From NCBI GenBank assembly GCA_938084905.1, contig CALKEQ010000001.1, positions 26,835 through 90,834 of the forward strand: a DNA stretch of 64,000 nt, written 5' to 3'. The DNA is from an uncultured bacterium. Lineage in GTDB: Bacteria > Desulfobacterota > Syntrophorhabdia > Syntrophorhabdales > JANXAF01. The position numbers and the translations under genes were made by a program. Position 1 is the first letter of the stretch. Every line of letters begins with the position of its first letter. Shown here one piece after another: positions 1 to 64,000 of this stretch. The notes under the pieces are model-generated. The model had not been told where the DNA came from. It worked only from the letters and a program-made list of their open reading frames with translations, and searched no databases.

Positions 1-579
1 CCTGAAGAGGCTCCTGATGAGCCTACCTACCTGGAGATATCCTTTGAGGACGGATCTCCTGTGGCTGTAAATGGTGAGAGGATGTCTCCAGCAAAGCTTA
101 TCTACCATCTAAACAGGATAGGAGGGGAAAATGGGATTGGAAGGATCGATATTGTCGAAAACCGTTTTGTTGGTATGAAATCGAGAGGTGTGTATGAGAC
201 GCCAGGTTGTACCATACTTCACGTGGCTCACCGTGCGATAGAATCGATAACAATGGACAGAGAGGTAATGAGGATAAGGGACAGTCTCATACCTAAGATC
301 TCCGAACTTATATACTATGGGTTCTGGTTCTCCCCCGAGATGGAATGCTTGAAGGAGTTCATTGAGAAATCACAGAAGGGAGTGACAGGTACTGTAAGGC
401 TCAAGCTCTATAAAGGTGGATGCTACGTGGTTGGAAGAAAATCTGATAGTTCCCTTTACATGAAAGATCTTGCCACATTTGAGAGGGGGAGGTTCTACGA
501 ACAGAAGGATGCAACTGGCTTCATAAAACTGAATTCCTTAAGACTAAGAGTGCAGAGCATGGTGAAAAAAGGGAGGTAA
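1..579 (+). CDS. argG: argininosuccinate synthase, C-terminal part (5' end outside window)
   Basis: Frame 1 is open from base 1 ([26 protein letters not shown]...). [22 protein letters not shown] is a typical ArgG motif. Confidence 0.9.
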
Positions 580-580
580 G

Positions 581-3058
581 ATGAGGAGTTACGATCCCTC
601 TAAAATAGAGGAGAAGTGGCAGAAGATCTGGGAGGAAAAAAAGCTTTTCAAGGCTACAGAAAAAAGCACAAAGGAGAAGTTCTACATACTAGAGATGTTC
701 CCATACCCTTCGGGAAGGATTCATATGGGACATGTGAGAAATTATTCCATCGGAGATGTACTTGCCAGATACAAGTGGATGAAGGGGTATAATGTCCTTC
801 ACCCAATGGGATGGGACGCTTTCGGAATGCCAGCTGAAAATGCAGCGATGGAGCACGGAATACATCCCGCTCAGTGGACTTACCAGAACATAGATTACAT
901 GAGAAAACAGCTCAAGCGCCTAGGTTTCAGTTACGACTGGGACAGAGAAATAGCGACCTGTGATGTGGATTACTATAAGTGGGAACAGTGGTTTTTTCTA
1001 AAAATGTACGAAAGAGGTCTCGTCTATAGAAAAAAGGCACCTGTTAACTACTGTGAAAGATGCACGACCGTACTTGCGAACGAACAGGTCCTAAACGGAA
1101 GGTGCTGGAGATGTGGGGAGATTGTAACTCAGAAAGAACTTACCCAGTGGTTTTTTGCGATAACAAAATACGCCGATGAACTTTACGATTTTTGCGACAA
1201 GCTTGAGGGTTGGCCGGAGAAGGTAAGACAGATGCAGAAGAACTGGATAGGAAAGAGCGAGGGTGTGGAAGTCGATTTTTACGTGGAGGATGGAACACCA
1301 TTGAAAATATTCACAACAAGGCCAGATACCTTATTCGGTGTAACTTTTATGGTTTTAGCTCCTGAACATCCACTTTCGGAAATACTACCAAGAGGGACGG
1401 AGTACGAAGAGGAAGTAAGGGCATTTATAGAGAGAATTAGATCTCAGGACAGAAGTTTTAGGGGAGAGGGGGCTTTGGAAAAGGAAGGTGTTTTCACTGG
1501 AAGATACGCCATAAACCCGGTAAATGGCAAAAGGGTTCCCATATTCATTGGAAATTTCGTTCTTATGGAATATGGAACGGGTGCTATAATGTCCGTGCCA
1601 GCCCACGACCAGAGGGATTTCGAGTTTGCAAAAAAATACGGTCTTCCCTTGGTTTTGACAATAATGCCCTATGATAGAGTCCTGGATCCTAATGAAATGG
1701 AATCCGCATATGAGGGAGACGGATACCTTGTAAATTCAATGGAATTTAACGGAATGGAAAACAGAAAAGCTATCCCGAAGATAATAGAGTATCTTGAGAA
1801 GAAGGGGATTGGAAGGAGAAGAACGTATTACAGATTGAGAGATTGGGGAATATCGAGGCAAAGGTACTGGGGGACTCCCATCCCAATGGTACATTGTGAA
1901 GACTGCGGGGTGGTACCGGTTCCCTACGAAGACTTGCCTGTAGTCCTCCCTCTTGACCTTGAAGTAAAACTTGTTGGAAAATCTCCCCTTGCTGAAAAGA
2001 GAGAGTTTTACGAGACAAGTTGTCCAAAATGTGGCAAATTGGCAAAAAGAGAGACAGATACCATGGACACTTTCGTTGAATCATCCTGGTACTTCTTAAG
2101 ATTCACGTGTCCAGATTACAAAGATGGGGCCCTCGACAAAGACCTTGTAAACTACTGGATGCCTGTCGATCAGTACATAGGGGGGATAGAACATGCCATT
2201 TTACACTTGCTTTACTCCAGGTTTTTCAACAGGGTTCTAAATGAGCTTGGTTTTGTAGAAGTTAGAGAGCCCTTCAAAAACCTCTTGACCCAGGGAATGG
2301 TTATCAAGGATGGAGCAAAGATGAGTAAGTCGAAGGGTAACATTGTTGACCCAGATTACCTTATCGAGAGGTACGGAGCTGACACAACTAGACTTTACTG
2401 TCTCTTTGCAGCTCCTCCGGAGAAGGACCTTGACTGGTCTGATAGGGGTGTGGAGGGGTGTTACAGGTTTCTAAACAGGCTATGGAGGTTCATCTCAGAA
2501 AGGGAAAATCAGCTAAAGAACACAAAGGAGATTCTCTTTGCTTATGAGGAAACTGAAAGGGACAGAGAACTGACTCAGAGGATGCACAGGACTATAAAGA
2601 AGGTCACAGATGACATAGAGAGGTTTCATCTGAACACGGCAATTGCCTCGATTATGGAATTTTTAAATTTCCTTTACAGATTGCAGGAGGAAAAGACACT
2701 GGAAAATATCCATCCCCCATTGCTCAAAGGTTGTTGTCTTATCATGCTTAAGCTACTTTACCCATTTACTCCACACATTTGCTGTGAGTTATGGGATGTA
2801 GTTGGAGAGAGATTTGAGGAACTTCTAGACGGCTGGCCAGAATATGATCCAAAATACATAGTTGAGGAGAGTGTTACTATCCCAGTCCAAATAAACGGAA
2901 AACTAAGGGACACTCTTGTTGCAAAAAGAGGTTTAGATGAAGAGGAAATAAAAAGACTCGTTTTCTCTCTCGATAAGGTCAAAAAACACCTTGAAGGGAA
3001 GGAAGTAAAAAAAGTAATAGTGCTACGAGACAAGCTAGTGAACATAGTATGCCAATGA
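581..3058 (+). CDS. leuS: leucine--tRNA ligase
   Basis: 825 aa. HIGH-type motif PYPSGRIHMGH and KMSKS motif (AKMSKSKGN); class Ia LeuS architecture with a CP1 editing region. Confidence 0.97.
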   Translation: MRSYDPSKIEEKWQKIWEEKKLFKATEKSTKEKFYILEMFPYPSGRIHMGHVRNYSIGDVLARYKWMKGYNVLHPMGWDAFGMPAENAAMEHGIHPAQWTYQNIDYMRKQLKRLGFSYDWDREIATCDVDYYKWEQWFFLKMYERGLVYRKKAPVNYCERCTTVLANEQVLNGRCWRCGEIVTQKELTQWFFAITKYADELYDFCDKLEGWPEKVRQMQKNWIGKSEGVEVDFYVEDGTPLKIFTTRPDTLFGVTFMVLAPEHPLSEILPRGTEYEEEVRAFIERIRSQDRSFRGEGALEKEGVFTGRYAINPVNGKRVPIFIGNFVLMEYGTGAIMSVPAHDQRDFEFAKKYGLPLVLTIMPYDRVLDPNEMESAYEGDGYLVNSMEFNGMENRKAIPKIIEYLEKKGIGRRRTYYRLRDWGISRQRYWGTPIPMVHCEDCGVVPVPYEDLPVVLPLDLEVKLVGKSPLAEKREFYETSCPKCGKLAKRETDTMDTFVESSWYFLRFTCPDYKDGALDKDLVNYWMPVDQYIGGIEHAILHLLYSRFFNRVLNELGFVEVREPFKNLLTQGMVIKDGAKMSKSKGNIVDPDYLIERYGADTTRLYCLFAAPPEKDLDWSDRGVEGCYRFLNRLWRFISERENQLKNTKEILFAYEETERDRELTQRMHRTIKKVTDDIERFHLNTAIASIMEFLNFLYRLQEEKTLENIHPPLLKGCCLIMLKLLYPFTPHICCELWDVVGERFEELLDGWPEYDPKYIVEESVTIPVQINGKLRDTLVAKRGLDEEEIKRLVFSLDKVKKHLEGKEVKKVIVLRDKLVNIVCQ

Positions 3059-3552
3059 AGAGATTGCCCCTTTTTTTTCTCATTCTCCTTTTTCTTTCCT
3101 CATGTGGCTACAAAATAGTTCGGGAAAAGGGAATAAACCGCGGAGAGATAAGGTCTATATATGTCTCCGCCTTCAAAAATAGCACATTCGAGCCCCATAT
3201 CAGCATGTACGTGACAGACGCGATTGTCTCAGAGCTTATTTCCCTTGGCCTCTTCGAAATAAACAGACCCAATTACGAGGCAACTCTTGAGGGCGTCATA
3301 AGCAAAATTAAGGTACGTCCTCAATCTTTGGATAAAAAGGGTTTTGCAGTTGAAAAAAAAGTGGAGGTGGAAGTCGACATTTTCCTCAAGAGGGCATCTG
3401 GTCAACTTATAAAAAAATGGTCACTTGTGGAGAATGAGACCTTCAGGTCTGACAATCCCAATTACGAGGATTACAACAAAAGGGAAGCGATAAAAAGGGC
3501 GGCAGAGAAAATTGCGAGACGCCTTTGTTCGCTCCTTTTTATGGAGCATTGA
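3049..3552 (+). CDS. lptE: LPS-assembly lipoprotein LptE-like
   Basis: Signal peptide plus lipobox (LSSCGYKI). About 165 aa, overlaps the leuS stop by 10 nt, matching the conserved leuS-lptE synteny. Confidence 0.6.
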   Translation: MPMKRLPLFFLILLFLSSCGYKIVREKGINRGEIRSIYVSAFKNSTFEPHISMYVTDAIVSELISLGLFEINRPNYEATLEGVISKIKVRPQSLDKKGFAVEKKVEVEVDIFLKRASGQLIKKWSLVENETFRSDNPNYEDYNKREAIKRAAEKIARRLCSLLFMEH

Positions 3553-3562
3553 GATTTTCGCC

Positions 3563-3841
3563 TCACGCACTCTTTTGCAGGAGCTTATTTACCCTTTTTG
3601 TGAATCTTGAGATTTTTCTCGAGGCAGTTCTCTTATGAATCGCTCCCTTCGATGCAGCCTTATTTATCACAGAAATTGCCTTCCTTACACATTCGTCTAT
3701 AACTGAAGGATCCTTTTTCTCCTCAATGGCCTGAAGCGCCTTTTTTATGTAAGTCTTCATCATGGATTTTAAGCTAGAATTTCTTATTCTCCTCTTCTCC
3801 GCCTGTCTTGCCCTTTTTATCGCCGATTTATTTTTCTTCAA
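3563..3841 (-). CDS. rpsT: 30S ribosomal protein S20
   Basis: 92 aa basic protein with N-terminus KSAIKRARQAEKRR. TTG start with a GGAGGG RBS 6 nt upstream. Confidence 0.93.
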   Translation of the reverse strand: MKKNKSAIKRARQAEKRRIRNSSLKSMMKTYIKKALQAIEEKKDPSVIDECVRKAISVINKAASKGAIHKRTASRKISRFTKRVNKLLQKSA

Positions 3842-3859
3842 TTAGCCCTCCGTTTCCGG

Positions 3860-3888
3860 TGTATACCATTATCTTTGGCCTTTGTCAA
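3860..3888 (-). promoter_or_regulatory. sigma70-like promoter for rpsT
   Basis: On the minus strand: TTGACA (3888-3883), 17-nt spacer, TATACA (3865-3860), about 20 nt upstream of the rpsT start. Confidence 0.5.
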
Positions 3889-4170
3889 TTACTTCCTCGC
3901 GCTCCTCTTTGACGCTTTAAGCGGATTTATCTTCTGCTCCTCCTGTTTCACGACCTTCTTTACGTGAGTTGCCATAGGGCAAATTCCTGAAAGCCACTTC
4001 TGAGCCGGATAGGGAAAAGCAAGGCAGTACTTTCCCGAATCGAATTCCTTTACTCTTGCGCAACCTTCGCACTTATCCACTATTGGATGACATGTTCCTC
4101 CGTTGTAAGAACATCCTGTCTTTTTCATAAAGACACATTCCACTCCTTTTTTCACAGTCTGACAAACCAT
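3889..4170 (-). CDS. small cysteine-rich protein, PxxKW-type motif
   Basis: 93 aa with 9 Cys (CEGC, CPMA) and motif YPAQKWLSGICP. Lys-rich tail. Confidence 0.6.
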   Translation of the reverse strand: MVCQTVKKGVECVFMKKTGCSYNGGTCHPIVDKCEGCARVKEFDSGKYCLAFPYPAQKWLSGICPMATHVKKVVKQEEQKINPLKASKRSARK

Positions 4171-4311
4171 TGGTACCTCCCTATTCGATTTTTCTTAAAT
4201 TTAAACCAGAAGAAAGCTGGCCTGTTATTAAACAAAATTTTTTTTAAAATGTCAATCCCAAATGGCGAGAACCTCAGCTAGCATGGGCTAGATTCTCAAG
4301 TTAAAATTTTT

Positions 4312-4340
4312 TTGACAATCCGTTCTCATTCAGTTATCAT
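4312..4340 (+). promoter_or_regulatory. sigma70-like promoter abutting the start codon of the CoA-binding protein gene
   Basis: TTGACA (4312-4317), 17-nt spacer, TATCAT (4335-4340). The ATG at 4344 is only 3 nt downstream. Confidence 0.4.
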
Positions 4341-4343
4341 TCC

Positions 4344-4772
4344 ATGGCCGTGCCGATCCTTGAGAAGGACAGTGAAGTTCAGAGGATTCTCAAAGAAAGC
4401 AAAAATATAGCTGTCTTTGGGATAAGCAAGAATCCAGAAAAACCAGCATATTACGTTCCAAAAGCTTTGATCGAAAAGGGATTTAAAATTTTCGGTGTTA
4501 ATCCAAAATACTCCGGGGAGGAGATACTCGGAACCAGAATTTACTCCTCCCTTCTTGAGATCCCTGAAGAAATAGACGTGGTTTTAGTTTTCAGACCTCC
4601 TTCTGAACTTCCGCAGATCCTTTCTCAAGCCTATCTTAAAGGGTTTAAGACCTTCTGGATGCAACCTGGTACCTTAAATGAGGATGTGAAGAATGAGCTG
4701 AACATGAAGGGGTATAACGTCGTTTTTGAGAGATGTATGAAGAAGGAATCTGAAAAATACATCAAGCCATGA
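4344..4772 (+). CDS. CoA-binding domain protein (YccU/YneT-like)
   Basis: 142 aa. NIAVFGISKNPEKPAYYV Rossmann-like CoA-binding signature. Confidence 0.8.
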   Translation: MAVPILEKDSEVQRILKESKNIAVFGISKNPEKPAYYVPKALIEKGFKIFGVNPKYSGEEILGTRIYSSLLEIPEEIDVVLVFRPPSELPQILSQAYLKGFKTFWMQPGTLNEDVKNELNMKGYNVVFERCMKKESEKYIKP

Positions 4773-4800
4773 TAGTACCATAAGATTCTGAGGTTCTCAG

Positions 4801-5778
4801 GTGTCAATGGTACTTGGAATAATGGGCAGTCCGAGAAGGAATGGGACCTCCGAAAGGCTCCTTCGCGTTTTTATGGAAAAGTTAGAAAAAGAGTCTCTAA
4901 AAAGAGAGATCATAAGTATCTCAGATTTTAGGATCTACCCATGTCAGGGTTGTAGGTTCTGCGAAGAAACAGGGTTTTGTAAAATCGCGGACGACATGGA
5001 AAAGATCTACTATCTACTAAAGGAAGCGGATCTCATTGTTCTTTCAGCGCCTGTCTTCTTTTACAACTTCCCCTCTCAGCTTAAGGCCATGATCGACAGA
5101 TCACAGGCTTTATGGGCAAGGCGCTATAGACTAGGACTAAAAGATCCAAAGGAAAAGTCTAGAAGAGGATTCGTAATTTCCGCTGGGGCAACAAAAGGTT
5201 CCAATCTATTTACCGGAATTCATCTTACGGCAAAGTACTTCTTTGATGCGCTAGGAGCCATATTTGAAGGTGTCCATGGTTTAAGAAATGTGGAAAAACC
5301 GGAAGACATTGATCTTTTCCCAGAGGATGTTTTTAGGTTGGAGGCTAAGGCAAAAGATCTTTCCGATTCCCTATTAGCAAAGAAAAAAATCTGTTTTGTC
5401 TGCAGAGAAAACTCCTGTAGGAGTCAGATGGCTGAGGCCCTTTTTCAAAGTGAGGCTGAAGGCCTCTTCTCTGTAATGAGTGCGGGGGATGACCCTGCAA
5501 AAGAATTAAACCCAATCGCAGTTGAAGTTATGGCTGAGATAGGTCTAGATATAAAGTTTCAGAGACCAAAAAGCCTAGACGATATAAAGATCTATTTGCC
5601 TTTCGATCTTGTTGTAACAATGGGCTGTGAGACCCACTGTCCCTCGGTATACGCAAAAAAAATCGAGACATGGGAGATTGAGGACCCGAAAGGAAAACCA
5701 AAAGAAAAGTTCAGGGAAGTAAGGGATGTAATATACGGAAAAGTAAAGGAACTTTTATCAACCTTACGAAAAGATTAA
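4801..5778 (+). CDS. fusion protein: iron-sulfur flavoprotein / NADPH-dependent FMN reductase domain + ArsC / low-molecular-weight phosphotyrosine phosphatase domain
   Basis: N-terminal half: GSPRRNGTS flavodoxin-like loop and compact CQGCRFCEETGFC (CX2CX2CX5C) cluster motif. C-terminal half: CX5R P-loop CRENSCRS (5401-5424), GCETHCP and EDPKGK. Confidence 0.75.
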   Translation: MSMVLGIMGSPRRNGTSERLLRVFMEKLEKESLKREIISISDFRIYPCQGCRFCEETGFCKIADDMEKIYYLLKEADLIVLSAPVFFYNFPSQLKAMIDRSQALWARRYRLGLKDPKEKSRRGFVISAGATKGSNLFTGIHLTAKYFFDALGAIFEGVHGLRNVEKPEDIDLFPEDVFRLEAKAKDLSDSLLAKKKICFVCRENSCRSQMAEALFQSEAEGLFSVMSAGDDPAKELNPIAVEVMAEIGLDIKFQRPKSLDDIKIYLPFDLVVTMGCETHCPSVYAKKIETWEIEDPKGKPKEKFREVRDVIYGKVKELLSTLRKD

Positions 5779-5909
5779 TTTAAGACTGCAAATCAAATTT
5801 TCTTGACAAAAGTACGACCTCTAGTGTAAACGTTAAAAAAATTGTATACAAAAGTCTGAAGGGGGGAGAGATGACAAAGGATAGACAAATCAAAAAAAGG
5901 GAGGTTGCG

Positions 5910-6935
5910 ATGAAAAGGTTTTTATGCGCTTTTTTTGTTCTAAGCTTTCTCCTTTTTATGCAGGTAGGGGCTCCAAAGATTAGTTTGGCTCAGCAGATCA
6001 CTCTCAAATATGCCAATTTCCCTCCTGCGACCACATTCCCATGTGTCCAGATGGAAAGATGGGCAAGGGAAGTTGAAAAAAGAACAAACAATAAGGTCAA
6101 AGTCCAGACATTTCCAGGTGGAACTCTCCTTTCCGCAAAGAACATGTTTGACGGAGTCGTGGCTGGCACAGCCGATATCGGTTGTCTTGCGATGGGTTAC
6201 CAGCCTGGAAGATTCCCAGTATCTGAAGCTATCGATCTTCCAATAGGCTTTACAAGTGCAAGAGCCGCAAGCATGGCTCTCCTTGACCTCCTTGAGAAGT
6301 ATAAACCGAAGGAATTTGAGCAGGTGAAGGTTTTGACCGCATTTACTTGTCCGCCTGCCGACTTTATGACGAAGACCCCTGTCCGTTCGTTAAAAGACTT
6401 AAAGGGAATGGAACTTCGTGCTTCAGGTGTGGCAACGGAGATTCTGAAGAGACTTGGTGCAGTTCCCGTTGGAATGCCACAGTCTGAAGCCCCTGAAGCA
6501 ATACAGAAAGGTGTTGTGAAGGGAAATGTCTCCTCAATGGAAATTCTAAAAGACTTCAATTTTGCAGCCTACCTCCCTTATGCCACTGAGGCTAAACTAT
6601 TTGTTGTGAGCTTTGCAGTGGTTATGAATAAGGACAAGTGGGATTCTCTCCCTTCAGATGTGAAGAAGGTTATGGACGATCTAAAAAGGGAGCATGCAGA
6701 ATGGACAGCAACTTATGTGGATAACCACGTTCTGGAAGCTTTAAAATGGTCGAAAGAAAAGTACAATCATCAGGTTTTCAAGTTCCCACCTGAAGATCTA
6801 GAGGAGATAAAGAGGCTTACAAGACCAATTATCGATGACTACATAAAGAGAGTCACTGCTCAAGGATTGCCAGGAAAGCAAATAATCGAGGACGTTTTCA
6901 AATTCAAGGAAAAATACGAAAAGATATACAAGTAG
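5910..6935 (+). CDS. TRAP transporter substrate-binding protein (DctP family)
   Basis: Signal peptide MKRFLCAFFVLSFLLF, with a GGGAGG RBS before the ATG at 5910. The ORF-track start at 5871 is a likely over-extension. Followed by dctQ and dctM. Confidence 0.85.
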   Translation: MKRFLCAFFVLSFLLFMQVGAPKISLAQQITLKYANFPPATTFPCVQMERWAREVEKRTNNKVKVQTFPGGTLLSAKNMFDGVVAGTADIGCLAMGYQPGRFPVSEAIDLPIGFTSARAASMALLDLLEKYKPKEFEQVKVLTAFTCPPADFMTKTPVRSLKDLKGMELRASGVATEILKRLGAVPVGMPQSEAPEAIQKGVVKGNVSSMEILKDFNFAAYLPYATEAKLFVVSFAVVMNKDKWDSLPSDVKKVMDDLKREHAEWTATYVDNHVLEALKWSKEKYNHQVFKFPPEDLEEIKRLTRPIIDDYIKRVTAQGLPGKQIIEDVFKFKEKYEKIYK

Positions 6936-6941
6936 TGAGCA

Positions 6942-6972
6942 CCGCGGAGGTTATCCTCCGCGGATCTTTCTT
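6942..6972 (+). terminator. GC-rich intercistronic hairpin (attenuator or mRNA stabiliser) between dctP and dctQ
   Basis: CCGCGGAGG-TTAT-CCTCCGCGG perfect 9-bp stem (6942-6963), followed by a T-rich ATCTTTCTT. Confidence 0.55.
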
Positions 6973-6986
6973 CCTGAGGAGGACAG

Positions 6987-7463
6987 ATGGGTCCATTAGG
7001 GAAATTCGTTTTGAGCTTGGACAGGGTCTGTGCTTTTTTAAGTGGGATTTCGATTCTAGTTCTCACCTCAATTGCCGCTGGAAACATGCTTATGAGAATG
7101 GTTTACAAGCCAATACACGGTTCTTATGAGCTCATAGGTTTTTTTGGAGCCACTTCAGTCGGATTAGCCTTAGGTTACAGTCAGATAAGAAAGGATCACA
7201 TAGTAGTCACAATAATAACCGAAAGATTCAGTGAAAAGGCAAAAAGGATCTTGGACAGAATCTCGTATTTTTTGAGCACTATTTTCTTCTTAATCTGTGG
7301 ATGGCAGACGTTCATGTGGGGATTTAAGCTACTCAAGGCTGGAGAACTCTCAGAAACTTTGAAAATAATATACTACCCTTTCGTTTTCCTTTTATCTTTC
7401 GGCTTTTTCGTTCTTGCGCTAACACTTATTTTTGATTTTATAAACACTTTCCAGAGGAAATAA
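6987..7463 (+). CDS. TRAP transporter small permease (DctQ)
   Basis: 158 aa with four hydrophobic segments, between the DctP and DctM genes. Confidence 0.85.
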   Translation: MGPLGKFVLSLDRVCAFLSGISILVLTSIAAGNMLMRMVYKPIHGSYELIGFFGATSVGLALGYSQIRKDHIVVTIITERFSEKAKRILDRISYFLSTIFFLICGWQTFMWGFKLLKAGELSETLKIIYYPFVFLLSFGFFVLALTLIFDFINTFQRK

Positions 7464-7466
7464 GTT

Positions 7467-8771
7467 ATGACCCCAATAGATGGTGCCATATGGACTATAC
7501 TTATGCTTTGTGCAATGCTCCTTCTCAGAATTCCCGTCGGTTTTCTGATGGGAATAGCTGGGTTTTTGGGCATAGGATACGCCGTCTCATGGAAGGCTGC
7601 TTTAAACACTGTGGCAACAGATATCTGGCAAACTTTCTCAGCTTACGGACTTACCGTTATTCCAATGTTCGTACTCATGGGTCAGATCTGTTTTTACTCT
7701 CAGGTGAACGAGAGGCTTTACAGAACTGCCTACAAGTGGTTCGGAAGTATAAGGGGGGGATTGGCTATTACAACTATCATGGCATGTGCGGGCTTTGCGG
7801 CAATATGTGGTTCAAATACAGCTACGGCTGCTACCATGACAGCTGTGGCCCTCCCTGAAATGAAAAAGTACAGGTACGATCCCCTTATAATTTCTGGCTC
7901 TATTGCAGCTGGTTCAACTTTGGGGGTAGTAATTCCACCAAGCGTTGTACTCGTTGTCTACGGAATATACACCGGATCTTCCATAGGAAAGCTATTTTTC
8001 GGAAGTTTTCTGCCAGGCCTTATTCTTGCAGGATTTATGGCTATAACATCCTTTTTGATGTGCTCAATGAAGACCGAACTTGGCCCAAAAGGACCAAAAA
8101 CTTCAATGTTTGAGAAGATCAAGTCCCTACCAGACGCTCTAGATATGGTTCTCCTCTTCGCCATTATAATGGTGAGTCTCTATGCGGGCATATTTACACC
8201 TTCTGAGGCTGGTGCTGCTGGCTCAGTTGTGGCAATAATAATATCCATTTTAAGAAGAAGGTTGACCCTTAAAGGTTTTTTTGATGCGGTAATTGACACA
8301 TTAAGGGTTTCTTGTCTTATCTTCGTTCTGGTTGCTGGAGCAACTCTCTTCGGAAGATTCATAGCTGTAACGAGGTTACCGTATGTGGCTGCAGAGTGGG
8401 TCGGTTCCCTTCCCTATCCAGGATGGGTCATTCTCTGGTCGATGCTCGTAATTTACATTATTGGCGGATGTGTTATGGACGCTCTTGCCTTTCTCCTTAT
8501 AACGGTACCCATATTCTTCCCCGTTGCGCTGAAACTCGGATACGATCCAATCTGGTTTGGGGTTGTGCTCACAGTTGTAACAACTATGGGTGCTGTTACA
8601 CCTCCTGTGGGGATATCGGCCTACGTCGTTTCAGGGATGTCGAAAGAGATTCCGCTTTCCACAGTCTTTAAAGGGGTTATCTTCTTCCTTCCATCTTACG
8701 TTTTCACTCTCATCTTGATTAATCTCTTTCCTGAGCTGGTCACGTTCCTTTCGGGTCTTGTGAGGTATTAG
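7467..8771 (+). CDS. TRAP transporter large permease (DctM)
   Basis: 434 aa polytopic membrane protein with DctM-type glycine-rich helices. Confidence 0.9.
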   Translation: MTPIDGAIWTILMLCAMLLLRIPVGFLMGIAGFLGIGYAVSWKAALNTVATDIWQTFSAYGLTVIPMFVLMGQICFYSQVNERLYRTAYKWFGSIRGGLAITTIMACAGFAAICGSNTATAATMTAVALPEMKKYRYDPLIISGSIAAGSTLGVVIPPSVVLVVYGIYTGSSIGKLFFGSFLPGLILAGFMAITSFLMCSMKTELGPKGPKTSMFEKIKSLPDALDMVLLFAIIMVSLYAGIFTPSEAGAAGSVVAIIISILRRRLTLKGFFDAVIDTLRVSCLIFVLVAGATLFGRFIAVTRLPYVAAEWVGSLPYPGWVILWSMLVIYIIGGCVMDALAFLLITVPIFFPVALKLGYDPIWFGVVLTVVTTMGAVTPPVGISAYVVSGMSKEIPLSTVFKGVIFFLPSYVFTLILINLFPELVTFLSGLVRY

Positions 8772-9277
8772 ACGGTTTTAATGTAGGTAGGAGCTCGATC
8801 CTGAGTTTTACCTCCTTTAATCTTTTGGTAATACTGGTACGTCATTGGGTCTCCCTCACCAGTTATTTCTGCCTCCGCCACCCTTCCCAAAAAGAGCGTG
8901 TGGGTTAAGACATCTACCTTCCTTTCAAGAGTGCATTCCATATACCCCACTACGTATTCGAGTACGACAGGCACTCCAGTTCTTCCTATTTTGTATTCCA
9001 AATTTTCGAATTTGTTTAGCTCCCTTCCACTTCTGAATCCAAAACGACCTATAAACTCTAGCGGTGCATCTGTAGAAAGGACTGAGATAGAAAATACCTT
9101 GCTTGATTCTATGAACTCGTGAGTTAAGTTCCTCTTGTTTATGGATACTGCAAAGATAGGGGGGTCGGAGGTAATCTGAAAGACAGTATTAGCGATCTGT
9201 CCGTTGAGCGAATCATCCTTCTTTGATGCGACTATGTATAACCCGTAGCTTATTTTTTGGAAAGTCCTTACATCCAT
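8768..9277 (-). CDS. flavin reductase-like domain protein
   Basis: 169 aa. ISYGLYIVASKKDDSLNGQIANTVFQITSDPP matches the flavin reductase-like FMN-binding fold. Confidence 0.7.
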   Translation of the reverse strand: MDVRTFQKISYGLYIVASKKDDSLNGQIANTVFQITSDPPIFAVSINKRNLTHEFIESSKVFSISVLSTDAPLEFIGRFGFRSGRELNKFENLEYKIGRTGVPVVLEYVVGYMECTLERKVDVLTHTLFLGRVAEAEITGEGDPMTYQYYQKIKGGKTQDRAPTYIKTV

Positions 9278-9290
9278 AGATCACTCCTTT

Positions 9291-10922
9291 CTAAAGAGAG
9301 TGGAGAAAATCCTGGATTAAGAGATTTATAAAATCTTCTCCCATCTCTTCCTTAAGGACAGGTGTGGCGATAACTCCAAAGACTCTCTCCGGAATTGGAC
9401 CTTTGCCTTTCTGGATAAAACCATACCATACCCTTTTCCTTTTGTCGATTATCTTTAGCCTTCCTCCACTTTCATAGATTCTCTCAGGAAAGAGAAGTAT
9501 TCTCGGAGGCGGATTCCCCGGTCCAAATGGACCGAGAAGCTCAAAGCTATCCAAAACTTCTCTGCTTAGCTCGTCAAAATCCGCATCCGTATCGTATTTT
9601 TTGATCTCTTCCCCAGATGTGTAAGAGCCAACCAAAGAATCGAAAGATTGAGAAAAAAGCTCAAGGTTTTCCCTTTGAAGGGAAAGACCGCATGCGTATT
9701 TGTGACCACCGTATTTGAGAAGGAGAGGTGAGAGAGCACAAAGGCACTCGTAAAGGTTCAATTTTTCAGTTCCTCTTCCAGAACCTTTTATTACACCGTC
9801 TACTGAAGTAAGAACTATCGCAGGCTTTCCGTAAGATTCAACGATTCTCTGAGCCACTATCCCCAAGACACCAATATGCCAGTTCTCACTAAAAAGGACG
9901 AGTCCCTTTTTCTGCGAGATTGCCCCCTCTGATAGATGGGCCTCTATCTCTTCTAGAATCTTTTCCTCAATCTTCTGCCTTTTTCTATTTGCCTCGTCCA
10001 GTTCTCTAAGAAGGGAAAGGGAAGCCAAAGGATCTTCCTCTGTCAAAAAATGGAGCGATCTTTTAGCATCGAGTATTCTTCCAGGTGCGTTTATACGTGG
10101 AATGATTACAAAGTTGAGTGAGTAATTGTCAAGTCTGCCGTCCGGAAGTATCTTTGAGAGATAAAAGGACTTTAACCATTGTCTTGGCCACCTTTTCATC
10201 ATCTCCAGACCAAATTTTGTGAGCAGTCTATTATCCCCAACGAGAGGTACCATATCAGCCAACGTGCCAAGTGTCACAAGATCGAGCTCTTTTTTCAGAT
10301 TTATGTGAAAATCGAGAATCTTCCTTTTTGCAAGTTCCCTGCGTAGGGCTATAAGGAAGAAGAAAGTAACACCGCATGCTGCAAGTTCCCTTGTGGGAAA
10401 AAGAGAATCTTCTCTTTTTGGATTGACAAATGCGAAAGCGGGAGGATAGACATTCTTCACCTCATGATGATCTATGACTATAGTATCGATTCCTAGGCTT
10501 TTTGCAAAGGATATCTCTTCAAAATTGGTAGTCCCCAAATCTAAGGCTATAAGTAAGCTTATCCCTTTTTCTTTCAGTTTCTCCAAAGATTTCCGATTGA
10601 TTCCGTAACCTTCCTCTCTTGTGGGAATGTAGAACTCTAAAGGTCTGTTTAAGGATCTAAAAAAATTGGCCGTTATTGCACAGGAAGAGACCCCATCCGC
10701 ATCGTAGTCACCATAAACACATATCTTTTCTCCCTTAGAGATTGCCTCCACTACCCGTAGCACCGCTTGTTCCATGTCGGGAAGGAGATATGGGTCAGAT
10801 AGGTCTTTAAGCTCAGGATATAGAAAGCTCTTTGCATCCTCAACAGTCCTTATACCTCTTGAGAAAAGAATTCTGGCGGTAAGTGGTGGTATTCCAAGTT
10901 CTTCTACAAATCTCTCTTCCAT
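9291..10922 (-). CDS. recJ: single-stranded-DNA-specific exonuclease RecJ
   Basis: 543 aa. DHH-family motifs YGDYDADGVSS and VIDHH, plus a DHHA1-like region. Confidence 0.9.
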   Translation of the reverse strand: MEERFVEELGIPPLTARILFSRGIRTVEDAKSFLYPELKDLSDPYLLPDMEQAVLRVVEAISKGEKICVYGDYDADGVSSCAITANFFRSLNRPLEFYIPTREEGYGINRKSLEKLKEKGISLLIALDLGTTNFEEISFAKSLGIDTIVIDHHEVKNVYPPAFAFVNPKREDSLFPTRELAACGVTFFFLIALRRELAKRKILDFHINLKKELDLVTLGTLADMVPLVGDNRLLTKFGLEMMKRWPRQWLKSFYLSKILPDGRLDNYSLNFVIIPRINAPGRILDAKRSLHFLTEEDPLASLSLLRELDEANRKRQKIEEKILEEIEAHLSEGAISQKKGLVLFSENWHIGVLGIVAQRIVESYGKPAIVLTSVDGVIKGSGRGTEKLNLYECLCALSPLLLKYGGHKYACGLSLQRENLELFSQSFDSLVGSYTSGEEIKKYDTDADFDELSREVLDSFELLGPFGPGNPPPRILLFPERIYESGGRLKIIDKRKRVWYGFIQKGKGPIPERVFGVIATPVLKEEMGEDFINLLIQDFLHSL

Positions 10923-11773
10923 CTTCCCTCTTTGTACCTTCTTTTAAGTTCCTTTATCACTTTAGGGATCGTATTCGGATCGACAAAGGTTGCAGTTCCA
11001 ATCTGGACTGCCTTTGCTCCTGCGAGAAAGAAATCTAGAGCGTCATTTGCGTTCATTATCCCTCCTGCGCCTATTATCGGAATGGGGAGTCTTTTTGCAC
11101 ATTCGTAGACGGCCTTAAGGGCAAAAGATTTCAAAAAAGGTCCAGAAATTCCACCTCTTATAAATTTTCCTCCATCATTTACAACCCCAGGTATTGTGTT
11201 GATCAGAGTGAGGCCGTCAACCCCGCCTTCATAGGCAGCCTGTGCGACTTCAACTATATCTTTCACCTCTTGTGATAGCTTGGCTATTACCGGGATATCG
11301 GTCTCAGATTTTATCCCACGAATTATTCTTCTTACAACCTCAGGGTCCTTTCCAAAACTTATACCACCTTGTTTCACATTTGGACATGAGAGATTTACCT
11401 CTATGGCGAGGACAACTGAAGTATGGCCGATTACCCTTGCACACTCAAAGTACTCCTCTTCCGTAAATCCGAAGATGTTCACAATAATTGGAGTCCTTCT
11501 TCTCCTGAAAAATTGAGAATACTCCTCCATGAACCTCTTTATCCCTATGTTTTGAAGTCCGATGGAGTTAAGCATTCCGTATCCCAAATCCCAAATCCTT
11601 GGCTGGGGATTTCCGTGGTGAGGCCGAACGGAGAGCCCTTTGGTTACAAAGGCACCAAGTAGACTTATCTTCCAAAGTCTCTCTATCTCCTTTCCGTAAC
11701 CCAACGTACCCGATGCGTTCATCACAGGATTTCTGAGTTTTTTCCCGAACAGTTCTACAGAGATATTTCCCAT
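10904..11773 (-). CDS. pyrD: dihydroorotate dehydrogenase, class 1B catalytic subunit
   Basis: 289 aa. NPVMNASGT and SCPN motifs; paired with pyrK upstream. Confidence 0.9.
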   Translation of the reverse strand: MGNISVELFGKKLRNPVMNASGTLGYGKEIERLWKISLLGAFVTKGLSVRPHHGNPQPRIWDLGYGMLNSIGLQNIGIKRFMEEYSQFFRRRRTPIIVNIFGFTEEEYFECARVIGHTSVVLAIEVNLSCPNVKQGGISFGKDPEVVRRIIRGIKSETDIPVIAKLSQEVKDIVEVAQAAYEGGVDGLTLINTIPGVVNDGGKFIRGGISGPFLKSFALKAVYECAKRLPIPIIGAGGIMNANDALDFFLAGAKAVQIGTATFVDPNTIPKVIKELKRRYKEGRWKRDL

Positions 11774-12513
11774 AAGCTGAATGCCGGACCTTCAAAACAT
11801 ACCCTTTTTTCAGGATCCGATTCGTCATTTGTCTTAACAACGCATCCAAAACAGAGTCCCATTCCGCACCCCATTCTTTCCTCCCACAGAATCTGGCACG
11901 CAAAACCGTACTTGGAAAGGAGTTCTTTGAGGCTTCTGTACATTTCTTTAGGCCCACATGCAAAAACCTCCAAATCCTTCCCTAAAAAACCGTCTATTTT
12001 CTCCCTCAGAGAGGATACCACATCTCCCCTGTAACCGTAACTTCCATCCATAGTTGAAATTACAGGTTCGTAATCCATAAGATCCTTAACCAGTGAGACA
12101 CCTAAAGAAGAAGAGGTTCCGTAGAAGAGTTTAGCCTTCTTACCTATTCTTTTCATGAGAAGATGGACACCAGCGATACCTATTCCACCAGCTATAACCA
12201 GATAAAAATCCCTTTTTCCTATGTGGAACCCCCTACCAAGAGGACCAAGTATAGACAGTTTCTGCCCTTTTTTCATTCTGCTTAAAACCATGGTCCCACG
12301 ACCCCGGACCTTATACATAATCGAAAGAAGGTCCCCTCTTTGGTCGTAGACTGTGAATGGTCTCCTGAGAAATACCTCTCTATCCTCGATTCTTACCATG
12401 AAAAACTGGCCGGGTGTGATCTTTGGAATCCTTCCTTTGACCCTTACGTTGAGAATGTAATGGTTTTCTATGATCTCTTCATTTTTCTCTATTATGGACT
12501 CCATATCCCTCAT
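11755..12513 (-). CDS. pyrK: dihydroorotate dehydrogenase electron-transfer subunit
   Basis: 252 aa. RRPFTV FAD motif and C-terminal CGMGLCFGC 2Fe-2S motif. Confidence 0.88.
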   Translation of the reverse strand: MRDMESIIEKNEEIIENHYILNVRVKGRIPKITPGQFFMVRIEDREVFLRRPFTVYDQRGDLLSIMYKVRGRGTMVLSRMKKGQKLSILGPLGRGFHIGKRDFYLVIAGGIGIAGVHLLMKRIGKKAKLFYGTSSSLGVSLVKDLMDYEPVISTMDGSYGYRGDVVSSLREKIDGFLGKDLEVFACGPKEMYRSLKELLSKYGFACQILWEERMGCGMGLCFGCVVKTNDESDPEKRVCFEGPAFSLWEISL

Positions 12514-12521
12514 GGTCGACT

Positions 12522-12977
12522 TTAAAGTGAAAGATGCATAACGATGGCGTCCTCTCCTGTATCCTCGTAATATCTTTTTCTCCTTCCCACAGCCTTAAAA
12601 CCGAACTTAAGATAGAGTTTGATAGCGGCTAGATTACTCTCTCTAACTTCAAGATAAACCTCTCTTATCCCTTTTTCCCTCAGTATGGAAAGGGCGGATG
12701 AGAAAAGTTTCGATCCGTAACCTTGTCTTCTGAACTTGGGATCTATAGCAAGGTTCAGAACGTGACATTCATCTTTTGAGATAAGACACATTATGTATCC
12801 AACGACAACTCCATCCGCCTCTATAAGGAGGTTAAAGGCAAAGGGTGATAAGATCTGGACTTTTAGCGCCTCCTTTGACCAGGGGGTTGGAAATGAGGCC
12901 CTCTCTATCTCAATTAGCCTCGATAGATCGAAGGGAAGTATTTCCCTCACTTTGAGGGACTTTTCTTCCTCTCTCAT
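12522..12977 (-). CDS. rimI: ribosomal-protein-alanine N-acetyltransferase
   Basis: 151 aa GNAT fold with RRQGYGSKL acetyl-CoA motif. Confidence 0.8.
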   Translation of the reverse strand: MREEEKSLKVREILPFDLSRLIEIERASFPTPWSKEALKVQILSPFAFNLLIEADGVVVGYIMCLISKDECHVLNLAIDPKFRRQGYGSKLFSSALSILREKGIREVYLEVRESNLAAIKLYLKFGFKAVGRRKRYYEDTGEDAIVMHLSL

Positions 12978-13576
12978 TCCATGAGGGTTTGGGAGAATTT
13001 TTCTAACTCCTCCTTTGTATTTATGTTCGCAAATACGGATGTTCCCCTATTGTAAAAGGAAGGATTGTCTTCCACAATCTTCACCTCAAGGAATGGAAAA
13101 ACGGTTTGTATTTTCATAAATCCCAAATCGAGCATTTTCAGAAAAAAAGGTATGCACCTTTTTCCGTAAATTGCGTGAAGCGGTTCAAAACCCTTTTTTG
13201 TCTGTGGAACTACTATATCCTCATTTTTCAGATTTCCTATAACGCACCTTAGGCTTTCTTCCGTTATGAAAGGCATATCGCATGCAACAACAAAGGTATA
13301 CTCTTTTGAACTCTTAATAAGGGAAGTCAAAATACCAACCATTGGACTTCCCAATGGCATAATGTCTCTATAGATTTTTACCGGTATTCCTTCGGGACTT
13401 CTCCCATCCTTTGTAATTACCATCACCTCGTCGAAGATTCCTTTTGCAATGTCGTAAACGTGTCTTATCAAGGCCTTACCATTGAAGATGACTGTCGCCT
13501 TATCAAGCCCCATTCTTGTACTAGATCCTCCAGCTAGGATCGCACACGACACTTTCATAAGACCTTTTTTTAGCAT
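12974..13576 (-). CDS. mobA: molybdenum cofactor guanylyltransferase
   Basis: 200 aa. ILAGGSSTRMGLDKA nucleotide-binding motif. Confidence 0.85.
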   Translation of the reverse strand: MLKKGLMKVSCAILAGGSSTRMGLDKATVIFNGKALIRHVYDIAKGIFDEVMVITKDGRSPEGIPVKIYRDIMPLGSPMVGILTSLIKSSKEYTFVVACDMPFITEESLRCVIGNLKNEDIVVPQTKKGFEPLHAIYGKRCIPFFLKMLDLGFMKIQTVFPFLEVKIVEDNPSFYNRGTSVFANINTKEELEKFSQTLME

Positions 13577-13598
13577 CTTTTAAGTTCCGAGTAAAGGA

Positions 13599-13628
13599 TT
13601 GACAAATGCTCAAATAAGGTCGTACTAT
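13599..13628 (+). promoter_or_regulatory. sigma70-like promoter for the TIGR04076-like gene
   Basis: TTGACA (13599-13604), 18-nt spacer, TACTAT (13623-13628). GAGGAGGG RBS before the ATG at 13648. Confidence 0.45.
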
Positions 13629-13647
13629 TCTGGAAAGAGGAGGGAAT

Positions 13648-13923
13648 ATGGCAAAGGATCCAAAGATCGGATATAAAATCACAGGGCAGATAGTAAGAGT
13701 CAAAGGCAATTGCCTTGCAGGCCATTATGTGGGCGAGAGTTTCGAGATCTCATGTCACAATCCGGCAGGGCTATGTGGTTTCTTTTACCACGACATATTT
13801 CCAGCTCTCTTTACCTTTCAGTTCGGTGGTTCGGCACCATGGTGGCACGGAGATGAGATAGAACTCTCATGTCCGGATAAGGAGAATGAGGTTGTGATCA
13901 AACTGGTAAGATCTAAAAGATAA
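13648..13923 (+). CDS. TIGR04076-like small conserved protein
   Basis: 91 aa. Pattern C..GH..G..F......P.G.C...........GG..PW........CPD..N.V is as I recall for that family. Confidence 0.65.
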   Translation: MAKDPKIGYKITGQIVRVKGNCLAGHYVGESFEISCHNPAGLCGFFYHDIFPALFTFQFGGSAPWWHGDEIELSCPDKENEVVIKLVRSKR

Positions 13924-13943
13924 ACCTAGAAGTTCTCCTTTTA

Positions 13944-13969
13944 CTTTGGACGCCCAAAGGTTTTATCTT
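13944..13969 (+). terminator. possible intrinsic terminator
   Basis: CTTTGG-ACGC-CCAAAG hairpin followed by GTTTTATCTT, 21 nt after the stop codon. Confidence 0.4.
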
Positions 13970-13992
13970 ACTGCCCCTTTTGGCCATTCTGC

Positions 13993-14021
13993 TTGACTTT
14001 AGGTAGAAATTTTCATATTCT
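13993..14021 (+). promoter_or_regulatory. sigma70-like promoter for the tRNA pair
   Basis: TTGACT (13993-13998), 17-nt spacer, TATTCT (14016-14021), 13 nt before tRNA-Lys. Confidence 0.45.
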
Positions 14022-14034
14022 TTTTGGACCGCAA

Positions 14035-14108
14035 GGGCCGTTAACTCAGCCAGGTAGAGTATCTGCCTTTTAAGCAGAGAGTCGGAGGTTCGAGTCCTCC
14101 ACGGCCCA
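14035..14108 (+). tRNA. tRNA-Lys (anticodon UUU)
   Basis: Manual cloverleaf: acceptor GGGCCGT/ACGGCCC, anticodon stem TCTGC/GCAGA with loop CTTTTAA, T-arm GGAGG-TTCGAGT-CCTCC. No encoded CCA. Confidence 0.93.
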
Positions 14109-14111
14109 TAA

Positions 14112-14186
14112 GTCCCCATCGTCTAGTCAGGCCCAGGACACCGGTCTTTCAAGCCGGCAACGGGGGTTCAAATCCCCCTGGGGACG
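14112..14186 (+). tRNA. tRNA-Glu (anticodon UUC)
   Basis: Acceptor GTCCCCA/TGGGGAC, anticodon stem CCGGT/GCCGG with loop CTTTCAA, T-arm GGGGG-TTCAAAT-CCCCC. Closely resembles canonical bacterial tRNA-Glu. Confidence 0.92.
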
Positions 14187-14221
14187 GTTCTTTCCATAAG
14201 AGGCGATCCCTCAAATTCTCG

Positions 14222-14250
14222 TTGACAAAGCTGCCTTTTTGGGATAAAAG
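14222..14250 (+). promoter_or_regulatory. sigma70-like promoter for the etf-fdh operon
   Basis: TTGACA (14222-14227), 17-nt spacer, TAAAAG (14245-14250). AAGGAGGG RBS precedes the ATG at 14289. Confidence 0.45.
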
Positions 14251-14288
14251 ATTGTGAAATTTTTAATTAAGTGGCAAAGGAGGGCAAA

Positions 14289-15086
14289 ATGAAGGTCGTA
14301 GTCTGCGTAAAGCAGGTGCCAGATACGGAGGCGGAAATAAAGTGGGATGTGGAGAAAGGGGTTCTAAAAAGAGACTCCATGGATCCTATAACCAACCCGT
14401 TCGACGAATTTGCCGTTGAGGAAGCGTTGCTTACCCGCGAAAAATACGACTGCGAGATATACGCTATTTCAATGGGACCTGAAAGAGCCCAGGAGGTTCT
14501 AAGGAACGCCTTGGCCTTAGGTGTAAATGGCGTGTACCATATACTGGACCCCCAACTTTCCGGATCTGATACATTTGGAACAGCATATGCCCTTGCGAAA
14601 GCAATAATGAAGATAGGAGATGTGGACATAGTCTTTATGGGCAGGCAGTCAACAGATGGAAATACTGGAGTTGTTCCTGGAGAAGTAGCCGCCATTTTAG
14701 GATACACCCCTCTTACCTACGTTTCAAAGATTAGAGAGATAGATTTTCAGGGGAAAAGGATAGTTGTGGAAAGGGCCATAGAAGGTGGGTTTGAAGTTGT
14801 TGAAGCCAAATTACCGGCTGTTGTTTCCGTAATAAAAGGCATAAATGAGCCAAGACTTCCCAATCTGATGGGTATTAGAAGGGCCGCAAAAATGGAGATA
14901 CCTAAGTGGACATGTGACGATCTGGGCTTAGATAAGGATAAGGTTGGACTTTCAGCCTCCTCTACCAGAGTTGTGGAAATATCCGTTCCGCCACCTAAGG
15001 CTCAGGGCGAGATCCTAAAAGGTGATCTTGATGAGGTTGCGGAACAGCTTGCCTCCAGGCTATTAGATCTGAAGATTATAAAATAA
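14289..15086 (+). CDS. etfB: electron transfer flavoprotein beta subunit
   Basis: MKVVVCVKQVPD N-terminus and NEPRLPNLMGI motif. The ATG at 14289 with RBS is preferred over the track's GTG at 14271. Confidence 0.9.
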   Translation: MKVVVCVKQVPDTEAEIKWDVEKGVLKRDSMDPITNPFDEFAVEEALLTREKYDCEIYAISMGPERAQEVLRNALALGVNGVYHILDPQLSGSDTFGTAYALAKAIMKIGDVDIVFMGRQSTDGNTGVVPGEVAAILGYTPLTYVSKIREIDFQGKRIVVERAIEGGFEVVEAKLPAVVSVIKGINEPRLPNLMGIRRAAKMEIPKWTCDDLGLDKDKVGLSASSTRVVEISVPPPKAQGEILKGDLDEVAEQLASRLLDLKIIK

Positions 15087-15097
15087 AGGAGGAACAC

Positions 15098-16081
15098 ATG
15101 GGAGACGTATGGGTATATATAGAACATAGAGAAGGTTCAACTTCGCCCCTCTCCTTCGAACTTCTTGGCATTGGGAAAAAGCTTGCCCAGGAAAGAGGGG
15201 GGAAAGTTTGTGCTTTGGTAATAGGAGAGAGTGTGGACCAGATAGCTAAAGAGGCCATCGAATACGGTGCTGAGAAGGTATACGCTTTAACAGGCGGTGT
15301 TTTTAAAAACTTCAGGAGCGATGTATACACAAAGGCCGCATGCCAGCTCATAGAAAAATACGGTCCAGACATTATACTCTTCAGATCTACAACGCAAGGT
15401 ACTGATCTTTCCTCAGGGATCGCTGGGAAATTAAACGTTGGAATCTGCGCTGACGCTATATCCGTATATCACGAAAATAACGTCTTAAAAATGGTAAGGG
15501 CCGCATTCGGCGGAAGATTCAACGTAACAGTGGTAAACGAGAGGGCAACCCCCAAACTTATAACAGTGAGACCGAAGGCTTTTGAGATGCCAGAAAAGAA
15601 GGATGGTCAAAAGGGGGAAATTATAAGTGAGAGTGTGGGAGTTTCCGATTCTGATTCGATGATGAAAGTCGTCGACTTCGTTAAGTCCGCTGTTACAGTC
15701 AATCTCGTGGAAGCAGATATAATAGTCTCAGGCGGAAGGGGTCTTGGCAAACCAGAAGGGTTTAACCTTCTTAGGGAGTTTGCAGATCTAATAGGTGCTG
15801 CTTTAGGTGCCTCAAGGGCTGCTGTTGACTCAGGATGGATCCCGTACGAGCACCAGGTTGGCCAGACAGGAAAGACTGTCAAACCAAAACTGTACATCGC
15901 ATGCGGAATCTCAGGGGCCATCCAGCATCTTGCCGGAATGAGAACTTCAGATTGCATAGTTGCGATAAATAAAGACCCAGATGCACCCATATTCAAGATC
16001 GCAACTTTCGGAATCGTTGGCGACCTCTACCAGGTAATACCGAAGCTTATCGAAAAATTCAAAGCAAAGCTCGGAAAATAA
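15098..16081 (+). CDS. etfA: electron transfer flavoprotein alpha subunit
   Basis: 327 aa. C-terminal FAD-binding region IVSGGRGLG...YIACGISGAIQHLAGM. Confidence 0.9.
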   Translation: MGDVWVYIEHREGSTSPLSFELLGIGKKLAQERGGKVCALVIGESVDQIAKEAIEYGAEKVYALTGGVFKNFRSDVYTKAACQLIEKYGPDIILFRSTTQGTDLSSGIAGKLNVGICADAISVYHENNVLKMVRAAFGGRFNVTVVNERATPKLITVRPKAFEMPEKKDGQKGEIISESVGVSDSDSMMKVVDFVKSAVTVNLVEADIIVSGGRGLGKPEGFNLLREFADLIGAALGASRAAVDSGWIPYEHQVGQTGKTVKPKLYIACGISGAIQHLAGMRTSDCIVAINKDPDAPIFKIATFGIVGDLYQVIPKLIEKFKAKLGK

Positions 16082-16090
16082 GAGGCTATC

Positions 16091-16579
16091 ATGGAAAGCC
16101 ACGATTTCGATTTTACCGAACTCAAAAGGTTTATAGAGGAGTCGAAAGGGGAAAAGGGCATACTTATAAAGACCCTTTACAAGGCTCAGAGTTTATTTGG
16201 ATATCTGCCTATTGAGGTCCAATCCTTTATAGCAAAGGAGCTTAATCTAAAGTTTTCTCAGGTCTACGGGGTCGTGACTTTTTACAACTTCTTCCGGATG
16301 GAGCCTGTGGGAAAACACCTGATAAACGTGTGCCTTGGAACTGCATGCCATGTAAAGGGGGCTGAAGATGTCCTTTCCTCCATTTCCCAGGAGCTAAACG
16401 TAAAGGTAGGAGGAACAACCAGTGATAGATTGTTTACCCTTTCAACTGCCAGGTGCTTTGGCGGTTGTGGACTCGCTCCCTGCATAATGATTGACGAAGA
16501 GGTCTACGGCAGGCTAAATCCGAAGAAGGTTGTGCAGATATTAAGGGAAATCAGGGAGAAGGAAAATGAAAAGGGATGA
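16091..16579 (+). CDS. NuoE/FdsG-like thioredoxin-fold [2Fe-2S] subunit
   Basis: 162 aa. Cys pattern CLGTAC...CFGGCGLAPC is typical of NuoE/HydC. Confidence 0.85.
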   Translation: MESHDFDFTELKRFIEESKGEKGILIKTLYKAQSLFGYLPIEVQSFIAKELNLKFSQVYGVVTFYNFFRMEPVGKHLINVCLGTACHVKGAEDVLSSISQELNVKVGGTTSDRLFTLSTARCFGGCGLAPCIMIDEEVYGRLNPKKVVQILREIREKENEKG

Positions 16580-19500
16580 TCTCTTTAGGATAAAAGAGGA
16601 AAGGCAAAGGAAAGCGAAAGAGGCAAAATACGAGGTTTTTACGTGTTCTGGAGCTTCATGTATATCTTCAAGAAGCCTTGAAATTAAGGAGGCCCTCCTT
16701 CATGGCCTAAAGAAAGATAATCTCATGGACAGAGTCAAAATAATAGAAACTGGATGCATGGGGCCATGTCAGGAGGGGCCACTTCTTTACGTTAAGCCTG
16801 AGGAGATATACTACGTCAGATTAACAAAAGAAGACATCCCCGAAATAATTGGAACCCACATCAAAGAAGGAAAGATAGTTGAGAGATTGGTATGGCGTAA
16901 TGAGAGTTCTTTTTTCGAAAAACAGAAAAAAGTGGTCCTTTCTAATTCTGGAAGGATAGATCCGGAGGACATAGAGGCCTACATAGAGAAAGACGGTTAT
17001 TTTGCTCTCCTTAAAGTCCTTGAAGAGATGACACCGGAGAAGGTTATTGAGGAGATTTTAAAATCAGGACTGAGGGGAAGAGGAGGAGCAGGATTTCCAA
17101 CAGGTCTAAAGTGGAAACTTGCAAGGGAGAGAGAGGCGGATGAAAAATTCGTAATATGTAACGCAGATGAAGGAGATCCCGGTGCATTCATGGACAGGGC
17201 AGTGCTGGAGGGTGATCCCCATGCCGTACTTGAAGGAATGGCTATTGCCGCTTACGCAATTGGCGCAAAAAAGGGGTATATATACGTAAGGGCGGAGTAT
17301 CCACTCGCAATAAAAAGGCTTGAGATAGCCATAAGCCAAGCAAGAAATTACGGACTTCTTGGTAGAAATATACTTGAAAAAAACTTCGATTTTGACGTGG
17401 ACCTAAGAATAGGGGCAGGAGCTTTTGTCTGTGGAGAGGAGACTGCCTTAATCGCCTCTATTGAAGGAAAAAGGGGGATGCCAAGACCAAGGCCTCCTTT
17501 TCCGGTTGAAAGGGGTCTTTGGGGAAAACCAACAGTAATTAACAATGTAGAGACTTTTGCGACAGTACGACACATAATTCTCAATGGAAGCTCCTGGTTT
17601 TCTTCAATTGGGACAGAAAATAGCAAAGGAACCAAGATTTTTGCCCTCTCTGGAAAGGTTGAAAATACCGGACTCGTTGAAGTCCCTATGGGAATAACAC
17701 TTGGCGAGATCGTTTTTGACATAGGAGGAGGAACTCCGAAGGGTAAAAAGTTTAAAGCAGTTCAGACTGGAGGACCATCAGGCGGCTGCATACCTCCTTC
17801 ACTCCTCAACTTACCCGTTGATTACGAGTCACTGAAAGAGGCTGGTGCCATTATGGGCTCTGGAGGAATGATAGTTCTCGATGAGGATAACTGCATGGTG
17901 AACATGGCGAAGTACTTTGTGGAATTCACAATGTCCGAATCTTGTGGTCAGTGCACTCCCTGTCGAGTTGGGCTTAAACATCTTTACGATATCCTAGACA
18001 GAATTACAAAAGGCAAAGGCAAACCGGATGACCTAATTAGACTCGAGAAGATCGCAAAAGAAGTTAGAGATTCGTCCCTATGCGGTCTTGGACAGACAGC
18101 TCCAAATCCTATCCTTTCGACCCTTGATTATTTCAGGGACGAATACGAGGACCACATATTGAGAAAAAGATGTAAGGCCTCAGTTTGTGCTTCCCTTTTT
18201 TTTGCACCTTGCAGTAACACCTGTCCGGCGGAAGTTGATGTGAGTAGATACGTGGCTTATGTGTGTGAGGGAAAACTTGAAGAGGCCTTTTTAACTCATA
18301 TGGAGAACAACCCCTTTCCCGCGAGTTGTTCAAGGATTTGTCCAGCATTCTGTGAGGGCAAGTGCGAAAGGGGAAAGATGGACGATCCGATCTCTATAAG
18401 AGAAATTAAAAGGATATTTGCTGATTACGCACTAAAAAAGGATATAAGGTTTGACCCACCAAAAAGAGAGAAGAAAGAAAGGGTAGCAATCATAGGTGGT
18501 GGACCGTCAGGTCTATCTCTCGCTTTTTATCTCACCCGTCTCGGTTACAGACCGACCCTTTTCGAAGAGAGTGAAAAGCTCGGCGGTATGATGAGATACG
18601 GCATCCCTCCTTACAGGTTACCTAAGAGGATCCTCGACCTGGAGATAAGTAGGATAGTCGATGCTGGGGTGGATGTGAGGCTTAAAAAAAGGGTAAGTAG
18701 TGTTCGAGAGCTTCTCTCCCAGGGCTTCGATGCGGTATACGTTTCAATTGGAGCATCTTTATCTCAAAGACTGAATGTGGAAGGAGAAAGATCACCTTCC
18801 GTTTTAGACGGAATAGAATTTCTGAGAAGGATTAACGAAGGAGAAAAGATCGATCTTCAAGGGAAAAGGGTCCTTGTTGTGGGTGGCGGTTCTACAGCCA
18901 TGGATGCGGCAAGGGTTGCGTTAAGACTTAAAGCAAAGGATGTGTTTTTATCTTACAGAAGGACAAGACTCGAGATGCCTGCCCAGAAAGTCGAAGTCGA
19001 GGAAGCTGAAGAAGAGGGTGTAAAAATGCTATTCTTAACAAACCCCGTTGCTTTTAGAACTAATGGGGGAGGACTTGAAGTTGAGTTTGTCAAAATGGGA
19101 CTTAAAGGGTTCGACAGAATGGGCAGGAGAAATCCCTATCCGATCGAGGGATCCCAGTTTTCAATGCCATTCGACATCGCCATTTTATGCATCGGCCAGA
19201 AACCTAACTCCCAAATCTTTTCAGAGGAACTGGAGATTGAAAAGGATGGGACCTTTAAAGTCGACCCTGATACGCTTATGACTTCCATTCCTGGAGTCTT
19301 TGCAGGAGGGGATGCGGTTCTCGGTCCTGCAACCGTCGTAGAGGCCATCGGTCACGGAAGGAAGGCTGCAATCTCAATAGATAAGTACTTTGGGTATTCC
19401 GGTGAGCTCCCCTTTGGGGAGAGGCAGGAGGTAAAGACAACTTACAATGAGGAAGAGTTCCTGAAAGAAACGAGAAGGAAAAAACCGAATCTTAAAGCAG

Positions 19501-19616
19501 TAGCCGAACGGATCACCTCCTTTGTTGAAGTTAACGAGGGTCTATCCCTGGAAGATGCCATATTTGAGGCGAGAAGATGCCTCCACTGTGATAGGGGGAA
19601 AAGGGTTGTAAGATAG
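16566..19616 (+). CDS. fusion: NuoF/FdsB-like NADH-FMN-[4Fe-4S] subunit + GltD/NfnB-like FAD NAD(P)H oxidoreductase
   Basis: 1016 aa. N-terminal 2Fe-2S domain (CSGASC...CMGPC). NuoF core (GLRGRGGAGFPTGLKW, ESCGQCTPCR). GltD part (NPFPASCSRICPAFCEGKC, RVAIIGGGPSGL, GIPPYRLPK, VLVVGGGSTAMDAAR). Confidence 0.85.
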   Translation: MKRDDLFRIKEERQRKAKEAKYEVFTCSGASCISSRSLEIKEALLHGLKKDNLMDRVKIIETGCMGPCQEGPLLYVKPEEIYYVRLTKEDIPEIIGTHIKEGKIVERLVWRNESSFFEKQKKVVLSNSGRIDPEDIEAYIEKDGYFALLKVLEEMTPEKVIEEILKSGLRGRGGAGFPTGLKWKLAREREADEKFVICNADEGDPGAFMDRAVLEGDPHAVLEGMAIAAYAIGAKKGYIYVRAEYPLAIKRLEIAISQARNYGLLGRNILEKNFDFDVDLRIGAGAFVCGEETALIASIEGKRGMPRPRPPFPVERGLWGKPTVINNVETFATVRHIILNGSSWFSSIGTENSKGTKIFALSGKVENTGLVEVPMGITLGEIVFDIGGGTPKGKKFKAVQTGGPSGGCIPPSLLNLPVDYESLKEAGAIMGSGGMIVLDEDNCMVNMAKYFVEFTMSESCGQCTPCRVGLKHLYDILDRITKGKGKPDDLIRLEKIAKEVRDSSLCGLGQTAPNPILSTLDYFRDEYEDHILRKRCKASVCASLFFAPCSNTCPAEVDVSRYVAYVCEGKLEEAFLTHMENNPFPASCSRICPAFCEGKCERGKMDDPISIREIKRIFADYALKKDIRFDPPKREKKERVAIIGGGPSGLSLAFYLTRLGYRPTLFEESEKLGGMMRYGIPPYRLPKRILDLEISRIVDAGVDVRLKKRVSSVRELLSQGFDAVYVSIGASLSQRLNVEGERSPSVLDGIEFLRRINEGEKIDLQGKRVLVVGGGSTAMDAARVALRLKAKDVFLSYRRTRLEMPAQKVEVEEAEEEGVKMLFLTNPVAFRTNGGGLEVEFVKMGLKGFDRMGRRNPYPIEGSQFSMPFDIAILCIGQKPNSQIFSEELEIEKDGTFKVDPDTLMTSIPGVFAGGDAVLGPATVVEAIGHGRKAAISIDKYFGYSGELPFGERQEVKTTYNEEEFLKETRRKKPNLKAVAERITSFVEVNEGLSLEDAIFEARRCLHCDRGKRVVR

Positions 19617-19624
19617 GAGGGAAA

Positions 19625-22321
19625 ATGGAAGTCGAAATTACAATAGATGGGAAAAAAATAAAGGCTCAGAAAAATGAAAACCTTCTGAGGGTAGCGAAAA
19701 AAAACGGGATATACATTCCCAGCCTCTGCTACTATGAAAAAATTTCTCCTACAGGGGTTTGTAGACTCTGTCTTGTAAAAGTGGAAAACATGAGAGGGCT
19801 TGTTCCGGCGTGTGCGACTTTTGTCACAGACGGGATGAAGGTCATTGCAAATGATGAGGAACTCTTCGAGCTTAGACGTGACATACTCGACATGCTTCTT
19901 TCAGAGCACAACGCCGATTGCATAGCCTGTGACAAAAACGGTTCCTGCGAGCTTCAGGATCTTGCCTATAGATTCGGCCTCGAATTGAAAAACAGAAAAT
20001 TCAGACCTCTCTGGCATGAACTGGAATTAAGAAGGGACGAATCCTCCTATGTCCTCTCCTTTGACAGTTCCAAGTGCGTTAAATGTCAGAGATGTATAAA
20101 GGCCTGCTACGAGATTCAGGGAAAGGGGGTCCTTTCATTTGCAAAAAGGGGTATGGAAACGTATCTTGTGGCAGGTTTCGGAACCTGGAAAGACTCTGAA
20201 TGTGACGCCTGCGGAGAGTGTGTTCAGGCATGTCCAGTAGGCGCGATAGTTGAAAAACCGGTCTTTGAAAGGGTACGAGCGATCGATGTGGAAAAAAAGG
20301 TGGAAACAACATGCCCTTACTGTGGAGTTGGATGCCAAATAGAACTCTGGGTGAAGGAAGGAAAAATTGTGAAAGTAAGAGGTCTCGATGAGAAACCTAA
20401 CAACGGCTCATTGTGTGTTAAGGGAAGGTTCGGTTTTTCTTTTGTCCATTCGGAAGAAAGGCTAAAATCTCCTCTCCTTAGAGAGGGAAACCAGTTTAAA
20501 GAGATAGGGTGGGATGAGGCAATAAGGATTTTTGTAGAGAGAATAAAAGAGATCAAGGAAAAATACGGACCAGAAAGCATAGCAGTCCTTGCTTCTGCTA
20601 AAATCACAAATGAGGAGAACTACCTTCTTCAGAAGTTTACGAGGGTTGTCCTGGGAACTAATAACATTGACCACTGTGCCAGACTTTGACATGCACCGAC
20701 CGTCGCAGGTCTTGCGGCGGCTTTTGGTTCAGGGGCAATGACAAACTCTTTAGAGGAACTTGAGTATGCGGATTGTATTCTCCTTACAGGCTCAAATACA
20801 ACTGAGACCCACCCTGTTACCGCCACATTCATAAAAAGGGCCGTACTTTTACATGGTGCCAAGCTCATTGTTGTCGATCCAAGGGAGATCGAGCTCGCCA
20901 AATACGCAAATATCTACCTTCAGCCCAGAAACGGGACCGATGTGGCATGGATAAATGGGATGATGCATGTAATACTTAAAGAGGGGCTTCACAACAAAAA
21001 ATTTATAGAAGAGAGGACAGAAGGCTTCGAGACGATAATCCCAATTATAGAAAAATTCACTCCTGAGAAGGTTGAGGAAATAACTGGTATCCCGAGGGAA
21101 AAGCTGATCGAAGCGGCAAGGATCTTTGCAACGGCGAAGAATGGCTCCATAGTCTACGCAATGGGAATAACCCAGCATATAACTGGAACGGACAATGTAC
21201 TGTCCCTTGCCAATCTCGCTATGATCACGGGAAATGTGGGAAAGGAGTTTTCGGGTGTAAATCCTCTAAGAGGTCAGAACAACGTTCAGGGTGCATGCGA
21301 TATGGGTTGCCTCCCGTCTTTCTTGCCTGGTTATGCAAGAGTGGAAGATGCTCAAGCAAGGAAAAGGTTTGAGGATTTTTACGGAGTGCCTCTTCCAGAA
21401 AAGGCAGGACTTACAGTTGTTGAAATGATGGAGGCTGCTATAGAGGGGAAAGTAAAAGCCATGTACGTAGTTGGTGAGAATCCCCTCCTTACGGATCCGA
21501 ATATCCCTCACGTTGAGAAGGCTTTAAAAAATCTTGAATTCCTCGTAGTTCAAGACATGTTTATGACAGAGACCGCAAAATGTGCTGATCTCGTTTTACC
21601 GTCCGCTTCCTTTGCGGAAAAAGAGGGTACATTCACGAACACTGAGAGGAGAGTATTGCCTGTAAGACCCGCTTTTGAACCACTCTACGGCTCAAAAACA
21701 GATCTGGAAATTATCTCTCTTCTTTGGAGAGCCATGGGAGGGGAAATCCGGATCAGTTCATCGAAGGATGTCCTCGATGAGATAAACAGGGTAGTCCCAT
21801 CGTACCGAGGAATAACGTATGAGAGGATAAAGTCTGGAGAGAGGATTCAGTGGCCCTGTCCAGATGTTAATCACCCTGGAACAAAGTACCTGCATAAGGA
21901 TGTTTTCGCAAGAGGGAAGGGTAAATTTCATCCCGTTGACTTTATCCCGCCTAATGAGTTGCCTGATGAAGAATATCCATTTTTGCTTTCAACGGGTAGA
22001 ATCATGTTTCACTACCACACTGGTTCAATGACAAGAAAGGTCTCTTCCCTTGAACTCTTCGCTCCAGAGCCATTTGTTGAGATTAGTGACAAGGATCTCA
22101 AAAGACTCAATGTAAAGGATGGGGAGATGGTAAAGGTCATTTCCAGAAGAGGAGAAATTACTCTTAGGGCCAAAAGGAGTGAACGAGTATTTGAAGGCTC
22201 AGTCTTTATCCCATTTCATTATGCGGAGGCTTCAGCAAACATACTGACCAACGACGCTCTCGATCCTATATCGAAGATTCCAGAGTTTAAGGTTGCTGCC
22301 GTAAGGATTGAAAAAATTTAG
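19625..22321 (+). CDS. fdhA: formate dehydrogenase catalytic subunit, selenocysteine-containing, with NuoG-like N-terminal Fe-S domains
   Basis: Track ORFs 19625-20689 and 20738-22321 share one frame. The UGA at 20687-20689 sits in [14 protein letters not shown], the canonical Sec/Cys Mo-ligand position. 2Fe-2S, HX3CX2CX5C, two CX2CX2CX3CP and CPYCGVGC motifs lie upstream. Confidence 0.9.
20695..20728 (+). promoter_or_regulatory. SECIS-like hairpin directing Sec insertion at UGA 20687
   Basis: Upper stem CCGTCGCA/TGCGGCGG (20700-20707 / 20713-20720, one G-U pair) with apical loop GGUCU. Lower stem ACCGA/TTGGT (20695-20699 / 20724-20728). Starts 6 nt after the UGA. Confidence 0.7.
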
Positions 22322-22372
22322 CACATTTAACTGGAGCTTAAATTTGGTCTTTAAGCCTCTCCACATATGTGG

Positions 22373-22378
22373 TATTAT
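22373..22378 (+). promoter_or_regulatory. extended -10 element (TGgTATTAT) just upstream of the TPR gene
   Basis: TATTAT at 22373-22378 preceded by TGG at 22370-22372. The ATG at 22387 is 8 nt downstream. The -35 (TTTAAG) is weak. Confidence 0.3.
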
Positions 22379-22386
22379 GATCTCAA

Positions 22387-24069
22387 ATGAAAAGACTTTT
22401 TCTCATCGTATTTTTAGTCCTGCCGCTTCTCTCTCACTCCTCTGATTTCTCACAGGCCATCTACTATTACTTAAGGGGCATGGACAAGATGGCCCGTGGC
22501 CTCCTTTTTGATGCAATTTACGAGATGGAGAATGCTCTTAAATTTGACCCTTCTTCCTCCACTTTGAGGACTGAACTTGCAAATCTTTTTCTCCGCACAG
22601 GCCAGTTGGAGAAGGCGGAGGAGGTCTTACTGGAGGCTATAGAGATAAATCCAAAAAACAGAGCAGCATACCTTATCCTTGGAGGTCTTTACGCGGCCAA
22701 AGGAGACAATGAAAGTGCAAAAAGGACTTACCTAAAATGTGTAGAGGCCCTTGAAGAGGATACTGAATGTTACATTCACCTTGCTTCCATCTTTTTGATG
22801 GAAGGTAATTTTGAAAGGGCGAGAGAAATATATCAGAAGATTCTGAGCTCCGACCCTGAAAATCTTATAGCCCTTTACTATCTCGGTCGGATAGGGGCAG
22901 AGATGAAGGATTATGAAACTGCAAAGAAATATTTTTTTAAGGTTTTGGAGGTGAGGCCCAATTTTGAAATTGCCCTTTTCGACCTTGCAACTGTTTATGA
23001 GATGGAAGGTGAGATAAGAAAGGCAAAGGAGATATACGAGAAGATCTTACTTTTAAACCCCGCAAATAGAACGGCAAGGTCTAGGATTGCGAATATATAC
23101 GTGAGGGAAAAGGAGTACGAAAGAGCCATCTCAGAATTTGAAAAGTTATCTAAGATGGATGAAAAGGATCTTTCCATAAGGGTGAAAATTGGTCTCCTAA
23201 AGATGGAGATGGGAAATTTCGATGACGCAATCAGGGAGTTTAATCTTTACCTCGCATCTGATCCAAATAACAGCACTGTCAGGACGTACTTGGGCTTTGC
23301 ATTGAAAGAAAAAGGTCTTTTCAGAAACGCCATAGACGAATTTTTAAAGGTACCTGTAGACTCGGCCGAATTCCCAATAGTCCTGAGGAACTTAACATTT
23401 CTTTTCGTAAAGGCCGATCTCGTTGATGAAGGGATCGAAAGGCTCAAATCCTTTCTAGATAAGGTGAAAGATAAGAAGGATGTATACGTTCTCCTTTCAG
23501 TCCTTTACGAGGAAAAGGGTGATCTTAAGTCTGGAATAGAGATGCTAGAAGAGGCTCTAAGAATAGATCCTCAGAACCTGGACACCCTTTACAGTATTGG
23601 CATGCTCCATGAAAGGGCGGGAAATACGGACGAAGCAATAAAATACATGCAAAGAATCCTCGATCAGGACCCTGAACATCCTGAGGCATTAAACTTCATA
23701 GGTTATACGTGGGCAGAAAAGAACATGAACCTTGATGAAGCCGAAGAAATGATAAAAAAGGCCCTTTCTAAAAAGCCAAACGCAGGCCATATAATAGATA
23801 GCCTTGGGTGGGTCTATTTCCGAAAAGGAAAACTAAAGGAGGCTCTTGAACAGCTACTTAGAGCTTATGAACTCATTCCGGACGACCCAACGATCTGTGA
23901 GCACCTCGGAGACATTTACGAAGCGATCGGTGAATACCAGAAGGCAGTTGAGTACTTTGAAAAATCAATAAAGGCTGAAAAAAAAGAGGAAAAGAGAAGG
24001 GAAGTGGAAAAAAAGCTTTTGGAGCTCAAAAGAAAAATTGAGAGAAAAATGGACCCCTCCGTCAGATGA
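22387..24069 (+). CDS. secreted tetratricopeptide-repeat protein
   Basis: 560 aa with a signal peptide and more than 10 TPR-like 34-aa units (A..Y..AL..DP.N...). Confidence 0.8.
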   Translation: MKRLFLIVFLVLPLLSHSSDFSQAIYYYLRGMDKMARGLLFDAIYEMENALKFDPSSSTLRTELANLFLRTGQLEKAEEVLLEAIEINPKNRAAYLILGGLYAAKGDNESAKRTYLKCVEALEEDTECYIHLASIFLMEGNFERAREIYQKILSSDPENLIALYYLGRIGAEMKDYETAKKYFFKVLEVRPNFEIALFDLATVYEMEGEIRKAKEIYEKILLLNPANRTARSRIANIYVREKEYERAISEFEKLSKMDEKDLSIRVKIGLLKMEMGNFDDAIREFNLYLASDPNNSTVRTYLGFALKEKGLFRNAIDEFLKVPVDSAEFPIVLRNLTFLFVKADLVDEGIERLKSFLDKVKDKKDVYVLLSVLYEEKGDLKSGIEMLEEALRIDPQNLDTLYSIGMLHERAGNTDEAIKYMQRILDQDPEHPEALNFIGYTWAEKNMNLDEAEEMIKKALSKKPNAGHIIDSLGWVYFRKGKLKEALEQLLRAYELIPDDPTICEHLGDIYEAIGEYQKAVEYFEKSIKAEKKEEKRREVEKKLLELKRKIERKMDPSVR

Positions 24070-24554
24070 AAAAAAACCTTTTTCTTATACTCCTTTCACT
24101 CCTCTCCTTTTCCTGTTCTTCCGCTGCTTATAGATTCAGTTGGCCAGAGACCGCACAAACTGTAAGAGCCTACTGTGAGTTAGATATTTCCTCGCGCCTC
24201 TTCTCTTTCAGCGGTTATGCCACACTGAGAATGGATCCCTCTCAGTTCTACGCAGAAATACTCGATTCTTTTTCCACTACTCTCATGATCTTGAAAAAGG
24301 AAGGTGACAAAACCACTTTGGTTTCAGCAGATGAAATGATTTCCGAGGCATTCGGCACTCTTCTTTTTCCTTTTGAGGACGTGATAGAGGATATTCGGAA
24401 AGCCCAATTTTATCTGACAAAGGGAGAGAGAGTATCCCTTGATAAGAAATATTACAGAGTGACCTACGATCCAACAAAAAGGAAACCTTCCATATGCTGG
24501 AATAGGGAAGATGGAAGCATGTGCATTACCTTTCTTGATGTGCAGAAAATCTGA
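24066..24554 (+). CDS. lipoprotein of unknown function (possibly LolB/DUF4292-like)
   Basis: Lipobox LLSFSCSS. 162 aa, with a 4-nt overlap onto the TPR gene. Confidence 0.45.
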   Translation: MKKNLFLILLSLLSFSCSSAAYRFSWPETAQTVRAYCELDISSRLFSFSGYATLRMDPSQFYAEILDSFSTTLMILKKEGDKTTLVSADEMISEAFGTLLFPFEDVIEDIRKAQFYLTKGERVSLDKKYYRVTYDPTKRKPSICWNREDGSMCITFLDVQKI

Positions 24555-24566
24555 ACCTTTTCCAAC

Positions 24567-25442
24567 TTATTCGGCGAGAATTCTTATTATCTCCGGGAAT
24601 ATGTATTCAGCCACATCTTTCCTTTTTCCGCCATGGGTTATAATGATGTACCTTCCTCCGCAGACTTCTTCTGTAAAACCCTTTACCTTTCGAGCCAATT
24701 TCAAGAAAAAATCCTCCGATAATCCCCTATCCCCATAGTCCCCCCTGCACGTGTCGTGTCCAAAGTTGTGAAAGAGAAGATAGGGTTTAAAATTCTTGAA
24801 CCTTGGATAGAACTCATGATCTATAAGCTCTAGATATTTCTCGTCAGTTGTCGTCAAACCAACATCTACGTCGATCTTTTCTCCATCCACCTTGTTTAAG
24901 GAACAGAAGCAAACGTGAAGGACATCCTTTTCGTTTCTAAATATCTCTCTTGTTCCATTTCCATGGTGGCTATCAGTATCAAGTATGGCAAATCTTTCAC
25001 GACCGTACTTCTTCCAGTAAGAGTAAATCGCCGGACCACAACATGAGAGGTAGGTACCTCCCCAGCCGGAGCCCCTTTCAGCATGGTGTCCTGCCGCACA
25101 GGAAAAGACAAAAGCCCGATCTATTATCCCCTCCTTTATCATTTTTAGAGCCATGTGCGTTCCAGATACAGAAAGAGAAGCACCTCTGTAAAACCAGGCT
25201 TTTTTTAGAGAATCCAGGTAAGAACGGTCATGTACGAGAAGAATAAGATCCTCTTCTGCTTCAGGTGGTTCTACTATAACTACGTTCTTTTCGTGGGAGA
25301 GCCCTTTTAAGATTTCTGCGAAATTTTCGTACTTTCTCCCTATTACTGGCCAGTCATGCTCAGAAAAGTGTGGATGGAAGAAGACCCCTACCCTCACAAA
25401 TAAAATTTTAAAAAAAGTCGACAAAAATGTCGACCTCTTCAT
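24567..25442 (-). CDS. histone deacetylase-family (arginase/deacetylase superfamily) protein
   Basis: Motifs AAGHHAERGSGWG and LDTDSHHGNGTREIF. The true start may be the GTG at 25397 (VRVGVFFHP...). Confidence 0.8.
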   Translation of the reverse strand: MKRSTFLSTFFKILFVRVGVFFHPHFSEHDWPVIGRKYENFAEILKGLSHEKNVVIVEPPEAEEDLILLVHDRSYLDSLKKAWFYRGASLSVSGTHMALKMIKEGIIDRAFVFSCAAGHHAERGSGWGGTYLSCCGPAIYSYWKKYGRERFAILDTDSHHGNGTREIFRNEKDVLHVCFCSLNKVDGEKIDVDVGLTTTDEKYLELIDHEFYPRFKNFKPYLLFHNFGHDTCRGDYGDRGLSEDFFLKLARKVKGFTEEVCGGRYIIITHGGKRKDVAEYIFPEIIRILAE

Positions 25443-25506
25443 TACTACTTCGACAAAATTTACCTAATCTCATCTTAAACCCCATCTTTCACCTTTGTTT
25501 TTTTTA

Positions 25507-25522
25507 TGGCATGGCCCTTGCT
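25507..25522 (+). promoter_or_regulatory. sigma54 (-24/-12) promoter
   Basis: TGGCAT-GGCCC-TTGCT with exact GG-N10-GC spacing, 29 nt upstream of the ATG at 25551. A sigma54 activator is encoded in the same cluster. Confidence 0.7.
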
Positions 25523-25550
25523 ATAGAAAAGAAAAAAAAAGGAGGTTAAA

Positions 25551-25955
25551 ATGAGGCGAAGAATCCTTATCGTCTTTATGTCATTTGCACTTCTACTTAT
25601 TGGAACACACGCGGCTTTTGCAAAATGTCCAGCATTCGGTTTTGGGCTTCCCCTATACCAGGATCTGTCTAAAGAACAGGCTGAAAGGCTTTACCAGATA
25701 AGAGAAAAGTTCAGAAGTGAGACAGAAGATCTAAGGAGGGAGATCTTTCTTAGGCGCCTTGAACTCAACCAGCTTTACAGGGATCCAAATGCCACTGAAG
25801 AAAAGATCAAATCAAAGCAAAAAGAACTGAGCTCTTTACTTGAGAAACTCTCTGAAAAGATCCTAGAACGGAGACTTGAAGAGAGGAAGGTTCTGAGTCC
25901 TAATCAGCTAAAAAGAGGTATCCCTCCCTACCGTATTTTCTGTGGTTGCAGGTAA
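25551..25955 (+). CDS. periplasmic Spy/CpxP/ZraP-family protein
   Basis: 134 aa with a signal peptide and helical LSxEQ/LSPNQL (LTXXQ-like) motifs. Confidence 0.65.
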   Translation: MRRRILIVFMSFALLLIGTHAAFAKCPAFGFGLPLYQDLSKEQAERLYQIREKFRSETEDLRREIFLRRLELNQLYRDPNATEEKIKSKQKELSSLLEKLSEKILERRLEERKVLSPNQLKRGIPPYRIFCGCR

Positions 25956-26038
25956 AAAAGGAGACTAGAATCCTCTATGCTTTTTTTGCGGGTTATCCGC
26001 GTTAGAAGATTTTTTAGCAGGGGAGAAGTTCGAGAAAA

Positions 26039-26473
26039 ATGGGTTCCCCAAAAAGAGTAATTTATCTTCTTCTTATCCCCTTTTTCTTTTCCCTTTGGGG
26101 CCCTCTTTTCGCGAAGGAAAAATTCGAAGACCTCGAGAGGGAGCTCAATTTTGATTTGGAACAGAAAATAAAAGCTGATCAGATAAGAAAGAAGTACATG
26201 GAGGAGATTCTTGCAACTCGGGAAGAAATTCTGAAAAAAAGGCTAGAGCTTCTGAGTGAGGCAAAAAAAGAACATCCTGACCCTGAAAAGGTAATTAGAA
26301 TAAGAAAGGAAATTGAGGATCTAAAAATGAGAACTTTTTTTCTCATAGAGAAGTATCGGGAAGAGTTGAGAGAAGTTCTGAGTGACGAACAAAAAAGGCG
26401 ACTGGACGATTACTGGAGAAAGGAGAGAAAAAGGATGAAAAGATTCCTGGAGTGGAAATGCCGTGATCAATAA
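26039..26473 (+). CDS. periplasmic Spy/CpxP/ZraP-family protein (second copy)
   Basis: 144 aa with a signal peptide and LSDEQKRRL motif. Charged helical repeats. Confidence 0.6.
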   Translation: MGSPKRVIYLLLIPFFFSLWGPLFAKEKFEDLERELNFDLEQKIKADQIRKKYMEEILATREEILKKRLELLSEAKKEHPDPEKVIRIRKEIEDLKMRTFFLIEKYREELREVLSDEQKRRLDDYWRKERKRMKRFLEWKCRDQ

Positions 26474-28025
26474 AAAGAGGCTTGTGTACCTCTCCTCGGT
26501 TTTCGGAATTTTTTTCATCATCATCGGACTAACAGGATATTTCCAGGTATCGGTCATTAAAAGAAACATGTGGTCACTTTTAGAAAAGGAGGCTGAGCTT
26601 GCCTATGGACATTTAAAAAGGGAAATAGATATAAATCTTGAATACCTCGATCTTGCTGACCGGTCGGTATTTGATGTGACGCCAGGTTTCCTTACGGCCA
26701 TAACATACGAAGATGAAGTTATTGAGGATCTTGTTGAAAGGATTCTGGTTTCACCTGAAAAAAGTTTGAAGGAAATTTCTCCTTTGGGATATGCCATCTT
26801 CGACAAGAAAGGGAATTTGGTGGACAAAAGAGGATTAATCCAAGAAGATCAAAAATTGCTTCGTTCCCTTCTTTCCGGAAAAGAAAGGATAATAACAAAA
26901 CCTCGCTCACAAGGCGGTGAGAATCTTACTTTTGGACTTCGTCTAAATGATGGGGCAGTTATAGTTACATTCACAAAAGAACAGATGAAGGACTTAAAAA
27001 GAAAGTACGTTCTTAGAGAGATAGGAGAACAAGAAAAGGAAAGATTGAAGCTCGTTGGAATCAACGTCTACGACCCAGATGGAAATCCGTACTATATGTC
27101 CCAAAATCCGAACGGAAACTATTTCAGATTCAAAAAAATGATGGACAGTAGATACCTTCCAGGCTACTATTTGGAAGTGCTTCTTTCTAGAAGCTTACTA
27201 GACGAGGTTCTTCAAAGGACGATTCTCTACCTTCTTTTTACTCTATTACTTTTGATCACCTTTGGTGCACTTACCGGATACACAGTTTTCCTCGTGGAAA
27301 GAAAGCTGGAAAAAAGAATGGTACAATTTGAGAGAGAGATGGCTAAGAATGAGAGACTTCTCTCACTTGGTATGCTGTCATCAAGTATGGCTCACGAAAT
27401 CCGAAACCCCCTAAACGCAATATCACTTTCTCTGCAAAGGTTGAAAAGGGATTTTGTTCCAGCTGATTCGCGGAAGGAGGAGTATGAGCAATTTTTGAAC
27501 GTTGTTGGAAAGGAGATAACAAGGATAAACCGGATAGTAGAAGACTTTCTTTTGCTTTCCAGGCCAGAACCCCAATACGAACAGATTAATTTAAATGGCA
27601 TGCTTGACGAGATTTTCACGATCTTAAAGGAAAAAGCGGAAAGTAAGGGGGTAAGACTTCTAAATCTGGTAAATCCTGAGATAAACGTAACTGGTTATAA
27701 GGAAAAATTGAAGCAGGCTCTCTTCAACATAGTCCTTAATGGTATTGAGGCAATTGATGGTGAGGGGCAGGTCAAAGTCGAAGCTGAGGAATTTGATGAG
27801 AAGGTAAGGATCTCTGTAGAGGATAATGGATCAGGTATAAAGGAAGGTGAGATCGAAAGGATATTTGAATACCATTACACAACCAAGCAGAGGGGAGTTG
27901 GATTGGGGCTTCCGATTTCCTATATGATCGTGAAAGACCATGATGGGAAGATAGATGTTGAGAGCAAACCAGGAAAGGGAACAATCGTGAGAATCACAAT
28001 TCCAAAAAAGAGAGAAAAGAAATGA
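26463..28025 (+). CDS. membrane sensor histidine kinase (ZraS/AtoS-like)
   Basis: 520 aa. Two TM segments flank a periplasmic domain. H-box SSMAHEIRNPLN, N box and G boxes (DNGSGI, GLGL). Confidence 0.88.
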   Translation: MINKKRLVYLSSVFGIFFIIIGLTGYFQVSVIKRNMWSLLEKEAELAYGHLKREIDINLEYLDLADRSVFDVTPGFLTAITYEDEVIEDLVERILVSPEKSLKEISPLGYAIFDKKGNLVDKRGLIQEDQKLLRSLLSGKERIITKPRSQGGENLTFGLRLNDGAVIVTFTKEQMKDLKRKYVLREIGEQEKERLKLVGINVYDPDGNPYYMSQNPNGNYFRFKKMMDSRYLPGYYLEVLLSRSLLDEVLQRTILYLLFTLLLLITFGALTGYTVFLVERKLEKRMVQFEREMAKNERLLSLGMLSSSMAHEIRNPLNAISLSLQRLKRDFVPADSRKEEYEQFLNVVGKEITRINRIVEDFLLLSRPEPQYEQINLNGMLDEIFTILKEKAESKGVRLLNLVNPEINVTGYKEKLKQALFNIVLNGIEAIDGEGQVKVEAEEFDEKVRISVEDNGSGIKEGEIERIFEYHYTTKQRGVGLGLPISYMIVKDHDGKIDVESKPGKGTIVRITIPKKREKK

Positions 28026-29389
28026 CAGATCTCAACATACTTGTAGTCGAGGATGAGAAGTTTCAGAGGGAACTCCTCTCCGAATTGCTAAGAAAGGAAG
28101 GTTATTCTGTTTACGAGGCGGAGAACTCAAAGTGCGCTCTTGAGATCATGGAAAAGAGACCCATAGATATCTGTATTCTAGACCTTAAGCTGCCCGATAT
28201 GGACGGAGTAAGTTTACTCAGAGAAATGAAAAAAAGGGATCCAGAAGTAGACATCATAATCATAACCGCTTATGGAAGCATAGAAACTGCAATAGACGCG
28301 TTAAAATCGGGAGCTGAGGACTATTTGACCAAGCCTATAAGTTTCGAAGACCTTCTGATACGGCTAAAAAAGATAAAAAACAAGAGGACCTTACTTTCGG
28401 AAAATAAGATCCTGAAGGAGACACTCAAAGAGAGGCTAAAATCGGAGGATTTTATCTTTGCAAGTGAAAAAATGCAGGAAGTTGCGAGTCTTATAGTTAG
28501 AGTGGCAAAAACCGACTCCACATGTGTCATAGAAGGGGAAAGCGGGGTGGGTAAAGAGATCGTAGCTAACTTAATCCACGCGTATAGCGCCAGACGAGAA
28601 TTTCCCCTTGTAAAAGTCAACTGCGCCGCTATACCTGAGACTCTCCTTGAGAGTGAGCTTTTCGGGTACGAAAAGGGTGCCTTTACTGGCGCTTATCAGA
28701 GAAAGCCCGGAAAGTTTGAAATCGCAGATGGAGGAACAATTTTTCTGGACGAGATAGGAGAGGTTCCTCTCTCCGTTCAGGCCAAACTCTTAAGGGTAAT
28801 CCAGGAAAAAGAGTTCGAGCGTTTGGGGGGTCTCAAACCTGTGAAGGTAGACGTGAGAATCGTGGCTGCGACAAACAGGAGGCTTGATGAACTGGTAAAA
28901 AAAGGTATGTTTCGCGAGGATCTTTACTACAGGCTAAACGTACTGAGGATATTCATACCACCCTTAAGAGAGAGGAAGGAGGACATCCCGCTCTTAATTG
29001 ACCATTTTATAAAGAAGTACAGTCTCAGACACAAAAAGGAGATAAAAGGAATAACGAAGGAAGCGAGGGATCTGTTGATAAAATACGACTATCCTGGAAA
29101 TGTGAGAGAACTGGAGAATATCATAGAGCGGGCTGTAGTTCTTGCAAGAGGGGAATACATAACCACAGAGGATATAGCTGGCATCCCCTCCGGCCAAAGG
29201 GAAAGTGAGAGTTTATCCATGAGGGGTATGATCGAGTCCATAGAAAAGAGCATGATTCTGGAAGCTCTCGAAAAAAACAATTGGATCCGTACAAAAGCAG
29301 CCTCTTTCCTCGGTTTGAGCGAGAGGATGTTGAGGTACAAGATGAAGAAATACAAAATAGAGAAGGAAGACCTAGATAATCAACGATGA
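28022..29389 (+). CDS. sigma54-dependent response regulator (NtrC/ZraR family)
   Basis: Receiver domain, AAA+ domain with GESGVGKE and GAFTGA (EKGAFTGA), and a C-terminal HTH. Confidence 0.92.
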   Translation: MTDLNILVVEDEKFQRELLSELLRKEGYSVYEAENSKCALEIMEKRPIDICILDLKLPDMDGVSLLREMKKRDPEVDIIIITAYGSIETAIDALKSGAEDYLTKPISFEDLLIRLKKIKNKRTLLSENKILKETLKERLKSEDFIFASEKMQEVASLIVRVAKTDSTCVIEGESGVGKEIVANLIHAYSARREFPLVKVNCAAIPETLLESELFGYEKGAFTGAYQRKPGKFEIADGGTIFLDEIGEVPLSVQAKLLRVIQEKEFERLGGLKPVKVDVRIVAATNRRLDELVKKGMFREDLYYRLNVLRIFIPPLRERKEDIPLLIDHFIKKYSLRHKKEIKGITKEARDLLIKYDYPGNVRELENIIERAVVLARGEYITTEDIAGIPSGQRESESLSMRGMIESIEKSMILEALEKNNWIRTKAASFLGLSERMLRYKMKKYKIEKEDLDNQR

Positions 29390-29709
29390 GAGACCAGTTT
29401 TTTGTGATCTGGTGAATCGACCCTGAATTCAACAACAAGACCTTTTCTTCCCACCGCTTCGCGCGCGTCTTCCGCGTTTGCGTACACACCGTCGAAAGTG
29501 TAACAGTCGTAAAGTTCATAATAGTGATAGGCAACATAAACAAAATCGTCTTCTAATCTTTCCCCACAAAGCTCAACCCTCTTTATCTCCCATTGGCAGA
29601 ACAGGTCCTGGATTTTACTTGCATGTCCATAAGCCAGATCTGAACGTGAAAAGACACCAAATACTCCTCTTCCAAAAAAAGCGGAATCAATAAGAACATA
29701 AAGGTCCAT
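29380..29709 (-). CDS. hypothetical protein
   Basis: 109-aa ORF with plausible amino-acid composition and no recognisable motif. Its 3' end overlaps the regulator gene by 10 nt. Confidence 0.45.
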   Translation of the reverse strand: MDLYVLIDSAFFGRGVFGVFSRSDLAYGHASKIQDLFCQWEIKRVELCGERLEDDFVYVAYHYYELYDCYTFDGVYANAEDAREAVGRKGLVVEFRVDSPDHKKLVSHR

Positions 29710-29729
29710 GGTATAAGATTTTTATACCA
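29709..29729. promoter_or_regulatory. perfect 8-bp inverted repeat, candidate operator
   Basis: TGGTATAA-GATTT-TTATACCA in the divergent region between the hypothetical gene and the 2-oxoacid oxidoreductase operon. Confidence 0.4.
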
Positions 29730-29769
29730 TATAACATCTCAAAAAGGCCAGGTCCAATTTGTCCTGTAT

Positions 29770-30363
29770 TTGATAAAGGTGATTTTAGATTTTTTAATTG
29801 ACAGTTATGTGCAACTGGGGTACAGTATACAAGTGATAGAAATAAAGTTCACTGGAAGGGGCGGTAATGGCGTTGTCGTAGCCGCGCAGATGCTGGCAAA
29901 AGCTTTTTTCCTCAGCGGATTTTATCCTCAGTGCTTTTCGCTTTTTGGTGGGGAAAGAAGGGGGGCACCGGTAAAGAGTTTTTTAAGAGTCAACTCCAGT
30001 AAGATATTGCTCAAATGTGAGATAAAAAAAGCCGACCATCTAATTGTAATGGCAGCCGACCTCCTCCCTGAAGAACCGCTAACAGAGAACCTTAAGAACG
30101 GAGGATTAGTACTCATAAACGCTGACAGGCCTTTTAAGGTTGAAGGACCATTTAAAGTGGCATACGTTGATGCCCAAAAGATAGCAAGGGAATGTAGACT
30201 CGGTAACATAATAAATACAGCCATGCTCGGGGCCTACGCCCGAATCAGCGAGATTCTGTCACTCAACTATCTTGAGAAGGCAGTAAGAGAATACGTGCCT
30301 TCAAAGTTGGATGAAAATCTGAGAGCATTGAGAAGAGCTTATGAAGAAGCACGGACTTTTTGA
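29770..30363 (+). CDS. 2-oxoacid:ferredoxin oxidoreductase gamma subunit
   Basis: IEIKFTGRGGNGVVVAAQMLAKA is typical of PorG/KorC. The true start may be the GTG at 29833. Confidence 0.85.
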   Translation: MIKVILDFLIDSYVQLGYSIQVIEIKFTGRGGNGVVVAAQMLAKAFFLSGFYPQCFSLFGGERRGAPVKSFLRVNSSKILLKCEIKKADHLIVMAADLLPEEPLTENLKNGGLVLINADRPFKVEGPFKVAYVDAQKIARECRLGNIINTAMLGAYARISEILSLNYLEKAVREYVPSKLDENLRALRRAYEEARTF

Positions 30364-32062
30364 TGAGATAATGCCTGTATCAAAAACCCCCACAAGTGCA
30401 CATAAGACAGGGCTTTGGGGAAATCTGAAGCCTCTATACAAGGAAGCTACCAGTCCGTGCAGGGAATCCTGCCCACTTAATACAGATATTCCTCTCTTCA
30501 TCTTCCATATGAAGGAAAAAGATCTAAAAAGAGCAAAAGAGGAGATCCTCCTAGAGAATCCCTTTCCTGGAATATCCGGCAGGGTCTGCCACCACCCCTG
30601 TGAGGACGCCTGTAATAGAAGAGAACTTGATTCATCGGTCTCTGTTAGGGCCCTCGAGAGGTTTTTGGGAGATTACCCCTTCTACGAAGTTCCTGTATCT
30701 GAAAACAGAAGCCCAAAAAAAGTGGCAATAGTTGGCTCTGGTCCGGCAGGTCTTTCCTGTGCTTACTTTCTTTTGAGACTAGGACACAAGGTCACCATAT
30801 TCGAGAAGGAAAGTGATGTGGGTGGTCTTCTACTATTCGGCATTCCTCCGTACAGACTACCAAAAAATGTACTTCGGAGGGATCTACATGTTCTTTTAGC
30901 CCTCAAACCTCAAATAAGACTAAATTTTGAACTGACGGGAGATAATATTTTCTCCCTTCTTGGGTCCTTTGACTATGTGTTTCTCGCTCCAGGCATGGGA
31001 GAATCGAAAAGGCTACAAGTTGCAGGTGAAAATAAAAAGGGGGTTTACTACGGAGTTCAATTCCTAAAGGAAGTAAAGTCGATTGAGGATGAAATAAGAA
31101 GAGCAATAGTTATCGGCGGTGGGGATGTTGCAATGGACGTGGCAAGAACGATAAGAAGACTTAAGCCCGATGCAAAGGTAAGTATCTTTGCACCTGAGAA
31201 AGTGGAAGACCTACCTGCATTAAGAGAAAACGTCGCGGAGGCCCTCGAAGAAGGGATAGATTTAATCTGCGGGTATCTGCCCCTTTATTTTGAAGGAAAA
31301 AAGAGGATTGAAGCGGTAATTTTTCAAAGGACTGAGGTTAAAAAGGATGAAAAAACTGGAAAGTTCCTGTTCATTCCCCTAAATGAAAAAAGGGAGGAGG
31401 CCGCAGATATGGCGGTTGTTTGTATAGGACAGAAGCCTCTGGAGGCAAGTAAACTTAGGGAGATTGCGGAAGAGGAGGGGTATATTCTGGTTGACCATAG
31501 AGGAAGAACTAAAATCGAAAGGATCTATGCGGGAGGTGACATCATTGGACAGAAAGCCACTGTTTCTTTGGCATCATCCTCCGGAAAAAGAGCGGCCATA
31601 TGCATAGATATGGATGCAAAACGCCTCGATTTGCCACTAGATGAGCTCTATGTGGGAAGCAAAGGGTTTCTGTCATTTAAAAAATACTTGAAGCTCGAGA
31701 AAAAGGAGACTAGGAAGGTGGTAGGATTTTCTGACCTTAACACGCTACCTCATGAAAAGATCCCCAGGGTAGATGCAAAAAAAGAGGAACCTCTTGAGAG
31801 ATTAAAGGATTTTCGCGAGATCGGATACACCTATACAAAGGAAGAGGCGGAAAAGGAATCGGATAGATGCCTCTCATGTGGACAGTGTATGAGGTGTAAT
31901 CTTTGCTTCTATCTATGCCCAGATGTCTCTATAAGGAGAAAAGCAGATGGGCTATACGAGGTGGACGAAGATTACTGCAAGTCCTGCGGAGTATGTGCAA
32001 AAACGTGTCCCTCAAATGTAATAGAAATGGTAGAAAAAGATGGCGGAGCTTTTATCAGGTAA
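30341..32062 (+). CDS. fusion: GltD/NfnB-like FAD NAD(P)H oxidoreductase + 2x[4Fe-4S] delta-ferredoxin subunit of 2-oxoacid:ferredoxin oxidoreductase
   Basis: 573 aa. NPFPGISGRVCHHPCEDAC, KVAIVGSGPAGL, GIPPYRLPK, VIGGGDVAMDVAR. C-terminal CLSCGQCMRCNLC...CKSCGVCAKTCP. An alternative start is the ATG at 30371. Confidence 0.85.
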   Translation: MKKHGLFDEIMPVSKTPTSAHKTGLWGNLKPLYKEATSPCRESCPLNTDIPLFIFHMKEKDLKRAKEEILLENPFPGISGRVCHHPCEDACNRRELDSSVSVRALERFLGDYPFYEVPVSENRSPKKVAIVGSGPAGLSCAYFLLRLGHKVTIFEKESDVGGLLLFGIPPYRLPKNVLRRDLHVLLALKPQIRLNFELTGDNIFSLLGSFDYVFLAPGMGESKRLQVAGENKKGVYYGVQFLKEVKSIEDEIRRAIVIGGGDVAMDVARTIRRLKPDAKVSIFAPEKVEDLPALRENVAEALEEGIDLICGYLPLYFEGKKRIEAVIFQRTEVKKDEKTGKFLFIPLNEKREEAADMAVVCIGQKPLEASKLREIAEEEGYILVDHRGRTKIERIYAGGDIIGQKATVSLASSSGKRAAICIDMDAKRLDLPLDELYVGSKGFLSFKKYLKLEKKETRKVVGFSDLNTLPHEKIPRVDAKKEEPLERLKDFREIGYTYTKEEAEKESDRCLSCGQCMRCNLCFYLCPDVSIRRKADGLYEVDEDYCKSCGVCAKTCPSNVIEMVEKDGGAFIR

Positions 32063-33197
32063 TCACGCCATAGCAGAGGCTGTGAGACTCTCAAAGGTCG
32101 ATTTTGTTGCCGCTTATCCCATTACTCCTCAGACACCAATTTATGAAAAGATAGCTGAGATGATCTCGGAGGGAAAAATGTGCGGCCAGATGATGAGAGC
32201 GGAATCTGAGCACTCCGCAATGGCTGCCTGCATATCCGCGTCCCTTGCCGGCGTGAGAGTATTTACCGCCAGTTCTTCCCAGGGAATAGCGTACATGCAC
32301 GAGATGCTCCATTTTGCATCAGGTTGCAGGGTTCCAATTGTAATGGCGTGTGTAAACAGGGTCGTTTCTGCTCCGTGGGCCTTTGGAACTGATCAAACCG
32401 ATACCCTCTCTCAGAGGGATACTGGATGGATACAGCTCTACTGTGAGGACGGCCAAGAGGCACTAGATACGGTGATTATGGCTTACAAGGTCTCGGAAAC
32501 CATATTTCTTCCTGTAATGGTTATAATAGATGGGTTTTACACTTCCCATTTCATAGAACCTGTTGAGATTCCGGAACAAACACTCATCGATCAGTACCTA
32601 CCGAAAAGGAATCTGCCAAACAGATTCGATCTTTCAAATCCTGCTTTTTTGCAGAATGTTGTTGATCCTCCTAACTATACCCGGTTTAAAAAGAGGCAAT
32701 TTGACGACACTTTAAAAGCCAGAAGGTTGCTAATTGAGGCGGACAAAGAATTTGGCGAGCTTTTCGGAAGATCGTATGGAGTCGTTGAGCCATTAGAACT
32801 CGCTGATGCAGAAATAGGGATAGTAACAGCAGGTTCCATGACGTCTTGTGCGAGGATTGCGGTTAGGACTTTAAGGAGTAAAGGAATAAAAGCAGGGCTT
32901 TTAAAAATAAAGCTTTTTAGACCATTCCCCTACAATGAGGTGGCAAGATATTTGGGGACTCTTGAAAAAGTGATCGTTATAGATAGAAACGTTTCAAGTG
33001 GAAAGGGAGGGATATTCTGCGACGAGCTTAAGGCTTCAATGTACAACCTAAAGAATAGGCCGGAGATTTACGGTTTTATTGGAGGGCTCTGCGGGGAGGA
33101 TCTGCCCCCTGAAAAATTTGAGAAAATAACACTCTCCGTTCTTAGGGCAAAAAAACCTTGGGATGTACCAAAATGGATACACAGGATGAGATTTTAA
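32040..33197 (+). CDS. 2-oxoacid:ferredoxin oxidoreductase alpha subunit
   Basis: 385 aa. GNHAIAEAVRLSKVDFVAAYPITPQT is the PorA/KorA N-terminal signature. Confidence 0.9.
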   Translation: MAELLSGNHAIAEAVRLSKVDFVAAYPITPQTPIYEKIAEMISEGKMCGQMMRAESEHSAMAACISASLAGVRVFTASSSQGIAYMHEMLHFASGCRVPIVMACVNRVVSAPWAFGTDQTDTLSQRDTGWIQLYCEDGQEALDTVIMAYKVSETIFLPVMVIIDGFYTSHFIEPVEIPEQTLIDQYLPKRNLPNRFDLSNPAFLQNVVDPPNYTRFKKRQFDDTLKARRLLIEADKEFGELFGRSYGVVEPLELADAEIGIVTAGSMTSCARIAVRTLRSKGIKAGLLKIKLFRPFPYNEVARYLGTLEKVIVIDRNVSSGKGGIFCDELKASMYNLKNRPEIYGFIGGLCGEDLPPEKFEKITLSVLRAKKPWDVPKWIHRMRF

Positions 33198-34045
33198 GAA
33201 AAGGACATTACGCATGCCCGGGGTGCGGTTTGGCCATAGCCATGAGACTCGTTCTCCGCGCCGTCGGGAGAAAGGCAATAGCTGTGATTGTACCATCGTG
33301 CGAGGCAGTAATAAGTGGCACGTATCCCTTTTCCGCACTGGAAGTACCTGCATTTCACTCCGCCTTTGCAATTGCAGCACCAACTGCCGCTGGCATTTCC
33401 CGCGCTCTAAAGATAAGAAAGGAGACTGACGTAACAGTTCTCGCATTTGCCGGTGATGGCGGAACTTACGATATAGGCTTACAGTCTCTCTCAGGCGCTG
33501 CTGAAAGAAATGAAGATTTTATCTATGTTTGCCTTGACAATGAAGCCTACATGAACACTGGAATACAGGCGAGCTCCTCAACTCCTCCCTTGTCCTGGAC
33601 AGTAACTACACCGAAAGGAAAGGTAGAGAAAAAGAAGAGGCTTATGGAAATAATCGTTGCTCATTCGGTTCCCTATGCTGCCACAGCCACGATTGGTTAT
33701 CCTCAGGACCTCATGGAAAAGGTAAAAAGGGCAAAGGAGTTTCAAGGAACAAAATTCATACATGTTCTGACACCCTGCCCTACAGGATGGAAGATGAAGG
33801 AGGAACTAACAGGAGTTATTGCTATGCTTGCCTTCGAAACGAAGGTCTTCCCCTTGTACGAGGTTATAAACGGGGAAATCTACAGAATCACAAAGGTTCC
33901 GAAGGGACTTCCGGTTAGGGATTACCTCTCAATCCAGGGTAGATTTTCCCACCTCAGTGAAGATGAAATAGAAAAAATCCAACAGGAAGTGGACATAGAA
34001 TGGGAAAGGCTCATTTACCTAGCTAAAAGACATGAAAAGGTTTAG
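33158..34045 (+). CDS. 2-oxoacid:ferredoxin oxidoreductase beta subunit (TPP-binding)
   Basis: 295 aa. CPGCG motif and TPP motif GDGGTYDIG...N. Confidence 0.9.
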   Translation: MGCTKMDTQDEILRKGHYACPGCGLAIAMRLVLRAVGRKAIAVIVPSCEAVISGTYPFSALEVPAFHSAFAIAAPTAAGISRALKIRKETDVTVLAFAGDGGTYDIGLQSLSGAAERNEDFIYVCLDNEAYMNTGIQASSSTPPLSWTVTTPKGKVEKKKRLMEIIVAHSVPYAATATIGYPQDLMEKVKRAKEFQGTKFIHVLTPCPTGWKMKEELTGVIAMLAFETKVFPLYEVINGEIYRITKVPKGLPVRDYLSIQGRFSHLSEDEIEKIQQEVDIEWERLIYLAKRHEKV

Positions 34046-34688
34046 CATCACGGACACGGAATCGATTAGAAGGAAGGTTTACAAAAAGATAAGAGAGATG
34101 ATACTTAAGGGAGAGCTTGCCCAGGGAGAAAGGATCTACGAGGAAAAAATCGCAAAAAAAATAGGGGTCTCAAGGACACCCGTAAGGGAAGCACTTCACG
34201 CACTCGAGCATGAAGGACTGCTTATTTCAAAGCCAAGAAGCGGGTACATTGTAAAGCCAATGAGTAAGGAGGAAGTTTACGAAATATGCGAATTGAGAAA
34301 AGTTGTGGAGGGTCTCGGATTAAGGTGGGCAATAGATAGGAATAGGGAGAAGCTCATTTCTGAGCTTAAAAAAAACATAGAGCTCTCCGAAATAAAACTC
34401 AAAAAGGGTGATATCAGATCTTTCATCAATTTGGATGCTAAATTTCACGAAACAATAGCGAGACTCAGTGGGAGTAAAAGACTTCTTGAGCTTGCAATGA
34501 CCTTAAGACGACATATGTTGAGGTATAGGATAGAAAGTATATACCTTAAGGACAACGTGGAGAGAGCAATAGAAGGGCACAAAAGAATCGTGGACGCTAT
34601 AGAGAACGGTAGGAATGATAAGGTAGACGAAGCCCTAATAGCCCACATAGATACGTCGAGGGAGGACATTTTGAAGTATGCCTTCTGA
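34032..34688 (+). CDS. GntR-family transcriptional regulator (FadR/FCD subfamily)
   Basis: 218 aa. wHTH KIGVSRTPVREAL plus a helical FCD-like C-terminal domain. Confidence 0.88.
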   Translation: MKRFSITDTESIRRKVYKKIREMILKGELAQGERIYEEKIAKKIGVSRTPVREALHALEHEGLLISKPRSGYIVKPMSKEEVYEICELRKVVEGLGLRWAIDRNREKLISELKKNIELSEIKLKKGDIRSFINLDAKFHETIARLSGSKRLLELAMTLRRHMLRYRIESIYLKDNVERAIEGHKRIVDAIENGRNDKVDEALIAHIDTSREDILKYAF

Positions 34689-35187
34689 TCGCCACGCGAA
34701 GGGACTTTTCGACAGGATTTTGAATTTCTTCTTCTATTTCTCTTGCGCAATCGTGGCTTTTATTGCCATTTCTGTCTGCTACAATGTTTTCATGAGGTAC
34801 TTTCTCAAGTCACCGCCACTATGGGTGGTACAGGCAACAGAATATTCCCTTTTGTGGATTGTCTTTCTTTCTGCTTCTTACCTTTTGAGGGAAGGTGGGC
34901 ATATCTCCATTGACTTAATTTACGGGAGTCTGAAGGGTAAAAAAAAGGTGATTGTTGACCTTTTGATCAACTTTCTTTGCTCTTTCTTCATGGGGATTTT
35001 GACCCTTTTCAGTTCTTTTTATTTCTTTGAGTGTCTTTCCTTAAAAGTGACGGATGTGAGGACGTACACAGTACCGAAGTGGATACTTTTTTCGGTTATC
35101 CCATTCGGTTCTTTCTTTTTGACTGTGCAATTTTTAAGACTCTTCTTTAAGGAAGTGAAAAGCCTGTGGAGTGGTACCATACGCTAG
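34678..35187 (+). CDS. TRAP transporter small permease (DctQ)
   Basis: 169 aa with four TM segments, immediately upstream of dctM. Confidence 0.82.
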   Translation: MPSDRHAKGLFDRILNFFFYFSCAIVAFIAISVCYNVFMRYFLKSPPLWVVQATEYSLLWIVFLSASYLLREGGHISIDLIYGSLKGKKKVIVDLLINFLCSFFMGILTLFSSFYFFECLSLKVTDVRTYTVPKWILFSVIPFGSFFLTVQFLRLFFKEVKSLWSGTIR

Positions 35188-36479
35188 TAATCCTTTTTTC
35201 CTCTCTTGTTTTCCTTTTTCTTCTCGGCGTACCTGTCGCATTCTCCTTCCTAATTGTGAATCTTGTAGCAGCTTACCTTTTAATGGGCGGAGTAAACGGG
35301 ATAATGGGCCTAGTTGCTGGTGTTTTTACATCGATTACTACTTTTGCACTCGTTCCTGTGCCACTGTTTGTCCTCATGGGTTCCATTATATTCCACAGCG
35401 GACTTGGATTTGACGCTATAAACGTCCTTGACAAATGGCTAGGGAAAATCAAGGGCAGACTATCCATACTAGCCATTCTCATGGGCATAATCATCGGCGC
35501 TCTAAGTGGTTCGACTATTGCCACTTGTGCTCTTCTGGGAACAACATTGCTTCCGGAAATGCTGAAAAGGGGCTACAGTAAGCGTATGAGTTTAGGGCCA
35601 ATTATGGGGATCGGAACCGTTGATGCTCTCATACCTCCAAATGCGCTTACAGTCGTTCTTGCCAGTCTCGCTAAGGTAGATGTTGGGAAGTTGCTAATAG
35701 CAGGGATAATTCCCGGGATTTTTATGTCCGCACTTTATCTTTTGTACGTACTTCTTTTCGTCCATCTAAAACCCCACGAGGCACCGAGCTACGATGTTGA
35801 GAAAGTGCATTTTTCGGAAAAGATCAAACTCACTTTTAAATATTTGGTCCCACTCGGTTTCATAGTTTTTATGGTCATAGGGCTCATTTTTTTGGGAGTC
35901 GCCACACCTACGGAGGCGGCCGCAACAGGTGTTCTTGGCTCCTTTTTCCTTGCTGCTATATACGGGAAGATGGACTCTCGGGTCCTTAAAAGATCGATTT
36001 CCGACTCGGCCAAGATAACGACTATGATTTTTATGATAATTATCGTTTCTGACACTTACAGTGCAATTCTAGCTTTTACTGGTACCGCATCAAAATTGAT
36101 CGAATTTGTCACGCAGATGCAGGTTTCCCCTTACACGGTTCTAATCGCTATGATGGTTACCATCGTCATACTCGGTTGCTTCATGGAAACTGTTGCGATG
36201 ATGATGATTACGGTTCCAATATTTATGCCTGTTGCTCAGGCCCTTGGATTTGATCCTCTCTGGTTCTGTGTCCTCATGCTCATAAACATGGAAACTGGTT
36301 TACTTACCCCACCCTTCGGAGTAACTCTCTTTGTAATGAGAGGTGTGAGTCCTAAAGAGATCACGATGGCGGACATATGGAAGGCAGCTATTCCTTTCGC
36401 GCTAGTGGACTACCTATGTTTGACGTTTGTCATTCTCGTTCCCAAAATTGCAACTTATCTCCCCTCCATTATGAAATGA
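35166..36479 (+). CDS. TRAP transporter large permease (DctM)
   Basis: 437 aa polytopic protein, paralogous to 7467-8771. Confidence 0.9.
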   Translation: MEWYHTLVILFSSLVFLFLLGVPVAFSFLIVNLVAAYLLMGGVNGIMGLVAGVFTSITTFALVPVPLFVLMGSIIFHSGLGFDAINVLDKWLGKIKGRLSILAILMGIIIGALSGSTIATCALLGTTLLPEMLKRGYSKRMSLGPIMGIGTVDALIPPNALTVVLASLAKVDVGKLLIAGIIPGIFMSALYLLYVLLFVHLKPHEAPSYDVEKVHFSEKIKLTFKYLVPLGFIVFMVIGLIFLGVATPTEAAATGVLGSFFLAAIYGKMDSRVLKRSISDSAKITTMIFMIIIVSDTYSAILAFTGTASKLIEFVTQMQVSPYTVLIAMMVTIVILGCFMETVAMMMITVPIFMPVAQALGFDPLWFCVLMLINMETGLLTPPFGVTLFVMRGVSPKEITMADIWKAAIPFALVDYLCLTFVILVPKIATYLPSIMK

Positions 36480-36514
36480 GAGGGGAGAAATTAATAAAAA
36501 GGAGGTGTAAAGCC

Positions 36515-37504
36515 ATGTTTAAAAAGATTTCCCCTTTGGTAGTTCTTCTTTTGATTCTTTGGCCAATCTTTTCTGTTTGGGGCCAAGGTATAACTCTAAA
36601 AGCGGTCACGGCCTGGCCAAAAAATGCGACGGATAACAGGGCCTTTTTCATCTTCACAGAGCTCGTGGAAGAAATGGTCTCTAAAAAATACCCGGGACAG
36701 CTGAAAATCAATTACGTTGGAGGACCGGAAACAATAAAAAGTACAGACCAGGCTCAGGCAGTTCAGAGGGGAATTGTGGATATGGCTTTTTTAACAACCG
36801 CATATTACCTCTCAATTCTACCGGAGGTGGACGCTATTAAGCTGTCAGAGTTTTCTGCTCCAGAAGAGAGACAAAGAGGAGCTACCAAATTCATCAACGA
36901 GCTTCACGAGAACAAACTTGGTATCACTTACCTTGGAAGGCTTGGACTGGACATAAAGTTCTATCTGTATTTAAAAAAACCCATTCGGACAGCAGATCTT
37001 AAGGGCTTAAACATAAGGGTTTCGCCTATGTACCTTCAGGCAATAAAAGGTCTCGGCGGAAACCCTGTTGTCATTCCTCCCACGGACGTGTTCCTTGCAC
37101 TGGAGAGGGGTGTTGTGGATGGATATTGCTGGCCGGAAGTCGGAATAAGGGATTGGGGCTGGGAAAAGCATACAAAGTACATAGTAGAGCCTGGGTTTTA
37201 CAGGGTTCCCAATCCTTTAATCATGAATAGGAGGGTCTTTTCCTCACTTCCCAAACACTTAAGGGATCTGCTCGTCGAGGCAACAATTGAAGCTGAAAAG
37301 AGAACGCACAAGCTTTTCCAGGACCTTGCTAAAAAGGAAAGACCAGAGCTTGAAAAAATCGGTATACAGGTAATAGAACTGCCCCCACCCGAGAAGGAGA
37401 AGTTTCTGAAGGTCGCTTACGAAGAGGGCTGGAAAGATATAATCCAGAAAGTGCCGAAGGAAGGAGCCGAGCTTAAAAAATATCTCACCAGGGAGGGAAA
37501 ATGA
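36515..37504 (+). CDS. TRAP transporter substrate-binding protein (DctP family)
   Basis: ATG at 36515 with an AAGGAGG RBS, and signal peptide MFKKISPLVVLLLILWPIF. The track start at 36377 overlaps dctM and is rejected. Confidence 0.85.
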   Translation: MFKKISPLVVLLLILWPIFSVWGQGITLKAVTAWPKNATDNRAFFIFTELVEEMVSKKYPGQLKINYVGGPETIKSTDQAQAVQRGIVDMAFLTTAYYLSILPEVDAIKLSEFSAPEERQRGATKFINELHENKLGITYLGRLGLDIKFYLYLKKPIRTADLKGLNIRVSPMYLQAIKGLGGNPVVIPPTDVFLALERGVVDGYCWPEVGIRDWGWEKHTKYIVEPGFYRVPNPLIMNRRVFSSLPKHLRDLLVEATIEAEKRTHKLFQDLAKKERPELEKIGIQVIELPPPEKEKFLKVAYEEGWKDIIQKVPKEGAELKKYLTREGK

Positions 37505-38793
37505 TAAAAAGATCCTACATAAACTATGAGGACAGGAGGGTGTATTTCACCCTCCCTGACCAATGGGATGTGGAGGTGATAGAAGGTAAAGCACCACCTG
37601 AGCCGTGTCAGGACCAAGACAAAGAAATAAGAAGAGCACTTGATAATCCGATTAGATCGAGAAAGCTAGAAGAGCTCTCAAAATACGCATCAGAAGTGGC
37701 CATACTGTTTGATGACTCCCAGCGAAACACTCCATGTGAGACCATTCTGCCCCATCTGATTGAAAGGTTAAACGAAGGGGGCGTACCAGACAAAAGAATA
37801 AGGCTTGTCTGTGCAGTCGGCACGCACCCAGTAGCGTCAGATGAGGATCTAAGGAAAAGGGTCGGGGAAGCGATCTATGGAAGGTTCAAGGGCGCTATTT
37901 TTTCTCATGACCCGTTTGGCGAGCACGTATTCATTGGAAAAACCAGAAGAGGAACTCCGGTAGAGATAAATAAGATTGTCCACGAAGCTGATCTCGTAAT
38001 CGGCGTAGGAACATGCGCCCCCCATCCCTCATCTGGATACGGAGGAGGCTATAAGATCCTTATGCCAGGTGTTACCTCCTACCGAACAACTGAAAAACAT
38101 CATATTGTTTTTCTAAGGAACAAACGGAGCATGGTCGGGATGTTGAGGGGAAATCCTTTCTTCGAAGACATAAGGGATATAGGGGAGATGGCCAACCTCA
38201 TGTTCAAAGTAGACGTTATAATGGATGAAAAAAAAAGACTGATTAAAGTTTTCGCCGGTCATCCCTATTTTGAGCATGTGGCCGCATCCAGCTATGCGGA
38301 AATGCTACAGGAAGTAAAAATAAATGGCCTTTCTGAAGTAACTATAATTTCAGCCCATCCTCTTGAAATAGGGGTCCAGGCTACCAAGGCATTGCTTCTT
38401 GCCCGGCATGTGACGAAAAGGGGAGGAATCATAATATGGGTTGCTCCCCATAAAAAGCCGGGAGGCATTCGTCCACTTCTTGAAGAAATGGAAAAACCCC
38501 TCACCGCTGATCAATGGCACAGAATACTTCTTGAAAAGGGAATCCCCGAACATCTTAAGAATCTCGGTGTCTCCTATGTTATGCAGGTAGTTCACTTCAA
38601 AGAAATAGCTGAAAGATTCACAGTTATCCACGTTACCGACGGATTGGAAGAAGAGGAGGTCCGAAAGATGGGCTTTGTTTATGCAAGTACAATGGAGGAG
38701 GCATTGGACATGGCAAAAAGGCGAATACCTCAAGGCAAGGTCCGCATCTTTCCTTCAGGAGGCACCATCCTTCCAAAAATAACTCACCCATAG
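37501..38793 (+). CDS. larA: LarA-family nickel-pincer-cofactor-dependent 2-hydroxyacid racemase/epimerase
   Basis: 430 aa. DDSQRNTP, AVGTHP and APHPSSGYGGGYKILMPG...KHH resemble the LarA catalytic His, NPN-tethering Lys and Ni-ligand His regions. Confidence 0.75.
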   Translation: MIKRSYINYEDRRVYFTLPDQWDVEVIEGKAPPEPCQDQDKEIRRALDNPIRSRKLEELSKYASEVAILFDDSQRNTPCETILPHLIERLNEGGVPDKRIRLVCAVGTHPVASDEDLRKRVGEAIYGRFKGAIFSHDPFGEHVFIGKTRRGTPVEINKIVHEADLVIGVGTCAPHPSSGYGGGYKILMPGVTSYRTTEKHHIVFLRNKRSMVGMLRGNPFFEDIRDIGEMANLMFKVDVIMDEKKRLIKVFAGHPYFEHVAASSYAEMLQEVKINGLSEVTIISAHPLEIGVQATKALLLARHVTKRGGIIIWVAPHKKPGGIRPLLEEMEKPLTADQWHRILLEKGIPEHLKNLGVSYVMQVVHFKEIAERFTVIHVTDGLEEEEVRKMGFVYASTMEEALDMAKRRIPQGKVRIFPSGGTILPKITHP

Positions 38794-38932
38794 TCTGTGA
38801 CAAAATCTACCATTTGACTCGGTGGAAGGAAGCTTAAAGAGCTCGTTATAAGCGAACTTTGATTTCCTTAAAGAAAGGGTAATCCAAAATCACAAGAGAA
38901 GCAAAGGCCTGTTCGTAGTAGACTGGGAAAGG

Positions 38933-39958
38933 TTAATTTATGAATACTCTTTTGTACTTCTTCATATCCTCCAAGGCACGCCCCGCTCCCATGACCACGG
39001 AGGTGAGAGGGTCATCCGATACGGAAACCGTAATCCCTGTCTCAAACTCAATTCTTTCCTTCAAACCTTTAAGAAGGGCCCCACCTCCAGTGAGGACCAT
39101 CCCAGACTCATTTAGATCGGAGACAAACTCAGGTGGAAGTTTTTCCAGAGCCCTCCTTATAGCATCTATTATTGCTGAAACAGGCTCTTCTATTGCTTCC
39201 GCAATCTCTCTTTTCGATATCTTTATGCTCCTTGGAGCGCCGGTCAAAATGTCCTTACCCACAACGTTTATCTCCTCGTCGGAAGTTGGATAGAGGGAAG
39301 CATGGTCAATTTTGAGCTTTTCAGCAGCTATAAGACCAATCGACAACTGGTGCTTTCTCTGGAGATACCGGACTATGGATTCATCGAGTTCATCTCCCGC
39401 CACTCTTAAAGATTCGCTGTAAGCGATAGCAGAAAGACTTATTATCGCAACCTCTGTGGTTCCTCCTCCAATGTCTACGATCATATTCCCTCTTGGAAGT
39501 TCAATTGGCATATCTGAACCTATTGCAGCTGCCATAGGCTCTTCAATAAGGTATATACTCCTTATTCCCACCTGAAGACAGGCATCTATAACTGCCTTTT
39601 TCTCAACCTGGGTGATACCTGAGGGTACACCAACTACCATTTTTGGCCTGGAAACCTTCTTCTCCTTTCTCACCCTTTCCAGGAAATATTTAATCATCGC
39701 CCTTGCCACATCGAAGTCTGCAATTACCCCGTCTTTGAGAGGCCTTACCGCACTTATATTTGGTGGGGTCCTCCCAATGTACTCTTTTGCCTGTCTTCCA
39801 ACCGCGATCACACGGCCCGCACTGTTGTCAACGGCGACAACGGATGGCTCATTAAGAACTATCCCTTCGCCCTTCAAATAAATGAGAGTATTTGCAGTTC
39901 CCAAATCCATTGCCATATGTGAGGTAAAAAGTCCTAAGAGCTTCTCAATTATACCCAT
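38933..39958 (-). CDS. mreB: rod shape-determining protein MreB
   Basis: 341 aa. MAMDLGTANTLIY and DIGGGTTEVA actin-fold phosphate motifs. Confidence 0.95.
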   Translation of the reverse strand: MGIIEKLLGLFTSHMAMDLGTANTLIYLKGEGIVLNEPSVVAVDNSAGRVIAVGRQAKEYIGRTPPNISAVRPLKDGVIADFDVARAMIKYFLERVRKEKKVSRPKMVVGVPSGITQVEKKAVIDACLQVGIRSIYLIEEPMAAAIGSDMPIELPRGNMIVDIGGGTTEVAIISLSAIAYSESLRVAGDELDESIVRYLQRKHQLSIGLIAAEKLKIDHASLYPTSDEEINVVGKDILTGAPRSIKISKREIAEAIEEPVSAIIDAIRRALEKLPPEFVSDLNESGMVLTGGGALLKGLKERIEFETGITVSVSDDPLTSVVMGAGRALEDMKKYKRVFIN

Positions 39959-39967
39959 CCTTCCCCC

Positions 39968-41335
39968 CTATGCATCTGTCTTTTCAAGAAGGGTGCATAA
40001 TTCTACACCATCTTCCGGAAAGAAAGCCACCCTCGAATATACTCCATCTTCTTTTTTTGAAAACTTCGTTTTTCCATCGTAGTTCTCGTAGATACCCTTA
40101 AAAAGGGTGTACTCTATCATTCTGACTAGATTCTTCACAGCCTGCGGGTCTCTTCTCGGCAAAATCACGTAAAACCTGCCTCCTCCTTTTCTTGCAACAA
40201 AGGATGCCTCCCCAGATGTATGTTTTATAAGATGATAAGCCCTTCTTATGAAGTCGTCGGTAAAATCGAGCCCCTTTTCTCGATTGAAAACGTTAAGCTT
40301 GAGAAGTTTCACCATTATTAGACCGAACTTTGTTTTCTTCTTTATCAAATCCTCTCCTATTCTGAGAAAATAATGAAACTGTAAAGCACCAGTCAAAGGA
40401 TCAAGACCCTTTAGCCTTTCTAGGTACTCCTTCGACCATAAAGCAGAGTAGTAAAGTGAAAGCATAACCGAAATGTCTCTTAAGGTTCTGATGGACTCCT
40501 CTGAAAGGGGATGGTCTCCCAAGGAAGCAAAACCTGCTACTCCAAACACAACATCATCTATGAAAAGGGGAAAACCAAAGAATTGCCTTGCCTGAAATGT
40601 CTCTCCAAGGTAAATGAGGGGTTTCTCCTTTAGGTATCCAGTATTGAAAGGAAGGAGAAGCTCACTTCCCGATTCTATTACGCTTGAGGCAATACTTTCG
40701 CCAATTGGGCAGGTCCTTGCCAAACATTCAGTTGCTTTGAGACCCACTGCATCCTTTATTTTCAGTTTTCCTTTGTCCTCCATTCCTATAAAACACATAT
40801 CCGCACCCGAAATCCTCAAAGTCTCATTTAGGACTTCCTGAATGGTTACCCTCCCTGAGAGAAGATCCTTGAAGATGGAGAATATGAAGTGTTTTGTGTT
40901 CAACTCATTCAACCTTTCCTCAAAATCCGAACCTTTATCATCCTGACCTATTTCCTGAAGAATTAAAGGGACGAAGCTTTTTAAGTTTTTCTTCTCTTTA
41001 TCCGTGAATGAGTACTTCTTTTTGCTGTCGATGCATATAACCCCGTTCCCTTCAACTGGATAACCCATGAAGGATTTTATATCCTCATCCCTCTCATAAT
41101 ACCCAAGCGTTTCAGTTTCTTTGTCGAAATTGGGTATTATAAGGGGTTCTCTGTGTTTGACCACCCAGCCGGGTAGTGTTTCATCGATTGGAAGCAACCT
41201 ACTTCCGGAGAAGTTCTTAGAAAGTGTGAGGAAAGACATGCATCTTAAAAAGTCGCCTTCCCTCTTGTAGACTGCGACTGTGTAAGCCTCATAAAAGTTG
41301 AAAATGATCTGACATATGTCTTCCAGTCTCTTCAT
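39968..41335 (-). CDS. GAF-domain protein with degenerate GGDEF domain
   Basis: 455 aa with two GAF-like regions. C-terminal DPLTGAL...ARKGGGRFYVIL carries GGGRF in place of GG[DE]EF. Confidence 0.65.
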   Translation of the reverse strand: MKRLEDICQIIFNFYEAYTVAVYKREGDFLRCMSFLTLSKNFSGSRLLPIDETLPGWVVKHREPLIIPNFDKETETLGYYERDEDIKSFMGYPVEGNGVICIDSKKKYSFTDKEKKNLKSFVPLILQEIGQDDKGSDFEERLNELNTKHFIFSIFKDLLSGRVTIQEVLNETLRISGADMCFIGMEDKGKLKIKDAVGLKATECLARTCPIGESIASSVIESGSELLLPFNTGYLKEKPLIYLGETFQARQFFGFPLFIDDVVFGVAGFASLGDHPLSEESIRTLRDISVMLSLYYSALWSKEYLERLKGLDPLTGALQFHYFLRIGEDLIKKKTKFGLIMVKLLKLNVFNREKGLDFTDDFIRRAYHLIKHTSGEASFVARKGGGRFYVILPRRDPQAVKNLVRMIEYTLFKGIYENYDGKTKFSKKEDGVYSRVAFFPEDGVELCTLLEKTDA

Positions 41336-42270
41336 CGCAAAAAACTGTACTCTCTGTAGACAATCGATCCGGAGGGATTAACCCTTTCCAGAAGTGAACA
41401 GAAGAAACACTTTTCTCCAGAGGCGGGATAGTTGCATGAGATGCAGTATTTTACAGGTTTTTCATCCCTTTTTTCTTCCCCTACCTTTCCCGACCTTTTC
41501 AAAAAGCCCTTCAAAAAGTTCAGTTTAGTTCCAGGTGAATCCTCTTCTATCATGTTTAAAATCTCCTTGTAAAGAAGGGTCTTTGCGCCGCGTGAGTGCG
41601 GACATTCCTCGTAAATGTAGTCTATCTGCGATATCACAGCATATGCCGCTATCTCCCTTTCTGAAACTAAAAAAAACGGTTTTACCTTTTTTACCAAATG
41701 TCCTTCCTCACTTTTGAGCACTATGCTTTTCCTTCGAAGGTAATCTTCCTTCCAATAGAGGAGGTTTCCCAGAAGGGAAGAAGCCTCATCATCGAGATTA
41801 TGTCCAGTAGCCAAAACTGTGTAACCCTTCTCTATTGATATTCTGTTCATTATGTATCTCTTTATCGCCCCACAGGCAGAGCAATAAGTCCTTCTTAGAG
41901 TGCGGGCCAAATCCAAAATTCCAAGATTCATAATTTCCTTCAAAAATACAACCCACAATCGGCCCTCCAATTTCTTTGCAAAAGAAAGAGCCTTATCAAG
42001 GGAAAGATCGGAATACCCATCTATTCCAAGATGTATGTAGAGACCATCAGCTTTGTATCCCATTTTTTTAAGTATTTGCCAGAGGGAGAGGCTGTCCTTT
42101 CCTCCAGATACAGCAACAAGTAGGGAATCATCCTTTTTGAAAAGGCCGTACTTTTCAATCGAATTTTTTACTCTCCTTTCAACGAAGGCTAAAAGATGAG
42201 AGGCGCACAGGGAGAGGTTGTGAGCTTTTAGCTTTATTACGGCTTTATCGTTGCAGAGTTTGCATTTCAA
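41332..42270 (-). CDS. ttuA: TtuA/Ncs6-type tRNA 2-thiolation PP-loop ATPase
   Basis: N-terminal CX2C...CX2H, PP-loop SGGKDS, cluster Cys CSACG and CPHS, C-terminal CISC...CFFC zinc finger. Confidence 0.8.
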   Translation of the reverse strand: MKCKLCNDKAVIKLKAHNLSLCASHLLAFVERRVKNSIEKYGLFKKDDSLLVAVSGGKDSLSLWQILKKMGYKADGLYIHLGIDGYSDLSLDKALSFAKKLEGRLWVVFLKEIMNLGILDLARTLRRTYCSACGAIKRYIMNRISIEKGYTVLATGHNLDDEASSLLGNLLYWKEDYLRRKSIVLKSEEGHLVKKVKPFFLVSEREIAAYAVISQIDYIYEECPHSRGAKTLLYKEILNMIEEDSPGTKLNFLKGFLKRSGKVGEEKRDEKPVKYCISCNYPASGEKCFFCSLLERVNPSGSIVYREYSFLR

Positions 42271-42470
42271 CCGCCGGAAACCACCCTTATAATTTTTACG
42301 CTTTCTGCGTTGCTAACTATCTCATCTTCTGTTACAAGTCTGCCATCTACCACAACAAGGTGGCCTTCCGAATTCAGAGAGAGTTTTTTTAGAAGCTCTT
42401 GAACTTTCAGAGGTTTTTCTATTTCGATCTTTTTTCCATCAATCTCTACGGGCATGACAATTGATAACAT
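42267..42470 (-). CDS. ttuB: ThiS/MoaD-family sulfur carrier (TtuB-like)
   Basis: 67 aa ending in ...RVVSGG. 4-nt overlap with ttuA. Confidence 0.75.
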   Translation of the reverse strand: MLSIVMPVEIDGKKIEIEKPLKVQELLKKLSLNSEGHLVVVDGRLVTEDEIVSNAESVKIIRVVSGG

Positions 42471-42503
42471 ATGAGACCGTTCATTTTCAAGGACTTACCC
42501 TCA

Positions 42504-43649
42504 TCAAAAGAGGTGTGGCTTCTTAAGAGCTATATTCCTTTCCCTGTACATGGCGTTGAAAGTGATCTCCTCCTCAATTTTCAAAAAATCCGGTATCTTT
42601 ACACATTCACTTTCTTCGGTCAAATCAAGACTTAAAACCTTAAGGTTTGGAAGTGGTTTAAGATACAGATCAAGTTTCAGGTACTGGTTCTCCCAGAAAA
42701 AGCAGTACCTAATTTTCCTTACGGGGACGGTCCTTTTATCCCTCATTCTGAACAATCTTAAATACTCCTCCTCGCTTATCATCCTCTCAGTCTCCCTTAG
42801 TAATGTACCGTCTTCCGCTAAGCTGCGCCTGACAACAAAGTAAAGCTGAGCATCCCTCTGTCCCCTTCTCTTTAACATTATCTCCTCATTGCTCGTTCTT
42901 TTCTGGAGATAATGCTCCTCTATTTCAATTTTTTCATGTTCGGGGAAAGATCGGAAGTCTACGCTCTCTACAATGTACTTCCTTGTCATTCCTTTTACGA
43001 CAGGTATTCCCAGCATTTTCGAGATTGATATGAATGTTCTTCTTATCTTTTCCTGAAAGTCCTCCTCATTTCCTATGATGCACATGTTAGGATGACCGAG
43101 CCAAGCCTGCCTTATCTTACGATCCAACATGCATGCAACATCCGGACTCTCTATCCTAGCACTGTTTCCCTCAAGCGTGTAGTACTCTCTCTTACCATCC
43201 GCGCATGTTACAAGATGTATAACCCCTGTGTACCTGCTTTTCACACTGTGCTGGTTCAAATTCCTCCTTTCAAGCATCTTTTCAAACTCCTCTTCATATC
43301 CTTCCGGCATAAAAGCCTTTATATCCATTATTCCTCTGTCTAGGAGCACAACTGGGGAGCACTTCGAGAATACCTCGTATACGGACCTCTCAACCCTTTC
43401 TTCTAAAAAGAGCTGGAGATCAAGGATGGCCTCTTCGTACTTTACTATCTGGGAACTCATCTTCATTCTTCTTCTGTCAATCCCACAATTGGTTATAATG
43501 GTGGCAGTTTCAGGAACCACAAAGACCGTGAATCCGTAGTCAGAAAGCCTCTCAACGAGGTGCGCTATAGAGCTTGTTTTTCCACTGCAGGGCCCTCCCG
43601 TAAGGACAAACTTTGGAATGGTTTTTATCTTCTTGGCTATCCCTTTCAT
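42504..43649 (-). CDS. fusion: P-loop NTPase (AAA_28/NadR-kinase-like) + CYTH (triphosphate tunnel)-like domain
   Basis: Walker A GGPCSGKTS. The C-terminal half starts with KIEIEEHYLQ, resembling the CYTH EXEXK strand (with H in place of K). Confidence 0.55.
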   Translation of the reverse strand: MKGIAKKIKTIPKFVLTGGPCSGKTSSIAHLVERLSDYGFTVFVVPETATIITNCGIDRRRMKMSSQIVKYEEAILDLQLFLEERVERSVYEVFSKCSPVVLLDRGIMDIKAFMPEGYEEEFEKMLERRNLNQHSVKSRYTGVIHLVTCADGKREYYTLEGNSARIESPDVACMLDRKIRQAWLGHPNMCIIGNEEDFQEKIRRTFISISKMLGIPVVKGMTRKYIVESVDFRSFPEHEKIEIEEHYLQKRTSNEEIMLKRRGQRDAQLYFVVRRSLAEDGTLLRETERMISEEEYLRLFRMRDKRTVPVRKIRYCFFWENQYLKLDLYLKPLPNLKVLSLDLTEESECVKIPDFLKIEEEITFNAMYRERNIALKKPHLF

Positions 43650-44446
43650 ACGTCTTTCTTCAATTCCCGAATAACGTTAAGCTCGGGAAAAGGTGAAGGC
43701 GTAAAGGAGAGAATGAAAATTAGGAGAATGATTAGGGCAAGGATCTTCCTTTTTCCATCTATCTCCGTTTCCATGTCGTAGGGTTCTGGGTGCTTCATAC
43801 CAAAGATAATAAGAAGAATAACTAGGGCCAGCCAACCTGGATTGTAAAAAAGTGAAAGGAAAAGCATAAAAAAAGTGGTGGCCAGGTAAACTATTCTGCT
43901 TTTTGCTCCAAATATGGCGTAGACAACATGTCCACCATCCAGTTGACCAACAGGTAGAAGATTCAAGGCTGTCACAAAAAGGCCTACCCACCCCGCGTAT
44001 CCGAAAGGGTGAAGGACAATATCGTAATTGGGGGGGAGCTCCCCATAGATAAACTTCTGAATGATCTTAAAAAGGTAAGGATCACCGAGTCTGATAAACC
44101 CCTGACCTTCCACAATCTTTTGTACCTTTGAAAGCTTCATTCCGATCACGGCAAATGGCAAAGAGGTAAGAAAGCTCATAATAGGCCCCGCAACGCCAAT
44201 ATCAAAAAGTGCCTTCTTGTTGATTATGATTCCTTGCATCTTTATTATTGCGCCGAAGGTGCCGAAAGGAGAAAGGGGGAAGGGGATAAAATACGGTAAA
44301 CTCGCGGGAATTCCGTATCTTCTGCTGACAAAAAAGTGGCCCATCTCATGTGCAAGGAGGATTGTCATTATGCCGAAACTGTAGTAGGGACCTCCCACAA
44401 GTGTTGTGGACAGGACTGTCAGAAAAAAGAGGATTATCTTAAGCAT
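43646..44446 (-). CDS. site-2 protease (M50) family membrane metalloprotease
   Basis: HEMGHF zinc motif and NLLPVGQLDGGH motif. Multiple TM segments. Confidence 0.85.
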   Translation of the reverse strand: MLKIILFFLTVLSTTLVGGPYYSFGIMTILLAHEMGHFFVSRRYGIPASLPYFIPFPLSPFGTFGAIIKMQGIIINKKALFDIGVAGPIMSFLTSLPFAVIGMKLSKVQKIVEGQGFIRLGDPYLFKIIQKFIYGELPPNYDIVLHPFGYAGWVGLFVTALNLLPVGQLDGGHVVYAIFGAKSRIVYLATTFFMLFLSLFYNPGWLALVILLIIFGMKHPEPYDMETEIDGKRKILALIILLIFILSFTPSPFPELNVIRELKKDV

Positions 44447-45395
44447 CCATAATCCTCAGGACAATCATTTCAAGCCTGGTTCGTTCAAATTTCGTTCCCG
44501 TTTTAATGAGAAAATCGTATTCGCTCAAGGATTTAAAGAACTCCTTGAGTCTGGAAAGGGAGATCCTTTTTGCACAATTAGTTATGCTGAGCGCGTATCT
44601 AGGTGCAAGATAGGGAAAGTAGTTCTTTTTTTCCCCTGGCACAAATGGAAAGAGGTTTTTCAAATCCGAAAATTTCCTTACGAAGGACCCCTCTGAATAG
44701 TAAGATTCTAGGAGATCCACAAATTCTTTGCTCTGGATGAGGAGCCTCACGAGTCTTTCAAGATAGGTATTGATCAGGAGGGGGTGAAACCCGCAGTCAA
44801 AAAGGTTATTCAAGACCTTAAGTATCTTTCTTTTATCCGTCTCCTTTATGATCTCAAAAAGAGAAAATAGAGTCGCTTCCTCTGTGCGAATTGTGATTTC
44901 TTCCACGTCTTTCGATCTTATCTGCTCTCTTTCTCCAACGTAGTTTACCAGTTTTAGGAGCTCATTTTCCACAAAGGCATCATCAGTAACATTCCGCGCG
45001 AATAGATTAAAGGCTTTATCCGTCATAGTCTTTCCAAAACCTTTAAGGAAGGAGAGAACCTTCTTTTTCAGCCTTCTTTCCCTCTCTTCCCCTAAATAAC
45101 CTTTTTTGGCTACTTTATCGGAGTGCTCAGTTTCACAGATAATTATCCAAATCTTTTTACTTAAATCGTACAGGCTCGATTCTATCTCTTTCAATGTCTC
45201 CTTTCGAGGATCAACAAGGACAAGAACAAGATCTTCCGGTGGAAAGAGAGAGGAAGATAAATTCCGAATCTCCCTCTTTATCTCCTCGCCCTCAACTGTG
45301 AGAACCTTACAAAACGGACTCAGTCTGCGCGCAGTCTCATGAATATCTGAAAGAAGCAAACTTCTCTCCACCTTCCTTACTAATATTCCACCCAT
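44439..45395 (-). CDS. holA: DNA polymerase III delta subunit
   Basis: 318 aa. Layout and motifs (ELLKLVNYVGEREQIRSKDVEEI, ATLFSLFEII, GFHPLLI) resemble HolA domains II-III. Confidence 0.6.
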   Translation of the reverse strand: MGGILVRKVERSLLLSDIHETARRLSPFCKVLTVEGEEIKREIRNLSSSLFPPEDLVLVLVDPRKETLKEIESSLYDLSKKIWIIICETEHSDKVAKKGYLGEERERRLKKKVLSFLKGFGKTMTDKAFNLFARNVTDDAFVENELLKLVNYVGEREQIRSKDVEEITIRTEEATLFSLFEIIKETDKRKILKVLNNLFDCGFHPLLINTYLERLVRLLIQSKEFVDLLESYYSEGSFVRKFSDLKNLFPFVPGEKKNYFPYLAPRYALSITNCAKRISLSRLKEFFKSLSEYDFLIKTGTKFERTRLEMIVLRIMDA

Positions 45396-45413
45396 AAATC
45401 TATCCTAAAATGC

Positions 45414-46244
45414 CTATTTTAGAGGAGGTATACGGACCAGAAATTTCGTCCCTCTACCTTCTTCGCTTTGAATCTTTATCTCTCCTTTAACACTGTCTAG
45501 TAAAGCCTTGACACAACTCAAACCGAATCCTAATCCTTCGATACATCCCTCATTTTTTAATCCTATACGGGCAAACCTCTTAAATACGCTCTCAGTTTTC
45601 TTCTTCGGTATTCCCGGGCCGTCGTCTTCAACACAAAGTAAAAGATCACTATCACCAGAAACTGAGATCTGAACCTTACTTCTTCTGTATTTCAGTGCAT
45701 TGCTGAAAAGATTCCTCATGACATGAACGACCTTTCTTCTGTCATGAGGAAAATTCTCAGTTGCGTACTTGCCCTGAATGGATACAAAAATGGAGGCCTC
45801 TTCCAGGTTTCTTTTGAACTCTTCTTCCCCTTCACATTTCATGAGTCTCTCCGCCAAATCTGGAGCGTATATATCCAGGACTTCCTTTAAGGTCTCCTTG
45901 AGTACCTCATTTACCGAAAAGTAGGAAATCTCAAACCTACCTTCTTCAGATTTTAGAGCTTCGACCATCTCGGAAAGAAGGGATTGGGCTTTTTTTGCGT
46001 TTCTTAAGGCTCTCTCAAGCACCCTCTTTTGCTCCTCTGTGAGTTTTCCATACCTATGTTCTTTCCGGAGAAGGTTATCTATGTCAGTGGTGAGAATGGA
46101 AAGTGGACCTCCAAGGTCATGGACAAGAAGGTCATGAAGGATAGACTTTCTTGGCACCGTGATTAATATGTTCCAAAATTCGCGAGATTTTGTCAACATA
46201 CACGTATTCAAAAGAACTGAAAAACGAAAAAGGCAAAGGCTCAA
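45414..46244 (-). CDS. cytoplasmic histidine kinase
   Basis: H-box VHDLGGPLS, N box NLFSNALKY, G boxes DDGPGI and GLGFGL. No TM segments. Confidence 0.8.
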   Translation of the reverse strand: MSLCLFRFSVLLNTCMLTKSREFWNILITVPRKSILHDLLVHDLGGPLSILTTDIDNLLRKEHRYGKLTEEQKRVLERALRNAKKAQSLLSEMVEALKSEEGRFEISYFSVNEVLKETLKEVLDIYAPDLAERLMKCEGEEEFKRNLEEASIFVSIQGKYATENFPHDRRKVVHVMRNLFSNALKYRRSKVQISVSGDSDLLLCVEDDGPGIPKKKTESVFKRFARIGLKNEGCIEGLGFGLSCVKALLDSVKGEIKIQSEEGRGTKFLVRIPPLK

Positions 46245-46316
46245 AGTGCAAAATAACCAAGAATCTTCTTGATCTCAACTTAGGAACCTGTTAGGCTTAG
46301 TCGGTCCCTTTTTCTA

Positions 46317-46973
46317 ATGATAAAAAAAGACGGACAGGACGGAAAAGCACTCTTAAGAAGGGCAAGCATTTTAGCTCTGATTACAATATTCTACAACCTT
46401 GCGGAAGGTGTCGTTTCAACCTACTTCGGTATAAGTGATGAGACTATTGCGCTCACGGGATTCGGGCTAGATTCCTTCGTTGAACTCCTCTCAGGATTAG
46501 GAATATTCCACATGATTGAGAGGATAAAGAAAGGCAAAAAAGAGGAGTATGGACGATTTGAAAGGACTGCTCTTACGATCACAGGAATTGCCTTTTACAT
46601 CCTGGCTATAGGCCTCGTCTTCTCCTCTATTCTAAACATCTACTTTGGAAGGACTCCCACTTCGACTTTCTGGGGCATTGTTATATCTTTGGTGTCCATA
46701 TCTGTAATGTGGATTCTCGTTAGGATGAAGCTGGAAATTGGCAGAAAACTGAATTCGGACGCCATAGTTGCGGATGCAAAATGCACAAAGGCCTGCATGT
46801 ACCTATCCTTAATACTCCTTTTTTCAAGTGCGGGCTATGAACTTACAGGGATCGGATACTTGGATTCACTTGGTGCTTTGGGGATTGCTTTCTGGTCATT
46901 CAAGGAGGGAAAAGAGGCACATGAAAAGGCAAAAAAACATGAAATTGAGCCAAATGAACGGGCTTTTGGCTAA
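46317..46973 (+). CDS. cation-efflux (CDF-like) membrane protein lacking the cytoplasmic domain
   Basis: 218 aa with six hydrophobic helices. Acidic/His positions (AEGVVS, LDSFVE, ADAKCT) resemble the CDF transmembrane domain. Confidence 0.55.
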   Translation: MIKKDGQDGKALLRRASILALITIFYNLAEGVVSTYFGISDETIALTGFGLDSFVELLSGLGIFHMIERIKKGKKEEYGRFERTALTITGIAFYILAIGLVFSSILNIYFGRTPTSTFWGIVISLVSISVMWILVRMKLEIGRKLNSDAIVADAKCTKACMYLSLILLFSSAGYELTGIGYLDSLGALGIAFWSFKEGKEAHEKAKKHEIEPNERAFG

Positions 46974-46974
46974 A

Positions 46975-47225
46975 TTAGGTACAAAGATTTTCGTAGTATG
47001 ATAAACCAGATCCGTTTGCACTTACTTTTTTTGGTATGCTATAAATTACTGCTTTCCAATGTACTTTTGTGGGTTGGGAGTTTTCAGAAGGCTTAAACTT
47101 ACCTTGGTTGCAAGACCACTTATCCAGGAACTTCCAAAAAAGTTCAACGAAACGACTTTTTTTGCCATAAAGGTAGGTGATTTGCCGAATATTGGAAATC
47201 ATTTTCTGACACTTTGCGTAGCTGG
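46975..47225 (-). pseudogene. IS4-family (DDE) transposase C-terminal remnant
   Basis: ITYLYGKKSRFVELFWKFLDKW...SENSQPTKVHWKAVIY resembles the conserved LYxKRWxIELFFKWIKQ...TSENAVKTQIW block. The upstream reading frame is broken. Confidence 0.45.
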
Positions 47226-47378
47226 GTTTGCAAACTCCTTAGATAGAAGAACTGCGGAATTTGGAGAAAACTTGAAGCTAGTTGCCCGTTCTTGCTTTGA
47301 GAGGATCCGTATCCGAGGTTGAAATCGTAAAGGGAGGGAATTATAAAATAAAAGACAAAAAATAAGGGGAGGAAAAAG

Positions 47379-48599
47379 GTGGAAAGGGAGAAAAAGAGGC
47401 TTCTATTTGTGATCTTTGTCATCTCCTTTATCTTGTTTACCATCTCTTCAGGTTTTCCAGCAGAGCAAAAGAAAAAGATCGAAGATTACGAAAAGATACC
47501 AGAGCGGTCACTTTCCATGGCAGCCGAATTTCCAGGAGTGGAGGTTCCGCCTGGAGAATCCGTGAATATGAACATCACCTTTTTTAACAGAGGTAGAAGG
47601 ACTGAGGCCTTAAAAGTAATGATCATTTCTAAACCTGAAAACTGGCGTGCAAGACTGAAAAGCGAAACGTACACAATTACAGGTGTATCCGTACCTTCTT
47701 TAGAGGATAAGACAATAGTCTTCGAAGCGGAACCGGATAAAACAGTAAAACCAGGTGAGTACGTCTTTGTTTTACAGGCGAAAACCATTGATGAACAGAT
47801 AACTTTGACACAGAACATAAATGTAAGGGTAAAGCCCCGTGAACCGGGAAGGGAAAGGGGAATAAGACTTACAACATCTTACCCTGTCCTTAAGGGTCCT
47901 TCAGATGCAAAATTTGAGTTTTCTGTTGAAGCTGAGAACAAGCTTGACAGAGATGCGGTCTTTAACCTATCCGCATACGCACCAGAGGGATGGGAAGTTA
48001 ATTTTAAACCCGCTTACGAATATAAAACCATATCGAGTCTAAAATTGAAGGCAAATCAGAGCCAAAGTATAACAGTCGAAATCACACCCTACAAAGATTC
48101 AAAGCCTGGAAGTTATCCAGTTATAGTTAGGGCATCATACGGAGACGTAAAAGCCGAGATCCCACTAACGGTTGTAATTACAGGAACCTATGCCATAGAA
48201 GCAGGTACACTTACAGGACTTTTAAGCCTTGACGCAAGGCAGGGTAAAAAGACGACCACAACCATCTTTCTTAAGAACACGGGAAGCGCCACTTTGAACA
48301 ACGTAAAACTCACGTCCTTTAAACCTGAAAACTGGAAGGTCGAATTTAACCCCGAATCTATACCTGTACTTGAGCCAAATCAGGTAAAACAGGTTGAAAT
48401 TTCGATTACACCTTACGAAGATGCACTTGTTGGAGATTATTCAGTTTCGGTTTATGTAGATGCGGGAAGGGCTTCGAAGAATCTGGAGTTCAGAGTAACA
48501 GTTCGGGCGGCAACAACATGGGGCTGGATAGGTGTGGGGATAATAGCCTTCGTGATTGTTGGACTCATGGTCTTATTTAGAGTTGTCGGGAGGAGGTAG
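47379..48599 (+). CDS. cell-surface protein with repeated Ig-like (NEW3/CARDB-type) domains and a C-terminal TM anchor
   Basis: 406 aa. Signal peptide, repeated beta-rich modules (PGEYVF..., PGSYPV..., VGDYSV...) and a terminal TM helix. GTG start with a GGGGAGG RBS. Confidence 0.6.
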   Translation: MEREKKRLLFVIFVISFILFTISSGFPAEQKKKIEDYEKIPERSLSMAAEFPGVEVPPGESVNMNITFFNRGRRTEALKVMIISKPENWRARLKSETYTITGVSVPSLEDKTIVFEAEPDKTVKPGEYVFVLQAKTIDEQITLTQNINVRVKPREPGRERGIRLTTSYPVLKGPSDAKFEFSVEAENKLDRDAVFNLSAYAPEGWEVNFKPAYEYKTISSLKLKANQSQSITVEITPYKDSKPGSYPVIVRASYGDVKAEIPLTVVITGTYAIEAGTLTGLLSLDARQGKKTTTTIFLKNTGSATLNNVKLTSFKPENWKVEFNPESIPVLEPNQVKQVEISITPYEDALVGDYSVSVYVDAGRASKNLEFRVTVRAATTWGWIGVGIIAFVIVGLMVLFRVVGRR

Positions 48600-49349
48600 A
48601 TGGGTAATCCAGTTATTGAGACCGAGGAACTTACAAAGGTTTACGGAAATCAAAAAGCCGTTGACAGTGTTACTTTTAGTGTATATGAGGGTGAGATATT
48701 TGGTCTTCTGGGTCCAAATGGTGCTGGTAAAACAACTGTTATACTTATGCTTTTAGGGCTAACCGAACCTACAAGCGGTAAGGCAAAAGTTCTAGGTGTT
48801 GACCCAACAAGGGATGCTATAAAGGTAAAAAGAATGATAGGTTATATGCCGGAAAATGTTGGATTTTACAACGACATGAATGCCATACAAAGCCTAAGAT
48901 TCATAGGAGAATTGAATTCCATCCCAGAAAAGGTACTTGAAGAGAGAATAGAAAAAGCACTTCAAATAGTCGGACTTGAGCAAGATGCAAAGAAAAAAGT
49001 TGGGGCCTATTCTAGGGGTATGAGACAGAGGCTCGCATTAGCAGAACTTTTAATAAAAGAACCAAAAGTTGCCCTCCTTGATGAGCCAACTTTGGGCCTT
49101 GACCCGGATGCCACATCCAAAATGATCGAACTGATTGAAGCCTTAAAAAAGGATAAGAACATGACCATCGTGCTTTGCTCCCATTATCTTGAAATGGTGC
49201 AAAAACTCTGCGACAGGGTGGGCATAATGATAAAGGGGAAGATGGTGGCGCAGGGAACTATAGAGACTTTAGCGAAGGAAAAGTTTGGAATGGGTCAGGA
49301 GGAATACACTCTGGAAGAGATTTACATGAAGTACTTTTTGGAGGCTTAA
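48600..49349 (+). CDS. ABC transporter ATP-binding protein
   Basis: Walker A GPNGAGKT, signature YSRGMRQRL, Walker B ALLDEPT. Confidence 0.92.
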   Translation: MGNPVIETEELTKVYGNQKAVDSVTFSVYEGEIFGLLGPNGAGKTTVILMLLGLTEPTSGKAKVLGVDPTRDAIKVKRMIGYMPENVGFYNDMNAIQSLRFIGELNSIPEKVLEERIEKALQIVGLEQDAKKKVGAYSRGMRQRLALAELLIKEPKVALLDEPTLGLDPDATSKMIELIEALKKDKNMTIVLCSHYLEMVQKLCDRVGIMIKGKMVAQGTIETLAKEKFGMGQEEYTLEEIYMKYFLEA

Positions 49350-49356
49350 AAAAGGA

Positions 49357-50313
49357 ATGGGCGGACTTAAAGTTGTCTTCAAAAAGGAGCTATCTGATCA
49401 TTTCACCAGTTATCGATTCCTCATAATCTTTTCCCTTATCTGGATGGTTAGTCTTCTCATAACTTACATGGTGGGAACCAGCATAAGGGAGGAACTTACA
49501 GGGATAGCCAAGCCCAGATACGTCTTTCTTTTGCTCTTTATGTCTTCTGGCGGTTTCTTCTCATTCATCCAGTTTGTTGCATTTTTTGGTCCTTTAATAG
49601 GGATCATCTTAGGATTCGATTTGATAAACAGGGAAAAGAACGAGGGAACACTTGGCAAGATTCTGGCTCAGCCGATTTACAGGGATGCGGTCATAAACGG
49701 TAAGTTTCTTGCAGGCGTTGTTACGATAAGCATCATGCTCACCTCTATTGTGCTCGTTATTACAGGGCTTGGGCTGAAAGTGGTAGGTGTGGTTCCCGGA
49801 ACAGATGAACTACTGAGAATAGCAATCTACCTCATTGTAAGTATTCTTTACGTTTCCTTCTGGCTTGGGATGGCCATTCTCTTCTCGATAATTTTCAGGA
49901 GTGTGACAACCTCGGCTTTGGCTTCCCTTGCCGCCTGGATATTTTTCACCTTCTTTGTCCCTCTTGGAGCTGGGATTGTGGCCAAATCCTTTGTACCCCA
50001 TGGAGAATCGGAAAAGACGGAAGCTATACTGAGGCAGCTCTCAATTCAAAGATCTGTTTCCCTTATGTCTCCAGTTTCACTTTATTCGGAGGCATCCTCC
50101 ACCATAATAGATCCCACAAAGAAGACAACGAGGGCTTACGTGCTTATGGGACCATTTGAAAAACTGTCAATTGAAAGATTCTCAGGCCCCCTCCCAATCT
50201 CCCAGAGCCTCCTCATTGTATTTCCATACATCATCTCCATAATAGCCATAACCACTATCCTTTTTGCGGTCTCTTATACGGTCTTTCTCAGGCAAGAAAT
50301 AAGGTCCCTGTAG
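49357..50313 (+). CDS. ABC-2-type transporter permease
   Basis: 318 aa with six or more TM segments, following the ATPase gene. Confidence 0.8.
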   Translation: MGGLKVVFKKELSDHFTSYRFLIIFSLIWMVSLLITYMVGTSIREELTGIAKPRYVFLLLFMSSGGFFSFIQFVAFFGPLIGIILGFDLINREKNEGTLGKILAQPIYRDAVINGKFLAGVVTISIMLTSIVLVITGLGLKVVGVVPGTDELLRIAIYLIVSILYVSFWLGMAILFSIIFRSVTTSALASLAAWIFFTFFVPLGAGIVAKSFVPHGESEKTEAILRQLSIQRSVSLMSPVSLYSEASSTIIDPTKKTTRAYVLMGPFEKLSIERFSGPLPISQSLLIVFPYIISIIAITTILFAVSYTVFLRQEIRSL

Positions 50314-51123
50314 GTGCGACTGAGAACCCTCCCTCTTTTTTTATCTTTTTTTCTATACTTTCTTCCCAGTTTCTCTTTACCTTCTGAGTACTCCCGATTC
50401 GGAATCATCGGTGATACTTCTATAGGAGAGAATGAGAAGGTCTTCGTCAGTTTTGTTCGTTACTTAGAGAAAGAAGGGATAAGGTACTTTTTCCACACAG
50501 GTGATGTGATTCATACTCCAGGATCAGAATCCCAATGGGACAGATTTTTGGAGATTAAAGGGCCCTTCCTCCAATTCCACATATCTCCCGGAAATCACGA
50601 TATAAACTCTATTCCGTCTCTCAACATGTACAGAAAAAAAACAAAAAAACCGCCTTTTTACTCATTTGAGACTCATGATACCCTCTTTATACTTCTTTGC
50701 ACGGAGCTTCCAGGTGAGACGGGGAAAGTAGCGGGGAACCAGCTGAACTGGCTTGTTCAGGAACTGAAAAAGGAGAAGAAATTCAAGTTCATTTTTCTCC
50801 ACAGGCCCCTATTCTCAACTGTCTTTGGCAAATCGTTACCCCCAGGCAGATATCAAAATGAAAGGGATAACCTTCATGGGCTTTTTCTGAGAAATGGCGT
50901 ATCCTGTGTTTTTTCTGGCCACGAACACGTATACGGCAGGATCAGTAAGGATGGGATCATCTATGTGACAACTGGGGGCGGTGGAGCAAAGCTTTTGCTG
51001 AACATTGAGGAATACGGAGGATTTCACCATTATATTGTTGCAAAAAAAAAGGAGTATGGATATATTTTTTCGGTTCTCGATATAAAAGGGCGTAAAAGGG
51101 ACGAATTTACGATCAATAGATGA
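50314..51123 (+). CDS. secreted metallophosphoesterase (calcineurin-like)
   Basis: GD (IGDTS), HTGD, GNHD and GHEH motifs. Signal peptide. GTG start. Confidence 0.8.
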   Translation: MRLRTLPLFLSFFLYFLPSFSLPSEYSRFGIIGDTSIGENEKVFVSFVRYLEKEGIRYFFHTGDVIHTPGSESQWDRFLEIKGPFLQFHISPGNHDINSIPSLNMYRKKTKKPPFYSFETHDTLFILLCTELPGETGKVAGNQLNWLVQELKKEKKFKFIFLHRPLFSTVFGKSLPPGRYQNERDNLHGLFLRNGVSCVFSGHEHVYGRISKDGIIYVTTGGGGAKLLLNIEEYGGFHHYIVAKKKEYGYIFSVLDIKGRKRDEFTINR

Positions 51124-51131
51124 GGTGAAAG

Positions 51132-51224
51132 ATGGGCAGCGTATTAAAGTGGAGAAGAAAGAAAATGAGAAAGCACAAGTATAGAAAACTAAGGAAGAGG
51201 ATGAGACATCAGAGGAAGAAGTAA
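51132..51224 (+). CDS. bS22-like (AURKAIP1/COX24-domain) small basic ribosomal protein
   Basis: 30 codons: MGSVLKWRRKKMRKHKYRKLRKRMRHQRKK. GAGGTGA RBS 4 nt upstream. Below the ORF-track length cut-off. Confidence 0.65.
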   Translation: MGSVLKWRRKKMRKHKYRKLRKRMRHQRKK

Positions 51225-52016
51225 GGACCTTACAGTTTCCATGTTTACCTTATCCATCTTTCCCATCTGAGGTGTCTCCATGATTGCACATAGGCTTTTT
51301 AGACGCGAATCATTTAGTATATGACGGAAAGTCTCTAATCCCATCTTTCCCCTTCCTATATGCCAGTGCCTGTCCACTTTACTGCCAAGATCTGTCTTAG
51401 AGTCATTTAAATGGATAAGTCCAATCTTTTCCCTCCCAAGGGTTCTCTCAACACTAGATAAAAATAGTTCCCATAAAGAACTGTCCCTTATATCGATTCC
51501 AGACTGGAAGAGGTGAGCGGTATCTATGCAGAGTTTGACCCTTTCCTTATCCTTTACTTTTTCGATGATCATAGAGATCTCCTCCAGAGTGCTGCCAATG
51601 GAATTTCCCTGCCCGGAGGAGTTTTCTATAAGAACATTTATAAAAAAATTCGCATGCGCAAGATTTATCACCTCTGAGACACGTCTTAACCCATCTCCTT
51701 TCCTTTCAGACGAACCACAGTGAACCACAATCGATTCTATTCCCAGTTGGAGCGAGAGCTCAATCTCTTCAAAAAATCCGGAAATATCCCGTTCATTACC
51801 TTTTGCAAGGTTTGGAAGGTAAGAAAGGTGGGAGAATTTGGGCACCGATGAAAATCTCTCTCTAAAGAGATTTATCTCCTCCTCCTTGAAACTCTTCTTT
51901 TTCCAAGATCTTGGATTCTTCACGAATATCTGTACACATTCGCATCCCAACTCAAGGACTTCCCTGTGCATCCTTTCTAATCCGCCAGATGTGCTCATGT
52001 GAAACCCTATTTTCAC
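51189..52016 (-). CDS. nfo: deoxyribonuclease IV (endonuclease IV)
   Basis: 275 aa TIM-barrel protein. Metal-ligand motifs HxSY, VVHCGS, ENSSGQG, CIDTAH, HLNDSK. Confidence 0.9.
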   Translation of the reverse strand: MKIGFHMSTSGGLERMHREVLELGCECVQIFVKNPRSWKKKSFKEEEINLFRERFSSVPKFSHLSYLPNLAKGNERDISGFFEEIELSLQLGIESIVVHCGSSERKGDGLRRVSEVINLAHANFFINVLIENSSGQGNSIGSTLEEISMIIEKVKDKERVKLCIDTAHLFQSGIDIRDSSLWELFLSSVERTLGREKIGLIHLNDSKTDLGSKVDRHWHIGRGKMGLETFRHILNDSRLKSLCAIMETPQMGKMDKVNMETVRSLLLPLMSHPLP

Positions 52017-52132
52017 ATCATATCTATACCAGATCTCTCTTTCTTCTCAAACATTCGAGTTCTCCGATTACAGAATCGGATTCTCAATAAGTTCTTGAAA
52101 TGGTCAGTTGAAATGTAATAAAAAGAGTATTC

Positions 52133-53380
52133 ATGCAGAAAAAAAAGCTAGCCATAATTGTCGGTGGAGGTCCAGCTCCTGGAATAAACGGCGTAATAAG
52201 CTCAGCCACAATTGAAGCACTAAACCATGGTCTTAAGGTTTTTGGAATTGTGGGAGGTTTCAAGACCCTCTTCGACGGAAATCTGAGCAACTTTAAACCC
52301 TTAACCATAGATGACGTCTCAAGGATCCACACAACGGGCGGATCCATATTGAAAACCTCCAGAGATAGACCTGAGAACGCTCACGAAAAGTTTAAAACAC
52401 TCCTCTCCACCTTATATAAGAGCGGAATCGACTATCTCATAACCATTGGTGGAGAAGGCACTCTTTTTATGGCTTCATGGATAGAAAGAGAGACAAGGGG
52501 TAAAATCTCGGTTGTTCACGTTCCCAAAACCATAGATAACGACATTCCCCTTCCCGGTGGTTTTTCCACATTCGGTTACCAGACTGCACGCCACGTGGGG
52601 GTCAACCTTGTAAAAAACATAATGGAAGATGCCAGGACAATGGAGAGATGGTACTTCATCACAACTATGGGAAGACACACAGGCCATCTTGCACTTGGAA
52701 TTGGAAAGGCAGCAGGGGCAACAATCACCCTTATACCTGAGGAATTCCCGGAAAAGAGACTCTCAGTGAGAAAGGTTGCTGATATACTCGCAGGTGCCAT
52801 AATAAAAAGGTGGTCCATGGGGAGACAGTACGGTGTTGCCATCCTCGCAGAAGGGATTGCGGAAAAGTTCGATATGACCGAACTATCAAGGATGGAGTTC
52901 ATTGAAAGGGACGAAGTATCAGGAAAAGTAAGAATATCGGATATCCAGTTAGGACGTATCTTAAAACCCTTTGTTATGGAGACATTGCGTGAGTGTGGGA
53001 TACAGACGAACATAGTTTCTATGAACATAGGATACGAACTGAGGGCTGCTGATCCCATCCCCTTCGATATAGAGTACACAAGAAATCTAGGTTACGGGGC
53101 TGTCAATCACCTGATAAAAGGTGGCACAGCGGCAATGATAACGGTTTATGAAGGAAGAATAATGGCTGTTCCATTTGTGGAGATGTTAGATTCAGGAGGA
53201 AATGTTAAGGTTAGGAAGGTTGAAATTGACTCTGAACTTTACAAAGTTGCAAGAGAGTATATGATAAGGCTTGAGGAGAGTGACTTAAGTGGTGAAACCT
53301 TAAAAAAACTTGCAGAGACAGCCAATATGAGTCCTGAAAGGTTCAGGGAACGTTTTGGGTACCTCTTTGGCCTCTCCTGA
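52133..53380 (+). CDS. pfk: 6-phosphofructokinase, long (about 415 aa) clade; phosphoryl donor uncertain (PPi or ATP)
   Basis: GGGPAPGINGVI, IGGEGT, PKTIDNDI and TMGRHTGHLAL motifs. Confidence 0.85.
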   Translation: MQKKKLAIIVGGGPAPGINGVISSATIEALNHGLKVFGIVGGFKTLFDGNLSNFKPLTIDDVSRIHTTGGSILKTSRDRPENAHEKFKTLLSTLYKSGIDYLITIGGEGTLFMASWIERETRGKISVVHVPKTIDNDIPLPGGFSTFGYQTARHVGVNLVKNIMEDARTMERWYFITTMGRHTGHLALGIGKAAGATITLIPEEFPEKRLSVRKVADILAGAIIKRWSMGRQYGVAILAEGIAEKFDMTELSRMEFIERDEVSGKVRISDIQLGRILKPFVMETLRECGIQTNIVSMNIGYELRAADPIPFDIEYTRNLGYGAVNHLIKGGTAAMITVYEGRIMAVPFVEMLDSGGNVKVRKVEIDSELYKVAREYMIRLEESDLSGETLKKLAETANMSPERFRERFGYLFGLS

Positions 53381-54650
53381 TGGGAACGAAGAAAACCCTC
53401 ATTTTTGATTCTTCAATGGCAAAAAGACCGGAGAGAATCTCAATCAAGGTCCTTCCCTCTTCCTTTTTTGCCTCAAGGAGGAAAGCGAATCTTTTTTTCC
53501 AGTTCTCCCCCTTTCTCTCATCAGTATAAAGACCGTAAAGGATGTTCAGTCCCCTCCAATCATCCTTTCTTTTATATTCCACAATTGAAAAGAGTGGGTT
53601 TATCAAGCTCTGGATGCGCTCAAATCTGAAAGGAAAAAGGAAGGGTAAACTAAAGCTCTTGGTGTTCTTTTTTTCCTCATATCCGAAAAGTGGCCAGACG
53701 TTGAAAAATGTCTCTTCCCCTTTTTTCGCGTACCTGTTTAATATGAGAAATCTCACATCGATCTCCTCTTCTCCTTCAAAGAACGATTCTTTTTTCGTGT
53801 AAAGAAAAGGCCAGAGAATCCCTTCTATTTCATATTCCTCCGTGACTAGATGTTTAAAAAAAGGAAAAATTGAGATTCCAACTTCCTTTCCATCTGATTT
53901 TGTAATGAAAGGCCAGAGGATGGACTCCTTCGTGCCCTCACGATTTTTGAAGTAGCAGTAAAGTGGAAAAAGTACGCAATAGGACTCGACTGATCTTGAT
54001 TCGTTTCTACCGGATAGATAAAAGGGCAGAAAATAAAAGGAGTAGTAAGGGTCTTCTGTGTCCATGTCCTTCTTTTCTAAATAAATTAATGGCCATAGAA
54101 AAAATCTCGATTTCTTTACCCCTTCGATTTCCCTTACTCCGTAAAGTGGAAAAACCTTGTATCCAGTCTCTTTACCACTGTACAAAGAAAAAAAGGGCCA
54201 TATAAAGTTCTCCTTTTTCTTCCCCTTGATTTCGCTTACCCCGTAAATTGGCCAAAGAAAAAAGCCAATTCTGTCCCTGCCGAATCTGTTTTTCATCTCT
54301 CCGTAGAAGGGAAAGATGCCAAAAAAAGTTTCATCCCCTTCCCTTCCATAAAATAGGAGAAAAAGGGAGAAGTAGCTCCTATCTATTTCCTTTGTGGCAG
54401 AGTAAAATGGGATAAAGTAGGATTTATCAGGCGAAAATTTTGCAAGGGGGTATGGAAACATGAGAGCCTTCTCCTCATGTATTAGAAAAAGGGGCCTTAT
54501 GATTTTTTCCTTTTTACCCTCCTTTTTTGAGAATGAGACAAGGGGACCGAATATCCTTTTTTCTTCCCCAAATTCATAAAAGACGGGCCAGAAGGCCTCA
54601 AGACTTAAAGGCAAAAGTAAAAAAAGAGTAAGGAGATACCTGTGCATCAA
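53343..54650 (-). CDS. secreted repeat protein of unknown function ([W/F]P[LFI][FY] repeats)
   Basis: 435 aa with a signal peptide and about 17 degenerate repeats (FLWPIYGV, FIWPFFSLY, FLWPLIYL, ILWPFITK, ILWPFLYT, VWPLFGY, IFPFYGE...). 4-nt overlap with the mlaD stop. Confidence 0.7.
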   Translation of the reverse strand: MMHRYLLTLFLLLPLSLEAFWPVFYEFGEEKRIFGPLVSFSKKEGKKEKIIRPLFLIHEEKALMFPYPLAKFSPDKSYFIPFYSATKEIDRSYFSLFLLFYGREGDETFFGIFPFYGEMKNRFGRDRIGFFLWPIYGVSEIKGKKKENFIWPFFSLYSGKETGYKVFPLYGVREIEGVKKSRFFLWPLIYLEKKDMDTEDPYYSFYFLPFYLSGRNESRSVESYCVLFPLYCYFKNREGTKESILWPFITKSDGKEVGISIFPFFKHLVTEEYEIEGILWPFLYTKKESFFEGEEEIDVRFLILNRYAKKGEETFFNVWPLFGYEEKKNTKSFSLPFLFPFRFERIQSLINPLFSIVEYKRKDDWRGLNILYGLYTDERKGENWKKRFAFLLEAKKEEGRTLIEILSGLFAIEESKMRVFFVPIRRGQRGTQNVP

Positions 54651-55672
54651 AAGAGAATCCCAAGGAGGGTTCCGAGAACCGTAATGGGTGTCATCTCCTG
54701 AATTCCTTCGGAGGCTCTCTGAATATCCTTTATCGCCTTTTTGGTCTCTGCGTATAGAGTTTCGTCTTTTGTAAGCTTGCCAATTGTGCCCTCCCCCTTA
54801 CTTACGGATTCTGTTATTTCCTTCAGATTCCTCACCGTATCTTTTGCCTCCACATATATGGATTCGTCTTTGAGGAGTCTACCAATAGTTCCTCTTCCTT
54901 CGTCGACTTCCTTTGCGATGTTTCTAATCGTTCCAACTGCCTCTTTTGCCTCGCTTATCATTGCCTTAGCATCTCTGTACACAGAATCATCTTTAAGGAG
55001 TAGTCCAAGGGTTCCTCTCCCCTCTTCCACCTCCTTAACTATTTTTTTTAGTCCTGATACTGCCTCATCAGCATTGGATATGAGCTTTATTACGTTTTCC
55101 TTGTTTTTTGATACAATGTCACTAAAATCGCCGCTTACGTTCTTTAAATTCTTCAAGCTCTCCTTTATGTTGACTTTCTCCTTTTCTCCAAATACGCCCT
55201 TAAGTTCACCCATTAACTCTCCAAAGCTAGATGCTGCCATATCTATCCTTTTAAACATCTCCTCAAAGGATGGGAAACTGACCACGTTTTCTATTACCCC
55301 GTTTTTAGGAAGATAAACCTTTTCCTTCCCTGGCAAAATTTCAATGTACCTATCTCCGAGGACACCCTCTGTTCTCACAACAACTAAACTGTCCTTCGGA
55401 ATCTTCACATCTTCCCTTATCATCATAACCACCTTTGCCCTGTAGTTCTCAAGGGTTACACTTTTCACCTTTCCGATTATAACCCCTGCCAGCTGAACAG
55501 AGGAACGGGTATCTATTCCCGATGCATTTTCAAGATATGCGGAAAGCTCGTAAAATTTCACCTTCATCACCCCGAACCTCTCAATCTTGAAGGAAATGTA
55601 AAAAAGGAGGATTATTCCAGCAAGAACAAGCAAACCAACCTTTAACTCAGGTCTCAATTTTTCCCTTTTCAT
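54647..55672 (-). CDS. mlaD: MCE/MlaD-family protein
   Basis: N-terminal TM helix plus MCE domain. C-terminal three-fold G(R)GT[LI]G.L.KD..[VIL]Y repeat. Confidence 0.85.
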   Translation of the reverse strand: MKREKLRPELKVGLLVLAGIILLFYISFKIERFGVMKVKFYELSAYLENASGIDTRSSVQLAGVIIGKVKSVTLENYRAKVVMMIREDVKIPKDSLVVVRTEGVLGDRYIEILPGKEKVYLPKNGVIENVVSFPSFEEMFKRIDMAASSFGELMGELKGVFGEKEKVNIKESLKNLKNVSGDFSDIVSKNKENVIKLISNADEAVSGLKKIVKEVEEGRGTLGLLLKDDSVYRDAKAMISEAKEAVGTIRNIAKEVDEGRGTIGRLLKDESIYVEAKDTVRNLKEITESVSKGEGTIGKLTKDETLYAETKKAIKDIQRASEGIQEMTPITVLGTLLGILF

Positions 55673-56430
55673 TTTTTACCCCCTATCTCCTTTATTCTTG
55701 CTGCTTCTAAAAACTGGGAGATTTCCTCAACGTCCATCGATATTATCTCTTCAGGTGTGCCATAAGCGATTATCTTTCCTCCTGATAGCATTGCCACCTT
55801 GTCTGCTATTCTGAACATTCCTATTATGTCATGACTTATAATTACGTACGTTTTCTTAAGTTTCCTCTGAGTATCCTGTATGAGCCTGAGGATTGTAAGT
55901 GCAGTAACAGGGTCGACACCTGCAGTCGGTTCGTCAAAAAGAACAACAGGAGGATCAAGTACAAGGGCCCTCGCAAGGCCAGCCCTCTTTTTCATACCAC
56001 CGGACACCTCGCTTGGAAGTTTGTCGTCGTGCCCAAATAAACCTACCTGCTCGAGTTTCTCATCAACTATCCTCTTTATCTCTTCCTTTCTCATCTTTGT
56101 CCTCTCAATCAGAGGAAATGCCACGTTCTCCCAGATGGTCATTGAATCGAAAAGTGCTGCTTCCTGGAAAAGCACCCCAAACTTAGTCCTCATCTTATTC
56201 AGCTCACTCTCATCAAGTCTTGTAATCTCGACTCCATCAACCCATATCTCACCGCTGTCTGGTTTCATCAGTCCAATTATGTGCTTAAGGAGCACACTTT
56301 TACCACTTCCACTTTTTCCAATAATAACCGTTATCTTTCCCCTTTCTACCTCAAGATTCACACCATCTAGGACCCTGTTATTCTCAAAACTCTTCTTAAG
56401 TTCCACTATCCTTATGACAACATCTTCCAT
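55669..56430 (-). CDS. mlaF: ABC transporter ATP-binding protein MlaF
   Basis: Walker A GKSGSGKS, signature VSGGMKKRAGLARAL, Walker B VLFDEPT. Start set at the ATG at 56430 (MEDVVIRIVEL), directly after the mlaE stop. Confidence 0.88.
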   Translation of the reverse strand: MEDVVIRIVELKKSFENNRVLDGVNLEVERGKITVIIGKSGSGKSVLLKHIIGLMKPDSGEIWVDGVEITRLDESELNKMRTKFGVLFQEAALFDSMTIWENVAFPLIERTKMRKEEIKRIVDEKLEQVGLFGHDDKLPSEVSGGMKKRAGLARALVLDPPVVLFDEPTAGVDPVTALTILRLIQDTQRKLKKTYVIISHDIIGMFRIADKVAMLSGGKIIAYGTPEEIISMDVEEISQFLEAARIKEIGGKK

Positions 56431-56431
56431 A

Positions 56432-57196
56432 CTAAAAAAGGAGAGAGGTAAGTATGTAGTCTGAAACGAGTATGGACACACACGAGGCAACAACGGCCTC
56501 GGTTGTGGCTTTTCCAACACCTTCCGCTCCACCTTTGGCATAGAAACCCTTACAACAACATATAAGACTAAATATGATCCCAAAGCATGCAGCTTTTACA
56601 AGGCCAACGTATATATCATGAAACTCAAGGTACCTGTACATCCTGTTCAGAAAGATCCCCTCTCCAACATCCAGTAATTTAACTGCCACAAAGTAGCCTC
56701 CCAAAATACCAAGGACGTCAGCAATTATAGTCAAAATTGGAAGCATAAGGAAAGAGGCGATAACACGTGGAACGATAAGGTACTTTACAGGATTCAATGC
56801 CATCACAACGAGTGCGTCAATCTGTTCAGTTACCCTCATTGTTCCAATCTCCGCAGCCATAGCTGAACCCGCTCTGCTTGCAACCATAAGTCCAGTAAGG
56901 ACAGGGCCAAGCTCTCGAGTCATACTAAGTGCTACGGTTACTCCTATAAGTCCTTCCGCTCCCACCTTCCTAAAGCCATAGTAACTTTGGAGTGCAAGCA
57001 CCATTCCAGTGAACGTACCTGTAAGAAACACAACAGGTAAGGACTTTACACCTACAAATTCCATCTGCCTTACTATGTAGTCGATTTTTAAAGGTCTCTG
57101 GAATGCCAGAAGGGCACACTGAAAGAAAAGGTATCCTACCATCCCAAGTTCTGAAACGAACCTACTCAGAGGTTTAAGGATCTCCTTTAGGTTCAT
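56432..57196 (-). CDS. mlaE: ABC transporter permease MlaE
   Basis: 254 aa. The MlaE-type motif ALSMTRELGPVLTGLMVASRAGSAMAAEIGTMRVTEQIDAL is highly conserved. Confidence 0.9.
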   Translation of the reverse strand: MNLKEILKPLSRFVSELGMVGYLFFQCALLAFQRPLKIDYIVRQMEFVGVKSLPVVFLTGTFTGMVLALQSYYGFRKVGAEGLIGVTVALSMTRELGPVLTGLMVASRAGSAMAAEIGTMRVTEQIDALVVMALNPVKYLIVPRVIASFLMLPILTIIADVLGILGGYFVAVKLLDVGEGIFLNRMYRYLEFHDIYVGLVKAACFGIIFSLICCCKGFYAKGGAEGVGKATTEAVVASCVSILVSDYILTSLLF

Positions 57197-58344
57197 AGGT
57201 AGTACCTTTTTACACTCTTTGATATTCCACAGAAGATCTCGTAAGGTATGGTTTTCAGTTTCTCTGCCAGTTCCCAGGCTGTTATTCTCTCCTTCCCTTC
57301 ACAGCCAAGGAAAATTACAGGATCACCTTTTTGAGCTTCTGTTTCTGTCACGTCTATCAGCGTCCAGTCCATGCATATTCTACCAACTACAGGGCATCTC
57401 TTACCTCTCACTATTACAGAGGCGCAATTGGAAAGTTCCCTCCTGTATCCCTCACCGTATCCAAAGGGAACAAAAGCGATCTTGGTTTTTCTGTTCGTTC
57501 TATACGTTCTTCCATAGCTCAGAAAAGAACCCTCTTCAAAATCCTTTAAAAATGCGATTCTTCCTTTCAAAGATAGGGCCTCCTCTATTGGGAGAGCCCC
57601 CTCCAAGTTCCTTGAGGGGTAAGTGCCGTAAATACCGATTCCAACTCTCACCATGTTAAAGTGGGATTCAGGGTAGTTTATAACTGCACCAGTGTTTGCC
57701 ATATGAACGTACTTCGGGTTTATTCCACTTAATCGAAAAAAGTCCACTATTTTGGAGAAAATTTCGATTTGACCTAAACCATAGGAATCTCTCTCCTCCG
57801 AACTGGAAAAATGGCTCATTATCCCGTCAACTAAAAGGGAACTCTCATTCCTTAAAAACTCCACAAGAGCTCCCGCTTCTTCCGGCATAAAACCAAGCCT
57901 TCCCATGCCTGTGTCAAACTTTATATGGAAGGGTATTTTTTTCCCTGATCTCTTTGCAAGACCGAGAAGTCTCTTTAGCCCTTCGATCTCGTGTACTACA
58001 GGAGTAAGGTCATACTTAAGTATTGACCTTTCTCCATCAAAAGGGAGAATCCCTCCGAGAACGAGGATCCTTCCCCCTATCTTAGCCTTTCTCAGTTCTA
58101 TCCCCTCTTCTATGGTTGATACGCCAAAAAAATTACAGCCTGCCAAAGAAAGCCTCCTCGAGACCTCAATTATACCGTGACCGTAGGCGTCGGCCTTAAC
58201 AACCGCGAGAACATCCACTTCCTTTCCTACTTTCCCCTTTATGAGATTGTAGTTTCTCTCTATTTTTCCTAGGTCAATTTCGACAAAAATCCTCTCCTTC
58301 TCTTTAGCTCGAGAGTCTTTTGAAGACCTTCTCATAAGCTTCAA
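57193..58344 (-). CDS. alr: alanine racemase
   Basis: AVVKADAYGHG PLP-lysine motif. 383 aa. The exact start is uncertain because it overlaps the hemL 3' end. Confidence 0.88.
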   Translation of the reverse strand: MKLMRRSSKDSRAKEKERIFVEIDLGKIERNYNLIKGKVGKEVDVLAVVKADAYGHGIIEVSRRLSLAGCNFFGVSTIEEGIELRKAKIGGRILVLGGILPFDGERSILKYDLTPVVHEIEGLKRLLGLAKRSGKKIPFHIKFDTGMGRLGFMPEEAGALVEFLRNESSLLVDGIMSHFSSSEERDSYGLGQIEIFSKIVDFFRLSGINPKYVHMANTGAVINYPESHFNMVRVGIGIYGTYPSRNLEGALPIEEALSLKGRIAFLKDFEEGSFLSYGRTYRTNRKTKIAFVPFGYGEGYRRELSNCASVIVRGKRCPVVGRICMDWTLIDVTETEAQKGDPVIFLGCEGKERITAWELAEKLKTIPYEIFCGISKSVKRYYL

Positions 58345-59593
58345 TTGTGAAAGCTATCTCCTCTTCTCCGTGAGATAAAGTCAAAAAGGACGCCTCAAAT
58401 GGGCTTGGTGGGAAAAAAATACCCGAGTCGAGCATAAGCTTGAAGAATTTCTCATACATTCTTCTGTCGCTACTTTTCGCACTCTCGTAGTCATCTACCT
58501 CTCTTTCTGTGAAAAAGCCTGAAAACATCCCGCAAATTCCATTTACGGTATAAGGGATTCGGTACCTTTTAGCAAATTTTTCAGTCTCCTCCATTATCAG
58601 ATTCACCTTTTCGCTAAGATAAGTGTACGCCTCTTTGTGTTCCTCCAGATACTTTAGCACGTAAAGACCAGCTCTTACTGCAACAGGGTTTCCAGAGAGA
58701 GTTCCAGCCTGGTAAACACCTCCAAGGGGAGAGATACATTCCATTATCTCTCTTTTGCCTCCAAATGCTCCAACTGGAAAACCACCCCCTATTATCTTTC
58801 CCAGACATGTGATATGAGGATCAATCCCAAATATCGTTTGAGCACCACCATAGGTAACTCTAAATCCGGTGATTACCTCATCAAATATGAGTAGAATCCC
58901 ATTCTCCTTACAGATAGATTCCAATTCTCTTAAGAAATTGGCCTTAGGAAGAATAACACCCATATTTCCCATTATAGGTTCAACAATGATTGCGGCAATA
59001 TCCCTTTGTTGTTTTACGATCCTCCACACAGAGTCTATATTGTTGAAGTCTGCTACAAATGTGTTTCTTACATGTTCCTCAAGTACCCCTCTGCTTTCCG
59101 GCTGGGACATCTCAGCCATCCCCGATCCGCCGCTTGTCAGGAGAAAATCTGCATGGCCATGGTAAGCTCCTCTGAACTTTACTATGTTTTTTCTGCCCGT
59201 AAATCCCCTCGCAAGCCTTATAGCACTCATCGTAGCTTCAGTACCGGAGTTTGTAAGTCTAAGGAGCTCAATGGAAGGAAAGGCTGAGATGATCCTTTGG
59301 GCAAGTTCAACCTCATACGGATGACAGGCACCGTAGCTGGTGCCCTCATCTAATGCCTTTTTTACTTCAGCGACAAGCCCCGGATCGGCATGGCCGAGGA
59401 TTATAGCCCCAAAGGAGGCAACGTAATCTAAGTATCTATTTCCATCAATATCGAAGAGATAAGCCCCCTTTGCCTTCTCTACGTAAAAAGGCGTGCCATT
59501 TACAGAGATGAAGGATCTGACCGGACTATTTACCCCTCCTGGGATGATTTTTTTTGCCCTTTCAAAAAGTTTATAGGACTTTTCCCTATTCAT
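58304..59593 (-). CDS. hemL: glutamate-1-semialdehyde 2,1-aminomutase
   Basis: 429 aa. GGVNSPVRSF N-terminal motif and class III aminotransferase fold (DEVITGFR). Confidence 0.93.
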   Translation of the reverse strand: MNREKSYKLFERAKKIIPGGVNSPVRSFISVNGTPFYVEKAKGAYLFDIDGNRYLDYVASFGAIILGHADPGLVAEVKKALDEGTSYGACHPYEVELAQRIISAFPSIELLRLTNSGTEATMSAIRLARGFTGRKNIVKFRGAYHGHADFLLTSGGSGMAEMSQPESRGVLEEHVRNTFVADFNNIDSVWRIVKQQRDIAAIIVEPIMGNMGVILPKANFLRELESICKENGILLIFDEVITGFRVTYGGAQTIFGIDPHITCLGKIIGGGFPVGAFGGKREIMECISPLGGVYQAGTLSGNPVAVRAGLYVLKYLEEHKEAYTYLSEKVNLIMEETEKFAKRYRIPYTVNGICGMFSGFFTEREVDDYESAKSSDRRMYEKFFKLMLDSGIFFPPSPFEASFLTLSHGEEEIAFTIEAYEKVFKRLSS

Positions 59594-60062
59594 TTTTCAG
59601 AGAGAGACCGGTTTTTTTAAATTCCCTTTTGCTCAGAAATACCCTGTACTCCTTAATCCCTGTTTTTTCTGATATCTCCTTTACTTTTTCGAAGAATTCT
59701 CTCTCGTTTTTTGTGTGGATCATGGTGTAAAGGTTGTAATCCCAGAATCCAGACTTCTCCCTCTCGTAGCAATGGCTCACCTCAGGGTATGAGGCCATTA
59801 TCTTTCCCTTCTCCTCAACCTCCTCCTCCTTTACCTTCCAGACAACCATCCCATTGTAAAGATAGGATACCTTTCTATGGTTAAGAATGGCAGCGATCCT
59901 TCTCAATTTCCCATCTTCCCTCATCTGTCTTAAGATCCCAATAAGATCCTTCTCCTCCATCCCAGCATTTTCTGCTATGATCCCGTAAGGTCTCTCCACA
60001 AGGGGAAAATCTGACGGTATCTTTTTTAAGATCTCTTTCTCGTCCACAAGGGATAGTTTCAC
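59586..60062 (-). CDS. siroheme decarboxylase subunit (AhbA/AhbB, NirDLGH family)
   Basis: 158 aa Lrp/AsnC-like protein. FPLVERPY and NHRKVSY..NGMVVWKV motifs are typical of AhbA/B. Adjacent to hemL. Confidence 0.75.
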   Translation of the reverse strand: MKLSLVDEKEILKKIPSDFPLVERPYGIIAENAGMEEKDLIGILRQMREDGKLRRIAAILNHRKVSYLYNGMVVWKVKEEEVEEKGKIMASYPEVSHCYEREKSGFWDYNLYTMIHTKNEREFFEKVKEISEKTGIKEYRVFLSKREFKKTGLSLKNE

Positions 60063-60097
60063 ATATAAAGGTTGAGCTTTTCAAGCTAAAAGGTGTG

Positions 60098-60111
60098 TTT
60101 TTTTTTTTTTT
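60098..60111. repeat. T14 homopolymer flanked by GTGTG on both sides
   Basis: GTGTG-T14-GTGTG in the 79-bp divergent intergenic region between the ahb-like gene and the hybrid kinase gene. Confidence 0.9.
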
Positions 60112-60141
60112 GTGTGTTATACTTAAATTACTACCTATTGA

Positions 60142-63100
60142 ATGAGCGCGCAATCCAGACAAAAAAGATCAAAAAAATCGGGGATAATCTCAACCTTCTT
60201 CGATTCCATCCCAGAATCCTTACTACTGGTTGATGGCGAAGGTAGGGTCCTTTTTGCGAACAAGGGGTTTGCAAAAAGGGTGGGTAGACCCCTAGAAAAG
60301 ATAATCGGTTTTACCTTGTTCGACCTCTTTCCCAAGAATGTGGCAGAATTACGAACATCCCATATAAAGAGGGTCTTTGAGACTAGGTCTATTCAGATTT
60401 TCGAAGACGAAAGAGAAGGAAGGTACTACAAGGCTTACATGATCCCCATTTTTAATAGAAAAGGTGAAGTACACCTAGTTGGAATTTACGCAGCTGACGT
60501 AACTGAGGAGAAGAAAACATTAGAGCTCCTAAGGATGGAAAAGGAGCAAATGATCTCAATTTTCAATAGTCTAGATCACCCAATCTACGTCAGTGACATG
60601 GATACCTTCGATGTGCTCTTCGCAAACGATTATTTAAAAAGGATGCTAGGTAGGGACCCGACTGGAGGTAAGTGTTTTAGGGAATTTCAAGGCTTTGAAA
60701 GTCTCTGCGACTTCTGTCCAAATTCCACACTACGTGAACTTAAAGGAGAACCTTACAGATGGGAGTACTATAATCCAGTTCTGAAAAGGTACTTTGACAT
60801 AACTGACAAGGTTATAAGATGGTACGACGGTAGGGATGTAAAACTTGAAGTGGCGATTGACATAACTGAAAGAAAAAATGCCGAGATGGCATTGAAACTG
60901 AGTGAGGAGATCTTTAGATCCTCTATAGCCAATCTCCGTGAGGGATTTGTACGGTTGACCCTTGATGGAAAGATAGTCTTTGTAAATTCCGCTTACGCCA
61001 GAATCTACGGGTTCCTTTCACCAGAGGAGATAACAAGGTCAGAAAAAAACTTCTTCAAAGATCTCTTCGTCAATCAGAAAGACGGGGAAAGACTATTGGA
61101 GCTTTTGAAAAAAGAGGGTCAGATTGAAAACTTTGAATCTGAAAGAAAAAGAAAAGACGGGCAAAGAATCTGGGTATCAACAAATGCAAGGGTTGTAAAA
61201 GGCGAATATGGGGAGATCTCCTTCATCGAGGCAACAGAGGTTGATGTAACGGAGAAGAAAAAAGCGGAAGAGACTTTGGAGGAGGAAAGGAGGAAGTTCT
61301 CCGTTCTTGTTGAGAATCTACCATTTGGCGTTGTTCTCTGTGATATTAGTGGTAAATACCTTTATGTGAATCCAAAATTCACAGAGATTACAGGTTACAC
61401 AATAGAGGATGTACCAGACGGAAGGACCTTTTTGAAAAAGGCCTATCCTGACAAAGGTTTAAGGCAAGAGGCTTCATCTCTCTGGAAAAAAGACGTAGAA
61501 AAAATGAGGATCGGAGAATCCACACCTAGAACCTTTTCCGTAACGTGTAAAGATGGTACTGTAAAAAGGTTTACAATTACAACTGTGTATGTGGCAGAAG
61601 GTCTTTTCGTGATGTCCTTTGAGGACGTGACAGAAAAGGAGAGGAACGAAATTCTTCTCCGCGAGAGCGAAAAGAGATTCAGATCCATATTTGAGAACGC
61701 CCAGGAAGGCATCTTCCAGTCCACAATAGATGGAAAGATCCAGATCGCCAATCCAAGGCTCGTAGAAATGCTTGGCTATTCCTCATTTGAGGAATTAAAA
61801 GAATCCATTAAAGATGCAAGAACCCAAGTTTACGTCAACCCTGAAGATAGGGATAGGCTAATTCGGACAATTGAAAGAGAAGGAAAGGTAGTTAACTTTG
61901 AAACCCAGCTTTTAAGGAAGGATGGAAAGATAATCTGGGTCAATATTAGCGCCTGGCCTGTATATGACGAAAATGGCAATTTAGTTTCCATTCAAGGAAT
62001 ACAGGAGGATGTAACGGGAAGGAAAAAGAAGGAGGAGGAGCTAAACTCACTTAGGGAGCAGTTTTTACAGGCCCAAAAGATGGAGGCAATAGGACGCCTT
62101 GCAGGAGGCATAGCTCATGACTTCAGTAACATCCTCACAGTCATAATTGGTACATGTCAGCTCGCACTTATGGATCTAAAAAATGAGGAAAGGATCAAAA
62201 AAAGTCTTGAGAAGATAATCAATTCGGCAGAGAAGGCTTCATCTCTCACAAAGCAGCTTCTCGCCTATAGCAGAAAGCAGCTTATGCAGCTCAGGATAAT
62301 AGATCTTAACGAGCTTCTGGGAGATATGGAAGAGATGATAAGGAGACTACTCGGTGAGGATATAGAGGTGATAACTTACCTTTCTCCCGATTTAGGAAGA
62401 GTAAAAGCAGATCCAACTCAGTTGCAGCAGGTAATACTGAACCTCGTTGTAAACGCCAAAGACGCCATGCCTCAAGGTGGAAAACTGATAATTGAGACCT
62501 ACAACGTGGAACTTACTGAGGATTACGCAAGAACCCATTTTGGCGTAAGTCCTGGCAAATACGTAATGCTTTCCATAACGGATACAGGCTGCGGGATACC
62601 AAAGGATATCATGCCCCATATTTTCGAACCTTTCTTTACAACAAAGGGGAAAGGGGAAGGAACCGGTCTTGGACTCTCGACCGTTTACGGAATTGTAAAA
62701 CAACTCTCAGGGCATATATACGTCTACAGTGAAGAAGGAAGGGGAACAACATTCAAGATATATCTGCCCAGTGTAAAAGAAAAAGAAGATGTCAAAGAAA
62801 AAGAGGAGATTCAAGAAAGGGTTGTTCTTCCCTCCAATGTGAATCTCCTCCTTATTGAGGACGATGAGGAAGTACTGAAAGTAACATCTGAAATGCTGAG
62901 AAATTCTGGATTTAAAGTACTTGAGGCTAAAAATGAAGATGAGGCTCTAAAGGTGGCATCTGATTTTAAGGAAAGGATCGACGTTATTGTTACTGACGTT
63001 GTTATCCCTGGAATAAAGGCTCCAGCACTCGTTGCGAAAATAAAAAAGATCCATCCTGAGGCAAAGATCCTATACATGTCCGGATACACTGAGAACGTCA

Positions 63101-63204
63101 TATCTCATCAGGGAATCGTCTTTCCGGGAGTAAATTTCATTCAAAAGCCTTTTGCCTTGGAAGATTTAAAAACGAAGATAATTGAACTCCTCAAGAAGGG
63201 TTAG
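60142..63204 (+). CDS. multi-PAS hybrid sensor histidine kinase with C-terminal receiver domain
   Basis: 1020 aa with at least five PAS/PAC units, H-box GGIAHDFSN, HATPase (DTGCGI, GTGLGLS) and a receiver (LLIEDDEE...DVVIPG). Confidence 0.9.
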
Positions 63205-63868
63205 ACTTAAGGATTATAATTTCTATCCTTCTGTTCAATGCCCTCCCCTCAGGAGTCTCATTATCTGCGATAGGTTTAAATTCGGCGTATCCCGCGGCTG
63301 AGAGTCTCGAAGGAGGAATCTGAGCTGTTTCAATAAGGTACCTCACTACTTCAGTTGCCCTTCTCACTGAAAGTTCCCAGTTCGATTTAAACTCCGCATT
63401 GTGTATAGGCACATTGTCTGTGTGACCTTCAACCCTTATGTGATTCGGTATCCTCTTTACGATTGGTGCTATCTTATCTATGGTCTTTCTTGCGTTCTCC
63501 TTAAGGTCGGCCTTTCCCTCGTCAAAAAAAGCCTTGTCAAGGATTCTTATAACCACACCTCTTTCATCAACAATTACTGAGATGGCTCCCTTTCCCTCAT
63601 CTAACTTTCCTATCTCATTTTGTAGATCACTTTTTAGAATCTCCTCAGCATCGAGTATTCCACTCTTTCCCTCTGTAATTCCAGAACCAGCAACAAAAAT
63701 GGACCTAAGCTGGCGTGAAAAACTTCTGTACTTTTCCGCATCCTGCTTCGATACTGCGTACATCATGATGAAAAAGGCAAGAAGCAGGGTTATAAGATCT
63801 GCGTACGTGATCAACCACCTTTCCACATTTTCGTTTTCTTCCCGTATCCTTCTTTTACTCATCCTCAA
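63191..63868 (-). CDS. motB: flagellar motor stator protein MotB (OmpA-like C-terminus)
   Basis: N-terminal TM helix with WLITYADLITLLLAFF (conserved Asp). C-terminal OmpA-like NRRIEI. The likely true start is the ATG at 63862. Confidence 0.85.
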   Translation of the reverse strand: MRMSKRRIREENENVERWLITYADLITLLLAFFIMMYAVSKQDAEKYRSFSRQLRSIFVAGSGITEGKSGILDAEEILKSDLQNEIGKLDEGKGAISVIVDERGVVIRILDKAFFDEGKADLKENARKTIDKIAPIVKRIPNHIRVEGHTDNVPIHNAEFKSNWELSVRRATEVVRYLIETAQIPPSRLSAAGYAEFKPIADNETPEGRALNRRIEIIILKSNPS

Positions 63869-64000
63869 ACCTCACCTCTCTTATCAGGCAAAAGGAAGGA
63901 CAAAAGCTTCATTTTAGTCACCCTTGGGTTTTCGCCAGCGGCAATTGAGATTACTCCTTCCTTTATAAGTTCAAGGTGAAGGGCTTCTTCCTGATGCTTC
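63865..64000 (-). CDS. motA: flagellar motor stator protein MotA, C-terminal 44 codons (rest outside window)
   Basis: Minus-strand frame gives KHQEEALHLELIKEGVISIAAGENPRVTKMKLLSFLLPDKRGEV*. The GENPR motif is typical of MotA/PomA. Its stop overlaps the motB start. Confidence 0.75.
   Translation of the reverse strand, partial: KHQEEALHLELIKEGVISIAAGENPRVTKMKLLSFLLPDKRGEV

Follow-up and report, generated by a model that had tools for sequence, protein, structure and literature searches.

Which envelope component completes a needle-type Mla transporter is the question raised by the locus described here. About 85% of MlaD proteins are long, many of them without a recognisable outer-membrane element; for most long MlaDs no outer-membrane partner is known, and barrel-less forms have been noted without a partner protein being described (PMC10665443). 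The authors of the study of PA3211-14 and PqiC likewise call outer-membrane lipid translocation, and the possible involvement of further partners, still unclear (PMC13631591). The window, by which we mean the whole stretch of 64,000 nucleotides analysed here, comes from an uncultured bacterium of the Desulfobacterota and contains an mlaE-mlaF-mlaD operon directly followed by a gene, hereafter X, for a predicted secreted repeat protein.

The mla operon and its last gene

The operon lies on the minus strand and comprises the following features.

53343–54650, minus strand: gene X, predicted secreted β-hairpin-repeat protein of 435 aa (from TTG) or 434 aa (from ATG at 54647)
54647–55672, minus strand: mlaD, 341 aa, with a TM helix, an MCE domain (residues 41–115; PF02470, 5e-19), a needle and a C-terminal hydrophobic peptide
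54650–54694, minus strand: C-terminal peptide of MlaD, MTPITVLGTLLGILF-COOH, residues 327–341
55669–56430, minus strand: mlaF, ABC ATPase (ABC_tran; best NCBIfam match MlaF)
56432–57196, minus strand: mlaE, permease (PF02405, 7e-86; TIGR00056)
57193–58344, minus strand: alr, alanine racemase, overlapping the start of mlaE

These genes are closely packed, with ATGA junctions between alr and mlaE and between mlaF and mlaD and a gap of 1 nt between mlaE and mlaF; translation of mlaF probably begins with the ATG at 56430 and not with the TTG at 56583. The alr gene is a conserved upstream neighbour in class-A loci and is mentioned as context, not as a part of the system. The first-pass annotation had described an open reading frame of 435 aa with a signal peptide and a 4-nt overlap with the mlaD stop; both the ORF list and the letters of the junction (...CTC TTT TGA TGC...) agree with it: a start at the TTG at 54650 produces the 4-nt overlap, while the ATG at 54647 overlaps the stop by 1 nt, as TGATG. 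A database protein identical to X (P0001) is 434 aa long and was therefore called from the ATG. Judging from these overlapping stop and start codons, X is co-transcribed with mlaD. At its 3' end, X overlaps the convergent pfk gene (52133–53380) by 38 nt.

The MlaD protein of the window has a helical needle of about 190 residues made of three repeats of ~40 aa, and its PDB matches reach into the needles of Mce1B (residues 19–283) and of 13hr_I (residues 16–240), a 312-aa Mce/MlaD-domain chain that we take to be PA3213. A long helical needle is always present in the MlaD partner of X, and the MlaD homologues at related loci carry PF28544 (Helical_needle). The C-terminal motif TP(I/V)T(V/I)LG(T/V)..G... 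is conserved in every X-linked MlaD examined, the last residue being F/W in class A and K/R in class B, and the type of MlaD C-terminus co-varies with the type of X N-terminus. This peptide is a candidate for a docking or membrane-insertion role. When essentially all window ORFs of at least 100 aa were scanned with Pfam, no PF04333 (MlaA), PF05494 (MlaC) or STAS domain was detected, in agreement with the earlier statement that no MlaA/VacJ, MlaB or MlaC gene is present in the window, and none of MlaA, MlaB and MlaC was found among the Pfam-annotated neighbours at related loci.

Sequence and predicted fold of X

Along its length, X can be divided as follows.

54594–54650, minus strand: predicted signal peptide, residues 1–19 (MMHRYLLTLFLLLPLSLEA / FWP), SPase-I type, without lipobox
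53622–54593, minus strand: aromatic-Pro hairpin array, residues 20–343, 36 short β-strands (DSSP of the model)
53589–53621, minus strand: single α-helix, residues 344–354 (FERIQSLINPL), breaking up the hairpin array in the model
53376–53582, minus strand: C-terminal hairpins, residues 357–425, same comb, with Gly/aliphatic arcs replacing W/F-P
53343–53375, minus strand: C-terminal tail, RRGQRGTQNVP and stop, hydrophilic and variable in the family

The N-terminus reads as a Cys-free SPase-I signal peptide with its n-, h- and c-regions; the lipobox that we looked for in this protein is absent. The A-F-W-P boundary is kept in the family consensus, and residues 2–16 appear as a helix of low pLDDT in the AlphaFold2 model. 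At the opposite end, where residues 431–435 have a pLDDT below 50, a terminal aromatic β-signal was sought and is absent.

Phe accounts for 12% of the residues of X, in which aromatic and hydrophobic residues are abundant, and Pro directly follows seven of the nine Trp. For the strict motif [WF]P[LFIV][FYIL] we counted 11 occurrences, whereas 20,000 shuffles contained 0.42 on average (maximum 4); a looser motif was present 15 times against 1.5 expected (maximum 7). All nine motif examples quoted in the first-pass annotation were located in the sequence, and its description of the repeat had to be corrected in two respects. The unit measures 16–20 aa and not 20–25, according to Pro spacing and to autocorrelation peaks at 16–19, 34–35 and 53–56, and the figure of about 17 repeats is too low, the AlphaFold2 model (pLDDT 91.6, pTM 0.75) displaying by DSSP 46 short strands of 4–8 residues, that is about 23 β-hairpins, in one continuous meander with a single helix. 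In this model, hydrophobic arcs of 3–5 residues (LWPI, IWPF, FPL, LWPL and others) strictly alternate with charged turns of 1–3 residues (KG, EG, GE and others). Loop classification finds Pro in 21 of the arcs and Gly instead in the final ones; those of the C-terminal hairpins read LYGL, AFL, LSGL and FF, with a family consensus of NxLYGLYT...RFAFL...LSGLFG...FFIP. With high confidence, X is thus modelled as a continuous β-hairpin meander with W/F-Pro aromatic arcs along one edge and Lys/Glu-rich tight turns along the other.

Modelled alone, residues 97–304 reach a pLDDT of 95.1. In Foldseek comparisons with the PDB, the full model reached a TM of 0.19 at best and this 208-residue fragment a TMq of at most 0.31; the best match was 4ld1 (probability 1.00, TMq 0.31, TMt 0.39), with 4bxr and 3ckg also retrieved. 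Propellers lead the E-value list, yet with a TMq of at most 0.19, and every barrel or propeller stays at a TM of at most 0.24 against the model or the fragment. No groove of the AsmA, Lpt or TamB type figures among the best 50 PDB matches of either.

Covariation is strongest between adjacent strands (mean z 5.4, up to z = 10.5), falls to a mean z of 1.7 at a strand separation of 2 and 0.46 at 3, and reaches zero by about 7 strands. The strongest long-range signal couples W133 with residue 354, about 20 strands apart. Among the top 50 long-range covarying pairs, 40% are tip-tip against 13% expected, and the hairpin tips and the helix 344–354 apparently covary with tips of hairpins that are not their neighbours; part of the hydrophobic edge may accordingly lie inside the monomer rather than be inserted into a membrane. 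Two arrangements were considered and abandoned. Contacts between N- and C-terminal strands, suggested by mean-field DCA at a Neff of 228, were gone at a Neff of 320, and the closed-ring reading was dropped because they did not persist; a stacked coil with about 21 strands in each turn was rejected since covariation shows no peak near that strand separation. The meander seen by DSSP, the autonomous fragment, the Foldseek analogues, the restriction of covariation to adjacent strands and the variable repeat number all conform to an open, solenoid-like single-layer β-hairpin ribbon, which is the favoured arrangement. A barrel, a propeller and a solenoid had been proposed for checking on a predicted structure; of these, the results favour a solenoid-like form, as this open ribbon. 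The predicted fold is one without a solved analogue.

Family and gene neighbourhood

X is a member of a previously undescribed protein family. Pfam and NCBIfam searches with X, PDB sequence and profile searches with X, and Pfam searches with 53 relatives (at E<=10) and with ten long or giant relatives returned no match, apart from a lone partial PF03640 match in relative P0130 that was judged incidental. Together with the Foldseek result, these empty searches uphold the initial judgement that no family could be assigned; the confident match to a characterised unrelated family that would have spoken against the proposal was looked for and none was found. The literature, searched for an Mla/MCE partner resembling X, yielded none. 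Clustering at 50% identity divides the family, which occurs in Desulfobacterota, Nitrospinota and Tectomicrobia and includes a homologue from Ca. Desulfofervidus auxilii, into 2,287 clusters. Every member is annotated as hypothetical, and relatives range from 350 to 1,767 aa. In one sister clade (class B), the proteins have lipoboxes (e.g. ...WVSGC/ATL). One relative is labelled 'secreted' in its source annotation.

The association with mla genes is widespread. They adjoin X at 106 of 118 distinct loci, a sample skewed to the subfamilies that seeded the searches, and MlaD is encoded immediately upstream at 98 of the 118. Individual homologue look-ups combined with a scan of species genomes placed mlaEFD next to X at 39 of 40 loci, and in a further subfamily mlaD lies immediately upstream at 70 of 80 metagenome loci. 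The gene orders encountered are alr-mlaE-mlaF-mlaD-X, X-mlaE-mlaF-mlaD and TPR-mlaD-X (without mlaEF). Subfamilies at only 24–28% identity still adjoin mla genes, with other flanks and orders, namely OTCase-X-mlaE-mlaF, dnaB-X-mlaE-mlaF and TPR-mlaD-X. At the mlaD/X stop and start codons, a 1-nt overlap is the commonest configuration. A lack of conserved linkage, which would also have counted against the first-pass proposal, was thus checked for, and the linkage proved to be kept despite rearrangements of gene order. Its conserved place in operons with MlaE, MlaF and MlaD marks X as a putative accessory component of the MCE/Mla system. Five informative loci are unlinked (L034, L060, L064, L090 and L120) and the 1,767-aa paralogue also resides away from mla genes, so the repeat fold is not intrinsically Mla-specific. 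As about 95% of the judgeable loci are linked, X is probably a missing envelope component of the needle-type Mla transporter.

Proposed role in the envelope and comparison with known systems

The suggestion that X may be the periplasmic or outer-membrane partner of this transporter is supported by its genomic association and by analogy. On balance, we lean towards X being a Sec-exported accessory subunit of needle-type MlaFED that acts at the end of the MlaD needle facing the outer membrane; this placement is probable by analogy with the gene position of PqiC/PA3214. Located there, X would do the job of the PqiC/PA3214 ring for PqiB/PA3213, or that of MlaA in the shuttle-type system. It would receive the needle tip or the C-terminal peptide of MlaD and couple the needle to the inner leaflet of the outer membrane, its aromatic-Pro edge being the putative lipid- or membrane-contacting surface and its charged edge presumably facing the periplasm. 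The lipoboxes of the class-B relatives count in favour of this model, as signs of membrane association; X of the window has neither a lipid anchor nor a β-signal, so its sequence gives no proof of outer-membrane residence. More tentatively, it is possible that X is an amphipathic ribbon docked to the C-terminal peptide of MlaD, completing a trans-envelope Mla bridge independent of MlaA and MlaC. In the same tentative scheme, the aromatic-Pro arcs might form a lipid-contacting or outer-membrane-inserting edge, and the arrangement might extend to Desulfobacterota, Nitrospinota and relatives.

Other roles have to be weighed against that of an accessory subunit at the needle tip. A ribbon that spans the periplasm along the MlaD needle, with the aromatic-Pro stripe sheathing the needle or serving as a lipid track, would recall bridge-type lipid transfer proteins, 46 strands at ~4.8 Å amounting to about 22 nm if extended (a figure obtained by arithmetic, not measured on the model). 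The array fragment that folds alone with equal confidence, the open single-layer sheets that are its closest structural analogues, the local covariation with no peak for ring closure or stacked turns and the variable number of repeats, as expected of an open-ended array with relatives of up to 1,767 aa, are all consistent with such a ribbon, and the lipoprotein N-terminus of class B could anchor one of its ends. We nevertheless consider it rather unlikely: MlaD has its own needle of ~190 residues, of a type that in other MCE systems is assumed to cross the periplasm, the pTM of 0.75 and the coupling of W133 with residue 354 speak against a fully straight rod, and the top Foldseek matches include no AsmA, Lpt or TamB groove. 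An integral outer-membrane β-barrel or a β-propeller is very improbable. These are the conventional folds of secreted all-β proteins rich in aromatic residues, a description that applies to X, which has Tyr-Gly pairs on neighbouring strands and weak Foldseek matches to tandem propellers and VDAC, but its strands span only 4–8 residues, every second turn is strongly charged, the variable hydrophilic C-terminus lacks the terminal aromatic signal, and the TM to all such folds is low. Moreover, covariation is slight at a strand separation of 3, with no signal for barrel closure, the repeat is uniform from hairpin to hairpin instead of forming four-stranded blades, and repeat number differs widely among relatives.

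That X replaces MlaC as a soluble periplasmic lipid carrier, shuttling between the outer membrane and MlaD, is improbable. The window and the annotated neighbourhoods contain no MlaC, X is rich in aromatic and hydrophobic residues, and its signal peptide comes without an anchor, all of which would suit a carrier. However, long needle MlaDs tend to occur without MlaA and MlaC, and a bridging function has been proposed for them (PMC10665443), the homologues of the sister clade are lipoproteins and so tethered, the fold is a repeat ribbon with no pocket-type fold detected, and the tight 1:1 translational coupling with mlaD fits a stable complex. We give equally little credence to a function unrelated to lipid transport, such as cell-wall or surface binding, in an operon shared through vertical inheritance. 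Some homologues and the giant paralogues do occur in unrelated contexts, and class-A operons also keep the peptidoglycan gene alr; against this, linkage is kept at 24–30% identity, in at least three gene orders, with many flanks and even with mlaD alone, overlapping stop and start codons are the commonest, and the type of MlaD C-terminus follows that of the X N-terminus. The accessory-subunit reading makes the X family a concrete candidate for the missing needle-to-outer-membrane component in a major group of anaerobes, a large 'hypothetical' family that follows needle-type MlaD through several operon layouts. If the more tentative scheme of a docked ribbon that completes the bridge were true, X would represent a novel class of components for lipid transport in the envelope and the missing outer-membrane partner of 'barrel-less' long MlaDs.

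Among known systems, E. coli PqiABC and P. aeruginosa PA3211-PA3214 also have a gene directly after that of the MCE needle, PqiC and PA3214 respectively. In PA3211-14, which combines MlaE-like and MlaF-like ABC parts with a single-MCE needle protein of 312 aa (341 aa here), this gene codes for a lipoprotein of the outer membrane, which forms a ring around the tip of the needle and binds the needle's C-terminal peptide (PMC13631591). PqiC-like proteins are lipoproteins, as are the class-B relatives of X, whereas X of the window has no lipobox; they are also much smaller (about 210 aa for PA3214) and form octameric rings, in contrast to the 435-aa, all-β hairpin repeat of X. No sequence match to PqiC-like proteins (ABC_trans_aux) was obtained for X or 53 relatives with Pfam at E<=10, nor in PDB sequence and profile searches.

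At the level of structure, the G-box of CPAP/SAS-4 (TCP10 domain) and the central sheet of OspA resemble the X model in their consecutive antiparallel hairpins and open sheet without a conventional core. With 7–11% identity and RMSD of 12–15 Å, these are analogies only; the former is eukaryotic and centriolar, the latter a spirochaetal surface protein, and both are without aromatic-Pro arcs and edge polarity.

The classical shuttle-type Mla system (MlaA-OmpC/F, MlaC and short MlaD) has the same MlaE, MlaF and MCE core as the window, where MlaA, MlaB and MlaC are missing and MlaD is long and bears a needle; here X may take over what that system does at the outer membrane or in the periplasm. 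It would do so as neither of the known components. MlaA/VacJ (PF04333) is an α-helical ring outer-membrane lipoprotein unrelated to X, which has no Pfam/NCBIfam match, an all-β model with a single helix and no lipobox; MlaC (PF05494) gave no match either, MlaC/Ttg2D being a soluble α/β lipid-binding pocket and X a repeat ribbon. Within the Desulfobacterota, Desulfovibrio alaskensis has a classical mla operon with toluene-tolerance (MlaC-family) and VacJ genes (PMC5193443), which makes the X-type an alternative to it rather than a trait of the whole phylum.

As in the window, the core in Veillonella parvula consists of MlaEFD only, MlaD is elongated and α-helical, and MlaA and MlaC are absent; a trans-envelope bridge has been proposed for this system (PMC10665443). 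Its long MlaD carries a fused C-terminal outer-membrane β-barrel of 10 strands (Grasekamp et al. 2023, PMC10665443), a strand number and a fusion to MlaD that led us to reject homology of this barrel with X. Where the Veillonella MlaD ends in a barrel, that of the window ends in a single hydrophobic strand of ~12 residues, accompanied by a separate neighbour of 435 aa.

Gene X and its operon

The open reading frame studied here, gene X, encodes a secreted protein rich in aromatic-Pro repeats:

53343-54650 (-): gene X, an ORF of 435 aa when read from its TTG start

The first-pass annotation had placed a 435-aa ORF after mlaD, and it is found there. An alternative ATG start lies one codon further, at 54647, overlapping the mlaD stop as TGATG, and the identical database protein has 434 aa. 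On the same strand upstream lie mlaE, mlaF and mlaD (Pfam PF02405, ABC_tran and PF02470), and ahead of these come the alanine racemase gene alr, hemL and a siroheme-decarboxylase-like gene. X belongs to this operon, in which stop and start codons overlap or stand 1 nt apart, with ATGA overlaps at the alr/mlaE and mlaF/mlaD junctions. As called, the mlaF ORF (55669-56583, -) has a TTG start inside mlaE; its true start is likely the ATG at 56430 (MEDVVIRIV...), 1 nt past the mlaE stop. Over 38 nt (53343-53380), the 3' end of X is shared with a convergent phosphofructokinase gene (52133-53380, +). Read by eye, the N-terminus MMHRYLLTLFLLLPLSLEA/FWP looks like an SPase-I signal peptide, and the A-F-W-P boundary is conserved in the family consensus.

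A search of the window found no MlaA, MlaB or MlaC, as had been stated earlier. An LptE-like gene directly after leuS (3049-3552, +; PF04390, 8e-8) is consistent with a diderm envelope bearing and transporting LPS. At 47379-50313 (+), genes for a secreted NPCBM_assoc-domain protein, an ABC ATPase and an ABC-2 permease follow one another, a trio also found beside the mla-X locus of a related MAG (L001). Elsewhere, a NuoG/FdhA-like molybdopterin oxidoreductase (19625-22321, +) is a single frame except for an in-frame TGA (20687-20689, in the context NIDHCARL-TGA-HAPTVAGL); it is probably a selenocysteine-containing formate dehydrogenase that mechanical ORF calling split in two.

A large family built of hairpin repeats

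The aromatic-Pro repeat recognised at first reading is far above chance: the strict motif occurs 11 times where 0.42 would be expected (20,000 shuffles gave at most 4), and the loose one 15 times where 1.5 would be; seven of the nine Trp residues are followed by Pro. The unit had been put at 20-25 aa, a figure to be revised to a measured period of 16-20 residues. X had also been left without a family, and Pfam, NCBIfam and PDB sequence and profile searches indeed gave no match, nor did Pfam on 53 relatives and on the long relatives. The family is nevertheless large: 331 matches to a single-sequence search, 2,287 cluster representatives (50% identity, E<=1e-3), 772 of them at E<=1e-30, and 1,027 matches to a sister-clade profile. 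By name, its sources are Syntrophorhabdaceae, Syntrophobacterales, Desulfuromonadales, Desulfobacca, Desulfobacteria, Ca. Desulfofervidus, Nitrospinota and Ca. Tectomicrobia, every named member being annotated as hypothetical. A class-B relative (P0130) carries a lone partial match to PF03640 Lipoprotein_15 at residues 258-283 (26.2 bits, cutoff 24.4), labelled 'secreted repeat of unknown function'; the other members tested have none.

The AlphaFold2 model (53-sequence alignment; pLDDT 91.6, pTM 0.75) consists of 46 strands, each 4-8 residues long, plus one helix at 344-354. In this model the W/F-P motifs lie outside the strands, in hydrophobic arcs of 3-5 residues that alternate strictly with Lys/Glu/Gly turns of 1-3 residues, so that each repeat of about 17 residues forms a β-hairpin with an aromatic tip (such as FF-LWPL-IY) and a charged base. 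The comb keeps this pattern in its final hairpins (357-425), where Gly replaces Pro. Covariation (mean-field DCA on 480 sequences, Neff 320) arrives at the meander independently: couplings between adjacent strands reach z 10.5 (mean 5.4) and fade into the background once strands are about 7 apart; neither barrel closure nor blade packing nor stacked turns left a signal in this analysis.

Foldseek against the PDB found no global analogue of the full model (TMq <=0.19). An internal fragment of 208 residues folds alone (pLDDT 95.1), and its best matches are single-layer β-meander sheets: first the CPAP G-box (4ld1, at probability 1.00 with TMq 0.31 and TMt 0.39), followed by OspA and a designed sheet. 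No barrel or propeller exceeds 0.24. Relatives of about 350 to 1,767 aa are made of the same hairpin unit. Taken together, the model, covariation, fragment folding, Foldseek and this length range favour a solenoid-like, open-ended ribbon of hairpins, the solenoid option among the three folds the first-pass annotation had proposed to check. A conventional barrel or propeller is most improbable, being rejected on strand length, the missing β-signal, TM-scores and covariation. Five giant relatives (P0147, P0189, P0231, P0233 and P0269; 989-1,767 aa) hold 8-12 stretches of the repeat and no Pfam domain; P0147 is flanked by glycoside-hydrolase genes, not mla.

Linkage to mla genes and the MlaD tail

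The linkage to mla is conserved, as the proposed co-occurrence check brought out. In 39 of 40 loci, from homologue look-ups and one genome per species, mlaE-mlaF-mlaD adjoin X, and a metagenome scan that took the clade of the sole unlinked genome locus as its seed returned 80 loci, 70 with mlaD directly upstream. Of the 118 distinct loci in total, 106 show the linkage and 5 informative ones do not; 1 more lacks mla upstream but offers too little sequence downstream, and the remaining 6 are too short for a verdict. Exceptions include locus L034, in a Nitrospinota MAG, and a paralogue of 1,767 aa that lies among glycosidase genes. The commonest mlaD-stop/X-start junction is a 1-nt overlap. Gene order is alr-mlaEFD-X in the window's clade, X-mlaEFD in Desulfuromonadales, and, in subfamilies at 24-28% identity, OTCase-X-mlaE-mlaF, dnaB-X-mlaE-mlaF or TPR-mlaD-X without mlaEF nearby; X therefore tracks MlaD in particular. 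In class-A loci, even the distant L005-L007, the alr gene (57193-58344, -, in the window) stands directly before mlaE and overlaps it at the stop and start codons; hemL and the siroheme-decarboxylase-like gene lie ahead of alr in the closer loci among L001-L033.

The window MlaD (341 aa) comprises a TM helix, an MCE domain, a helical region of about 190 residues and the tail MTPITVLGTLLGILF-COOH. Its alignments to solved Mce1B and to a 312-aa Mce/MlaD protein reach into their needles, and its homologues in related loci carry Pfam Helical_needle. Residues 218-341 (54650-55021, -) hold, in the needle region, three tandem repeats of about 40 aa, patterned (E/K)G(R/E)GT(L/I)G.L.KD(D/E)..Y..., then the hydrophobic C-terminal peptide, which is conserved in every X-linked MlaD examined. 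Two classes stand out. Class-A MlaD ends ...G..F, and mature X starts [F/L/V]WP; class-B MlaD ends ...G...(K/R), and there X is in many cases a lipoprotein (...WVSGC/ATLNPGPRRENFAPLF) or is without the initial WP. Between loci L046-L125 and L001-L033, terminal F/W goes with an [FLV]WP start and K/R with a lipoprotein or no first WP. This co-variation follows clades and represents few independent events; it is what a direct relationship between the MlaD tail and X would predict.

Proposed role and comparison with known systems

We propose that X is probably an outer-membrane-proximal accessory of a bridge-type MlaFED, because of the PA3211-PA3214/PqiC precedent and the existence of long MlaDs without an outer-membrane element. 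X would lie at the outer membrane, the MlaD tail would dock on it and its aromatic edge may contact lipid or membrane. An open-ended ribbon could also span the periplasm along the MlaD needle, a possible but unlikely arrangement. A soluble MlaC-like carrier, in a window without MlaC, is improbable for a predicted repeat ribbon, and we give as little credence to a function unrelated to lipid transport, with a giant paralogue among glycosidase genes on one side and 106 mla-linked loci on the other.

The Mla/MCE core is already known; the libraries and literature searched contain no description of the X family or its fold, and with X it becomes possible to test what happens where MCE needles meet the outer membrane. 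Work on Veillonella found that long MlaDs dominate, many without a recognisable outer-membrane element, and a partner protein for them goes unmentioned there (PMC10665443). The systems closest in logic to X-mla are P. aeruginosa PA3211-PA3214 and E. coli PqiABC, in which an outer-membrane lipoprotein is encoded immediately downstream of the MCE-needle gene; it forms a ring around the tip of the needle and binds the C-terminal peptide of the MCE protein (PMC13631591).
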